Shown: piece after piece, positions 1 through 64,000 of the stretch
Position numbering within the stretch: the stretch's first letter is position 1
How the letters are laid out: each line of letters begins with the position of its first letter
Origin: Trichosphaerium sp. ATCC 40318
Lineage: Eukaryota; Protista; Tubulinea
Assembly: GCA_038496445.1 (NCBI GenBank)
Contig: JALMLS010000268.1
Span: 62,001-126,000, forward strand
Length of the DNA stretch: 64,000 bases
Reading direction: 5' to 3'
Position numbers and translations under genes: made by a program
The notes under the pieces: generated by a model
Seen by the model: only the letters and a program-made list of their open reading frames with translations
Database searches by the model: none
What the model was told of the DNA's origin: nothing

Positions 1-363
1 TCATAGGTTCGTATTTTGTTGTTCCTTTTTGTTTGAAGTCAGTTGATTTAATTCGCTTTGTTTTAAGGAGTGCTATCCACATTTATGTGTTTCAAAAGTC
101 ATTGGTTGTACTGACGTTATATTAACGTCACAAGGAAGTGTTAAAAGTTGTAAATAAAAAGTACTAAATGAGATGTACTCAGTCGAACTTGGTCGCCACT
201 TGACTAGGTTATCACTAAATTCGACACATGCAAATCACAGGTTGCACCAAGTATCTAATGCGTAGTAATCCCTTACGTGATTAAATGAACGTAACAGTGG
301 AGTTGTGGTGCACTAAACAGTTAAGTGAGTGTCAAAGCTTGTGTACTAAGCCAAGTATTCGAA

Positions 364-3330
364 ATGCCGCCAAAGAGAGTATCAAAGCGTAAAAAGAAAG
401 CTAGTAAATCTAAAAGCAAACCTGACCCTGCCAACAACTCGCCAGATGAGATAGTGCTTCATATACAAAGTTACGTGCCTTTTAAAACTCGTAGTAATTG
501 CGCTATCGTAAACGTACGTAAAACTTTGTTAAATCGCTTAAAAATAAACTACTTCATTATTCCTGGAACTCCTTTTGTGTTTTTCGCCCAACAAACGTTT
601 TTAATTTTATCGAAATTTCAAAAAAAATCACGCTTGACTAACGTGACTTTCAGAAACAATGGCATCGCGTGTCACGTACGAAAAGCTTGGGATGGGTTAA
701 TATATTATCTATTGGCAAGTTTGGAAAAGCAAGGGCGCCTTTTAAGCCTCCAGACAAGGTGCGTGAACGACTTCGACAAATGAGTGTTTTCGCCATATTT
801 TTTTTCTTTCACGTATGTTCTTTGCATATTGATGATCTTGTTGTACGTAGGATTCTTCTGAAGAACGTAAAGACGGGCTGTTGTATAAAAAGAAATATGA
901 ACCGCCAAAGAAATTGAAAATGTATCGATCTAAAAAAGCAGCTTATTTTGGCTTTGTGGAACCTTCTTATCTTCAGGTACAATTTATTTTTAAATTCTAG
1001 TTTAATATGTTTTCTAAAACGAAATTGTGGTACTCTTTATTGAAATACCAATAAACTCTGAAGCACTAAACTTCCAAAAACAATCAAAAGTGCAAAATTC
1101 TTTTCTCCATTTTTTTTTGTTGTAGCTGTCATCGTTCTGAAGTGTAATATTTTTACCTTACTTATTGTACACTTGTAAGATTGATTTACATACGTGACTA
1201 TAATAGTGTAACAGATCAACAACGTTAGTTTATGAACGTAGAACAGCTACACATTCAGAATTTTTTTTTTTTTCACATGTTTTTTTTTTGATAGATTACT
1301 AACAGTTTACCACAAGTTCTATGATGAAAATGATCTTCCACTTCGTTGTTTTAATCTTCAATGGGATAACATCCAATTATTTAAATCAAATGATTGGAAG
1401 AGTCTTCGTGAACATGTTGGCCTGTGGCGTTTTAAAATCGGAACTGGACATAAAATAGATATGTACATAAACTGGACATGGTACGATGTACTCTTTGCTT
1501 CAAGTTACATTCCCCTTTATCACAGATTAGACACAAGAAAATTATGAGAATGGCTTTATTGTTTGCTAAGTTTTTTCTAGTCTTGAAGATTTGGTTTCTG
1601 CTGGGCAACCCATACCTGGTATAAAAGGGATGATGACAATACTCCGAAACGAGATTGCAAAAAAGAAGAAAAATATATACATGCAGTTCGCTGTAGTAAG
1701 TAGTTGACAAAACACCCTTCTTTGAGTTTCTCAAATTCTGACCAACTTTTTTTTGTTGTAGGGACAATATATCACTTGGAAAAAACCAACACTTTGCTTT
1801 GATATTGCTTCAAACGTAATAATAACAGCAGAAATGGTATGAGGTTATTAAATAATAATTTTAAGGGATGTATTAGGCGTCACTTATTGGGCATGGTAAA
1901 ACATCGCAGTATTGTTGTGGTGGAAAACTAGCAGGAATCAAACCTGTTACTATATTTTATGAGGATGTAGAAGGAAACAGTTCATTCTTTACTCTACCTG
2001 GAGAAGGTAAAGACATTGTAAAGATGGCCGAAGCATGTCAACCTGCAACCTTCGGGAAAGGTACCACATTCTTTTGAACCCACACTTTTTTTTCCTTCAT
2101 TTTGCCTTACTTACCATTTGTTAAGGTTCAGAGGAAGTTCTAGATAAAGAGTATAGAAATGCGCTTACCCTTAAACCTGAGAGATTTGCTACAAACTTTC
2201 ATCCATCTGAACACGGTATTATAGAGCAAGTACGTTCATTGGTGTTAATTGTTTTTTTTGTGGTATGGATCTAATTGTGTTTTTTTCAGATTCAGTCGAG
2301 TTTAGCTCCAGAGTGTACCGTCTCATGCAAGCTTTACAAGATTAACGTGTACCCTAAAGGTGGTAAGTTTAAAGCGCATGTTGATACACCACGTGGGGAT
2401 AACATGTTCGGTTCTCTTGTTGTTTGTCTTCCAGTATCTTTCTCAGGCGGTACACTTCACGTCAGACACAAAAACGAAGAGTCTGATTTTGATTGGTCTA
2501 ACAAAAAGTCAAAGTCAATCAAATGGGCTGCTTTCTATTCTGATTGTGAGCATGAGATTGATTGTGTAGAAAGCGGATGGCGCGTTACTCTGACTTATTT
2601 ATTAAGTAAGAATGGAAAGAAAGCTGATCTTGTATTACAACCTGGTCAACCAGTTTATGATAGATTTAGCCAGTTGACCAAATGTAGAAGCTGTCTACCT
2701 GGTGTACACGTGTTTTTCCTGTTTATTTTATGTAGTACTGATACGTGTTTAGGGTGGAAAACTGGGGATGCCTTTAGCTCATATGTACCCTAGTTCGAGT
2801 GCAAAGGTAGATCCAAAAACCATGTTGAAAGGAGAAGATGCATTTTTATATGCAGCTATTAAACAACTTGGATATAATGTTAAAGTATATGGTGTTGTTA
2901 TTACTGGAAGAGACAAAGAAAAGACATACTTAGTAGACCCTTCAAATATTGAGTATCCAAAGGGATATGATTATTGCATCGAATCAGACCAAGATACACA
3001 AGAATTTATGAAGGTTTGTTCAGCAAAAAAGATATTTTTTTACCCATAGTCAAAGCTTTTTTCAGCGTGGACTGAACTTTGAATTTTAAGTGTTATTTGT
3101 TTTAAAACTCAAACGTTTTCCCTGCAATAGGTTTTTTTTCTGACCGTTTTTAGTCAACGTTGTTTGCTACACAAGCGAGTAGTATACTTTGGTGCTCTAA
3201 ACTCGGTGCTGCTTCTCAGTTATTAGGTGTTACTGCAAGCTATGGTAATGAACCGGGTACTAACAACCTATATATGAGCTTTGCTTTGGTAGTAGAAATG
3301 CCTGATATTGATGAACGACAAAATATGTAA
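364..3330 (+). CDS. Multi-exon F-box + 2OG-Fe(II) dioxygenase (prolyl-4-hydroxylase-like) protein
   Basis: Exons 1+2 splice to SPDEIVLHIQSYVPFKTRSNCAIVN|KQWHRVSR (F-box). Later exons give CQPATFGKG..EEVLDKEYRNA, LYKINVYPKGGKFKAHVDTPR (HxD) and WAAFYSDCEHEIDCVESGWRVTLTY (distal H and R). Stop TAA at 3328-3330. The middle exons (about 1000-1600) are less certain. Confidence 0.7.
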
Positions 3331-3618
3331 AACACAAATACATCTTGAATAAAAAACTAGCAACCTCAGCACCTTTCTTTCGTAAATATGACTCAGTAAT
3401 ACGTTTTGTGATGTTGCAAGGGCACTTAAACTAGTGATAAGTACAACCTAAGTTTATCAAGTGTAGGTTTGAGTATATTTTTTGTAACGTTAAGCATTTG
3501 ATGTTGGAATTGACTTAGCGTCATCAGACCTTGAACGAGCGAAACCACAGCCAGAAAAAAAAGAAGATTGCGGAATACTTAATTTATTAGATGGTGGTAA
3601 ACAAGTGGGCGATAAATG

Positions 3619-4378
3619 TCAAACATTTGCGTCACAGATGGTAGGGAGCTACAGCAAGAGTGAGGTAAAGACAAAGTTCACATTTTTTTTTTGTGAAGAA
3701 AAGTTGTGTACCGAGAAATCTGCCTTTGTTGGCGTTTGAAGATGTTTGATTACATTCATTAAAGTAGCTTCTGTACCTCCGTTATTCGGAAGTGTTGCAT
3801 TTGTAATTATTTTTTCTGGTCTTCCTAACGAGCAAAGTAAGTTACTTTGACTTCTACCTTCAAAATCTATTGAAAAACTCCTACCTTGGCTATCAACGAA
3901 TACAACAGCAGATGTTTCAGCATTCATAAACTCACAGTGAGATACAAACATGTCGCCTTCCTTCTTCCATGGACAATCATAACTTTGCTGGGTATAGTGT
4001 TGACAAGCGCCTGAAAGTATCATGTAGATAGTAGTCTAAAAAATCAGTCAAAAAAAATCACGTGACAAAAAAAGTAACGTTCATTTTGAAAACAAAAGTT
4101 TGATTAATCAGTACCTGGTCGCCGTCTTGGAACTCCCAAGTAACATGCTGTACGATTTTATCGTCCACTTTTATTGTAGCGTTAGTTAAAGCCAAAGACT
4201 TGTCTTTGTCAGTCTCCAGGTACATTAAAGTGCCAGTAAAGTCGTATATTCCTCGGTTTGGGTCTTTACCTCCACCAATAAATTCAAATGATGCTTGTTT
4301 GAATGGAAACATAGACAGTCCGTTAATATAGACGACAAAGAGAGCTAGAGCCAAGAGAAAAAAGGAGTTGTGATACAT
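3619..4378 (-). CDS. Secreted protein, possibly ependymin-related/LolA-fold; 3 exons
   Basis: Hydrophobic signal peptide MYHNSFFLLALALFVVYING, a beta-rich body, and a C-terminus PTKADFS|LPTICDANV* resembling the F-x-x-P-x-x-C end of ependymin-like proteins. Confidence 0.5.
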
Positions 4379-4957
4379 CTTTAATGTGATAGTCGAAACA
4401 ATATGGTCTGGTTTTGTTAAGTCTGTAGTACAATCACATTGATTCTAATGTAGTGACATGACGATTATGAAGAATATGTAGTGGGTTTAGGCAACCAGCT
4501 TAGAACGTGCTCCAACTTCTACTGTTTTGTGCATTCGTAAATTTGTAGATGTTCATTGAATCCTAGAGACTGACGCAGTAGGAGAGAGTGCAGTGAGAAA
4601 CAGTTGTAAGTGTCAGGTTCTTTACTAAGTGTAAATCCTAAGTGCATAATAAGCAGTTTCCAACTAAATCGTAGTTGGTACCTCATGCAGGCGTGTAGAG
4701 TTAAAAGCCTCTCATCATCGTGTTGTCTCTAGTATCAGCATCGAGTTCGAAGCTCTTCGCCAATCTTGAGCGTCTTGAAATGTATACTTGTCACCTTACT
4801 GATGGCTCATTTTTGCAACACCTTAAATCTCGTACATCCATGTTACTATCTGCCTGTCCTATGGCGAGAAAAGAACAGATTAAAGAAGTCTGGCATTGTA
4901 ATTTATATCCGACCAGAAGCCATAAAATTAGACAGAAGGAAAATTTAGTTTCAGAAC

Positions 4958-5411
4958 TCAGTTGTAGAATTAATAAGTCGAAAACTCAGGTAATCTGCAC
5001 CAACTTACTTACTTTAATTGGGAATAAAATCGCTATCAATGTAGGATAAAGCAATATAAGGCAATATGAACATACTGGTTCATTAGTATTTAATTATAGG
5101 TTGAAGATGAGACGAGTACTGAACATCAGTTTATTTACACAAGTATGGGACTGATGTACTTACTTGTTGCAACAGAGGAAGAAGCACTGTGTGATTTTTA
5201 TCGTCACTAAAAGGCAATAACAAACCCGTGAATTGGTGTCTGACCCATTGAATCAAACGTGAACTTCTTTTTTGATTGTATATTTCTATCTCAAAAAACG
5301 CTTACGATTTAACTCAATTTTTGTAATGGCTGAATGTATCGTATAGTGTTCTGGTTTGAGCCACATGGCGCATTTATTTTCTTAGCTGATAGTTACTCTT
5401 TAACTCAGCTA
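4958..5411. repeat. Direct repeat copy 1 (about 455 bp)
   Basis: Collinear with 6175-6635 from TCAGTTGTAGAAT to TTAACTCAGCTA, with substitutions and indels. Confidence 0.9.
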
Positions 5412-6174
5412 GAGCCAGATTACGTAAGCATTCCACACATGCTTATCGGCTTTAAAAGATGCTGTTAAACAAGGTAGTGGAGTGTGAGAGCATAAAATTA
5501 CGTTGTAAGCACGGAAAAAAGTACTTACTTTCAAGCAACAACTTTTTGCCTTAAAAGGAAAGTAGCAACGTAAAACTCCTTGAACACGGTTTCATGATGC
5601 CTGCACATTACACAGCCTTTTAATTGTTCCAAATATGTAGGAACTGAAGTTATAAGTGTTTTACAGGTTTAGTGGCTAAAAAAGTTAATTGCTCTTTAAA
5701 ATCAAAGAACAATACTATACAAGCGTTATTCGTGCGTAGAATATGCGTTTCCAAGCATAAAACGCTGTTTAAAACAAAAAGGCAAGAAAAAGGTATAATG
5801 CCAGGCAATGCCATCGATATTATCTAAACTATATAAACAGATCATATACTTCTGTTTCTACATAGTCACGGTTTGGACCGTTTTGGCCCTAGCCTTTAAT
5901 ATTGGTTTTACGAAAAATTCCAGGTGTAGAAAACTGGGCCATTTTTAGAAACACATAAATGTGCCAGCTAAAATACATCACTTGCAACGCATGTGAGTAT
6001 ATCGGTGGCAATAACTGAGATGTAAAATTGATTGTTTGATAACTTTGGGGAAAAAAAATGTAAGTGAGTACTTTTGGTGAAACATGCTGTAATATGAGCA
6101 AGACCGTTTGGTTTACAACTAGAATCATGCTGTGAATGCTCTATTTCGTGATCTTCTCTTGGGTAACATACTGT

Positions 6175-6635
6175 TCAGTTGTAGAATAAATAAGTCGAAA
6201 ACTCAGCTAATCCACACGTAGACTTACTTTGATTGGGATACAATCGATCTGTGTAGGATAAAGCAATACAAGTCAATAGGAACATACCTGTTCATTAGTA
6301 TTTAAAATATAGGTTGAGGATGAGACGATACTGAACGTCAGTTTGTTTACACAATAGTGGGATTGATGTCCGTCCATTGTACTTGTTGCAACAGAGGAAG
6401 AAGCACGTGATTTCTTATCGTCACACTAAATGTGAAAATTACGCAGTCGGCAGGACCGCACAGAAGGCAATAAAACCCTTGAATTGGCGTCTGACCCATT
6501 GAATCCAACGTGAAATTCTTGATTGTATCATTCTAACTCACGAGTTTGTAAAGGCTACTGTATCGTATATTGTGCTGGTTTGAGCCACATGGCGCATTTA
6601 TTTTCTTAGCTGATAGTTACTCTTTAACTCAGCTA
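6175..6635. repeat. Direct repeat copy 2 (about 460 bp)
   Basis: Matches 4958-5411; carries an extra insert around 6425-6465. Confidence 0.9.
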
Positions 6636-6679
6636 CGTCATATACAACACATGACTTACAAATACATTTTATTTTGTGA

Positions 6680-8973
6680 AAGTTTGGCCTTTGTACTTTC
6701 CATAGATTCTGTTCATGTATGTGAACACTCTTTAGGTTTGTAGTTGAACATAGCATTCACAATGTACTCCTTCGAAAACGAAATACCTGATTCATCTGCA
6801 AGATTAAATAACGCTCTTAAACAAGAATGAGAAAAGCTGGTATGTTGTGTCAATAGAAATAATCGTACTTTAAGAAAGGGAATCTTGATATGTCATATTT
6901 AGCAAATAAAAGGATAGCCACCTGAGAAAAAAAAGAAGATTAGACGTTGAATAGTAGTTGGTGTGACAAACCTTTGTAAATAGATTACCATCGTTTGATT
7001 TGATTGCGATGATACCAATATCGAGAAGAATAAATAAAGATATGGACAGTGTCAACAGCTTCGTCACCTCGTCTGTCAACTGTTCTACAACTTGCGTACA
7101 AAGCTATAAATGAACAATATTAGACATTGTCAACCACAACGTACTTGTACTCGTAGCGTTTCTGATTTTTCTCCTCTAGAATAGTGTACCAATGCGCTAA
7201 CAAACTTCAATACAATATCCCATTTTTGCCGTATTAACACGTGTGTTTTTGATAGAGATAAGTCAGCAAATTGTCGTATCTTTTCCAACTGCCTTAAGTT
7301 CTCTGTTAATACATCAGTAGTCTATACTCAACAATTAGCTAGATTTATGCTAACGATGACGAATATCGTACTAATTTCGTAAATACATTCGTAGGTATAC
7401 TACGGTTCTCACTAATGAAGCTAGGAGATGTGGTAGAAATACTGAGCCAAATCTACATCAATAAGAGATTATCTTGTTTGTTTCTTACTTTGTAACAAAC
7501 GATCCAAATCGCAAGTACTGCCTCTTGGAATGTTGGATTGGTTTTAGAAAATACATGGTGTATGTCTATCCACTGTTGTTTAACATCTGCTAGTTCCTGA
7601 CTCCTTCACAATAGCAAGTAAGACACATGATTTCTTGGATACGGTAGCAAAAAACAACGCTCACCTGTCATAAAAGAAACATGGCGTAAACTTCTTCAGC
7701 GTCGTTGTTAAACCGTGGATGCATTTACGCATTACATTAGACACATATTTATCCTGTAGGCATCCTTTAAGAATAGTGTTCACTATTTCTAACACAAAAT
7801 AAGATCGCATTCACTGAAAACACTCAACGGTACCTCCTGCTTCTTTGTGAAGGGCGATCGCAGTTTCAAAGTTTCCAGTTGTTAGACAATACTGGTATAG
7901 AGCTATAATACCACCTGGAAAAAAGTTAACCGCATTCAACGATGAAATACCAATAATTCTGGTAGCACGTGCAAACAAGGTGTGGATGTCTCTTTCTGGG
8001 TACAGTCGCTTTCGTGTTAATGGCTAATGTGTACATATCGTTTGCGTGTAATGTGTGTCCCGAGTGGTAAGCACATATTGACAGTACACTCAACAACCTC
8101 ACGAGCTCCGCTTTTTGGTACCAATCCTCTGTACTGTTATCAACTAGCTACTCACGCTGACAACGTACTGCTAACTTTTTCAAAGGGTACCAGATCTGTA
8201 GCATCGTAAGATATATGGATTGGAATCTAAGTAGACTGTAACTTGATTGAATGGTCCAATAAAAAAAGGATCGAACAATACGTGAAACTCATCGAGTTTA
8301 AAAATAAAAAATCGAATAAAAACGCACATGATAGTTGTCTAAAAGTTTCGTTTTGTAATTCTCAATCCACATCGAAACAAGAGATGTAATGTTGAGTTGA
8401 GTAGCTACCAGTCTTAGTAGCACCTGCGTTGTAGTTACGTTTTTTTTGAACAACCAAAAATAAAAAACAACAAAAAAGTGCTATTCTACCTCCTGTCGGT
8501 GTTCTATGGCGTCAGGATCATTTGCTCCCTAGGTACAGTGAGCGCTAACACGTGATCAAAATTGTAAACAAACGCATTGTACGTCAGTAGGGTACTTGCG
8601 ATGTACGTTAGTTGAGACTTGAGTGCTTTTCTCCTCAAGTTCAAGATATTTATGTTTCCAGTATTGTATTGCTTCTTCCGAAGCTTCAAGCTCTGCCCTT
8701 AAAGCTATGTGTTTGCGTAAATGCCAGAAATGTTTTTTTAGAAAAACGTGGACAATGGGTACAGATACTAGTGCTCAGTGGCATACCTGCTGTATGACTC
8801 ATGTCATTTTTTGCCGTTGTATGAGATGCCATCTCATCACGTTTCACGGCTAACTTATGCCACCGGAAATGGTGTGATTGGCCTTTAGACTTATATCTCT
8901 TCCTGCTGTGAAGTTTTGAAGAGAGAAGGTCATGTCGGGAATTTTTTACTTCTCTTTTGCGTTTAGTTGCCAT
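6680..8973 (-). pseudogene. Putative multi-exon gene or decayed pseudogene, unknown product
   Basis: Basic N-terminal ORF MATKRKREVK plus several exon-like pieces (VLLRLVATQLNITSLVSMWIENYK, GIIALYQYCLTTGNFETAIALHKEAG, QVVEQLTDEVTKLL) bounded by GT/AG. I could not join them without stops or frameshifts. Confidence 0.3.
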
Positions 8974-10015
8974 TTGATATGTTCTCTACCTATATGGCTG
9001 GTACAGTTGCTTGGCGAAGAAATCCGGCGCTTTGGGACTACACAATAGCTGTTACGGTTATCTATCACAAACTGGATTGCTTCTAAACTTGAGTAGACTA
9101 AGAAAACTTACCTGATTACGTAATATGTATCAGAATTAGTACGAATGTTGTTTTGTTGGTTACAGTTTTCGAAAAACGAGCTGCCCGTCGTATTTATTGT
9201 CCGAGTAGTCCTGATGTAGCTATCAAAAACTAGCTTCGGAAATAGTACCCGGATACCATGGCACGTTGTAGAAATACTTCTAGGTCAATTACGAGAAGCA
9301 TGAACCGAAAATATCATGATTCTGTAAAGACAGAAAAAAATCCCCAAAAATAGTGTATATTGCATGAAAATAGTCGAGTTTTCATTTATGGCTTATAGCA
9401 AAAGCTAGCTTTCGAAGATAATGCTAAGCGTCATGTGTAGGATCTTAAGTAGTTTCTTTTATTGTCAAGAAGTACTTCCAAATAAGTGAAGTTTATTTTA
9501 TTTTTTATCTTTAAAATGTGATAATCCGTCAACACCGGAGTATACGACCTAATTTGCGTATTGAACCTTTTTAGGCGTCACATACCAAGCTACAACATAT
9601 AAGGTACATGCCAATAATAAGGTAGCGCCTTAAAAAATAATTGTTTTCAAGCATTACTTGTTTTATTACGGAGTTATAAAGGTAATCAGTGTCATTTCCA
9701 AAAAAATGTTTGAAAAAGGAAGGTTCTTCTTGTACTTTCGACATTTTTCTAGCGCTAGCGTACACTAGGGCAGGTATTTTGAAGCCTTCTTGACATTAAA
9801 CCGAACAAAGAACAATACATGTGTGATGTTAAGGATTATTGTACTAAGCACTGCTAGGTGTTTGCCATAAATGAAAACTCATCTATTTTCAAAATCTGTG
9901 TCTTTTTATATTTGCCGTGTTTATTAAAACATGTTATCAAACCTCGTGCTTGTTGCTGTTTTGTTTGATAAAAGGGGATACTTTACGTACACTTCATGGT
10001 CTAGTTCAACAATAT

Positions 10016-10927
10016 CTAGCTGTTGCTATTTCTACTTACATACGTTATACCGAAAGACTCAATAGCTTCTTTTGTTATAAGGCTTGACCCTAGTATCTCC
10101 AAGTACTTCAATGATGTCATATGAGGGAAACAGTTATTCGTAATATTCCCAACGCCACAAAATACAAGTGATAGACTTTCAAGGTTTGTTAACTTCTTCA
10201 AACCATCATCTGTTATTTCTGTACACCTGGTGAGATGAAGACTTTTTACATTTATCAAGGATTTGATTCCTCTGTCTGTAATCAACACTCTTGTAAAAAT
10301 ATTATTACCTAACATAACTGTATGTACATTACAAAGGTGTTCAAGCCAAAAGTCTTTTGCATTATCATTCAAGCGTATTTTATGCACATCTTTGAGTTCC
10401 TTAATGCCTTCAACACTGATTTGCTTACAACTACAAAGACTTATCGTATGTACTCCTTTGAGTGCCTTCAATGAAACGTCTGTTATGGAAGTATTGGATA
10501 AGTTAATGTTGTAAACGGTGTGTGTTAGTCCTCCTTGTCCTTTTACAAGTGGAATGACATCTGCATCTGTAATTTTTGGATGTCTAAGAGCTATGGTGTT
10601 AACACCAAATAAATTCGCCAAATCAATTTGGGATACTGATGTTTTTACACTCAAACTAATTTTGGTGTTCTTCAGTAAGGGGCTGTCTTTTAGAACGATA
10701 CAATCTGATGATGACTTCAAATTGATATGATAGAATCCGATATTATGACGAATTATACTGTTGAAGGCGTGAGATACTGCTGAAGCTTTAATACGTTGTA
10801 TTCTGTTTAAATTACGCAACACGTGCGTTAATATCTCTGGAGGCAGTTCTTCACATTTTGAAATCATGTATGGATGGTCTCGAGTACGTTGCGATGCCAT
10901 TTGTATGTTTTTATCTTTGAGAGGCAT
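10016..10927 (-). CDS. Intronless F-box/leucine-rich repeat protein
   Basis: EELPPEILTHVLRNL..ASAVSHAF F-box followed by ITDxxLKxLxxVHTIxL-type LRRs; single 303-aa ORF; paralog of 61551-62552. Confidence 0.9.
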   Translation of the reverse strand: MPLKDKNIQMASQRTRDHPYMISKCEELPPEILTHVLRNLNRIQRIKASAVSHAFNSIIRHNIGFYHINLKSSSDCIVLKDSPLLKNTKISLSVKTSVSQIDLANLFGVNTIALRHPKITDADVIPLVKGQGGLTHTVYNINLSNTSITDVSLKALKGVHTISLCSCKQISVEGIKELKDVHKIRLNDNAKDFWLEHLCNVHTVMLGNNIFTRVLITDRGIKSLINVKSLHLTRCTEITDDGLKKLTNLESLSLVFCGVGNITNNCFPHMTSLKYLEILGSSLITKEAIESFGITYVSRNSNS

Positions 10928-11232
10928 AAGTCAACATATTTCGGGCAAAAGTGGCTCCAAATTGCGGGACTACTTGAAGTAGGTGTAACTCAAACACTAA
11001 ACAACGATTGTGACAAAACAGGGACATTGTAGTGACGAACTGTACGTAACTGCGCTCAAATTTTTGAGTTTCTGTCGTAGCGAGGAGGTGCTATCTACTT
11101 TGATCTCATATATCACGTGCGAGAAGTGTTTAGTACGCTTGATGTAGTTGACGTTACTCACTCACTATATGCATGATTAGATCAAGTAAGAATAACACAC
11201 TGACTAGCATTTTGTCAGACAAGTAAAGTCCA

Positions 11233-13979
11233 TTACAAATCTTTTATTTGAGTAAATTTCTGTCTTGCTTGGTTAATCACTGCAATAATGATATCTTGAT
11301 TGGTGGTTGAAGATCTAACACATTGCATAGCTTCTTTAACCTTCTTTATATGATCTTGTTCACCTATCATTGAAGCATCACTTGTATCTAACATTTCAAG
11401 AGCAAGAGGAATAATTTGGTCTTTTCTCTTTTGTTTGTCGAGGTTAATAATCAAAACACAGTATGCGTAAGGATTCTTTGGATCAAGGGTAATCGCCTTA
11501 CGCAGTATTCGCTCAGCACGTGGTCGACTATTCGAAAAAAAAACGAATTAAAAAAAAAAAACCAACAATGTGAAGGTTCCGTACTTGTTTTTAAACAGAC
11601 CAACATCCCAATTGTATAACTCACCTATCATTAAAATAACGTTAACTCTTTAAATATTATGCCTAGTTTATGCACAAAGCAGCGTTCATACCAAGTATTG
11701 CAGTGTACCAATAATGATCAGGTTGTATTTCAACCAAACGAGAAAAAATACTGATTCCTTTTTGTAAATCTATTTTACCTAATATGTATAAGCCGGTAAA
11801 GCAATGTAATGCAAACCATTAAAAAAGATCATAATTGGAAAGGTTGTGATCTATTTCAAACGAAAAATGCAACGGATTATGGCACGTGTTTATAAAAGTC
11901 TAGTCAAAAATGCATTTGTTTACCTTGTGATGTTGCAACAAAAAAGTCCTTGGCTTGCTGTTCCAATGAAGCAAACTCTGGGTTATGATCTCCCTGTACC
12001 TAAATAAGCTCTTAGCAACACTAAGGGAGTACAACAGCACCTTGTCTATCTCATCAGCGTATTCCGGATATGTTTGTTTAGCTTTGTTTACAAATTGTTG
12101 GTAAAGAGCTGATTGATTTGAAGCGTTAGCAAGCTCAAGAGCTACCTATAATACTAGGTTCAATAAAATGCGAAGTCTACAGTACAAAGATATTACTTTG
12201 AGACCATGAAATAGCCAATCAGGCTTGTCTTTGTCTGTTGAGATCTTAGGGCAATCCACCATTTTTTGTATTACTGGAAAAATCTCTTTGTGACGTTCTA
12301 TTTATGTAGTTAGCTCGAAGGTTTTGTTTTCGTTCTCTGAGACAGTACTTTGAAGGGATAGATTTGATGCGAGATATGCATACGCATATGGTAGAATAGC
12401 ATATGTTTCGATGCACTTACGGAAGCATTGTTCACCAACTTTGACATACTTGCCTACAAAACAAAGTAAATGAAAAGACATTGAAAGATTGTTACTCTTA
12501 CTTCCAGGTTGGAACGTTAGCGTGGCTCCAGCGCCTACTATCATCTCATAATCAAATATTTCATCGTATTGAAGAACTTTAAGTATGGTGGCGCTAGCCT
12601 AAGGGAAAATATAAACAAAAAGAACCACGTTGATTTTTCAGTACTTTTTTAAAGTCCTTGCTTGCCAATTGCTTCTTTGCCTCCAACAGTAATTTCTGTG
12701 CTTGCGCACTGTGCTGCATTTTTTCTTGAGCCCATTTATCTGCAGGACGGCCTGGCGATAGTTTTGACGAACCAACCATAAGCGAGCTATCAGCTCTTAG
12801 GCACTATTGTCAATATTTAGTAACAAAAATATAATTTGTAAAGTACCTGTTCAACAGTATTCTTCATTCCTGGCCAGTCCAACCAAATATCTTTTAATGG
12901 TTCCGGATGATATTCTTCATCTGTTGTGGGTGTAAGAAAAATCATTAAGGTTCAAAGAAAGTGGTTGTACCTTTGCGAACATTAACGCGAAAGTATATGC
13001 CATATCTAATAGACCCAGAGGTGTTAGGTGCTACAGAGTGTGCCAGTTGATAGTGCGCTATGACCACATCTCCTGGTTTTGCACGTATTTGTACTGGGGC
13101 AGATAACGGCAATGGAGGCAAACCTAGTACCACACTTAGCACAAAATTGTAAAACACAGTTGTCTTACTCTCTATTCCTCTTGCTTTTACACCTTCACAG
13201 CCGTTCTTTTTAAAATACTGTTGTATTATTCTATGAGATCCAGGATATACAACAAGATTACCAGCAAAATCTGCATCTGTATCACTAAAGGAAAGTTTAG
13301 TACTTCGAAAAAGAGTTGAGAAACATGTACCTTAAATATACCCCTACCAAACACGTGAAATTTTTTATTGTTCCAAATTGTTGTGTTACTCCATCCGGCA
13401 TCCCTTTTCATGTGAGTTAGTGCATTGCTATACACCACGCTTTATTAATTACCATCTATATGCCATGCTTTATTCCAGTACGGCAACGGATGTTGTGCAT
13501 TGTCATCAACACAAAGGTAGCCAGGAAAACGAAGTGCAATTTGACCTTGTATCAGAAAGTTAAGTTTTTAACGTGACCGGTTTGCGTACCTCCGAATGCT
13601 GCCACCGGTTTACCTATAAGTTCTGAAACGATAGGAGTAAGTTCTGTACTGTGGTATAGGTTTGTTATTGCTGGGTTGACAACTAAGTGAGGAAAGTTGG
13701 TGCTTTTGTTAGCTTTCTCCATATCTGCCGGAGAAACGCCTATAGTACGTGATCAGTTATATATAACGGTGACCATACCCTTTTAGAGCGTTTAACGTAC
13801 CTTTACCCAATTCCAAGTTAATTTTTCTTAACGCGTTTTCTCTGTATTGCTTTGGCACCACATTGCGTAGTAGTAAGTATCCGTCCCTAAAAAACTGCTT
13901 TCGTTGGTCACCTGTTATTCCTACAAATTTGCGTTAGTGTACACAAGAGTCTATGGTAATGGTTACTTTGGTTAGCCAT
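11233..13979 (-). CDS. PhyH-like 2OG-Fe(II) dioxygenase with C-terminal TPR-like repeats (multi-exon)
   Basis: QFFRDGYLLLRNVV, AWHIDG (HxD), GNLVVYPGSH and AKPGDVVIAHYQLAHSVAPNTSGSIRYGIYFR. The C-terminus has TPR-like GEQCFRKCIETYAILPYAYAYLA and AERILRKAITLDPKNPYAY. Confidence 0.8.
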
Positions 13980-14070
13980 TATTTAACGGTTTAAACAAAT
14001 AGTGTTACAGCTTAATAGCATTTAAGTACAGTGTAGCACTTTTTGTTAACGCAGTTGGTTGTTTAATGGT

Positions 14071-15559
14071 ATGCGCTTGGCAGTACGACGTACGCATAAA
14101 GAATCTGTCAGTAGTACAGAAAATGATTTTTAAGTAACAGTGGTTTTGTTTTGTTTTTAATTCCCTCCAGGCAAACCTAATAGAATGCCCTTGGGCTACT
14201 GGACCACAGAGAATCAAAAGCATTTTTTAGATGCCATTGTAGCGCCAAAACTCAGAATAAATACGTTTGATGAGTGGTACAAGATAAATTATTCCCAAAT
14301 AAGGACTCTAGGAGGCACAGGCCTCATGTTTAAGTAAATATATTTTCTACAGCGTAAATCAACTTCATAACTCCATTAACGCTTCCATAGATACAATGAT
14401 TCAATGTCTAAGACACTTAAGACGCTATTCAAAGACTTCACGTGGGAACCTTGGCGCTTCGAGTGCGTTCCCTTTTAACCTCGAACAATGTCAAATCGAT
14501 GTATTAACTCTTTGTAGCGTAGCTCCCAAGCGCTGTTGGGGAGATGCTATGTACCAAAGGAGTAAAATAGAGGCCATAGGAAAGAAATTAGGTGTAAAGC
14601 AACTAGATGATTGGCACTATATTACAAGCGATGATATAGCCTCACAGGGTGGTATAACGATACTAGACAAGTGCGTTAAAATAGTCACACTAGTCTTACA
14701 ATATTTAAAGGTACAGTCGATGCGTTTCGAGGCTTTTAAGGAACACATTCCATGAATATAATTGGTCAGATTGGAAGTTCAAGTAAGATTGATATTTCGA
14801 ATGGGTTTAATCTAATTGTACACAGAATGCCTCCAAGGAATTGCTGGGATAGCGCCACTAATCAAAGAGGGAAACTAGATGATATAAGCGAACATTTAAG
14901 GATCATGGAGTTAGATATGTGGACATTACATACTCAGAGTGAAGTAGTTAAACATGGCGGTGCTGGGCTGCTTGACAAGTGCGTATAGAGCTTATGTTAT
15001 GCTGTTTACTTATGTAATTAGGTATGATGGATCTTTATCATTGTGCCTTCGTACTGTTTACCCTTGGCATCCATGGACGTTCAAGAAAGCAAAAAATCCA
15101 AAAGGGTTTTGGCAACAGTCGAAAAACCAACAAGCTTTTTTACTGCAAACAGCTAGTCATTATAAAATTAAAAGCCATGAAGACTGGTACGTATAATTTA
15201 TGTAATAAGAATGTTACATTATCACCATACAGGACAAATTTTCTGTTGTTCTTCACGGCATTTTTTCTTATTTTTTTCCTTTTTCTAGGTACAGAGTTTC
15301 AACAAGTCAAATAACACAAGTTGGTGGAAAGTGCATACTACCTCTATTTCCTCAAGTTCTTGGTCTCATAAACGTATCTTTGGATTGGCAAAGCTTTCCT
15401 GGAATGTCTAAAAAGAGTAAACAATGGTACAAGTCGGATGAATATTTTCGAGTTTATGAAAACTATTTGTTAACAATTCTCCGCCATAGGTGGTTACAAA
15501 AATGTGTTAGGAATCTTACACGAAAACAATTAAGTGATGATAAATTATTATTGACATGA
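14071..15559 (+). CDS. Trp-rich tandem helical-repeat protein (about 4 repeats of about 75 aa), possibly organelle-targeted
   Basis: Repeating unit P-x-x-x-W...(N)Q...D[EDM]W...GG-x-x-LL-x-K|Y...W: MPLGYWTTENQ, APKRCWGDAMYQ, PPRNCWDSATNQ, NPKGFWQQSKNQ. Intron positions recur at equivalent points in successive repeats. Arg-rich N-terminus MRLAVRRTH. Confidence 0.7.
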
Positions 15560-15868
15560 TCGCATACAGAACAGCTATTTGCTCTAAGCGTGTATAGCCA
15601 AAGAAAGAGACGATGTTGATGGTAGTATTCATCAAACGTAGAAGAAATCTCAAACTCTCAGAACTGTAGTGTAAGTTGACATAGCACCCAACGCATCTCG
15701 GCCGGTGACAGGTCATATAATAAGAAAACATGGAGATAGCGTATTTAACATACTACTTTAACTCTAGTATGAAGTACGAACTATATTTGGTAACAACATG
15801 TGTATTTGGAGCTCAATAGATTACAAAAATAAAACATTAGCTAATTTACAATTTTTTACAAAACAAAT

Positions 15869-16819
15869 TCAGCTGTCTACTTCCATAGCATCTACTGAAA
15901 AATGGCTATCTGAATCATAGAAACCGCCCCAATTATCATTGCTAGCCTCTACAAAGAAGCTGCAACTGTCTATATCCATGGCGTCTATACCCTGTGCAGT
16001 GCTAGCATCCAAAAAAGAGTTTAATGCATCATTAAAATAGCTTTCGGGTTCTTCATCTGAATCACTGTTGGAAGGGTCTTCATCAGGATCGTAGTCAGAA
16101 GGGTCATAGTCAGGAGTATTTTCATCTGCAGAAACAAGTTTGGTGACACGTGACCATATGGGGGCTTTTAATTCTAATCCTTTCATCTTGTATTGAGATA
16201 AATCAAAATATTGTCTCCCAGTAAGATGTGACACGTGTTGCAATAGTACAGTATCAGCAAAAGTATTTAATTCTTCACGTTTGGCATCAAAAATTATTGT
16301 TCTTACAGGTTTAAAAGCAACCTTAAACCGCCAAAAGCCAACAGCCTCGGGTAATGCAACAACATATAACTTATAACCTGAGGCATGTCTAAATAGGTCT
16401 GTCACGAAGTTTACCACCAACACAGCGTATCCATTACCCCGAAATTGTTTTGGTGTCTGTAGAAACTCGATAACCGCGATTCGCTTTCTCTCGCTTAAAC
16501 TAACTCGTATTGCGCATACATCTTTGACTTCATCCATATCTTTACGGGATAATACAGCATAATATAGTCTTTTGTCTTCTTTGGCGTATTCTAAGCAATC
16601 TTCTTGCGGGTTTGTTTCAAACGAATTGTTTATTACTCTAGATCCCCTTCGTATTAAATCTACGCTGCTACCATGTTCAAGAACTAAAGATATTCGTTTT
16701 GTAAATTCCACTACTATCGCTTCTCCTTTTGGCGCTTTAGGCATGAAGGGGTACTTAATCATTATGTGTATAAGGTGTGAACGGTATTGCTGTTCGTTCG
16801 TAGTGTTGACTTTAATCAA
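15869..16819 (-). CDS. Intronless GNAT-family N-acetyltransferase with acidic tail
   Basis: IEFLQTPKQFRGNGYA (motif A, R-x-x-G-x-A) and ALPEAVGFWR (motif B); D/E-rich C-terminus. The true start may be a downstream ATG. Confidence 0.8.
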   Translation of the reverse strand: MIKVNTTNEQQYRSHLIHIMIKYPFMPKAPKGEAIVVEFTKRISLVLEHGSSVDLIRRGSRVINNSFETNPQEDCLEYAKEDKRLYYAVLSRKDMDEVKDVCAIRVSLSERKRIAVIEFLQTPKQFRGNGYAVLVVNFVTDLFRHASGYKLYVVALPEAVGFWRFKVAFKPVRTIIFDAKREELNTFADTVLLQHVSHLTGRQYFDLSQYKMKGLELKAPIWSRVTKLVSADENTPDYDPSDYDPDEDPSNSDSDEEPESYFNDALNSFLDASTAQGIDAMDIDSCSFFVEASNDNWGGFYDSDSHFSVDAMEVDS

Positions 16820-16956
16820 TCAACGACTTGTCAAATGATATTTTGCCTCAAAACGTCGCTTAAGCAGTTTCATTGAAAATAAAGTTTGTTTTTGATTTTT
16901 CGGCACAAAATGGTTCAATACTGTTATTTATAGTATAAATAAGTAATAGGCACTGA

Positions 16957-18415
16957 ATGGATAACCCGGATGGTGGTTTGAAACGCTTAGAGACTTTCCC
17001 TCACGAGATTCTTGTATTAATCTGCTACAACCTTGATGTGGAGCATATAATAGCGCTTGGAGCAACTTGCAAGGCATTTAATTTGTTTTCAGTTGATAAT
17101 AATTTGTGGTATTGCTTGTACGTCCAACACTTCAAATCAGAGCCTTCAGGTACCACTTTCTGCGTGTAAAAGAATTTTTAATTAAATGACAAGGAAACAA
17201 TATTAAGGCATCTTTTATTTACGATTGGACGCACAAGGTACTTGAGTTTAACTATTTGCCGTCAAACACAATTAACCGCTTTTGTGTTTAGCTGACTTTT
17301 CTCAAAATCGTTGAGTGAGTTCCTCCAAGACAGCAATAGCTTGTGTTCTAATATGTTATCCCAGGTCAAACACAGTATTAGAGAACCCAAATATTTCAAT
17401 ACGATACGATGACGCAGAGTTGGCTAATTTGGCAAACAATCCAGTACCTACCATCAATTAATAAGATTAAACAAGGACCTACCAGTAAGTTTAGGCAACG
17501 TGTTGTATTGGTGGAGAAACAGGAGTGGGATGTGTAAGTAAAAAAAACCACCTTAATGTTTTCCTCGTTTTTTCCAACTGTTATGTGCATGTGGTACCAT
17601 ATGTTAATCAGTTTTTTGGTATCAGACATCCATAGTTTCAAAGTATATAACTGAGTGGGTAAATGATGATTATACTCCAAAGTTCGGTATGTAATAATAT
17701 GAATGAAGATATTTTTTTAAATGTTGAACTTACATTCTTCAATTTAGAGCAAACAAACCTGCTTGTTTCGAAAAAACATCATGAGATTCTGCTGAAATTG
17801 TCTACAAATACTCTCGACATGTACAAGTTTTCTTGTGGTGTTTTTTTTTAACTAATGCTACCTGTAGTACTACTGACTTTGATTCTTTGTTTCCCATAGA
17901 ACGAAGCCAAATATTTGTACTTGTGTACTCTATATCTAGTAGACATAGTTTTGATCATGTTTCACTTTTTAGACAGACCGTTTTAGACATAAAACGGAGA
18001 GATACAGTTAGATTCATATTAGTATGAACAATGTATTTTCTTGTTTTTTTCTTATTCAGTGTAGGTTGCAAATAAATGCGATTTAAAAGATAGTAGAGAA
18101 GTGGATGATGATGAAGGGATGGCACTTGCAGAGTCATGGGGTGTACCTTTTCTAAAAGTGAGTTGTAAGACAGGGAAGAATATTCAACTTCTTTTTTATA
18201 ATATTGTTGATATTCATGAACACATGGTTGCAGAAAAAGAAAGGCGCAGGTACTATATTATTCAAGAAAGCCTTGTTTACAATGTGCTTTACCTCTTCTT
18301 CATTCTTTTTAAATATTTATTATGCCTGTGGCTCATTTATTGTGTTTACAGCATGGTACCTTTGATAAAAAAAATTGTAAAGGCAATATTTGGTACAAGC
18401 AACCAGTTAAAATAA
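16957..18415 (+). CDS. F-box + Ras-like small GTPase domain + C-terminal transmembrane segment (multi-exon)
   Basis: LETFPHEILVLICYNL..LGATCK (F-box); IGGETGVGC|TSIVSKY (G1-like), IFVLVYSISSRHSF, VANKCDL (G4), FLKVSCKTGKNI (G5); hydrophobic tail VLYLFFILFKYLLCLWLIYCVY. Confidence 0.75.
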
Positions 18416-18843
18416 GCAATAATTATATCCTGTAAGCTCATAATAAACTACGCTATTATCCTACAACTAAGGTCACGTCTCTCTTACACGAATTCTCATC
18501 TTTCGTGTGCCCTTAACGTTTCAGGATATGTGCTATTAATTCAATTGGAAGCGCAACAAGGTCAAATAACCGCCGATTTGGCAACTAAAAAAAGGCATTG
18601 ACCAAAATCAGAAGTTGTGGTTGTATAACGTCGTACATGAATAACAAGGTACATCACATTGAGAACTAGTGGTAACAAAGCGACAATATTGGATCCATCA
18701 TTCTCAATCCACTGAAAATTGAGAGGCGGTACAGTAAAAATTCTACCGTAAATCACCAACATTCTTGTAATTTTTTGAAGTTTTTGTGTATCCTGGCTTA
18801 ATTGAGCTAAGTTTTCGAAAACAAACCAGTCATATAGGGCCAC

Positions 18844-21800
18844 ATGGAGCTATGTATTAAGAATACTGGAGGTTTGAAGCAGTTTTATTGTTAGAAGTTA
18901 ACGAAGTATAGGTGGCGTTGAGAAATTAACTGTACAGCCAACTACTACTATTCGCGAAGTCATAAACGAACTTAAAATCGCCATTGATGCTGAACCAGGC
19001 ACAAAAATAACGATAATTAATTATGGTGCGCAAAATGGCTCAATGACTCGATTCAAGCGTTATACAATAACTAAACACTTCGTAAAACAGGAAAATTTGT
19101 GAAAGAATCAGATAAAACAATTGCAGAAGAGAACCTGCGCACTAGCCCTAACTTGTATTTTTTGGTATGTATCCTATCTTTTTTGGATAAGTTGGAGCTC
19201 TCTTTAACGTTCAGGATTAGGTTCAACCACCTTCTAACTTTAAAATTAATGTCGGAGTACGTACAAACACTATGTGTAAGCAATCGCTTTAACATCTTTT
19301 TGTTAAGACTCTCACTGGCAAGACTATCCCGTTAGATGTTAGAAGCACTGATACGGTAAGATCATAACAAGAGGTTTACTATCGGGCCAAGAACCTTACT
19401 TCTTTGACAAGGTATTGAGTGTAATGCATAAAATCCAAGACAGAGAAGGTGATATAATTATAGAAGTATCACGTGCTCACTCATATAGGGATTCCACCTG
19501 ATCAACAACGTCTTATTTGTGCTGGAAAAGCGCTCACTGGCATATTTAACAAGACAATTAAAGAAATAGCAGACTTAGGATCCCCTCAGATGCAATCATC
19601 CTCCAACACAGCTGCACCTAAGGAAGATATTATTGGAGGGATTTGGTGCCCTAACCGAACTTGGCTTGTGTACACAAATACGAAATTCATTTAGATTAAC
19701 AAAGACACTAACTTTTTTTTTTGAAGGGGTTCAACAATCGTTGGAATCGCTGTAGTGCGTACTTACGATCCTAAAACCGGATTGCTTGTACCACTTGAAG
19801 ATGAATCGGTAGCCATTGAATTTGTTCGAGTTGATGATGGGGCACTAGTTAGAGCACAGAAAGTTGCTGTAAAAGATGTTGCAATCTTTGAATTTCCAAT
19901 AAATCAAGTACGAATGAACCATCCATGTTGTTCTCGTAATATCTCACAATTGAGTAGTATGCTACACCAGGGGACCACTCTCTAATATTGAAACGTGGAG
20001 TTGAAGTGTTAGCACGTTTTGAACTCGAATGCAAGAGTTACCAGAAAAAGCCATTTATTGTAAGCTCTAAAAATCAACCACTCTTTCTTATTGTCTTCAA
20101 GGTCTCAGGGCTACCTTATGACAGTATATACATGAACGATAACATTCCTGATTCTTTATCATTAACACTAAGCTATCCTACTGGTGAGCCTATAAGCAAG
20201 GTACAGCAAACTGATTTGTGTTGTGAAAATGGCTAACTATACGGAACAGAGAGTTCAAGTTAGTCTTCGCTTGAAAGTTGCTGACGGAAACCCATACAAA
20301 ACCTCGGTAAACAGACTCAAGCCTAGCGATGAGGGAGTTATTTATCTACCACTGAGGAAAGCATCTGCGGATATGTCTATCGCAAAAGCACTGGGCATAT
20401 CCGAATGGGACATTAAAATCACTATTCCTGATTTGTATGTACAATTCAAGGCTTGTTATAACCTAATTGTTCGAGCTTTAGGGCGGAGCTTAAATTTAAT
20501 GGAAGATTTGTAGTAACTGATACACCTGTGATATTTACAGCGACTACTACAGCTCTCACCGACACTATAAAGGCACGCTCAACCAAAACCTTATAAAAAA
20601 CTTACAAGTTTCTACCATTCAGATTTCCGGTGTTGACGCTTTTGGTGTTCCTCTCCCTCCCGGCACACCTATATCTATAAGATTTCCAGATAATGATGCA
20701 AAGTTTGTAAACGAGAACTACAATATTCAAGACGATGGAAGCATAAACGTAGTATTGAAAGAAGGTGGCAGTGAACTTCCGTTTGCTTTCATCAACAAAA
20801 CAAAGGAATCAACTGATGACAGTGATGACGAAGGTTTTGGCGACTTTGGTGCCTTCTTAGATGAAGATTTAGGGCCTAAGCAAACCTTATCTGTTACGAT
20901 CAGTACCCTCAAAGGAGCGCTGGTTACTCAAACAATTGTTTTAGAGTGCGTCTTTGTAAAAGTGACGAAGTCATTCTTGTGTTGGTGCTGACGATCACGG
21001 TTTTCTTTAGAAACATTGTTGATGAAGCTTGTCAAGACAGTGTTATATCAATGTCTGTTACACCAAAAAAAGACGAATATCAAGTTGGAGAAGAGTTAGC
21101 TGTTGACGTTTCTTTGCTCTCAACAAAGGTACATAAAGCCATTGTTTTAAATGTCTTGTATTGCCTCTTATATATGTATCTAGGACGGAGAGCTCGTTAA
21201 AGAATCTCAAAATTGTATCATGGGGTTGTATTGTGGAGACAAAAAGATCTTGACCCGTTGCGAAGAATCAACAAATGGCAAAGCCACTTTTAACTTTAGC
21301 ATTCCTTCAGAATGCAACAAATCATGTACTCTCTCAATTATGGCGCCAAACGTGAGTATCAAAATAACTTAATATTCTAACGCTGTATAGTGTGTTATTG
21401 CTTCAGTTCCTATTCCCATCAATACTGAAAGTACTGGACAATTCTTTGGTGTTGACGTGTCAAGTGATAAATCAAATGATTGTTTTGCAACATCACAAAA
21501 GATAACTATTGTACAGTTTGTTAAAATACACAAATGTTAATGTGATTTAGAAATGTGGGTTAAAACATCCACTGAAGTCTGATGCTCGCGTTGTAGCGTT
21601 CCGGCGTGATGTTAGAATACCCAATGCAGTTCCTTCTAGCAATCTTAAAAAGGTGCAACTTTTTAATAACAATATTTGCTGACTCAATGCTTTTGTTAGA
21701 CGTTTGAACAAGCTGAAATGCTGCGGGAAAACGTCAGGATTACTTCTTGGATCAGTGAAGAATGCGTAGCTCTTCTTTATAGGCATAAAGGAGCTCCATT

Positions 21801-24800
21801 AGTAGCTATGGCGGTAGCAAAGCCTAATACGAGTTTCGATGCAGAATTTCTTCAGTACATGGCACACCTTGACACTAGCACACTAGATCCATTTTGTATC
21901 TATAGAACTATTGCTAAGACTAGGGTGAGTAAATACACTTTCATTTTTTAAGCACGTGCTCATTCGAAACTCCATAGAAAGCCAGATTTGTTTTTGTTAA
22001 CGCTTTGGAACTGGACGGTAATAACTTAAAAGTCAAAGGTCTTCATTACACTCCATTCTATGAATCAGGCCATATTAAGAAGCTAATGCCAGGTACAGTA
22101 CCGAAAATCACTCGAAAATATACTCATATAGCATAGAAGCATTGGTCAGTTGGTATAAAACGATTATGTCTCAGTACATTCTCACTACAAAAATGGCACG
22201 TGAACAGTCTTTGAAACTGATTCCAAGACTTACTTTTTTTTGTAGGACCTTGCCGATATGACTTTGAGTTCCCATGGAATTACTGATGGAAGCAAGCTTC
22301 ATTTAATACTTAGACTGCGTGGTGGAGGAGTAGTTGTTCCACAGGATCAGATCATTCGAAGCAAATTCATAGCTGTACGATTCAACGCAAAGTTATGACC
22401 CATTCTGATACTGTGATAGACGGATTATGTTACTTGTATAGGCAAGAAGGGATCTACTAATGTTGAACTCTGTTTTGATGGATCAGATGCAATTACACAA
22501 TATGACATTGACGTTTTTGTTTTTGATGGCGATCAAGTTGGTAAGTTTTGGCATCGTTGCTATTGAAGTTCTGTTGTTGACTTTTTACTATTTAGGTATT
22601 GGTTCTCATAAGATTACAGTTGCGAATCCTGTGTACTCATCTATTATAAACCCACCAACTATGAAACTTGGTACACTTGAGTGTTTACATTTTTGCCCAC
22701 TTTTTCTGTAAGCTAACTACATTCATAGGTGACAAGCTCAATATAAAGAGCATTGTTCGAAATAATTCTGATTCAAGCGTATCAAACGTTTCTGTGGCTC
22801 TATCCAATCTTAAAAATATTAAGTTGTGTGATAGTAAGTCGATTTCCTGGCACCAGAGCGAACTAACAAGCAATAGGTGGCATAACCCAAAAGCTAAAAA
22901 AATTAGAGGCAGGATCCTCTCATACATTCTACTGGCCTATTGAAGCCATCTCTACCGGTAGAGTAAACCTTACACATGACATGGTATGTCCTATTACAGA
23001 CAAAGCTAGAACTTCTGACAACTCTTTTTAAAGCGAGCTTCTGGAAGCGTTAAGTTACAAGAAACCATCACATCTTTAGATTCAGTTCTAGATGTTTCTC
23101 CTGTTGGTCAACCTCTCATTTCTAATGAGCGCAAATCACTTCACAAAGGTGGTACTTTTTCAACAAGTTTTCAAGTTGATGGTACAGAACAATGTGTGAT
23201 TACTACAGTATCAGTAGTAACAGGTAATACTTCATTGAAACACGTGCACTTTACTAAAAATAAAATTTCACATAGGTCAAATATCCGCAATTATGCATGC
23301 TCTTGGTGGGTTGATGGAGTATCCTCATGGGTGCTGTGAGCAATTAAATAGCTCTACATTACCAAATATAGTTCTTTACGAGTTCCTCCATGAACGTGAT
23401 CTTTTAAAAGCGACTCAAAAAGCCGAACTGATAAAGAACATGATTGCTGGTAAAAATCTTCTCATAAAGAAAAACTACAATACCGTAACAGGTGGATTTG
23501 GACTTTGGAGTCCAAAATCTACTTCAGTTTTTCATACAGCGCTAATTCTAGGTACTGGAATACATGGTACTGGTCATGTTCTAACAAGATCCTAGGTCTT
23601 TTCGGAAAGATGAACAAGTTTGTTTCAGTGCCAGACAAAATAATCAATGCGGCTTGTTCATACTTAGAAAAACATCAAAAGCAAGATGGTTCATTTGCTT
23701 GCTCAGGTAAGATGCCCAAATAACTATCTTATAGAATATTAAATTCTCTGTATAGCGGGCTCCTACACTCCATTCCCATCACTTCTTTCTGATGAAGCAA
23801 CTTCTATTTATGTCGCACAATCACTGGCACTTGCAGGGAAATTAAATGACAAACTTGTGTCGTGGATAGTATGTCTGTCAGCTTCAAGGGGTTTTAGTAT
23901 TTATACACTGCTAGGTTTCAAATGTGGAATCATATGTCTCAGATGTATCACTTGCAAGTATGGCGCTTGAAGCTTTGGCATGTGCAGGGCTTGTTCAGAA
24001 ATATAAGGATGTTGCAAATCAACTTCGTGATAGTATTGTGAGTAGCCACTGTGAAACAGGCGGTTGGGAATCTACAAGCGTAGCTTTAACACATGGTAAA
24101 GAATCTATAGAGACCACAGCATACGCCATAGTGGCTCTGAATAAGGTAAAAACAGATTTTCGTTTGAAATCGATTATTTGTTTGAGATTTAATTATATTC
24201 CTGTACTACTCTCGGAATCTATCTCAGAGCTTCTACTAGGCTTTTCCAGACAAATCTACTGCAGTCATTACAGATAAAGCAGTTGAGTTTATCATGTCTA
24301 AGCGTCAAAAGAACGGTAAAGAGACAACTTCAGAAGTACATTTTCTTATTTCATTTAAGGTTATGGTTCCACACGTGATACACTTTATGCTGTAATGGCT
24401 TTTGCAAGCATCAAAGATTTAGTCGCTTCTGAGAATGCGTCAGGCTCTCTTAAAGTCACTGTGAATGGTATTAAGAACATTGTGTTTATGAATGAGTAAC
24501 TTTACTTAATAGATAAGCTATTTAAGGAATTCAAACTTAACGATCTATCCAATGCTACTGATGTACTAGCACAATTGAAAGAAATTATCATACCGCCAGA
24601 GCACATTATAAACGTACGCTGTGGTCATCACCTAAGTATTTTTTAGTAATTTACATTAAAAGGGTACAAACAAAATTGATGTTGAAGCTTCAAAAACTTT
24701 TGGATGTCGTGTACTAGTTGAGAATCGTGTTTGGCCAAAATCAAACCTATTGGCAGCTAAGAGCTCAAACAGTATTGGAAGGTAATATATATTTTGTTTT

Positions 24801-25310
24801 TATAGTTCAACATTAACATGTGAACACAGTTTGTCGTATAATTTCTCCAAAAACAGCATTGCAACTGGTGAGCCTGTAGGCTTTAATGTAGATTTTGTGC
24901 CGAGTGAGACTACCACGCCACTTGAAGCCATTATGTTCGAAATACCACTTCCAAGGTACTGGTAAAAACATTGTAGATAGTTGTAGTCTAATATGTAAAT
25001 AAGCGGGTTCAGTTTGGAGGGTAGAGTCAAGACTGAAAATCCAGACATTTTAGATTATATCGAAGAAAAGAAAAACATGTCAGGAGAAACCAGGTACATA
25101 TTCTTGGTTGATGGCCCTTTCCTCATAATTTATAGGCTTTGTTGTCACGCATCACTCATTCAAAACATTGATAAAGTCTCGATCTCTGGTAAGATGAAAG
25201 CTTCATTCTCTGGCACAAATATTACTGTAAATCAATGTATTGCATACCCAATGTATGATGTCTCTCAAGGTGTATCTTCCCAAGAGCCAAGTACTTTGGT
25301 AGTATCATAA
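18844..25310 (+). CDS. Alpha-2-macroglobulin/thioester-containing protein (TEP) with ubiquitin-like domains, including an LRLRGG motif in the bait region (30 or more exons)
   Basis: N-terminal UBLs ([76 protein letters not shown]). MG-like segments (SYPTGEPI, KKDEYQVGEEL, IRSKF..SDAITQYDIDVF, PPTMKLGDKLNIKSIVRN). TED: YPHGCCEQ, GGFGLW, QKQDGSF, IETTAYA, GYGSTRDT. C-terminal MG8-like FEIPLPSGF..AYPMYD. Confidence 0.9.
22246..22326 (+). other. Exon segment encoding a ubiquitin C-terminal mimic (DLADMTLSSHGITDGSKLHLILRLRGG) in the A2M bait region
   Basis: Direct translation; compare ubiquitin [29 protein letters not shown] is at 22309-22326. Not present in the supplied ORF track. Confidence 0.9.
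23320..23343 (+). other. Thioester motif YPHGCCEQ
   Basis: C-x-E-Q with Cys at 23332 and Gln at 23341, in the context LMEYPHGCCEQLNSSTLPN. Confidence 0.92.
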
Positions 25311-25466
25311 TAAAATAAAACATTTGTTATGATGTCCATAGTTAAAGGGATATGTAACTTATTGGTTGCCCAGTTTAGTTAGTACACTGTAGTTTGATTC
25401 TATTTGTTGGCACTTTTATTGATTTCTTACAATGATATATGGTACAACAAGTATGACATTGCGATC

Positions 25467-25879
25467 TTAGCAACTTCCACAAGCAGCTTCGCTCCAGCAA
25501 CACCATTTGTCACTTCTGATGCGAAAGCATAATGGAGATCCAGGGTAGCAGTATGCAGTTGAACCTAATAAAGGTTAGTACAAAGAAGTCTGTTTCCAAC
25601 CTTTGATTTTTCACGTACATTGACCATTCTTTTCACGACCACGTTTACGCCATCCAGGAGGGCACCATCCATTTGTATCACATGTTTCACCACACAACAG
25701 TGGTCCTTGCTACATGAGGTGTTAATTAACAATACAATGTAAAGTAGCAAGTGTCGACATACCTCAGTTGATCTCTTTTCATGCATGTCTGGCATTTCTT
25801 CAGAGTCTTTAGATTGGGTCGTCAAGGCAATTGGTATCAAAGCCAAAGTCACCAATACAAATAATATTGTTGTGTTCAT
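25467..25879 (-). CDS. Secreted cysteine-rich prepropeptide, copy A (3 exons)
   Basis: MNTTILFVLVTLALIPIALTTQSKDSEEMPDMHEKRSTE|QGPLLCGETCDTNGWCPPGWRKRGREKNGQC|STAYCYPGSPLCFRIRSDKWCCWSEAACGSC*. Confidence 0.85.
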
Positions 25880-26208
25880 TTGTTTGTAGATGAGGTTTGT
25901 TGTTGGTTGAGGTTTAATAATTTTGTTTTGAATACTTAGACATCGATTTAAGTCTTCATATTCACTGAATAAAAGTATCATAAAATTGTTTACCATATTT
26001 CTTTTTCGCTAAATCCAACGCTTGTTATCCGTGTTCTCTTTATTATCATTACCGCTGTTCTATTTGGGGCTAAAATATTAGGTGATCTAAAAATTGCAAA
26101 GCTCCGATAAGAAGTTACCATAACTGCACATGAAGTGAGACTTAAATCATATTGACGTTCCAGTCATAAATACAAACTATAACAAGAACAACTACGCCTC
26201 ATAGAACA

Positions 26209-26624
26209 ATGCAAACAACAACTCTTTTCGCCTTTGTACTCATGGCATTGACTGTTGCCTTGGCGGTCCAATCTAATGAGCTCAGTGAAAGAGCCAAACG
26301 AGCAACTGAAGTAAGTCAAGATCTCCTCTTACATTTCCTTTTCTAACTTTCGTTTGTATTGTTAATTAACACCTCATGTAGCAAGGACCACTGTTGTGTG
26401 GTGAAACATGTGATACAAATGGATGGTGCCCTCCTGGATGGCGTAAACGTGGTCGTGAAAAGAATGGTCAATGTACGTGAAAAATCAAAGGTTGGAAACA
26501 GACTTCTTTGTACTAACCTTTATTAGGTTCAACTGCATACTGCTACCCTGGATCTCCATTATGCTTTCGCATCAGAAGTGACAAATGGTGTTGCTGGAGC
26601 GAAGCTGCTTGTGGAAGCTGCTAA
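26209..26624 (+). CDS. Secreted cysteine-rich prepropeptide, copy B (3 exons)
   Basis: MQTTTLFAFVLMALTVALAVQSNELSERAKRATE| followed by the same 10-Cys region as copy A; not in the ORF track. Confidence 0.85.
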
Positions 26625-27441
26625 GATCGCAATGTCATACTTGTTGTACCAATTAACGCTTTTTCTGTCATAAAACTGTTAATTAAAAACATCAAACATT
26701 TATCTCTCGTTGTTTTTGTTCCACTGACCATTTGAATTAAATCACTTACTAACTAAACCGTGTACCTTTTCTTGTTTCTGACCTTGGGGAAACGCTGTGA
26801 ATGTATTATTAAAAGGCACGTGATCAGTCGGGAAAAGTCCGAGAAAACGTACTTAACCTTGTAAATAAGTGAGCTTTCAGCGCCTTTCAAGCATGGCTAG
26901 GTTACACGACACGTTAACTACAATAAAGCGGTTTTACAAGTCAACATAGGATTTTCAATAGCAAATGTCATTGGATAAAAAAAAGTTGTTAAGATCCAAG
27001 CCGTTAATATAAACAATCACTAGCATCTAGCACAAGCGTAGTGTCATTTTTCGGCCTTAACCACAGTTGGCTGAGTCGCAATAAAATTGACTTTAGGATT
27101 TGTTTGAAGTTTGCAAGGTGAAAATCACGTGATACAAGGTAAGATATCGTACGTTGTTTGGTGAAATCCTACTGGAATATCAAACTTATCCTTCTTCAAC
27201 GGCTATCCAGTCTGAATACTCTAATGCCTCGTTTTGATGGTTATTTTCAGCCACTTAAAAGGACATTTAACATCTTAAACGTATGAAAGTGAAACTGACG
27301 ATAAAGCTAAATTGTACTTTTCGTTAGTATGTTGGCAAGTCTTAAGCAACAGAAATACACTTTGCTTTCCAAATTTATTTGCTTTATTAGGTTTTCAGGA
27401 CACTCAGTCGCTTGGGTCAAACTATACGAGCTATTGCCATT

Positions 27442-28729
27442 CTATCCTAGTAGTGACAGTGCAACATACACTAGAGATCCTGGGTATATGCCATAGTGCT
27501 GCAATGTCCTTTCAAATGCAATTACTCTTCCCTCAAAAACAAGACGTTGTATATTGCAAGGAATGCTTACCTTGACTGAAATCTAATGTAACATTAGTGA
27601 TTACAACGCGGATTATCAGGTATTCTGCTCGCTTACTGCCTCTGCAATATCTTGTACAATTCCCAAAGGATCGACATATAGGTCAACACATTTTCCAGAG
27701 GGTATTTTGGCTCTAACTAACTGTTTGGAGCCTTTCCATTTTGTGCCAGACTAAAAATACTTAACAATTGCAACAATTCTCATTTACCTGTTCTTTTATT
27801 GAAGGCTCTGTCATGTGTTCTGCTTTATTGGGCGGGTTTGCTTTGAATCCATACAAGTGTACATCTTTCTGTAGCTGCGAAGCAACACACATCTCGTACC
27901 TAACAATAGACGTGAGTTTTCCAAAAACAAAAACAGTTTGAGAAACATACCACATTGCAAACCTCTCCTCATCCCCGTTTGACACAAATCGGTGTATACC
28001 CGCTCTATTGGCTGCCCCAAAGTTGACGGCAGCGTCACCTGCCCATATAACATACATACCTTTAGGTACATCAACCCACTTGAATTCTACCTTGTCATAC
28101 ATTTGAAGGCCAGATGAAGAAGAGTGTAGGCTTATTGAGAATAAACCAAGATCAACATGTGAACTACAAACTACTTTGCCCTTTTCTATCTTATCTGTTG
28201 CATATAAAGTAATATCTAGCATCCCATATGAAGCGCCTTCACCATTCATTATAGGTACAGTATCCCCTGATAGCTTTTGAGTCCATTGTGGAACAGGGTG
28301 CTTAACAACATCTTTTGTGCTTGTCAGTTTTTTCATTGCCTTATCAAGATAAGATGACAAAGCCTTCAATGGGTCTCGGAGACTCTCAGGTGCTTCTTCT
28401 ATTTGATCCAAGTGACTTCCTGTTAAAACTCTATATCCTTGTCTACCGCTAGACGCACTAGTGTATCCGATACCTACGTGAACAGTCATTCACTGTCGTG
28501 TGTGACAGAACTCACCAAGCTTTGTTTTAAACACGGATTTGAGCTCCGCAGATTGTGATAAGAACCCTCGACCATGCTTGACGACACTTTCAACAAGTTC
28601 TGATAGCGTCTGTGGTGCAACCACCTTAATAGCGTAAGATTTACTCAGGAACAGTATTGAGCTGCTAACATACAAAACAATAGCCGCTAGCGTTAATTTT
28701 TAGTTTAAAGGACTTTACAGTTGCTTCAT
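27442..28729 (-). CDS. 2OG-Fe(II) oxygenase (IPNS/DIOX-like) with C-terminal ubiquitin-like domain (multi-exon; start uncertain)
   Basis: CSSHVDLGLFSI (HxD), SGLQMYD..WVDVP, WAGDA and AGIHRFV..ERFAMWY. The last exons give QLVRAKIPSGKCVDLYVDPLGIVQDIAEA|ISVKVSIPCNIQRLVFEGRVIAFERTLQHYGIYPGSLVYVALSLLG*. Confidence 0.75.
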
Positions 28730-29116
28730 CGCCCTTCAACAACGTTTCAAGGTCTACCAAAGGTAACCGTGCCATTTACGTTGATATCAAGTTCTAATTT
28801 GTTTGAGTTGAAGCTTAAGCCACTTTTCAATGAAAGCGTTTTAGTCATTTACAAAGACGTTGCTGTGTTTTATTGTCCGTATCATTCAAGTTTGCTAATC
28901 TTTGCAACTTTTTGCTGTTTGTGACTTTTGATTTTCGAGTTTAGTCAGATCTGACAGATCTTGCAACTTCTGTTAGTTCTTACAGAACTATCAATTTTGC
29001 TAGAACTAGCAGACCCAACGTTTGAAATGTGATTCACGTTATTGAAGGCTTGCTAGGCGGAAAAATCATGAATTTGCACTGGCCACGTGATTTTAAAAAC
29101 CCACCCAATATTTATT

Positions 29117-29886
29117 TTATTTTACAATTATATGGTTACATGGTGTCCGTACCACAATATCGCCTCCAGAGATACTTTGAGCGCTTTTGGAATTAATCTT
29201 TACGGTTTTTTCCGTTGATACGCGTCTTGACGCTATGATTGTGTCAGCACTAGCGCGTGGCGGCGTAGTACGTTAGGCAACAAATAACAAGTAATTCGTA
29301 CCTTTTGGTCTTGTTCGGCTCCTTTGGGCGCTTCTATGGTGAGTGTAGCATTTACAAGCGCACTTACGCAAAATACTGCGATAGTCTTGTTAGATGATGT
29401 GACTTTGACATTGTATTTTTTTCTTGCCTTAAGGTACATAAGCACGGCAAGCAAGGTACATAGACTGGAGTTGTGGAATGTGATGCATTCACATTGCACT
29501 GAACCTTCAAGTTTTTAACAGATCTGACAGAACTTACAAGAACTAGCAAAAGTGACAAGATCTGACAGATCTGTTAGTTCTTGCAAGATCTTACACTTTG
29601 ATACTTCTGCCAAACCTGTCGCAAACTTGAATGATACGGACAATACATTGTCTTTATTTCGTAGCTTGTCTATTTTAGTACACGTAGCACGCTTCTCATC
29701 TACATAGAAAACCTTTTGATCAGCAGACAAGTTTTTTCCAATTAGAGAACAAATAATTATTTTCTTCAAAAACTCTGAAATTTCCGACTCCCATACTCTG
29801 TTTTTCGAAGCTGATGGTCGTTCAAGACTGTTGTATAGGCTAACTATAAGAGAAGCTAATAAAAGCTGTCTCAAAAGGGAATGCAA
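29117..29886 (-). CDS. Hypothetical small multi-exon protein
   Basis: Exon-like pieces YVDEKRATCTKIDKLRNK, MYLKARKKYNVKVTSSNKTIAVFCVSALVNATLTIEAPKGAEQDQK and ADTIIASRRVSTEK..IIVK*; start not resolved. Confidence 0.35.
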
Positions 29887-29933
29887 TGTCCACAGAATCG
29901 ATTTGACTTTTTCTATTTCGAAACAGCACTTTG

Positions 29934-30710
29934 ATGAGACAACTCCCTGAAGAACTGAAAAGCATAAAATGGAAAGACCTCATTAAATTAACTCCGCTAG
30001 AAGTAATTATAGAGAATACTGTAACACTACCATGGCTTGTGTTATCTTTAACTTGCTACTACTGCGAATACTACGTACTTGGTGTAGGCTTCTCCGCATT
30101 CCTATTTATGACAGCTCTGAGGCAGTCACATTGCGCTTTTCATAATAGCTTGGGAGTAAGTAACACGTGGAACGAGCTACAGCTATTTAAAAACTCATTT
30201 ATTTTGCTTGTTTCAACACATGCTGTACGTTTCAGCCATCACATTCACCATAGAGATATGCTAGCAGGTGATGATTGGGAAGGTAAAGCAGCACACATGA
30301 CATGGATTGGAGCTATATTTTATGGACCTACACACTATTTTAATATCCACTACATTGCGCTAATGAAGTCAAAAGATAAGTTCATTGTTTTTACTGAACT
30401 CACTTTTGTTGTTTTTATTATTGGTACCATTGCTCTTTCTGGTATTTTCTTCTTGCAATGTCACGTGGCTATGATGATTATAGGTGAGTTGTTAACACCT
30501 TTTGTAGCAGTATGGGCTACTCATAGGGACTTAGATGGTAATATTAGAGCAAGAACGCAAAGAAACGATTTTATTAATTGGATAGCTTTTGATAATTTGT
30601 ACCACTTGGAACATCATCTATTTCCTCAAGTACCTTTACGTAAATTAAAATCTATCGCTCATAGGATTGATAAACGAATGCCAAAATTAATCTTACCACG
30701 TGTAATATAG
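29934..30710 (+). CDS. Intronless membrane fatty acid desaturase family protein
   Basis: Three His boxes HCAFH, HHIHH and YHLEHHLFPQVP, plus hydrophobic segments; ATG at 29934. Confidence 0.9.
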   Translation: MRQLPEELKSIKWKDLIKLTPLEVIIENTVTLPWLVLSLTCYYCEYYVLGVGFSAFLFMTALRQSHCAFHNSLGVSNTWNELQLFKNSFILLVSTHAVRFSHHIHHRDMLAGDDWEGKAAHMTWIGAIFYGPTHYFNIHYIALMKSKDKFIVFTELTFVVFIIGTIALSGIFFLQCHVAMMIIGELLTPFVAVWATHRDLDGNIRARTQRNDFINWIAFDNLYHLEHHLFPQVPLRKLKSIAHRIDKRMPKLILPRVI

Positions 30711-30997
30711 TTATTGAACCTCCACATGGACATTTATTTAAAACGCATTAGCTCGAGTTTTCATCACGATAAACAATATTAAAATAAACAACCTAATAGC
30801 GCTCTTTTCCGGTCTGCAAAAAACCCACTACTACTTGCACGTGTTTTGTGACACTGTAGTTTTTTGAAATAGCTTGTGCTCTTTAAAATAGTTTCTATGA
30901 TTGATACTTGATGCAGTAGTAGCCAGGAATACTGTGGTATTAACATGTAACTTCATTAATTAGGTTTTTTTTTTTTTTTACATTTCATATTATGTTT

Positions 30998-33900
30998 CTA
31001 TATGTGATAGTGCTATACATAACTTATCATACACATCTTCATTTTTGCGAACATACGCCTGTGTTTTTGCTTCTAATTTATCAAGTACTTTTGGTGATAC
31101 CTCTGCTAAGTCACAACCGAAAACATCATCTTCAGGTTGTAAACGATAATATGTATCAGCAGGTAAAAAATCGGATACAATACCGCTTATACTACATCAC
31201 GTGAGCAAAATAAATTATTTCAAAAACACACTGACAACCCACTAAGAGTAGGCAGCGTCGTTGTCAAGGAAGTAACGTACTTTTCAGTGTCAGTACAACT
31301 CGAAATCAAAGTTTGACACAAGTTGACATAATATGACCTTTTGTTGCTTTTTCTGGTGTTTTACCTGTACCACATGACACTACTACATCAAGTTTACGAT
31401 TAGGCCATATCTTTTTAACTTCATGAAGTGCTATAGCTGTAGGATTATTCGCTGTAAGCGCTCCATCCTGAAATATGTTTCCATCTTTTTTAAGACTATC
31501 AAAATATGTTGGTGCTGCTGATGAAGCACGTACACCATGCCAATACTTCGAACTACAGTCACCCTAACACCTTTAATTCAGTACTAACAATGTTATTCGC
31601 AAGGCATTGTACCTTGTAACGAGAATCAGATACATCTGGCCCAAACGTGTAATTTCGAAAGACATATGTTGCAGGTGGCGAAACAGTCACCAGAGTCGAC
31701 ACAAGGGAAACCTTTTCAATAAACAGTAAGGCAACAGTGATATTGAAGTAATAAACAAGTTTTCTTAATAAAGTACCTTTACTGTAGACTCCATAACAGT
31801 ATCAATAGAGGCCATTTGACCATATAATTTTTGTAGAATATCTTCCAATGGCTTAATGGAATAAAAAGACCCACGCTGAATTGCAATTAACATTTTAGGC
31901 TTTGCAATGATAGCTTACCTTTATCATCGATGTAGTTGCAATTAACTGAGCCCAAGTACCTTTAGCTGGAGTAGGAACCCAAGATGAGGTCTAAAGGAGA
32001 TGAGTTTAAGCAGCATTACGGTTACAAAATAAAAGCTGTGGAACATACAAGTTTGTTGTCTCTATCCTCAAAAGAGTCCATTGATAGAGTTGTTGTCTCT
32101 GATTCTTTCTCTACGTTTTTCTTCGCACTTCCAGAAGGAACAAATATAAGAGAACAAAGATCTCTAGAAATCCGTCATGAGCTTCCAACCAAACGATGAA
32201 AAAAAAAACTGCAAACAAAAAAGTATTAAAAGATGTTACCTGTACAATGTTGAAATAGTCGCCATGTTTCTTCCACTGAGAATCAGCGAAGCGAGAATAG
32301 CTCCTGTAGAAGTACCACAAACATAATCGAAAAGATCACAGATCTAACATTAAGACATTATGAGCAAATAATAAAAAAAATACCAATCGAAAACTCTAAC
32401 CTTTTTTCCTGTTTTCTCTTCGATAGCTTGTAACAGTTTACACGTGACCAATCCTCGTGTGCCGCCACCATCTAAAGTGAGTACACGTATACCACGCTTA
32501 CTAGTACCAAAACCGCTCACCAACTCTAAACACTGCAAGTCAAAACCAAAACTAGAACTGATACCAAAATGCCGCACCATTTTGTCCAAATATAGCCAAT
32601 ACCCTCGTTGCTTGTTTGACAACTTGACTATCATTACTTCTCAAGCATGATTTTATCAAATCTATAGTACACTCAAACATAATCTCTTTACGTAATTCCT
32701 TTTCAAGAGCCATATTGCCAATCGTATTTAGCACAAGAACATGAATTTCAGGATTTACAATATCACTTTTTAACAACGATACCAGTAAACCCATGACTTG
32801 TTTCTCTTCATGCATCTTGGCTCTATTAGGCTCTATACGAATCAAGTTAAAAACGAAAAAAATACAATTTCTATGCGTACCATGAGCTGTAAGAAAGTTA
32901 ACAGCAGACAAAGCACTAAGTTGAATCGATGGATCTGAGTTAAGTCCCAAACATACAATCTCTTCAATACCACCACTATCAACTATCCTTCCTTGAAAGC
33001 ACTCTATACATATCAACATAAGTACGCAACAATACTAAAGTGTTAAAAGTACCTTGTTGAGCGAGGTAAGTCAATGCAAAGACTAAAAATGGATGTGGAG
33101 AAGATCTCAATAAAATCAGCAGTTGAGGTAGTTTATCAACTTTCTCATCAATGACTTCAGCTTTCATGCCCTTTTCCGTCTCTATGCTACATAAATACTA
33201 TAAGTTATAGTATTGATCGTACTTCTTAGGTATAGGTTTGCAACCCGCAACTGAGTCAAGTCACAATCTGTGAAATCTCGAGGTAAAATCATTATTTTGT
33301 TGCCTTGCAAGTTCAATATTTTCAAGGCTTTGAGAGAACATAAGCTGATAGGTAAGTTTGTAATTTGATTATGTGATATATCTAGCTTCCTTAGGTTGGT
33401 CATATTACTCATATTTTTTAAAAAGTCCTTTGTTTCAAGCCTGTTATGACCCAAGTCAAGCTCTTCAACCTAAATTCAAATAATCAATTGATTTCAAAAT
33501 TCTTTTTTCAGTTATGACGTACACTAGACAGTTTATAAACTGGTGCTACTGATTTTAGCTTATTCTTTGCAAGCAGAATTCTTTGTAAACCGACCATAAG
33601 TGCAAGAGAAGACGGTAGTTCATGCAAATGATTATGCTTTATATTTAGTGTAAGAAGGCCTGTAAGTTTGCCAATCTCTGCCGGTAAGTATTCTATTACG
33701 TTGTGACTTACATCTAATACCTTCATAGAGCATAGTAAACCTAAAAGCATAATGAGATTAACCTTCAAGTAAGCAAAGAAAAAACAATGTTGAAGATTCC
33801 GTTTCTTTTAAGATTGTTATGTACCAAGCTCTTTTGGAAATGATTTAAGCTTATTATGTGATAAATCTAAGCGTGTGACAGTGTTCCAAAATCCAATACG

Positions 33901-35528
33901 CTCTTTGATAAAAAAATAAAGAGTTAGCAATGACCAAAACAAGAACAAGTTGCTCTTTTTTTCTTCCTTTTTTTTTACAGATAATAGGCCTTGCTTCACG
34001 TACTTGATACTTTATGGAGGTGATTGTGACTGAGATTTATTTCAGTCAGTGCGCGAATACCACAAAGAGAATGTGGTATTCTAGATAGTTTATTATGGCT
34101 CAAATTAACTGCATTTAGTGAAGTTCCAATTCGTTGAAGTTGTGTCAAAAACTAATCAAAACATCAACATAAAATCACACGCCACATGAGATACTTTAAC
34201 AGAAATAGTGCTATAACTTACGTTTGTTGGCTTTACCATTGGTGATTTGAATTGATTTTTGTCAAGCCGAAGTTCCTCCAATCGTGTCATATCACCCAAA
34301 TGAGGAATAGTCATCAATTTGTTATCTCTTGCAAATACATTAGCGCTTTACAGTTAAAAACTGTTTCGTATGTACCTTAAATTCAAAGACCTTATATTAT
34401 ACATCCTATCAATATCCTTGGAAAGAACCATAATATGATTCTTTTCTAGAGACAGCACGTGCAGATTTGTTAATTTGGCTATTTATAAAACATTAAAAAA
34501 AAAAACCACAGCTACACTCTACGTAACAAGTATAAAACACTTACATATTGAAGAAGGTAAATTCTGAACTTCGTTATCGTATAGCGACAATATCTTCAAG
34601 TTTGTCAAGTTTGCTAAAACAGCCTCATTAGCGTTTAAAAGCGTAAAAAAATGGTTGTAAAAATACCAATGTCAGATGATATCCCACGTATTTTGCACGT
34701 GTGTAACTCAATTTCTTGAAGAGTCACAAGTTTACATAGATTGTCATCAATGCTTAAGAGCATATGCCGTGCCAGTTTCAATTTACACAAGTTATTTGCT
34801 TTGTATACAACGGCAGGAATCGATTGAAGTTGAAGATCAAATGGCGGAGCTGAAACAATGCGTATCTCTGATACTAAGTTACCAACAACATCACAAAGCT
34901 TCTGATACAACGTCTCATCAACTGTTTGCTGCGTAAAGATTAGAGTTTAGAGATTAAACGCCATTTGAAGCGAAAATAGTTTAAAATCGACAAATATTGT
35001 TTTGGTGGCTTGCTAACGCGTTAAAACTGTTTCTTGAGACTGTGAGACTCATTATTGAAGTTGTCGCGACACGTACTGATTTTGACGAGTTGCTTGTAAG
35101 ATCATCTGTAACTACATCCTTGTACACGCCTAGGTGCTCCGCCATTTCAGTGACTAGCCCTTTGATATCCTGTGAAACTTTGAATGTCGCGGTTTTATTT
35201 TTATTTGTCTTTACTTCTACATGCATATGACCGCTTGACTGCTCCTTTGTAAGTTGGAGAATTCTCGCTGTTAAAAAATGTAACGCGCCTTTTTTTTGTG
35301 TGTAGCCCATAGGTATGAAGGTAACAAGCCCAAAAATTTAGATTTTGAGGCATGAGGAGCGGGGTTATGTTCCACTTTAACTTTTTTGCGTACTGGCTCT
35401 TCAGGAGCGTTCTTGGTTGTACCAGACGCGGCGGGAGCCTTCCACGCCCATTGATTCAGCCTATTGACGACATCCCAATAGCTATCACGACGTTGAATCC
35501 CGGGCTTGTCTCCATCCTCTTCTGCCAT
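30998..35528 (-). CDS. LRR + ARM-repeat + patatin-like phospholipase A2 (iPLA2-gamma/PLAI-like), multi-exon
   Basis: Many LxxLxLxxNxL repeats, ARM-like helices (VLVLNTIGNMALE, VVKQATRVLAIFG), and patatin motifs VLTLDGGGTRG, GTSTG, GVRASSAAPTYF and FQDGALTANNP. Confidence 0.88.
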
Positions 35529-35701
35529 TACAACTCACGAAATAAAACGCTGAGACTCATTTTGACACTTCAACACGACTTAAAGGAGCGCAACACAATC
35601 TAAAAGACACGGCCGTTACAAAGGAATACATAGCTTGTTATTCACGCACAGTATAATTTCAAGAAACAACGTGGTTGTGAAAACGAACAAAAACCAAACA
35701 C

Positions 35702-36858
35702 ATGTCGTTCGCCGACCTTCCTCCTGAATTATTATGTATTATTGCCGAGAATCTTCACAGTATTGCTGATTTTTGGACGCTACAATTAGTATCGCGCGGT
35801 TTCAACGATTTCTGGCGTAGTGACGTATTATGGAAGCCAATGTACAAAGCGGAGGATGAATTTAACGTCAATGACTTGACTTGTTTCCCAGATGATTATT
35901 CATGGCGCAAAAAGTTCTTGAGTGGTATGTAGCGCATGAAGCATTCCAAAACCGTTATTTATAAATAAACATAGCCAGAATCACGAAAGGCTGCGACACT
36001 AAGCTCGCACAGTTCTCTAATACATCACCACGCTGGTTAAAGGTACAAACAGCAATTACTGTTTTAGCAATTTAACATTTTATGTCAAGGCTTGTCGCGT
36101 TCGTGTTGATACCAAATACACCTTACGAGTCACGCATCTTGGCGCTCACATGAACTATGTTGACAAAGCAGCTTTTGCTCTATACACAGACGATGACAAC
36201 GCCTATCCTGCGAAGCTACTTACGAAAACAGGTGAGTACATTTTTATCAAGAAAAAAAAAAGCATTATTCTGACATTGGTTTTCGCTCAGATTTCACGCT
36301 TTCATTGAGGTCCCTTAACCCCTCAAAAGACGTAAAGAAAGGATTTAAGCTACCTGTACCTGTAAAACAGTCAGTGTTAATAACGAGTGGTTGGTATTGG
36401 GTAGTTGGAATATACACTGAAGTGACACGTGTCCACGAGGTAATCAAATTATTTGTTTCAGTTTTTTCTACTTTATTTATTAATGACACTTAGCTACCTC
36501 GAGATAAATCATCGGGTGAGTACAATGAACAGGTATGTTAACACCAATGCCAAAGGGAGGGTTGTTTTAACTTTGTGTTACTTAGGAAGACGTTGTGTTT
36601 AGAGCAACAGTTGTGCCACGTTCTGGGGGATATGGAGAATTTCCTGATATCTACCCAGATAGAACACAAGCTCAGACATCTTACAGAAAAAATGCGTCGT
36701 ATTTCATAGATGCTGTTATTCACAGTCCTAAATTTAATCACAATGTTAATTCAGCTTCATATACCGCGATAAAAGAATTTATACCTTCAGAAAAAAAATG
36801 TGTTGCAGATGCCAGTGCGAATGCAGTAGTGAAGAAATCATCTAGTGCGCGTTGGTAG
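35702..36858 (+). CDS. F-box protein with unrecognised C-terminal domain (multi-exon)
   Basis: MSFADLPPELLCIIAENL..LQLVSRGF..DVLWK; downstream exons join to a stop at 36858. Confidence 0.7.
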
Positions 36859-37106
36859 TATCAAACAATAAAATATTGTTTCACGTGACCATGATTTGGT
36901 GAGTAAGATATAGTTCACAGTGACCGCAATGAACAATGACATGAACAAGAAGTAAAACAAAATCAAACTACAATCTAGAACTTTGCTGGCAACGACCGTT
37001 TTTGCTTGTATAGTTATTTTTGAAAAAGAAGGTATAAACAAACAACTTAAAAACTTCGTGCGAGTGACTATGTTTATTGACCATTTGGTATTTTTTTTTG
37101 AACGTA

Positions 37107-38280
37107 TTATCCCATTACAGCATCATCATCTGAGCTGTATTCACTGGAATTAGAGGCACTATCAGAGATTGACATTGAGTCATCATCACCATCGTTCCTT
37201 CTTGCACACATATTTTTTACTTGATCCAAGCTCATAAGCTGTGCTTCATGAAACGAATGTTCTGAAAAAAAATCAACAAAATCATTGAGCTTTAAAACTC
37301 ACGTTTAAATTTGCTGATGTTTGTTATAGCCCTGAAGTAGAATTTGATTCTTAGCTTCTCAATGTCATCTTGTGTAACTTTCTGAGTTAACACATGCACC
37401 ATGTTACTAACACAGTCATTCTCATACTCTGAGTCATACAGAGATCCGACAGTGTACTCTTTCTGATTTTTGCAAAAAAAGTTAAAAAATATTGAGTATT
37501 GCTTGACAGTACAGTAACGTTGTATCCTTTAGTACCGTTTTCCTGAGCTGTGTAAATATGATAGATATAAACAAAACTGGGTAAGTGAAAGTATTGGGAG
37601 TACTTCAATCTGCTTCACAACAGCAGCATGATCAATTTGCTCCTGAGCTAATTTATTTCTTATACTTGTATCAAACATGTGTTCCAGTTCCCAAGTTAAC
37701 GTCTCTGTACCAGTTCTAAAGCCTTCAAATTCTAGCTTTACCTATTATTGTAACATTCAGTAATAAGCATGATCAAACGCAAGAGTAAACTCACCATGAC
37801 ATATTCCGGTTTCTTGGGAGTTTTATTGAATAAGTCATCATCAAAGTCACCTTGAAACTCAATATCTTCACTATCGTAATCACTAGACACCCTTGCGTTA
37901 AGACATCTACACTTGATTGGTACATCCATATCTTTTATGTAGTTGTCTTGACACGTTTTAAACCCTCTGCATTTTCCTGGACAACGTTGAAAAAACAATA
38001 CGAGATCAAAAGATATAATACCTTTAAAAGAAAAAGCATAAGGAGCTAATTTCTCATTTACTTTTTCCAAAGCATCATCAAAACACTCTTCATCATCGGA
38101 AGAGTGTAACTGATTGAATTCTTCGAAATAGGGGCCGTTTATATCATCAAAGAAAGGGGAATGTATCTAGCATTGAAACGTGAACTTTTGTTGTATTTTT
38201 TTGTTAGTACTTGCATATGCTTTAATGCCAAAGCACTCAATACCATATGACCTATCCCTTCGTTGTTGTTCAATATCCAT
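37107..38280 (-). CDS. Hypothetical multi-exon protein with Cys-rich segment and acidic tail
   Basis: MDIEQQRRDRSYGIECFG..., CPGKCRGFKTCQDNYIKDMDVPIKCRCLN, tail DGDDDSMSISDSASNSSEYSSDDDAVMG*. Confidence 0.5.
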
Positions 38281-38752
38281 GCTACATGTTAAAGTATTAA
38301 AAAGGTGTTTGTAAAGGAAGGTTGTAACGTAACGGAGAAAACAAATTAAGAAGTATGTAAGATTTGTGACAAAAGTATTGAAGTCATGTGATTGTATAAC
38401 CACATCTTACTTTGTCATTGGATCAAGATTTGCTGTTCACGTGATGGAAGAAAACGAAAAACCGTTAATACAATTTATATCACCCAGGGCCGTATGTAAA
38501 TGTAGGCAACCACAAGGCCAAATGCGCATGTGAAGCATAACGGGGAACAAAGCAAAAAAAAAACGTTATTCCAAAAGATTATGGTACCTGGATGCGGGGT
38601 GAATACACCAATATACAACAACGCGCTATTGTACACTAAGAGAACAGTGCAAAGTCGTTTTGGTCCTGTGGGATAATTTTACACAATAAAATCGCCTACG
38701 CATTTACTATTCGGTTTGTTAATTATCTCAATTGTAAAGCTAACACTGCAGT

Positions 38753-40836
38753 ATGTCTGATAGCGAGTCAGACCATGAGCGTCGTACGTCATTTATTGCC
38801 TCTTTGTAGGGTTTTTTATCATTAACACCGTAAAGGCGGCCGTAAGCGCCACCACCGCGATGATAGGAGTCACGATAAAAAAAGAAGACGTAGAAGGGAC
38901 AAAGAGAAGAGCAGCAGCAGTAAATCTAAAAGCAAAGCAGAACCAGAGGTGCCAACGCGATTAACACGCTGGGATCCTGAAGACAGAAAAACATTTTTGC
39001 CTGGTGTACCAACATACGTCCCAGACAACATAAGCGGCCCTGAGATGGAAGCTTTACACATCAGAATCAGATTTGAAGAAATTACTTTCAAACTAGTGCA
39101 CCAAGGTTACCATATGGATCTACAAGAGCGACCGGGTAGAGAAAGGTACACTTTTAACTTGTGCTTAGCATTTGCCAACGAATTTGTTGATAGGTCACCA
39201 TCACCACCTCCAGAGTACGACAAACACGGTAAAAGAACGAATACACGCGATATACGCATCAAAAACAAGCTTGAAAGGTACTTATAACTTTATTGTTTTA
39301 AAGCGACGTATTTGTACTTAATCTATTATAAAGGGAGCGCCACACACTTGTAGAAAAAGCATACAGGATTAATCCAATGTTTAAACCACCTACAGACTAT
39401 AAAAACGTATCTGTTAAAAAAACTAAAAAAGTTTTCATTCCAATCGACGAATTTCCAGAATATAATTTCATTGGTTTAATTATTGGGCCACGGTACGTGT
39501 TTTTTATTGACATTCTGGCGTTTTATTATTTTTTTTTTGAATTTTTTTTTGCAAAAAACTCGCTTCTATTCGGTTTATTTAGCTTGAATCCTTACTCATG
39601 TCTATAGTGGTATGACACAAAAAAAGATGGAACGTGAATCAGGCGCCAAAATTTCAATTAGAGGCAAAGGATCTGTGAAAGAAGGAAAAGTCAAAGCTGG
39701 AAGACCACAAGATGATGAAGATGAAGATTTGCATGTTCTCGTAACTGCTGATACTGAAAAGCAACTTGAGGTTGCTAGTATGATGATTGCTAAACTATTG
39801 ATTCCTGTAGAAGAAGGTAAGATGCGCACAGTAGAAAAACACATGACGCACAAGATAATTTTGGAATTTTTTTTTTGGTTTTGAAGTACTTTCAAGGTGT
39901 TAACTTTGTATGTTTAGGACGTAATGAACATAAGCGAAACCAACTTAGATTGCTCGCTGAGATTAATGGTACACTTCGTGAAACAATGTTGCAGCCACAT
40001 ACAAGGTAAGAAAGCTGTTTTTTGTTGCAAAACAAAAATGTCAACGAATTATTTTTTGAAAGATAACCTTTGCTTGTTCTGTCACTATTATAAGACAGTT
40101 CTTTTATTTTCTACTACTATTTTTTTTCTGAGTTCTTACAATTGTTTATAGAACATGGAGAGCACCTGATGTTTATTGTAAACACTGCGGTGAAATTTCT
40201 CACGCAACAATTGATTGTCCACTCAAACATGCACCTGTTGATAAGGCTAAAATTGATTCTGAATATAACGACTTTATGTCTGCTATTGGTGAGACACAGA
40301 CAACTGCTAAGGCCAGTCAAGAGGCTAGTAAGAAGACAGAGGTAAGCGATTACAATAATTTCCTTGTAGTTTTTTTCTTTAGTCTTCTTGGTTACTTATA
40401 TTTCTTGTAGGAAACGTACATGAACTTTATGTCTACTATCGACAATCTTACAGAAGACAAGGGCCCAGCTCCTCCTACAAACCCACCGCCGCCAGCAGCG
40501 CCTGCGCCATGGCAACAAGGAAGTGCTGCAGCGCCTGCAGCACCTGCACCATGGCAACAAGGAAATGCCGCTGCGCCTGCAGCACCTGCGCCTTGGCAAC
40601 AACAGGGTGGTGCACCAGCACCATGGCAACAGCAAAGCGGCGCAGCGCCACCAGCAGCACCAGCACCTTGGCAACAACAGGGCGGTGCGGCGCCATGGCA
40701 ACAAGGGCAACCGCCTCAGCCAGGACAGGCCGCGCCATGGCAACAAGGGCAACCACCTCAGCCAGGACAACCCCCACAGCCAGCTCAACCTCCTCCGCCA
40801 AGCCAACCTGCTCCTCCTTACCCTCCTCAACAATAA
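38753..40836 (+). CDS. SF1: Splicing factor 1 / branchpoint-binding protein (KH-QUA2, CCHC zinc knuckle, Pro/Gln tail)
   Basis: [82 protein letters not shown] and [15 protein letters not shown]. Confidence 0.93.
40490..40790 (+). repeat. GC-rich coding tandem repeat encoding APWQQ(G/Q) units in the SF1 tail
   Basis: GCGCCATGGCAACAA-like unit recurs about 7 times. Confidence 0.85.
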
Positions 40837-41043
40837 ATTTTTCCCTCTATGGTAGATCGTTTTTCCTTGTTGGTTATGATGCAAGCGTTTACCGCTAAGA
40901 TTGTTTTTGTAGTGTTTGTATCTGTGTTAGTAATAATTCTTGACTAAAAGAGAAATTACACGATTTTGTTAAAATAACTACGCAACGTTTTTATTCACGT
41001 GCGATTATCTGGTGGTTAAATCGAGTCTTTGGACGCTAAGGGT

Positions 41044-44000
41044 ATGGCCGATAATATCGTACAGTGTGATATTCGGTTAGTAAAGGTTGAAAGAAATGGT
41101 ATTGAGAAACTAAGCGGCCTTGACGTTACATTAAAGATCACTGGTACAGTAGGAAGCGTTTGTATATTTTGCGCAAGCTTTAGATTTTTTTTTTCTATTT
41201 TCAAAAATGTAAAGCTTACGGAGGAGTAGATGCTCCTAAATTGATTGCAGCGGCATATCCAGATGCTGAAAATGTAGAATACTTATATTTTGATCGTGTG
41301 AAATGGCCAAAGACTATGAGCGCTATCATTACAATAGCGTGCAAGGTACTTGTTTCCACTGTTAATAAAAAAGTATTTTTTTGATTTTTGTTTTGTTTTG
41401 GAGTTATTTGGATTTAAATCACGTGATTATTTTAAAACACTATTGTAGGCGAATAAGTTCGTTATCACACAAGCATTGGCGCCTTCAATTATAAAAAAGG
41501 GTAAGGTCACATTGACGTGCACAGGAAATACAGCAAACCCAAAGATCACTCTTCGTATCTACCAAACAAAAAAAACCAAAATACTCCGAGGGAACAGGGC
41601 AAAGTCTCTTACTAGAGCTCCTGGTTTTGTTAGAGATGCAAGAAGACGTGTTGCAAGTATGTTTCCAAGGAAGAAGAACGCAGTAACTAGGTCTGCGCCT
41701 GTAGTACAGATTCAAACGGAACCAGCAGTCCGTATTATTGATCCAACAGACACTTTGACAAAGATGCATTCTGTCGGTAGGAAAGAATCAAATTCTGCTA
41801 GTAGTGCTGAGGGTTTAATGCGTCGAAGCCAGACACCACCAAGAGATAGGGCGTATGCAATAGGAGATAAATCGAACTTAACTAGTGAGCAAAGAGGTAA
41901 TTTTTGTTCAGTTTTGTATACGTTGTACTAAGTCCCACTTAGGTATCGTTGACAGGTTGGCAAAGCAACCAATTATGTCGGGTGATGGGCATACTATGAA
42001 AGCTTTAACAGAATCAGGGTCTCAAAATAGCCATTCATCAAGCATGGCATCTCATAGGGAAAGCGAACTAAAATCATTTGAAACAGATTCTCGTACAACA
42101 AGAGAGAAATTTTCAAAGAATGTTACTGTTCTATATGGTCATTCGTTCATAAATACTGTATTCCGTGGTTTAAAGTTATGTGATGAATGCGATAAACGAC
42201 TTGAAGGTGCTTACAAGATGGGCTACGACTGTCAACGTACGACAACATCAAACAACTATTTTTTGGAGCCAAGAAAAAACACGTGTTTCTGACTCCACAC
42301 TGTTTAGTTTGTAATCATCGAATTTGTAAGGATTGTTTCAAATCTACTTTAAGGCAAAGATGTACACATGAAAAAGAAAGAGCGCCAACTAAAAGTACAA
42401 ATGAACATGAGTTCGTGTGGGATAGTTGGACCAAAGTATGCATTATTGGTTTTAAAAATAGATTATTTCAATTAACGGTTTGTTTTAGAGTTTGCAAGTT
42501 TTTGTACCTACTGAGAAGCTAGTCATAGAAAGCACTATGACAAGCAAAGGTATTGATACACTAGAAATTCATGAGTACTAACAAAAAGTACGCTAGAGCT
42601 AAAGAAACTTCACCGGTTCTCAAGAAATTTCGGACATTTCAAAAAACTACGTTTGAAACACAACAAGTTGACATCTTCGGTATGTTTTTCGTTAGCACTA
42701 TAATTCAGTTATAAGATGATATCCAAATAATGTTCTTAGGATGCCATAAGTATGGGAAAGACGATACAAAACTTGAAATTCCTTGAAGTATTGGACCTAT
42801 CAAAAAATGAGATTGAAGCGAAAACACTCACTAATCTCTTTCCTTTCTTGAGAAAATCACACTGTTTGAAAGAGCTTAACTTGGCTGGTAACAAAATAAC
42901 AGATACCAAAGTATGTCAACAAAAACATATCCGAGATATTCAAACAAAGTGCTTTTTTCTCATCTTGTTGAATAGATTGTCACTGATATTGGTCATCTAT
43001 TGGCCGATAGCACTTCTTTAGAGACTCTGGATATATCAGGAATGATAATAGAGAAGGTTAGATATAACAAAAATAGCACCTTTCCATTTTTAATAGTCTT
43101 CAAACAGAACATGTCAATTGTAGATACTTTGATGACTAAGAATTCTTCTTTGACAAAACTCTATTTATGCGACTGCAAGTACGTTACCATAATAGACAAT
43201 TCTCTCTTTATATACTCACGTATCTTAATTTTAGGCTCCTACCACGAGTTATAGAAGGTATAGTAGAGCTTGTTAGGAATAAAAGCGTACTTAAAGTGTT
43301 GGACCTCACGGGTAACATCAATATTGGTGGTAAGAAACAGAAAAAAATAACCTCAAGGTTTTAACTAACACGTGATCAATAAAAAGATAAGGAATTGGAG
43401 GCTCTATCTGAGGCTTTGAAATATAATACCTCGTTATCGAACCTTTCTTTGAAACGTACATCAATAACTCATGAGGTAAGTAATCACGTGATAATTAGCA
43501 AGAAAGTAATTTTCTTGTTTTTGAAAGGGTACAATTTCACTTGCGAAAATGCTTCCATACAACATTGCTCTTCGAAGTATTAATCTAAAAGACACAAAAA
43601 TAGAAACAAGTGTGAACCTAGTAGGTGCGTATAGAATTCTATACGCAAAGTATTGTAAACGCTTACCGTTTTGTTAATAGAACTAAAAAAAGCTGTCCAT
43701 GAAAAGTTCTTTACTATTGTCGTTTTGACGTCAAGTGGAGGTCTAGGGCTTTGGGAAGAGTTTGCAGTTTCTAGTGCAGCTAAGCATGGCACTCTACGTA
43801 ATTTAAAAATGGACGGTGATTTGACAACGGGTGTTGCTGAACAAATAGAAACGTCTGTCATGAAGATGCTTATGGGTAGTAAAAGAGGATTAATACTTGA
43901 AAGGTAACTCGCTGTCTTTGTACCTCAGGATGCCGTATTTAATATGAGTTATAGATTTAACACAACTGATGGCCCTAAAAATAATCATGACAGAAAGCCT

Positions 44001-47000
44001 GCTCGAGGTGGTAGACAATCAAAAGCTCAGCAAAGGAAGAAAATAAAAAAAACCCGAAATGATAATATGGCTGTTGGCGAAAAAGAAATCACAAATCGCG
44101 AAATACTCAAATCGTATGACCCCTTAGAATATCATATATAAGTATACTAATTCTATTCAAGGAGATACGATGAGATGGAAGATTATATCAAATTTAATCA
44201 AGGGTTAAGACAGATACCATTGACTTTGTTCGGATTTCAAAATGTCAAAAGGCTTGTTTTAGCTCATAACGAGCTATCAAGTATATCACCAAGGATTGGT
44301 CAACTATTACAGTTGGAAGTGTTGGATCTATCACATAACCAACTTCGTAGTTTACCTCCAGATATCGGAAAGCTCACACAATTGAAGACGCTGAGGTGAG
44401 ATTCGAAGGGTTTTTGTTCTTTCTTTTTTTCTCTTTTTTTTTTGTTGAAACGATGTTTCTAGAGCTAATTTCAATCAACTTGTCACGTTGCCAAAGCAAA
44501 TTGGTGATTGTAAAAACCTTGAAATAGTACTTTTAAGACATAATGCTATTGATCACGTGCGTGTTTGTAGAGTATTTTCAAAGAAAATTAAACAAGATAT
44601 TAGCTACCCAACACTATTACACATCTTAAAGCTTTAAGAATTCTTGATCTTGTTGATAATCCGTTATCTCTTATTGATCAGTTACTACATACAAAGCTTA
44701 TAACGCGTCATGATGGTACATTAACACAATTATTTGCGTGGTTAGAGCGTATGGATGACGCACACAGAGGTACTTTTTTTTTGGTAGATTGATTTCGAAA
44801 CTACAAGATTTTTGACCTTTGGTTTAGGCTATTACAGAATAAAAGTAATGTTAGTTGGACACGCTGGTGTAGGTAAGTATAATTTACAACTAAAATACAG
44901 ATAGATGGTTGTGACATAGTCAAATTTCTCTTTTTTGTTGGAAGTTGTTGTTTACCGATTGTTTTAATTAGGAAAGTCGGCTTTGTGTCATTACATGAGA
45001 GAAAATGAGCCTGTCCCTAACAAGACAAGAAATGTATCTACCGAAGAAATTGATATTACAGAAGTTTCAGTTCGGGGTGATGTAGCAAACGATGATGACA
45101 AAAAAGATTTATATACTTTTGACTTATGGGACTTTGCTGGACAAGAGATATACTACGTACACAAGTCACATTAATTATTTGGCTTCAGTAGAATCTAACA
45201 TGTCTCTAGAGTACTCATAATATGTTCTTATCGCCTTATGCTGTGTACATTGTTTGTTTCAACCTCAGTAATCCAAGCTATTCGAATATAGAGTATTGGC
45301 TTAAAAGGTGAACAAAAAACCACGTGCAAAGTTCACTTTGTTGATATTTTTTGTTTAGTATTTATATACATCGTCGTGATCTTGTTGTACCTCCAATCAT
45401 ACTTGTTGGTACTCATTTGGATAAATGCGATTCAGAAAAGACAGTGGAAGAAGTCGCATCAAGGGTTATACAGGTACGTTTCTTTTGACTTGCTTTTTTT
45501 GTAGAAACTCGCTAACTTTTTTTTCAGATTGCCGAGCAATTTTGTAGGACTGAACCTCCTATTTATGGTATTGATTGCACTTCAAATAGATGTGTTAATA
45601 TCAAGAAGATTAAACAACAAGTAATAAAGCTTGCACTGGTACGTAGCTTTAAGAAAAAAGCAAAAAAGTTCTTTTTTGAATGACCAAAAAAAAATGATAG
45701 GCACGAGAGTTTGTTGGTGAGAACAAACAATTACCAGGATCAACTCATCGTCTTATATCTCAAGTTATGGAATTGCGTAGAAAGAAAAATTCAGAAAACG
45801 CATTAATGTACTCTGACTACAAGACATTCAATGAAATTGTATCGGTAAGTCAAGATAGCTTCCTTAAACATCGTTTCGCTTACTCTTTGATTTTCAAGGG
45901 TTTCTTACCTGCTAAAGATCTTGATACAGCTCTAAAAGACCTACATAATCTAGGTTTTGTGCTATGGTATAGCGATATTGGTCTAAGGAACTTGGTAAGC
46001 ATGAAGCAGCTTGGTTTTTCGTTCATGCTTAAAATTGTTTAGGTTGTTTTGAAACCAAGTTTCTTGCCTTGGTTGTTGAAACACATATGCTCTATTGCCT
46101 GGGAAAAGTTTATAGCCGGTGGTCATGTTACCGAGAAACAATTGAGTGTTCTGTTCCATGATATACCAAAAGAACTTCGAGATACAGTATTACGTCTTCT
46201 GGTACGATCAAACAAATGGTTCATTTTAAAATATTTATTTTTTCTTTGTAGGAAGAGTTTGAAGTCATCTACCGTGTGAAGGACACGAAGTTTCTTGAGA
46301 ATGATAAAAATGTAGCTAATGATGACTCGGAAAATAAGAGGATTGTTTGTCTTGTACCTGGAAACTTCTGGACAGAACCAACAGATGAATTCTTGGCATA
46401 CAAAAAAGAAATTCAAAAGTTAAAGAATGTACAGTATTTATACATGCGACAGTATGCTTTTAAGTTCATGCCATATGGATTTTATGAGAGATTGACTGTT
46501 CGCGTGTTGAATTGTTTGAGTAAGAAAGATAGATACCTTGCATCTTGGAAGTATGGATGTGTCATTAAGGCATGTTGTTTTTTTTTCCTTTTTTTTCTTT
46601 TTTTTTCGTTGTTCCTTTGGTTTCTTATGTTGTTTGTAGACACCTCGTCATGAGACTGTTATTATGGAATATGATCCTCATGAATTCAAACTTCAGATTG
46701 TTTTTGGGTCTATTAATCCAAGACCTTTATTCTTCCATGATATTTTACACGTGCGTTAAACTGTTTTTGTCATTCTGATTTATTTTCTTTTTGCTTATTT
46801 TTTGTAGTGTATTGATTCACTTATTATGGTATTTTATGGAGGTAAAGTAGCCTTTGATGTAAACATATCTATACCTATATCACCAATTCTTCTTGGTTGT
46901 ACTTTGAGTGACAAACCATACGATCTATTCGCAGTAAGTTAAAAAAGTTAATGGTTCTTTTTCTTTGATTTAAATTCTTGTTAGGTTTGCTACCCTTTTT

Positions 47001-48922
47001 ATGATGTTGTTGATGCATTCCTTCATGGTCAAATGGTATGTAACCATAAAATATATCTATTCATTCTCAACCAATGTATAGGATGTTGGCCATGATAACA
47101 TGCGAATACTTATTTCAGAACTTGCACCTGACATTACTTTTAATCACATGAGACTTTTCACAAAGCCAAATCTCATCTCAGTTCTTGGTACCTCATTTTA
47201 TGTGCAATATGTCATTAACCATTTGATTAAGGCGAAGGAGGTAATGGCATTGTATACGTAGGTGAAACAAAAATCGGAAAGCGTAAAGTGGCTGTGAAGG
47301 AACTCAAAGCTGATTTTGAAAAAATGACAGATGAAGAGAAATTACTTTTATTCAAAGAATTCCAGCACGAAGTGTATGCTGTCCCCTCGATTTATCATGT
47401 GTTTTATTAGTAACTAATTATCTTCATTTAGATTCGTCATGAGCAAGCTAAAGAGTAATTACTTAGTAAGACTATTCGGTGTAACAAAAAGTTTCCCACC
47501 TGCAATGATTATGGAACTTTTACCTGAAAAAGGCCTGAATGTTCTCTTACACGATAAAAATAAGTCTATACCGTTTTTTCTACGAGCTAGAATAGGTACG
47601 TAATGATTTTTGAGTAAAAACAAATCACGTGATTATCACGTTTTGAGTATTGTTCTTTTTTTTCAAAAAGTTTCACTTCGCTTACTGTATCTTTTACAGC
47701 ATTGGATGTTGCTAAAGCAATGAATTATTTGGATCATGCTAATGTTGTACATCGTGATTTGAGATCGCCTAACGTATTTATAATGTCAACTAATCCAAGA
47801 GACGAAGTTGTTGCAAAAGTAGGCGGTAAGTGAATGTCACGTTTACAGTTTCTGTGAATATCTATTTAACACCCTCATAGACTTTGGATTGGCGCAATTT
47901 TGTGCGCCTAAACTACGAGATTTACTTAAAACATGGCAATGGCTACGTACGCTGCATCTTCTTTGACAACTGTTGCTATTTTTAGTTTTTTTGGATTCAA
48001 CTTTCTAATGAAACTATTAGCTCCTGAGGTACTTTCTCTGGCTCCAAGGAATTATGATGAGAGTGTTGATATATATTCATTTGGTATTGTTCTATGGGAA
48101 ATATGTACAAGAGACTATCCATTCATCGAATATGATCAATTCCTTAATACAAGAAACGAGTTTAAAGAAATAGAAATCAAAAACGCAGTTGTAAATGTAC
48201 GCAAAGCGTTCTCTACAGATGTTGAAGTTTCACGCTTGTTTACTTATACATTGCTATAGAAGGACTTAAGACCAACTTTTAAAGATGGTGTCATACCGAG
48301 AGAGTATTTGTGGATGAAGGATTTGGCTTGTCAATGCTGGCAAAAAAATCCTTTGAGCAGACCTCGTTTTCAGCAGATTTTGAATACAATGTCATCAAAA
48401 CTTAAAGTCAAGGTATGTCAAACGCACGTGATTATTGTTTTTAAATGCCTTAATTATTAGGTTGTTATAAGACATGTAAGAAGAGTCTCATCATTACCTT
48501 TGGCTGATTTATATGGAGCAACTGAAAAAAAGGTACAAAAAACAAACTAAAAAATAACCACCAAGTTTTGTTGTTCGCTCTCCAAGTCAAGTGCTCCGTA
48601 CTATTTGCAAATATGTCTAACAAATCCTTGTGATCTATGAATACAGTATAATAGTATCAATGCATATTGTGGATTTTAGACTTAGAGAACCATAGTCGAT
48701 ACCTTTTTTTTATTCACTTGTGAACTTTTGTTGCTAACATGTTATTTATAGCCTGATCCTGTTTCTTCTGCTGAATTTTTTGAGAAAACAAATATTGATA
48801 TGGTTTCCAAACTAACAGATAATACTGCTGGTATAAGATCTGTAAACAGTGTAAGAGGATTAATTGCCGGATTATCTGATTTTCAAAAAACTATCGCTGA
48901 GGTTACTGCCACAGATGATTGA
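41044..48922 (+). CDS. Roco-family protein: C2-like, C1 zinc finger, RI-type LRR, LRR, Roc GTPase, COR, TKL kinase
   Basis: HSFINTVFRGLKLCDECDKRL..GYDCQ|VCNHRICKDC (C1); LRRs; KVMLVGHAGVGKSAL, LWDFAGQEIYY and IILVGTHLD (Roc); LKDLHNLGFVLW and FMPYGFYERL (COR); LGEGGNGIVY, VAVK, HRDLRSPN, DFG and TWQWLAPE (kinase). Confidence 0.9.
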
Positions 48923-49199
48923 CATGGTGTAAAGTAAACAAATGCTTTAGTGTCATTGTCATGTATAAATAAATAATCTTCAAGTACTTGCTTATGGATG
49001 TGTAACTACAAGATTCATTGTAGACAACTGGGAATAATGTAATCAATGGATATTTCGTTACCATAATTTTTTGTTTGTATGTTTGTTTAAAAGGTTGATA
49101 CATGATTCTTCTAACCCTAATGATCACAATAGTAAATAATATTCTCTTAAACACTGGTAGGATTATCAGTTGACAAGTCGAAATGTTTTGTTGTACATT

Positions 49200-51205
49200 A
49201 GTTCTACACCAAATGAAATACTTGGCAATTGCATTTATATTTCCTAACGGAATCCATCCTTACTAACCTCTTCTGATAAAGTTCCGTAGTCAACAGAAGA
49301 TAGGACTCCCTAACTTGCTGCCAATGTATAAAATAAAATATATTACAACTCTATATTTGGATGGTTCTGGAAGCATGTTTTTTTTTAATTAACCAAAAAC
49401 ACTTGCTAGTGTACTAAATATACTTTTGTTTTTTTCAGAACCAGAGAGGCATATCCATTCATCATAAGTGAGAATAAGTTCATAAATTTTCTGGAATTCA
49501 TTTCCTTGTATATACAGTACTACTTTGGCCTAGAGGATTCAAGTAAGTTATTGTGTGGAAAAACAATATTTGACATACTCCTGACCATTCAGCCTTCTGT
49601 AGAACAACAGGTGGTTGTATTTTAAAACATCTCCATCCATATGTCACAACAGATCTGTCGAACATTGCTATAGTTTCAGCTAATTTCCTTGTTGCTTGAG
49701 CAATCTAAAGGCTAAGCGTTAGAAAACTTGGCTTAATTTTTTTTTACTTTTAAGTTCTTGCTATGTTTAGGCGCCTTCTCTTTAGTTTCCCTCAAAGACG
49801 CAATCTAAGATATACATTAGCTTGGTGATATTATCTATGTTAGAATAACGTACTATGTTCTTGGTTTTGATAAGCATCTCGTACAAGAACGTCTGTGATA
49901 TGTTTTTGGCATCCAAGCATTCACATTCAAACTTAACACGATGCAACTTATCTTTCCTAACGACAGCGCTATAGAAGCCACATACACCATATAATATGTC
50001 TAGAACATAAAAAGAGTAAGCTCAAGTAGCCTTTTTGGTTATATTAGACATGCCACAACGTACATGGTTTCGAGTAGCTCCTGTGTGCTTCTTTGCAGCT
50101 CTTCGCAAAATCAGTATTCTTAAAGTCTTTTTCACTCATTCCAATAGAGATGCCTTTTGGCAAAAACCTCTCTTGTATTTAAATCAGTAAAGCTATGGCA
50201 TTTAAAAACAAACACACCTGAGCTGCTTAGTTCTAAAGCTGAGCGCCTTCCAAGTTCTGAAGTAAACTCGTCGTGGAAATCAATAAACCACGCATCTTTA
50301 TATACATTGTCAGCCATTCTCCACGACACTCCAAATTTTTGTTTAAAATCGTTTATGTGATCCTCGTCTGGGTTGCGGTCTTTTTCGTCGATTTCAAGCT
50401 TCATTATGGTGCTTTTACACCAGTAGTTAGGTACAAGAATTTGTTCACGTGATACGTAAGGAAGTGCCTAAAAGGCTACAGTAAGCCAAAAATTAAGAAA
50501 AAAACAAGATTGTCAGAGTGCCTAACCTCATGGAGTAGAGACACTTTCATTGTGTATGTGTCTTCACTGTCATCATCAGTGGTAATTTCAAGCAGAAGAG
50601 TTGAAAAATCAGGGCTCATTTTCTTTGCGTCTGCAACGATGTCTTCTCTCTAAGCAATTTTAGAACCAGCTTGGTTGTTTTTTTTTTTTTTTCATGATGA
50701 CACGCACGTTTTTAACCATTATCAGTCTCTTCCATACCATGGGTTCAAGTGACTTAAAAATGAGATCTAATAGCGTTAGGGTAATCGCAATACCAAAGGT
50801 ATGAGATACCAAGCACTGTGGGTGATGTATTGTCTGATGCAATAATATACAAGACGTGTTGGTTGCAATGACGATAGGTTATCTTTCCGACAATCGCCCG
50901 CACTTGTTTAGCGTCCAGACCGACTCTATCGAGACTCTCGGTAACAAAATAACGCCTTGCAAGTTTTTTCCATGTATTCTGTGAATTTGAGTTAACCAAA
51001 AGGTGTAAACGTCCCAGCGGAGTATGATTATACCGTGTAGTGCATAAAGCGTTTAAAAATAACCAAAATGTACACGCACAATATCGTCGTATAGTGGTAT
51101 AAGCGTCTTACAGCAAGTAGTAAGCGATATGACATGACTAGGCGCTAGCCAAGTCAATAACTGATCAATTATCTCCATTGGCAAACTTAATAGCTCTGAA
51201 GTCAT
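49200..51205 (-). CDS. F-box protein, multi-exon (3' end uncertain; could end at 50132)
   Basis: MTSELLSLPMEIIDQLLTWL..LTTCCK..WKKLARRYF (F-box); further exon-like frames extend down to about 49200. Confidence 0.55.
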
Positions 51206-51822
51206 TGTATCCCTTGAAGAACCGCTATTCATCCTTTTGGCGCTCGGCAATGCAGTTGTTAAAATAATGACTGAGGTTGACTTTAGGCACGTGTTGCGCA
51301 GCCGAAAAAGTGATCTTGGCGTATTCCGTTTTTCCAACAGAAGGTGATACATACTATCATTACATTACTGGGATTAGAGCAGTTGCTTGCAAACCTTTGT
51401 CTCTTATTTTCCGCTCAAGGTAAACGACTAAATGGTGCTCAAATGTACAAGTTTTTTTTTTTCTTTCTTTACTCGTAGATGCACGTCAGCGTAATACTGT
51501 GTACCTTTGTTTTCAGAATTTACCAAAATTGAACCAAACTGGTTACGTAATAATACATGTACAAAGCCTGAAAATAGTTCAAAGAACGAGGCAAATAATC
51601 GATTCCAATGAGATTGAATTTACTTCACCAAAAAGTCCACAACGCAATACAACCCGGAGTCAAATAAACTTTTTTCCCCTTTCCCTCCCTATATTACCAA
51701 CTGGTTTTTTTCTCATATCAGTTATAATACTGTACAACTGCGGTCACAATTCTATTTTATTTTTTTTTGATCGATTTTTTACGGTTTATGTTTTATCTCT
51801 AACGCATTGTAGGCTGCCCGGA

Positions 51823-54800
51823 ATGGCTTTTCGAACCACTGATTTTATTATTCTTTTTGGTTTGCTATACACGTCCCAATTTGTAAATGGATACGTAAAT
51901 ATTACTTCATGTGCGTAAAAGAACAATTGAAATACATCCTCCGGACTTTGAGTTTGTTTTCTTTCAAAAAAAACGTGTTGGTTTTTTTTTTTTTTTGTTT
52001 TCTCGTTTTATCTCCAATAAGTTTTAGTATTTGTTGGCGCATGGAATGATGATAGTGAGTCACAAATAAAAGGAATAGAAATATTCGTGTACGTTGATAT
52101 GCCAAACAACAATGATAATAGTATCTGACGCTGCCGGCATTGAATGCTGATTGATTTTGAACTCCTTTTAATTGTAAAGGATCGTTGTACTTATTGGTCC
52201 TACAGAAACAGTATGGACTATTTATCAGATATACTGGTGGGAAATGATGATGCTTTAACTATTAACGGTGAAAAGTTAAGATTGCGGATAGAGTAAGTCG
52301 ACTGAAATCAATCATCAACGTGTCTAATATTTGTTTTTAGACTAAAAAATGGCAGAGTTAACAAAACATTTACTGAAGAGCTATACAGAAACGCATTTAA
52401 TGATCCATCAATATCATTTTTTTTATCTCCTATTGTATCTTCTCATACACAAGGCGTGATAGATATGGCTAACGATAACAAGCGGCTTATATGTACAAGG
52501 AACGAAATATCAATTCTATTTTTAATTGTGTTTTGTATAGTATCATCAAGGAGTAGTTTCAATGACCAGGCAGCTGGTACCTCCTGCTGTCTATCAGTTG
52601 GTCTATCAGCCTCGACTACGTTCTTTGTAACCTTACCCTCTCTCCGAGTCGCAGGCGCACAGACAATCACGTTAATCATTACAGAAGGTCAGGATACGCT
52701 CAGCGACAGGTCCATACTGCTTGTTTCTTTATTAGGTATTCATTGATGTTTAGGTGCCACAGCCAGGCTTTTAGAAATGAGCTTAGATTGCAAGGCTTCT
52801 CTATCAAAAGCGAATACATTATATCACGTGCGTTTTAGTATTTAAGCTATCAATCTGATTCTGTTCTCTCAGCTAGCCCAAACAATTTTCTGTTTGCAAA
52901 GATGCCTTTCACTGAGTACACTGATGAAATGCGCTCTAATATGTCCAGAACTGCCCTCCAAGCAATGGCAGACGATGCAGATGCATGGTACTTGAATAAT
53001 TAGAAGACTTACTAATGCAAAGTGAAAGGTTGTTTTGTGGTACACTGCCTGACGCTGTCGGAGCTGTGTTGAGCACAGTACGAGATAATGATTATACACC
53101 ACGCTATGTGAGCTTTACACAGTCAGCAAGCCACGATGTAACAATATTTGATAATGATCTTTGGCAGTACGTCACAGTAAGCGCAGAGGTATCTAATTCT
53201 TCTTTTTTTTTTGTTGATGTTAAGTTGGCGTTGTAGGCATCAGAAGATGTCACGTTTCCTCCAACAAAAGATTTTGGAAATATCACGAATATTAAAGAAG
53301 GATTTTATGACAAGTATGGAGAAGAATTTCCTGATTCAGCAGTTGTATTAGCAGCATGGTTCTCAGTTATGAATAGCGCTATTGGAAGTGCTATTGCAGA
53401 GTTTGGTGATGATATTTTTGTACGTCCAAGAAGCACACTGCAAGAGATACTAATACATCAGTCAAGGTTAATGCAAACGGTGGGCTAGAACTATCAACAG
53501 ACAATAATACGGCAAACGTTTGTGGGGAAAAAACTGTTCGTGGAACTACATAAAGACGACTTTGTTTACCTGATTCTTTTTAGCTTGATGAAATACTCTA
53601 TCAGTATATATTTAGGCTAAAGCTTGACACGATTGTTGGGCAATACTCTTGGGATGTAAATTCAGCTCAGCAAAGGTACGGATTGTGATATACATTCGAC
53701 CGAAGTTAACTTTGTACCAGAGATTGGCTTCATCTTCAGATGCAAAAAAAGGGCGAATACATTCTTATAGGTAGTATATTATTTAGTAAGAAGACTTATC
53801 TATCTAGGCCCACCAACTACGAAACATGCTGATTTGATCTATCCAATGCCAAAATGGCATGAGCGTATATTTGATCCTCAATACGGTAATCCTATTTTTT
53901 TCTTGTCTAGCTTTTTTTTTAACACTGCTCAAGGTCATTGGACAGAATTACTTGTTACGGTGATTACTGTTTTATTCTTTTGTATAAACATTGTATGGGC
54001 TGTATTTCTTCCTCTTAATTTGCGAGACAGCAAAGTAAAAGCTTCTTCACCTTTATTTATGGGCTTAATGATCGTTGGAAGCTCGTTGTTGTATTTGTCG
54101 GTGTTCACAATACTACCAAATGTAGTTTCGAAGGTCACTTGTTCATTGTCAATATGGGTGATAGACTTGGGTTTCATTCTACTGTTTGGGTATGCCTACA
54201 AGAACTTCTCAATCTGTTGTAATTTAATTGTAGACCACTTCTTGGTAAGACACTTCGCCTGGACAGATTGTATAGTATGAAAACAACGCAAATTATAAGA
54301 ATAAGAGACAGGATGGTCTTGTTGTGGGTCGGAAGTCTGGTTGCCGGTCACCTTATTCTCCTCACTATAATGGTAAGTAATCCTTCAAAGCGTAGTTTGT
54401 TTACTCTTTTGTAGACTGCTGTTGGGACTTTTGAAAGAAAAGTAGTTGTAGTAGACCCAATAAGAGTCTATAAAAATTATCATTCTTGTGAATATGATGT
54501 TCCATTCAAGGTTATTATGTACATCATCGCTGCATCCAACGTAAGTATTAATTTTTGTTTACAACTGACAATATCCAAAGGCATTCTTACTGATTGTATG
54601 CAGTATATTCGCTTTCAGAATACGCCTTATACCAATTAAAAGATACAACGAATCAAAGATTATATTCTTTACTGTTTACAATGTCTTTTTCTTCGCTGTG
54701 TTAAGCGTTATTTTGGCTGCAACAGACATTAATAGATTCACAAGATTTGTTCTTGTTTCCGTATTTATTCTTTTTGGATCTGGTACGTGACCACGTGTTT

Positions 54801-54987
54801 GTTCTCTTCTTGAACTATTACTTGCTTACTCCTACACTTAGCGATCACTGTGAACTCGTTCTTTCTTCATAAGACACAGGCTTGTATTTGTATGGATACC
54901 TCTAGTATACGGACACAATCAAGCGAAAAAGGAAACAGTAGTATGAATGCACCTTCCACTTCTTTTGTACAAACCCCAAAAAAGTAA
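51823..54987 (+). CDS. Class C (GABA-B-like/Grl-type) GPCR with periplasmic-binding-type ectodomain
   Basis: Signal peptide MAFRTTDFIILFGLLY; LIYPMPKWHER; 7TM motifs KASSPLFMGLMIVG, TCSLSIWVIDLGFILLFG|PLLGKTLRL and YNESKII. Confidence 0.85.
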
Positions 54988-55458
54988 AGAAAAAGAAAGG
55001 CTTTTCCCGTGTGCAACATTAAAAACAGGTTGTGAGATAAAACATCATGTAGTTTAGTAAGTTTTAAAGTTCTACTCAGTTAGCACTTTCTCTTAACATC
55101 TTATCAACTCACTGTCTCTTGGCAGAGAAGTGCGCTTTAGACTTACATTATTTTGTACGCTTAATGTAGGATTGTATATTTGTACTATCAACTGTTTTAG
55201 CTCAACTAAAACGCAGTTTTTGGTGTTAATGAAAAATAATACGTGAACTCTTATTAGCTAAACCTGTTTTCGCAAAAAGCATTGAGAAGGAGTAGCTGCC
55301 GTATTTTTTGAGTATTTCCAACTGAATCCGATTTTAAGAATAAACGTATTAGCTCAAAAAAAGAATAAAATTAATAAACAAAACAGCTAAAAGACATCTT
55401 TCACTGAATACCGTTTGCTCTTAATGCATTCTTGCAGACCAGCTTGGAGCCTTTAGAG

Positions 55459-57869
55459 ATGGCGGAATTGTTTCTAGGCAGAAATAGAAAGCCTCAGAAA
55501 GATAAAAGCCCCTCTAAGCCTTCTGATAATGTACTACCGCCTACTTTATATTTTGTTCGAGCTAAACACTACAAATAGGTTGTCTTACCATGGGAGAACC
55601 CTAAGACGTGGAAAGCGATAACTAAAAAACTAAAGGACGTCAAAACTAAAATCAGAAAGACTCCGTCGCACTTGGGACAATGCAACGCTCTTATTGTACG
55701 CTATTTTGGTTTTGAATTCCAATAGCTTACAAATACACGTAGGAGGTTGTTTCCAAATTCACAGACTACTCAAGAGCTTTACCATTCATTGGGTTACGTT
55801 GTTTGCCTTCACAGTTTTTTAAAGTGCGTGAACGCTCCCGAATAAATCAATAACCAGCTTGTTAGGTCGATGGCGCGTTTGATGTCATGATAGGCACGAT
55901 ACTGGAAGCTAACACAGCAACGTTTAGTAATCCTGTAAAAACACTTCCAAACCAAAAAAATAGGACAAGAGTTCTGTACGTCGTAAAGAGGATTATAGCT
56001 GGCACTGAAAACCCAGTCAGATTGGTTTGTTGTTCAGTGTTTTGGAATTTTTAGTTTTCCGACTTTTTCTTTTCCCGTTCCGTGTTGATACCTTTGATTC
56101 TATTATGGTAGTAATAAAGATAATGTTACGGAACGGGAGACAAAGAAAAAACTGTAATTTGATCGCCTTGAACTTTGTAATACCACGTTTTTGCTGACCT
56201 TTTTTTTTTTTTCAGAACCAAAAAACAAGTGTTTTGCTTGATGTCTATGGCTTTTTTCGGCATATTACCTTCACAACATAATTTCCAATGCAACCGCATG
56301 AACAAAATACCTCTATTGCTTACGTACGTACAGTTTACTTTCGACCCAAAAAGGAAATCGGAATTGATGTTTTTGATGGATTTAATTTTTTTCATTTCAG
56401 AAAGAGGAGTCCAGCGAAGTGTATGGCAAACTACTTTATCCGATATGTATCAGATTGTAAAAAATATAATACATTTTGTAATATAAATGTATCTATAGAG
56501 CGCAAGGTATATGTTGAGCGTCCTCAATGGCAAGACAGCAAGAAGACACTTGGAGACGTTACAAGTACTGAGAAAAAAGGAAAATTTTTTCGTACTAATT
56601 TTTATTCGCTTTCAAGTCGTCCAAGATCGATCACGTGGTATAGAAACTTTTCGGTATGGATCTCTAACTTACCTATGTACACTAAAATTCACATAGGGAC
56701 GCACATCAAGTGAACTTCGCTGATCAGTACCCAGGAGGCACTGTGCCATCATCAAGTCCAGTATGTACAATTAGTTTTATTTCTGTTTTTTGACGTGCTC
56801 TTAGGATATTGTACAGGAAGAACTTATGTTTTTAATGTATCCTGAGTTATTCGTAGTACAACTACTAGTATCGAAAATAGAAGAAAAGTTAGTACAATTA
56901 CTTTAAGACCTCACAATTAATTAGTTTTTGATTGACTTTTTTCGTAGCGAAAGCATCATTGTACGTGGTTTGACACGTGTAAATAATTACACTGGCTATC
57001 AGTCAACATTTCAGTTCGGTGGTAACTTTGTTGATGATGGTGATATATCACATCCTAAAACCAATACAGTACTCTTTATGGATGGTATGTGTTTTGACCA
57101 CAAAACTGTTTTCTTCAATTTGGCTTTTTCCTTTGTTTTATATGTTTGCTTTTCGTTGTCTGTTTCTCTTACTTTTTCTTTTCTTAGCGCTTGTTAGAGG
57201 TGTCAAGACTGAGGTATGCTAAAATCCTTCGTTGGTATAGTTATTGGTTAATCTGGGTTTTTTAGACCAATTTACTTCGCGAATTAAATAAAGCTTGGAA
57301 TACTTTTTCGACTGATACGCAGGGGAAGAGTATTGCTACAGGAAACTGGTAAGAGAGATTTATAAAATAATGACGCTTATTTAATGTGGATAGGGGTTGT
57401 GGTGCTTTTGGCGGAAAGTTGCGTTTGAAGGCTTTAATACAAATGATGGCAGCTGCTCAAGGCAAGTACTTAAAAACAATTATAAAAAACAACTTTTTTT
57501 GGTCTTTGTCTTCTTCCTGGATTCTCTATCACCTGAACTATTCTATTGCATTAAATATTATACTATACTATGATACATGGTGTCATTTAGAATGGTTTGA
57601 GTTGAAGATAGACCTGAGAACCTACAGATTTTGTTGATTTGTTGATTTTTTTTGACTGACTTTTTTTGTTTTCAGCTGATAGGACTTTAATTTATACAAC
57701 GTTTAATAAGTACAAGCTTACGGAATTACCAAAGTTCTATGAATATTTGAAAGAAAACAAAGTTACTGTTGGAACACTTTACAGGTTTTTAAGAAAACGT
57801 GTACCTTTTGGACCTGATGATCCTTTTGATTGTTTTAAAGAGTTTGTTGAAAAGAAACGAAAAAAATAA
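55459..57869 (+). CDS. PARG: Poly(ADP-ribose) glycohydrolase
   Basis: VNFADQYPGGTV..IVQEELMFLMYPEL (catalytic QEE), NNYTGY, IATGNW|GCGAFGG, KALIQMMAAA. Confidence 0.88.
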
Positions 57870-57989
57870 AAATATTAGTAAGACGAAACTTGAATCATAA
57901 GCTGTCTTATTTTTAACTGCTGTGATTACCATTGTTTGCACTTCACTGTTCACTGTTAGATGCAATTACGCTCTGATAGGCCAGGTCAG

Positions 57990-58610
57990 TACAGTGTGCA
58001 AAAATAAGAAAAAAATTTAGATGAGCATTACTATTGCGTAAATGATGAAATAGAAGGAGAGTATAAGCGTTTTAATAGTAATGGTACAGTATAGAGTGCT
58101 TTCTTTTATGTCAATGGCAAGCGAGAGGAGAAAGCTCAGGCATGGTATGGCAATGGACAGCTAGAAGAACAATGCTTTTATGTCTATGGCAAACTACATG
58201 GACAATCCAGCATAATTATGTTGGTGGTGAGCTCTAAGGGAAGTGCACAAGCTGGGATGAAGGAGGAAGATAGGAGAACAAAGCTATTATGTCCATGGTG
58301 AACGTAAAGGAGAATACAACAAGCTGTCAATGATATGCTTGAGAACGAAGGATGGAGTGAACAGGATACATGTCAGTATGTTCACGATAAAAGTGAAGGA
58401 GTCCATAAAACGTGGTTTGCAAATGGCTAATTGCATGAGCTACTACACTATTTTAATGAAAAACTACATGGTGTATTTAAACAGTGGAATGAAGTGGGTC
58501 AATTAATCGAGCAACGTTTTTATGTTAAAGGTAGACTAAAAGGATATAAGAAATGGGATAATCAAGGCAACGTAGAACAAGCCTTCGGCATATACCTGCC
58601 ACGGAAATAA
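57990..58610 (+). pseudogene. Decayed MORN-variant (MORN_2/YwqK-like) repeat gene, intronless
   Basis: Repeats IEGEYKRFNSNG, WYGNGQLEEQCFYVYGKLHG and KLHGVFKQWNEVGQL are interrupted by in-frame stops (e.g. NGTV*, ANG*LHE) and frameshifts. Confidence 0.75.
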
Positions 58611-58995
58611 CCGAACAAATCTTAATTTAAGCTCACTGATAAAGCCTGACTGTATTTAACTCATTGTTTCTGTTTTTTATTCTGTTGATCCATTCATCGT
58701 TTCCAAGCAGTCACAATGTTGTGTTCGGAAAGTGAATGAATGTTTAAACCGACATGAATGTATGTATATAGAGCACTACTGCCTTGTCCAAGCAGGTAAA
58801 ATTATTGGAATTCGCAAAAAGAACATGTGATTGATGTGCTCTTTTATTCCTACCTTCTTCTCAACGGTCTTCTTTTCTTTAACCAAGCCATTAAGTGTAT
58901 AGTTTAACGGGTTTACACAAAGTGCACGGAAAATCCTGTTGTGTGAATCCCGCTTTGCTAAGTTGGAAGTTTTGTACAACTTTTTCATCAGCAAT

Positions 58996-61315
58996 ATGGG
59001 TCAGAAGCAAGTAACGCAGAATGCACGTGCTTTTATATTCACCGATGGCCGTATGAAGATATTGTCACGTGTCTAACAGAAAAGTTTTAGGGTTCTACAG
59101 GTAAAAAGCCATCAAACTCACCTCGCAATAAGCGACAAGTCGTAAAATTGAAGCCAGAAGTACAGGTATAGAGTTATTTCCCTTTTGTTAATATTTCGGC
59201 ATTATTGGCGCCTAACAACGTACAGCGTTATTATAAGTCCCACTTGTCTGAATTGACGCATGCTCAACATTTATTGAAAGCTTATGCTACGTTTCAGTGG
59301 TATAAATCATTGGGTATGTCAACAGTAACCATAGACAATTTCTACCGACTTTTTGTAATATCTCTTCGCAACACGTTTTTTTTTTTGCATCCACATAACA
59401 TGCTGTAGAGCATTACACCATCAAAACTCAGGCGCACGCAAGAGGTATAAAAGTGTAACAGATGTTTTTTTGTGAACCTCACTCAATACTTTAGGAATGA
59501 TACAGCGTATACGATACAAGAAGCTGAGTGCGTTTTTACTGGGTTTTTTTTGGAACAAAAAAAATAACGAAAACTTTTAGAAAAGTCTAGAATGGTTGCA
59601 AAAGAGGTACGTCTCGTCACGTGACACCTACTGTTATGGTATTTTTTATAACTATTCGTTAGATCCTAGCAACCGAAGAATCTTACGTTAAAAGCCTTCG
59701 CTATGTAGTAAAGGCACGTGATAAGTAACGTTTTTTGAGGAGAAAAAAATAATCAGTCAGTTAACTTTTTTTTTCCAAAAGGGTTACGAAGAGCCGTTGA
59801 CAAAATTAGTAAAAAAAAAGAAAATGCCAGGCGTGACAAAAGACGATGTAAAGAGCTTGTTCTCGTGTATCGGTAAGATTTTTACTTTTATTCCACTTTG
59901 TACGATGTACATCTTTTAAAACTTTTTTGTTATTTTAGGAATTATTTCTTCGTATCATTCTTCTCAGTTGCCTCAACTTCGCACAACTATTGTACATTTT
60001 ACGGGGTTTACCCAACTAGGCAAAAGCTTCTTTAATGACCTGGTAAACATGTTTTTAATAAGTGTCTTGTTAACAGACGCACTAAACAATTTCTGTTTAG
60101 AGTGGTTTCTTGAAGATATATGCAATGTATATTAATAATTATAATCAATCCATTCAAACCCTAAAACGACTCAACGTTAAAAGTCCAGCTTTTGCTAAAT
60201 TCGTCTTGGTACGATGATGTTAATTTACCTTTTCTGACTATTTCAAAAAACTCTAAACAAAACTTAAGGAACTCGAAGATAGTGGTAGATGGGGAAGCAC
60301 ACTAGACTCTCTTCTTATAGGACCCATACAAAGGTAAGAATTAGAATTTGTTTGAACGATACAGTTTTACTAAGAACGTTTGTTTTCAGGTTACCAAGAT
60401 ATGTACTGTTGCTGTCGGTATGGTTGATCTGGTAGAAAAAAATAACATTAATTTTTCTTGTTTTTTTCTAGGAGCTTTTGAAGAACTCTGTTGAGGAGTA
60501 TAGAGATTATGCATACTTAAAGAAAGCCCTTGTTAATATAAAAGAAATAGCTGATACTTTAAACGAGCGTAAAAGAGACGCAGAAGATAGACAAGCTATC
60601 GTTGATATCTTCAATATTGTTCTTCCAAAACAAATTGTACGCTTTTGTTACATTCCTTCTTTAACATGTACTTGTTCAGGATCTCATACAGCCTGCTCGT
60701 AAGCTTTGCAAATCAGGTAAGTATATATCTACTAATTAGTATTTTGAGCTCATCTTGAGGAAAACTAGGAAATGTTTCGATGATGGTTCCTGCTAAAAAG
60801 CCAAAACAAAAGAACGATGATTTTATTGCAACAAAAATCTTCTTGTTCAATGATCTTGTTCTTATATGCACAAAGAGACCTAATTCTGAGTTTATGGACT
60901 TAAAAGAACGAATATCTATAGATACAATTAAAGTGAATACAAACAAAAAATCAGAGTGTATCCTTCTTTTTTTGCCATTCTTGTTTTTTTCTTTCTTCAA
61001 AATCTTTACGCCTTAACACCACGACAAGATGAAAATACATTCGAGCTTTTACTATCTAAAGGGAGAAGTATTATTCTTGCCACTAGAACAAACGAAGAAA
61101 AAGAGGAGTGGGAAAGGGTACGTGAGAAAGAAAAACAAACAAAAAAAAAAGCAAACATCTTACTTTTTTTGCAGGCAATCAATCTTGAAACTCTGAGGTT
61201 AGACAGAGCTAGACTCGATCTAACAGGTCGTATTATCAGAGGAGAACGTAAGAGAAGTAATAGTGGGCGCCGTCTTTCCCCACATGCTCCAATACGTAAA
61301 GTATCTTTAAAATAA
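58996..61315 (+). CDS. RhoGEF (DH-PH) protein, multi-exon
   Basis: RMVAKE|ILATEESYVKSL, LDSLLIGPIQR|LPRYVLLL, LKKALVNIKEIADTLNERKR (DH); KIFLFNDLVLIC..TNEEKEEW (PH). N-terminal MGQKQ|GS is a possible myristoylation site. Confidence 0.88.
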
Positions 61316-61550
61316 TAAAACCACATTTAATTTGTACTCACAAGTATTTCTCCAACAATGAGACCACTGCAGTACTTTGTTGAAACAAAGGACTAGTTTC
61401 AAGGTCACTAAAGACTATTACGCGGACTCTGTTATTTTGAGTGGAAGCATTGCTTGGTTGAATACAAGAATTCACGTGAACTTTTGTTTGGGTTTTATCT
61501 TCGCCAACTGAAATATTCTGACTTTTAGTTCAAACAATCCCGACATAGCG

Positions 61551-62552
61551 ATGTCATTAACAAGCGCAACAAACCCTCAAAATACGATTTCACATATTGA
61601 GGAGTTACCTACAGAGACATTAACGCATGTTTTGAGTTATTTGTACAGAAGACAACGTATTAGAGCTTCAACAGTATCTCACGCCTTCAACAACGTTATT
61701 CGTCATAACATTGGGTTTGATATTATTAAAATAAAGAAGCCACCAGAATGCTACGTTCTACGAGGCAGTCCATTACTTAGAAACACTGTTATTGATTGTT
61801 TTATGGTTTCAATGTCAAGAAGCGACTTGGCATGTCTTTACGGTGTTCACACCATACACCTTCAACATATAAGAAGACTCACAGATGCAGATGTTAAAGT
61901 GCTTCTAGAAGGAGAAGATGGATCAAAAAGCATGGTTCATCACATCTCCTTGGACCATACAGCTATAACAGATGTATCATTAAAAGCACTCAAAGGGGTA
62001 CATACAATAAGTATTTGCAGTTGTTCTGGTATTACTGTTGATGGAGTAAAGGAACTTAAAGATGTTCATGAAATTTTCTTAACTAATCCAAAAGACTCGT
62101 GGCTTAAACACCTTGGTAATGTCCATACTATAAATATGTTAGATTGCACTGAGAACACTACTGAAGAAGGTATCAAGGCTCTTAAAAATGTTAAGAAAAT
62201 TACTCTATGGCATCCAAAAGACTCATGGCTTAAGCACCTCTGTAATGTCCATACAGTTAAGATTTTACATGATTATAATCGTAGAAAGAAATATGTAACA
62301 GATGAAGGAATCAAGTCATTAACAAATGTTAAACTCCTAGTGCTTAGATGTTGTAATATTACAGACTCAAGTTTGAAGCACTTGGTTAATCTTGAGTACC
62401 TTGATCTTATCAGTTGTGATGTTATAACAAACGCATGTTTTAAGCACATGAAGTCACTCAAATCCATTTCAATACTTAGTTGCCCAAGATTAAATAAAAA
62501 GTATATAAAATCATTGGGCATAACTATTTATAAAGAAGGTAAGTTCCATTGA
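61551..62552 (+). CDS. Intronless F-box/leucine-rich repeat protein (paralog of 10016-10927)
   Basis: IEELPTETLTHVLSYL F-box; shares VSHAFNxxIRHNIGF and ITDVSLKALKGVHTIS with the paralog; internal 126-bp duplication (62088 vs 62214). Confidence 0.9.
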   Translation: MSLTSATNPQNTISHIEELPTETLTHVLSYLYRRQRIRASTVSHAFNNVIRHNIGFDIIKIKKPPECYVLRGSPLLRNTVIDCFMVSMSRSDLACLYGVHTIHLQHIRRLTDADVKVLLEGEDGSKSMVHHISLDHTAITDVSLKALKGVHTISICSCSGITVDGVKELKDVHEIFLTNPKDSWLKHLGNVHTINMLDCTENTTEEGIKALKNVKKITLWHPKDSWLKHLCNVHTVKILHDYNRRKKYVTDEGIKSLTNVKLLVLRCCNITDSSLKHLVNLEYLDLISCDVITNACFKHMKSLKSISILSCPRLNKKYIKSLGITIYKEGKFH

Positions 62553-62575
62553 AAACATTTGCTTTATTTGGCATT

Positions 62576-64000
62576 TTAATGAAAGTGGGAGTGTGTACTT
62601 GTCTTGTATCTGGAAGAAGGATCTATAACCAACAAAAAATAAATAAAAACTTTAACAAGAAAAAAAAATTCACGTGCCAATCGTGTGCATGCTGAAACTT
62701 GACTGCAAATCTGCTGGCTCGGCAGCTACCAAAACTCTAACAAAGTATTTAGATACACGCTAAGGATAAGCTTCAAAGTATTTCGATGATAACATGTGGA
62801 GAGCGTGGTTGGTGTAAATCCGCGGATTTTCTATTTTTTACGAACCTGTAAAAGCGTGCTGCATTGTTGAGAACTTTTTGAGGTTCTTTCTCTTTCATAT
62901 CAAAGAATTCTTTAATCATATATGCAGTATCTAGTGCTGATAGTACTGCTCTATTTGCGCCTGTACCTTTTGGCCAGAAAGGTTCAATCAAAGCGTCACC
63001 TGAAATACATTTTTAACAAAGAATTACAAATAACTGTGTTAGAGTAACGCACCGACTAGAGATACCGGTAGGCAAGGGTGGATAGCACAACCTTGTTTAG
63101 GATCTTTTACATCAAGCACGAGGAATGGTTGTTTAGCTTGCTTCTTTTTAGAGAAGTCAAACACAGCAACATCATTGAATCCGCCTGTGATAATAAATTA
63201 AAAATAGATTTGCAAAGAGATCACGAACCTTTGCTTGCAAGAGAAAATTTACACGTTTCAGGTAATCCAACGTGAGTAGCAACAACACGGACAAGTTCTT
63301 CTAGTTGAACACGATCAACATTAGCAGAGGATAGCAAGCCTTGATCATCAGCCAAGTTCTCTCTGCAAACGCCTTTTATTGTATAAATAAAAATAAAAAA
63401 TGGACTATTGGCGAACCTCTAGCCAGCAGTGTCGACTTCTTTGCTGTCATTACAAAGTAATGTGTCTCGCCTAAGTAATGCGTGAAAACTTTGGTTTATA
63501 ACCGGGTTTCATACCTCTGTAGTAAACAAGATTTTCAAGTTCAATCTCATACTTATCCTTTAATTCCTTAAAGAACTTTTGATCATAAATGGCAAGAATA
63601 CCTAAGCGCCATAAGGTTGTAGTCTTTGTTGTTTTTCTTTAATAAAAGTCTTACCAAACTCTCTAATATCTTGCTCTGGTTTTGTTTTTGTATTAACAAA
63701 GTTACACGTAATACCAATAGCTCTGCTGCCTTGGAAGATTTTTCTTTCGAAAATAATTATTATTGTGTTCTGTGTTTATGACGCATCTTACCTTTCAAAT
63801 TCAGCGAATTGGGCAACTCTAGAACCTTCTCCATCACCTCCTACTAGCACATTGTACTTAAGAAGTTCAGGAGCAAGGTTTTCAAGCTCAGAGTCAACCT
63901 TTGCTGTCCACATGTAACAGTTCGATTTCTGTTAGAAGAATATTAGCATATATCCAACGAACGATATTTCCACGTGTACCTCTTCATAGGCTGGTTCTCC
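62576..64000 (-). CDS. MICAL-type flavoprotein monooxygenase, 3' part (5' end outside the window)
   Basis: NVLVGGDG, RAIGITCNFVN, IELENLVYYR|GETHYFVMTAKK, VAVFDFS, LV|GDALIEPFWPKGTGANRAVLSALDT and TI|DPSSRY. Confidence 0.85.

What the first reader, a model, noticed from the sequence alone, without database searches (positions are those of the whole stretch)
18844..25310. Alpha-2-macroglobulin with a ubiquitin C-terminus (LRLRGG) as its bait: candidate intracellular deubiquitinase trap
Seen: the gene encodes a full TEP/A2M architecture with an intact C-x-E-Q thioester. The bait region lies between the two halves of MG6 (first half ..DARVVAFRRD; second half IIRSKF..DAITQYDIDVF). That interval ends in DLADMTLSSHGITDGSKLHLILRLRGG, about 10 residues before R-x-x-F. 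The preceding ~60 aa (RFVFVNALELDGNNLKV..HIKKLMPEAL) may complete a divergent UBL. No signal peptide is visible; the protein begins with UBL domains. Established: A2Ms are activated when a protease cuts the bait, which exposes the thioester and traps the enzyme; DUBs cut after LRLRGG; the TEPs I know of are secreted or periplasmic. Inference: this is a cytosolic A2M re-baited for DUBs or Ubl proteases, e.g. effectors of intracellular bacteria or giant viruses. Alternatives: host DUB cleavage acts as a regulated activation switch, or cleavage exposes a GG end that is conjugated by E1/E2/E3. I know of no described example but could not search.
Basis: partly seen in the sequence, partly recalled or inferred. 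Interest (0 to 1): 0.95.

Follow-up and report, generated by a model that had tools for sequence, protein, structure and literature searches.

The report
Ubiquitin-tail bait in signal-less macroglobulin
An amoeba-type gene encodes a relative of the protease trap alpha-2-macroglobulin with no secretion signal, and its trigger loop ends in the cleavage tail of ubiquitin, so a ubiquitin-cutting enzyme may set it off; I found no description of this design, and its function is untested.

Summary
Window 18844-25310 (+) is one expressed, intron-rich gene (my model: 37 exons, 1555 aa). It encodes a complete alpha-2-macroglobulin/thioester protein with an intact G-C-C-E-Q site. It has no signal peptide and starts with two ubiquitin-like modules.

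Exon 21 (22246-22374) places a ubiquitin-derived segment (ubiquitin residues 55-76, 14/22 identical, ending LRLRGG) in the bait position. The tail ends 10 residues before the conserved R-x-x-F that restarts the split MG domain.

Three corrections:
- Only this C-terminal third resembles ubiquitin. The 40-61 residues before it show no significant similarity.
- No RNA contig covers this part of the gene.

The N-terminal module is ubiquitin 2-50 without its last strand, so the two ubiquitin-like pieces are complementary.

The gene belongs to a clade of signal-less macroglobulins from Asgard archaea, cyanobacteria and the amoeba Difflugia. Two further members carry a whole HSP70 in the same bait position.

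A cleavage-gated cytosolic thioester switch read by a ubiquitin-tail protease is the best reading. Whether that protease is foreign or the host's own is open. I found no published description. The scan had already noted other signal-less macroglobulin genes and decoy-like inserts elsewhere in this genome.

The parts
18844..25310 (+). Whole gene: 37 exons, 1555 aa, signal-less A2M/TEP-family protein
   Evidence: Spliced model. Twelve introns confirmed by RNA contigs. The C-terminal 453 aa equal P0007 with 4 substitutions. phmmer to P0006 gives E 1.8e-107.
18844..19164 (+). UBL1 (exons 1-3, aa 1-72): divergent ubiquitin-like module that starts at Met1 and has no Gly-Gly
   Evidence: Alignment to ubiquitin along nearly its whole length, Z 5.4. 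The splice sites here have no RNA support.
19242..19535 (+). UBL2 (aa 80-128): near-authentic ubiquitin residues 2-50; similarity stops abruptly after G-K-A-L
   Evidence: Score 156, Z 27.6. The part after it has Z 0.7 against ubiquitin 51-76. Introns 19356-19411 and 19449-19488 are confirmed by RNA.
19620..19669 (+). Start of the first MG domain inside the same exon as UBL2 (I-I-G-G-I-W-C-P-N), which shows the UBL-TEP fusion is real
   Evidence: Aligns to L-G-x-V-W-x-P of the Asgard and cyanobacterial relatives. An RNA contig is contiguous over 19517-19666.
20573..20622 (+). GC-AG intron
   Evidence: RNA contig record 2 follows the exon to 20572 and then leaves the genome. Only this junction restores the frame and the MG-domain spacing.
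21551..21652 (+). Exon 17: first half of the split MG domain (motif D-A-R-V-V-A-F-R-R-D-V-R-I-P)
   Evidence: Aligned to the conserved D-x-R-I/V motif of relatives.
21700..21924 (+). Exon 18: 75-aa bait-region spacer with no detectable relatives
   Evidence: No Pfam hit. Not matched by the profile of the cyanobacterial insert. Coding score is best in the model frame.
21978..22199 (+). Exons 19 (21978-22097) and 20 (22137-22199), both phase 0-0: possible N-terminal part of a bait UBL; exon 20 is uncertain
   Evidence: Open in frame. No significant similarity to ubiquitin. Exon 20 has a poor coding score. The alternative is a single 148-nt intron, 22098-22245.
22246..22374 (+). Exon 21: ubiquitin 55-76-like segment (22261-22326) ending LRLRGG (22309-22326), then G-V-V-V-P-Q-D-Q and the I-I-R-S-K-F start of the second MG half
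23329..23343 (+). Thioester motif G-C-C-E-Q
   Evidence: Read directly from the sequence. Pfam TED on exon 27.
23276..24467 (+). Thioester domain (exons 27-32)
   Evidence: Pfam TED_complement on P0007, E 1.7e-14. All introns here are confirmed by RNA contigs or by P0007.
24513..25310 (+). C-terminal CUB/MG8-type region (exons 33-37)
   Evidence: Aligned as far as the bMG10 domain of P0006/P0008. Splicing is fixed by P0007.

Best explanation
This is a cytosolic member of the alpha-2-macroglobulin/thioester-protein family in which the usual disordered bait is replaced by a ubiquitin-derived tail.

Proposed mechanism:
1. In the resting protein the Cys-Gln thioester is buried.
2. A protease that recognises the ubiquitin C-terminus (LRLRGG) cuts after Gly832. 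That is 10 residues before the strand that restarts the split MG domain, the same place where bait cleavage fires A2M and convertase cleavage fires C3.
3. The cut releases the conformational change and exposes the thioester.
4. The thioester then bonds covalently to the protease or to whatever is nearby.

The most likely trigger is a foreign ubiquitin/UBL-tail protease, for example a deubiquitinase or ULP-type effector of an intracellular bacterium, or a Gly-Gly-specific protease of a giant virus. The protein would then be a tripwire and trap. The non-cleavable N-terminal UBL1 could route the product to the proteasome.

Shown: the architecture, the position of the tail, the intact thioester motif, the lack of a signal peptide, and expression. 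Inferred: cleavage, firing, trapping, and the identity of the protease.
For: - Position of the tail between the two conserved halves of the split MG domain.
- Intact G-C-C-E-Q and TED domain.
- The tail is preferentially conserved within the ubiquitin-like segment: 9/10 versus 5/12 identical, Fisher p 0.03.
- No signal peptide or membrane segment. The entire clade is signal-less, while macroglobulins outside it carry signal peptides.
- Relatives P0017 and P0098 carry a complete HSP70 in the same place, directly before R-x-x-F-P-E. Cyanobacterial relatives carry a folded insert followed by a disordered stretch there. The bait position is therefore a recurrent site for displaying folded or host-like modules.
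- The gene is transcribed and spliced.
- Replacing part of the bait of monomeric E. coli A2M with a chosen cleavage site re-targets covalent capture (PMC9918453).
- Unchecked scan notes report decoy-like inserts of histones, actin and Ras in another bacterial-type scaffold of this genome.
Against: - There are no biochemical data.
- Most deubiquitinases need the ubiquitin body (the Ile44 patch). Here the residues before the tail are not recognisably ubiquitin, so only tail-reading proteases would fit.
- The host's own deubiquitinases would meet the same LRLRGG.
- No orthologue covering the bait could be found, so conservation is untested.
- No RNA covers exons 14-22 and exon 20 is uncertain.
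- PADLOC lists no relatives as defence genes, and the prokaryotic relatives have no telling neighbours.
Confidence: 0.4

Rival explanations
1. Housekeeping maturation. The amoeba's own deubiquitinases cut after LRLRGG during or soon after synthesis. This makes a two-chain protein (UBL1-UBL2-MG1-6a-UBL tail, plus MG6b-TED-MG8). It would be the cytosolic equivalent of furin processing of C3/C4 or of the cut form of insect TEP1. Activation of the thioester then depends on something else.
For: - The tail is a perfect ubiquitin C-terminus followed by Gly, a permitted residue.
- Linear ubiquitin fusions are cleaved by cellular deubiquitinases (established knowledge).
- Unchecked scan notes report other genes of this genome that seem to use diverged UBL-Gly-Gly modules as processing sites.
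Against: - In characterised A2M-type proteins a cut at this position is the activating event, so constitutive cutting would spend the thioester.
- The ubiquitin body is not conserved, which argues against efficient recognition by general deubiquitinases.
Confidence: 0.3
2. Not a cleavage site. The ubiquitin-like pieces are docking or structural modules: a plug like the anaphylatoxin domain of C3, or handles for proteasome, p97 or autophagy receptors. The LRLRGG tail is a leftover of a fairly recent capture of ubiquitin sequence.
For: - UBL1 has no Gly-Gly, and UBL domains commonly act as proteasome handles (established knowledge).
- Domain insertions at the bait position occur in relatives without any obvious cleavage logic: HSP70, CarboxypepD_reg.
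Against: Docking UBLs normally lose the LRLRGG tail. Here the tail is the best-kept part, and it lies exactly at the activating position.
Confidence: 0.18
3. Annotation artefact or decaying gene. The ubiquitin-like exon is not part of the mature mRNA, or the locus is a pseudogene.
For: No RNA contig covers 20700-22500. Splice-site scores around exons 19-21 are mediocre. Exon 20 has a poor coding score.
Against: - Exon 21 also encodes the conserved I-I-R-S-K-F strand that relatives require, so it cannot be skipped without breaking the fold.
- The frame is open through all 37 exons.
- Both ends of the gene are transcribed and spliced.
- A near-identical transcript exists in an independent sample.
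Confidence: 0.05

Closest known systems
Signal-less A2M clade of Asgard archaea and filamentous cyanobacteria (e.g. P0008 Hodarchaeales, P0004 Promethearchaeota, P0006/P0082 cyanobacteria), plus the Difflugia fragment P0001
   Same: True sequence family. phmmer E-values are 1e-82 to 1e-114, and the clade has 100% SH-aLRT support. These proteins share the G-C-C-E-Q-type thioester, the same split MG domain with R-x-x-F restart, a bMG10-type C-terminus, and the lack of a signal peptide.
   Different: Their bait regions are Gly/Pro/Arg/Met-rich and disordered, or (in cyanobacteria) hold a ~130-aa insert of unmatched fold. None has ubiquitin-like sequence. Their N-terminal ~80 aa are replaced here by UBL1-UBL2.
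HSP70-in-bait macroglobulins P0017 and P0098 (metatranscriptome/Logan, organism unknown)
   Same: Same clade. A folded, highly conserved cellular protein is inserted at exactly the bait position, just before R-x-x-F-P-E.
   Different: The insert is an HSP70 (Pfam positions 1-521 of 599), not ubiquitin. P0017 has an N-terminal hydrophobic signal-like segment.
Complement C3/C4/C5 (anaphylatoxin domain)
   Same: A small folded domain sits in the same interruption of MG6. A specific protease cuts at its C-terminal end, a short distance before the R-x-x-F-P-E-x-W strand, and this exposes the thioester (established knowledge).
   Different: The fold is different (anaphylatoxin versus ubiquitin-derived). 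C3/C4/C5 are secreted, disulfide-linked and furin-processed, and belong to a different branch of the family. This protein is not a member of that branch.
Bacterial monomeric A2M (E. coli ECAM/YfhM) and its engineered form A2Mcap
   Same: Monomeric MG-bait-TED trap. Replacing part of the bait with a chosen cleavage site re-targets covalent capture (PMC9918453).
   Different: A periplasmic lipoprotein with a signal peptide and a short unstructured bait.
Linear ubiquitin fusions (polyubiquitin, ubiquitin-ribosomal protein fusions)
   Same: LRLRGG is followed directly by another polypeptide. PDB hits to exon 21 include such fusions.
   Different: Those carry a complete, nearly invariant ubiquitin. 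Here only residues 55-76 are recognisable at the bait, and residues 2-50 sit about 700 residues upstream.
Protease tripwires and integrated decoys (NLRP1, CARD8, plant NLR decoys)
   Same: Functional analogy only, from my own knowledge: a host sensor displays a mimic of a pathogen target, and cleavage or modification of the mimic fires it.
   Different: No homology. The output here would be a covalent thioester bond rather than inflammasome assembly.

Membership tests
Alpha-2-macroglobulin / thioester-containing protein superfamily | Thioester domain with C-x-E-Q motif | tested here: met
   G-C-C-E-Q at 23329-23343. Pfam TED_complement gives E 1.6e-8 on exon 27 and 1.7e-14 on P0007.
Alpha-2-macroglobulin / thioester-containing protein superfamily | Array of N-terminal MG domains | tested here: met
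   Model aa 156-432 and 514-675 align to P0006 residues 80-357 and 405-567, which carry Pfam MG2 and MG4. No Pfam hit on single exons.
Alpha-2-macroglobulin / thioester-containing protein superfamily | MG domain split by a bait region, restarting with R-x-x-F and D-x-I-T-x-W/Y (Pfam A2M) | tested here: met
   Alignment. Model aa 834-1540 align to P0006 790-1479, E 3.4e-97, covering its Pfam A2M domain at 809-887.
Alpha-2-macroglobulin / thioester-containing protein superfamily | C-terminal MG8 / receptor-binding-type domain | tested here: met
   The alignment runs to the bMG10 domain of P0006/P0008.
Alpha-2-macroglobulin / thioester-containing protein superfamily | Bait cleavage triggers a conformational change and thioester exposure | not testable with these tools
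   Needs biochemistry.
Classical secreted or periplasmic TEPs (A2M, C3, ECAM) | N-terminal signal peptide or lipobox | tested here: not met
   The highest hydropathy in the first 60 aa is 1.07, and no segment reaches membrane-helix level. The model starts with a UBL at Met1. An upstream exon cannot be excluded, because there is no RNA at the 5' end.
Complement C3/C4/C5 subfamily | Anaphylatoxin domain in the bait position | tested here: not met
   No Pfam hit on exons 18-19 and only ubiquitin-type hits on exon 21; exon 20 was not scanned.
Ubiquitin family (Pfam PF00240), bait module | Complete beta-grasp domain recognisable over its length | tested here: inconclusive
   Only profile positions 51-72/72 match (E 0.005, below the cut-off). 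The N-part has Z 0.4-0.8. No structure prediction was possible, because a spliced protein has no reference in these tools.
Ubiquitin family (Pfam PF00240), bait module | C-terminal L-R-L-R-G-G tail | tested here: met
   22309-22326.
Ubiquitin family, N-terminal UBL2 | Complete beta-grasp including the last strand | tested here: not met
   Ubiquitin 2-50 is present (Z 27.6). The following 30 residues are unrelated (Z 0.7) and run straight into the first MG strand.
Known anti-phage defence systems (PADLOC) | Match to a listed defence protein model | tested here: not met
   No hit for P0004, P0006, P0007 or P0008.

The most novel reading that the evidence does not exclude
A natural split ubiquitin. 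The N-terminal module holds ubiquitin residues 2-50 but lacks the last strand. The bait holds ubiquitin residues 55-76, with that strand and the tail. The two pieces are complementary and do not overlap, and similarity stops abruptly at both inner edges. In the resting protein they could assemble in cis into one ubiquitin fold that clamps the N-terminus onto the bait. A deubiquitinase would then see a substrate only in that assembled state, and cutting or unclamping it would fire the thioester. Combined with HSP70 in the bait of relatives, this would define a protist and Asgard-related family of cytosolic covalent sensors that display core host proteins.
Probability: 0.12. Interest if true: 0.9.

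Novelty: new variant of a known kind. Interest (0 to 1): 0.78.

Why it matters
Thioester proteins (A2M, complement C3, insect TEPs) are treated as extracellular or periplasmic innate-immune molecules. This gene, and the clade around it, point to a cytosolic branch present in Asgard archaea, cyanobacteria and amoebae. In that branch the trigger loop can carry pieces of central cell proteins: ubiquitin here, HSP70 in relatives.

If the ubiquitin tail is a cleavage trigger, this would be a covalent tripwire for ubiquitin-directed proteases. Such enzymes are common among effectors of amoeba-resisting bacteria and in large DNA viruses. It would also be a natural counterpart of engineered bait-swapped macroglobulins.

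The hypothesis is directly testable with recombinant protein. The clade also bears on the origin of complement-like immunity.

Tried and rejected
No GT-AG (or GC-AG) path joins it to exon 21 except an 8-nt exon (reasoned).
- The first automatic splice models removed the thioester or mis-framed several exons. I replaced them with RNA- and homology-guided curation.
- The Gly-Gly at aa 162-163 is not a second ubiquitin tail. It aligns to the first MG strand of relatives.
- The cyanobacterial bait insert is not homologous to exons 18-20 by profile search. Its predicted fold (pLDDT 84) matches nothing in the PDB by Foldseek and is not obviously a beta-grasp.
- A search for transcripts or orthologues of the bait exon in JGI metagenome and metatranscriptome contigs found only an unrelated ciliate-like UBL gene, L002.
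- Three word-indexed protein searches found no full-length eukaryotic relative and no protein combining ubiquitin with TED.
- The ESM Atlas look-up of exon 19 gave only low-recognition TPR noise.
- PADLOC gave nothing, and the gene neighbourhoods of prokaryotic relatives were uninformative.
- Six literature searches found no description.
- Structure prediction of the bait module or the whole protein was not done.
Full report
GENE MODEL. The window is eukaryotic, about 36% G+C. In this gene the introns are 39-94 nt long, mostly GTA...AG, often with a CTAAC-like branch site. Two automatic splice models were unreliable, so I curated the gene by hand from the sequence, RNA contigs and homologues. 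The final model has 37 exons from ATG 18844 to the stop at 25310 and encodes 1555 aa.

RNA EVIDENCE. Contigs of two public runs laid on 18700-24699 show twelve GT-AG joints that match the model:
- 19356-19411 and 19449-19488
- 20435-20481
- 22671-22728 and 22834-22876
- 23224-23275, 23552-23595, 23707-23755 and 23869-23914
- 24316-24359, 24468-24512 and 24614-24662

One contig follows an exon to 20572 and then leaves the genome. This fits a GC-AG intron at 20573-20622, the only junction that restores the frame.

A 453-aa protein from a JGI metatranscriptome contig (P0007) equals the C-terminal 453 aa of the model, with the same length and 4 substitutions. That fixes the last eleven exons. No RNA contig covers 20700-22500 or the 5' end.

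ARCHITECTURE. An exhaustive HMMER search with the thioester exon found only 66 proteins at E <= 1e-3. With the spliced model, phmmer gives E 1e-82 to 1e-114 against the best of them. Model aa 156-432 and 514-675 align to the N-terminal MG region of P0006. Model aa 834-1540 align to P0006 residues 790-1479. Pfam places MG2, MG4, A2M, TED_complement and bMG10 on those relatives, and TED on our own exon 27 and on P0007. The thioester motif G-C-C-E-Q is intact at 23329-23343. This is a complete A2M/TEP-type protein.

BAIT REGION. In a MAFFT alignment with eleven full-length relatives, exon 17 carries the conserved first-half motif (D-A-R-V-V-A-F-R-R-D-V-R-I-P). Exon 21 carries the restart (I-I-R-S-K-F, followed in exon 22 by D-A-I-T-Q-Y). 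Everything between, aa 670-832, is specific to this gene:
- a 75-aa spacer (exon 18);
- exons 19-20;
- the first 27 residues of exon 21, which end in LRLRGG (22309-22326).

Ten residues (G-V-V-V-P-Q-D-Q-I-I) separate Gly832 from Arg843. Exons 18-21 are all phase 0-0.

Two solutions remain: a 63-nt exon 20 between 39- and 46-nt introns, which are typical sizes here, or one 148-nt intron, which would be the longest in the gene. Exon 20 has a poor codon score. Both solutions keep the tail in frame.

HOW UBIQUITIN-LIKE ARE THE MODULES?
- Exon 21 matches ubiquitin residues 55-76 with 14/22 identities (Z 12.8; Pfam E 0.005 for profile positions 51-72; PDB ubiquitins). Within it the last ten residues differ from ubiquitin at one position and the preceding twelve at seven (Fisher p 0.03).
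- The 61-66 residues before it have no significant similarity to ubiquitin (Z 0.4-0.8). A complete bait UBL is therefore possible from the hydrophobic pattern but not shown.
- UBL1 (aa 1-72) at the N-terminus is a divergent full-length UBL without Gly-Gly (Z 5.4).
- UBL2 is ubiquitin 2-50 at about 70% identity (Z 27.6). Similarity then ends abruptly. The next 30 residues are unrelated (Z 0.7) and run into the first MG strand, which is encoded in the same exon and aligns to L-G-x-V-W-x-P of relatives.

Two consequences follow. The UBL-TEP fusion is real. And the two ubiquitin-like pieces of the protein (2-50 and 55-76) are complementary. This confirms and extends the scan's separate note on the N-terminal half.

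LOCALISATION. The model has no hydrophobic N-terminus and no membrane-helix-like segment. Met1 aligns with Met1 of ubiquitin.

The relatives show the same pattern. Eighteen of 19 clade members from Asgard archaea, cyanobacteria or unnamed metagenome sources have no hydrophobic segment in their first 45 residues (maximum hydropathy 1.3 or less; the exception, P0013, reaches 1.8). Thirteen of 15 macroglobulins outside the clade have a classical signal-like segment (2.0-3.4). A cytosolic location is thus a property of the clade, not of this gene alone.

RELATIVES. Source names place the relatives in three groups:
- Asgard archaea: Hodarchaeales, Promethearchaeota, Hermod-, Thor- and Freyarchaeota;
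- filamentous cyanobacteria: Hormoscilla, Argonema, Xenococcaceae;
- the testate amoeba Difflugia (EukProt fragment P0001, 43% identity).

A quick maximum-likelihood tree of the post-bait region gives a 100%-supported clade with three branches:
- Hodarchaeales and Thorarchaeota with P0017/P0098;
- other Asgard with unnamed sequences;
- this gene plus Difflugia, together with the cyanobacteria.

P0017 and P0098 (2063 and 2070 aa) carry an HSP70 (Pfam positions 1-521 of 599; residues 808-1327 of P0017) directly before R-x-x-F-P-E, that is, in the bait position. Cyanobacterial members carry a conserved ~130-aa insert there. AlphaFold2 gives it pLDDT 84, Foldseek finds no PDB match, and a disordered Met/Arg/Gly-rich then acidic stretch follows it. 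More distant bacterial members have a CarboxypepD_reg domain between the bait-region domain and the A2M domain. The bait position is a recurrent insertion site in this family.

MECHANISM AND RIVALS. Established knowledge:
- cleavage in the bait of A2M, or at the C-terminal end of the anaphylatoxin domain of C3, releases a conformational change that exposes the thioester;
- ubiquitin-specific proteases cut after LRLRGG;
- in monomeric E. coli A2M, replacing part of the bait with a chosen cleavage site re-targets covalent capture (PMC9918453).

From the anatomy, the most economical reading is a cleavage-gated thioester switch whose trigger is a protease that reads the ubiquitin tail.

I rate a foreign trigger (effector deubiquitinase or ULP, or a viral Gly-Gly protease) as somewhat more likely than the host's own enzymes, for three reasons. 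A cut here is normally the activating event. The ubiquitin body that general deubiquitinases grip is not conserved while the tail is. And relatives display other core host proteins.

The maturation rival is serious. The tail is a perfect substrate motif, and unchecked scan notes suggest this amoeba uses UBL-Gly-Gly modules as processing sites elsewhere. A non-cleaved docking or plug role and an annotation artefact are less likely, for the reasons given under each rival. The complementary ubiquitin halves allow a more unusual split-ubiquitin clamp, which I could not test.

LITERATURE AND DATABASES. Six full-text searches found no paper that combines thioester proteins or macroglobulins with a ubiquitin bait, deubiquitinases, Asgard archaea or amoebae in this sense. 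PADLOC has no model for the clade. The neighbourhoods of the Hodarchaeales and cyanobacterial genes show no conserved partner.

LIMITS.
- Conservation of the tail could not be tested. Public collections hold only C-terminal fragments of close relatives, and a scan of JGI contigs for the bait exon found only an unrelated UBL gene.
- The spliced protein could not be folded, because it has no reference in these tools.
The 'amoeba' label rests on the Difflugia relative and on earlier scan notes.

Noticed in passing
P0017 and P0098 (proteins; HSP70 at residues 808-1327 of P0017): Two ~2060-aa macroglobulin-family proteins from metatranscriptome/Logan contigs carry an HSP70 in the bait position, directly before R-x-x-F-P-E. 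P0017 also has a signal-like N-terminus, and its source names it 'heat shock protein 5' (BiP).
   Followed up: partly
P0004, P0005, P0008, P0043, P0068, P0096, P0097, P0110 (Asgard) and P0006, P0067, P0070-P0093 (cyanobacteria): A well-supported clade of macroglobulin/thioester proteins without signal peptides in Asgard archaea and filamentous cyanobacteria. It has no PADLOC model and no conserved gene neighbours, and I found no description of it.
   Followed up: partly
P0006 residues 564-712 and homologues (alignment A1, model me8f8569beb1c): Cyanobacterial members have a conserved ~130-aa alpha/beta insert in the bait region. It is confidently predicted (pLDDT 84) and has no Foldseek match in the PDB.
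   Followed up: partly
window 20573-20622: A GC-AG intron in this gene. It is implied by an RNA contig that leaves the genome at 20572 and by the reading frame.
   Followed up: yes
window 17785-18412 (+): A Ras-family small GTPase gene lies directly upstream on the same strand (Pfam Ras, E 1.9e-9). Another scan note reports a cpRAS-VWA gene next to a signal-less macroglobulin gene elsewhere in this genome.
   Followed up: partly
window 25440-25745 and 26346-26651: A 306-nt inverted repeat, 99% complementary, 600 nt apart, just downstream of the gene. Each arm carries the 3' part of a small Cys-rich, apparently secreted peptide gene (ORFs 25565-25996 on the minus strand and 26209-26526 on the plus strand).
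   Followed up: partly
window 10019-10930 (-) and 61512-62549 (+): Two paralogous intron-poor F-box plus leucine-rich-repeat genes with very similar N-termini.
   Followed up: no
window 19297-19327 and 19487-19529: Highly expressed contigs of genuine ubiquitin mRNA from run X1 lay on short stretches of the UBL2 exons at 90% identity or more, then diverge (loose ends read Q-L-E-D-G-R and K-I-Q-D-K-E). The depth seen there is therefore not expression of this gene.
   Followed up: yes
L002 3100-3741: A 27% G+C metagenome contig encodes an unrelated protein with a C-terminal near-ubiquitin ending K-L-H-L-I-L-R-L-R-G-G, followed by further residues. It has the same Val-to-Ile change as the bait tail here.
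   Followed up: no
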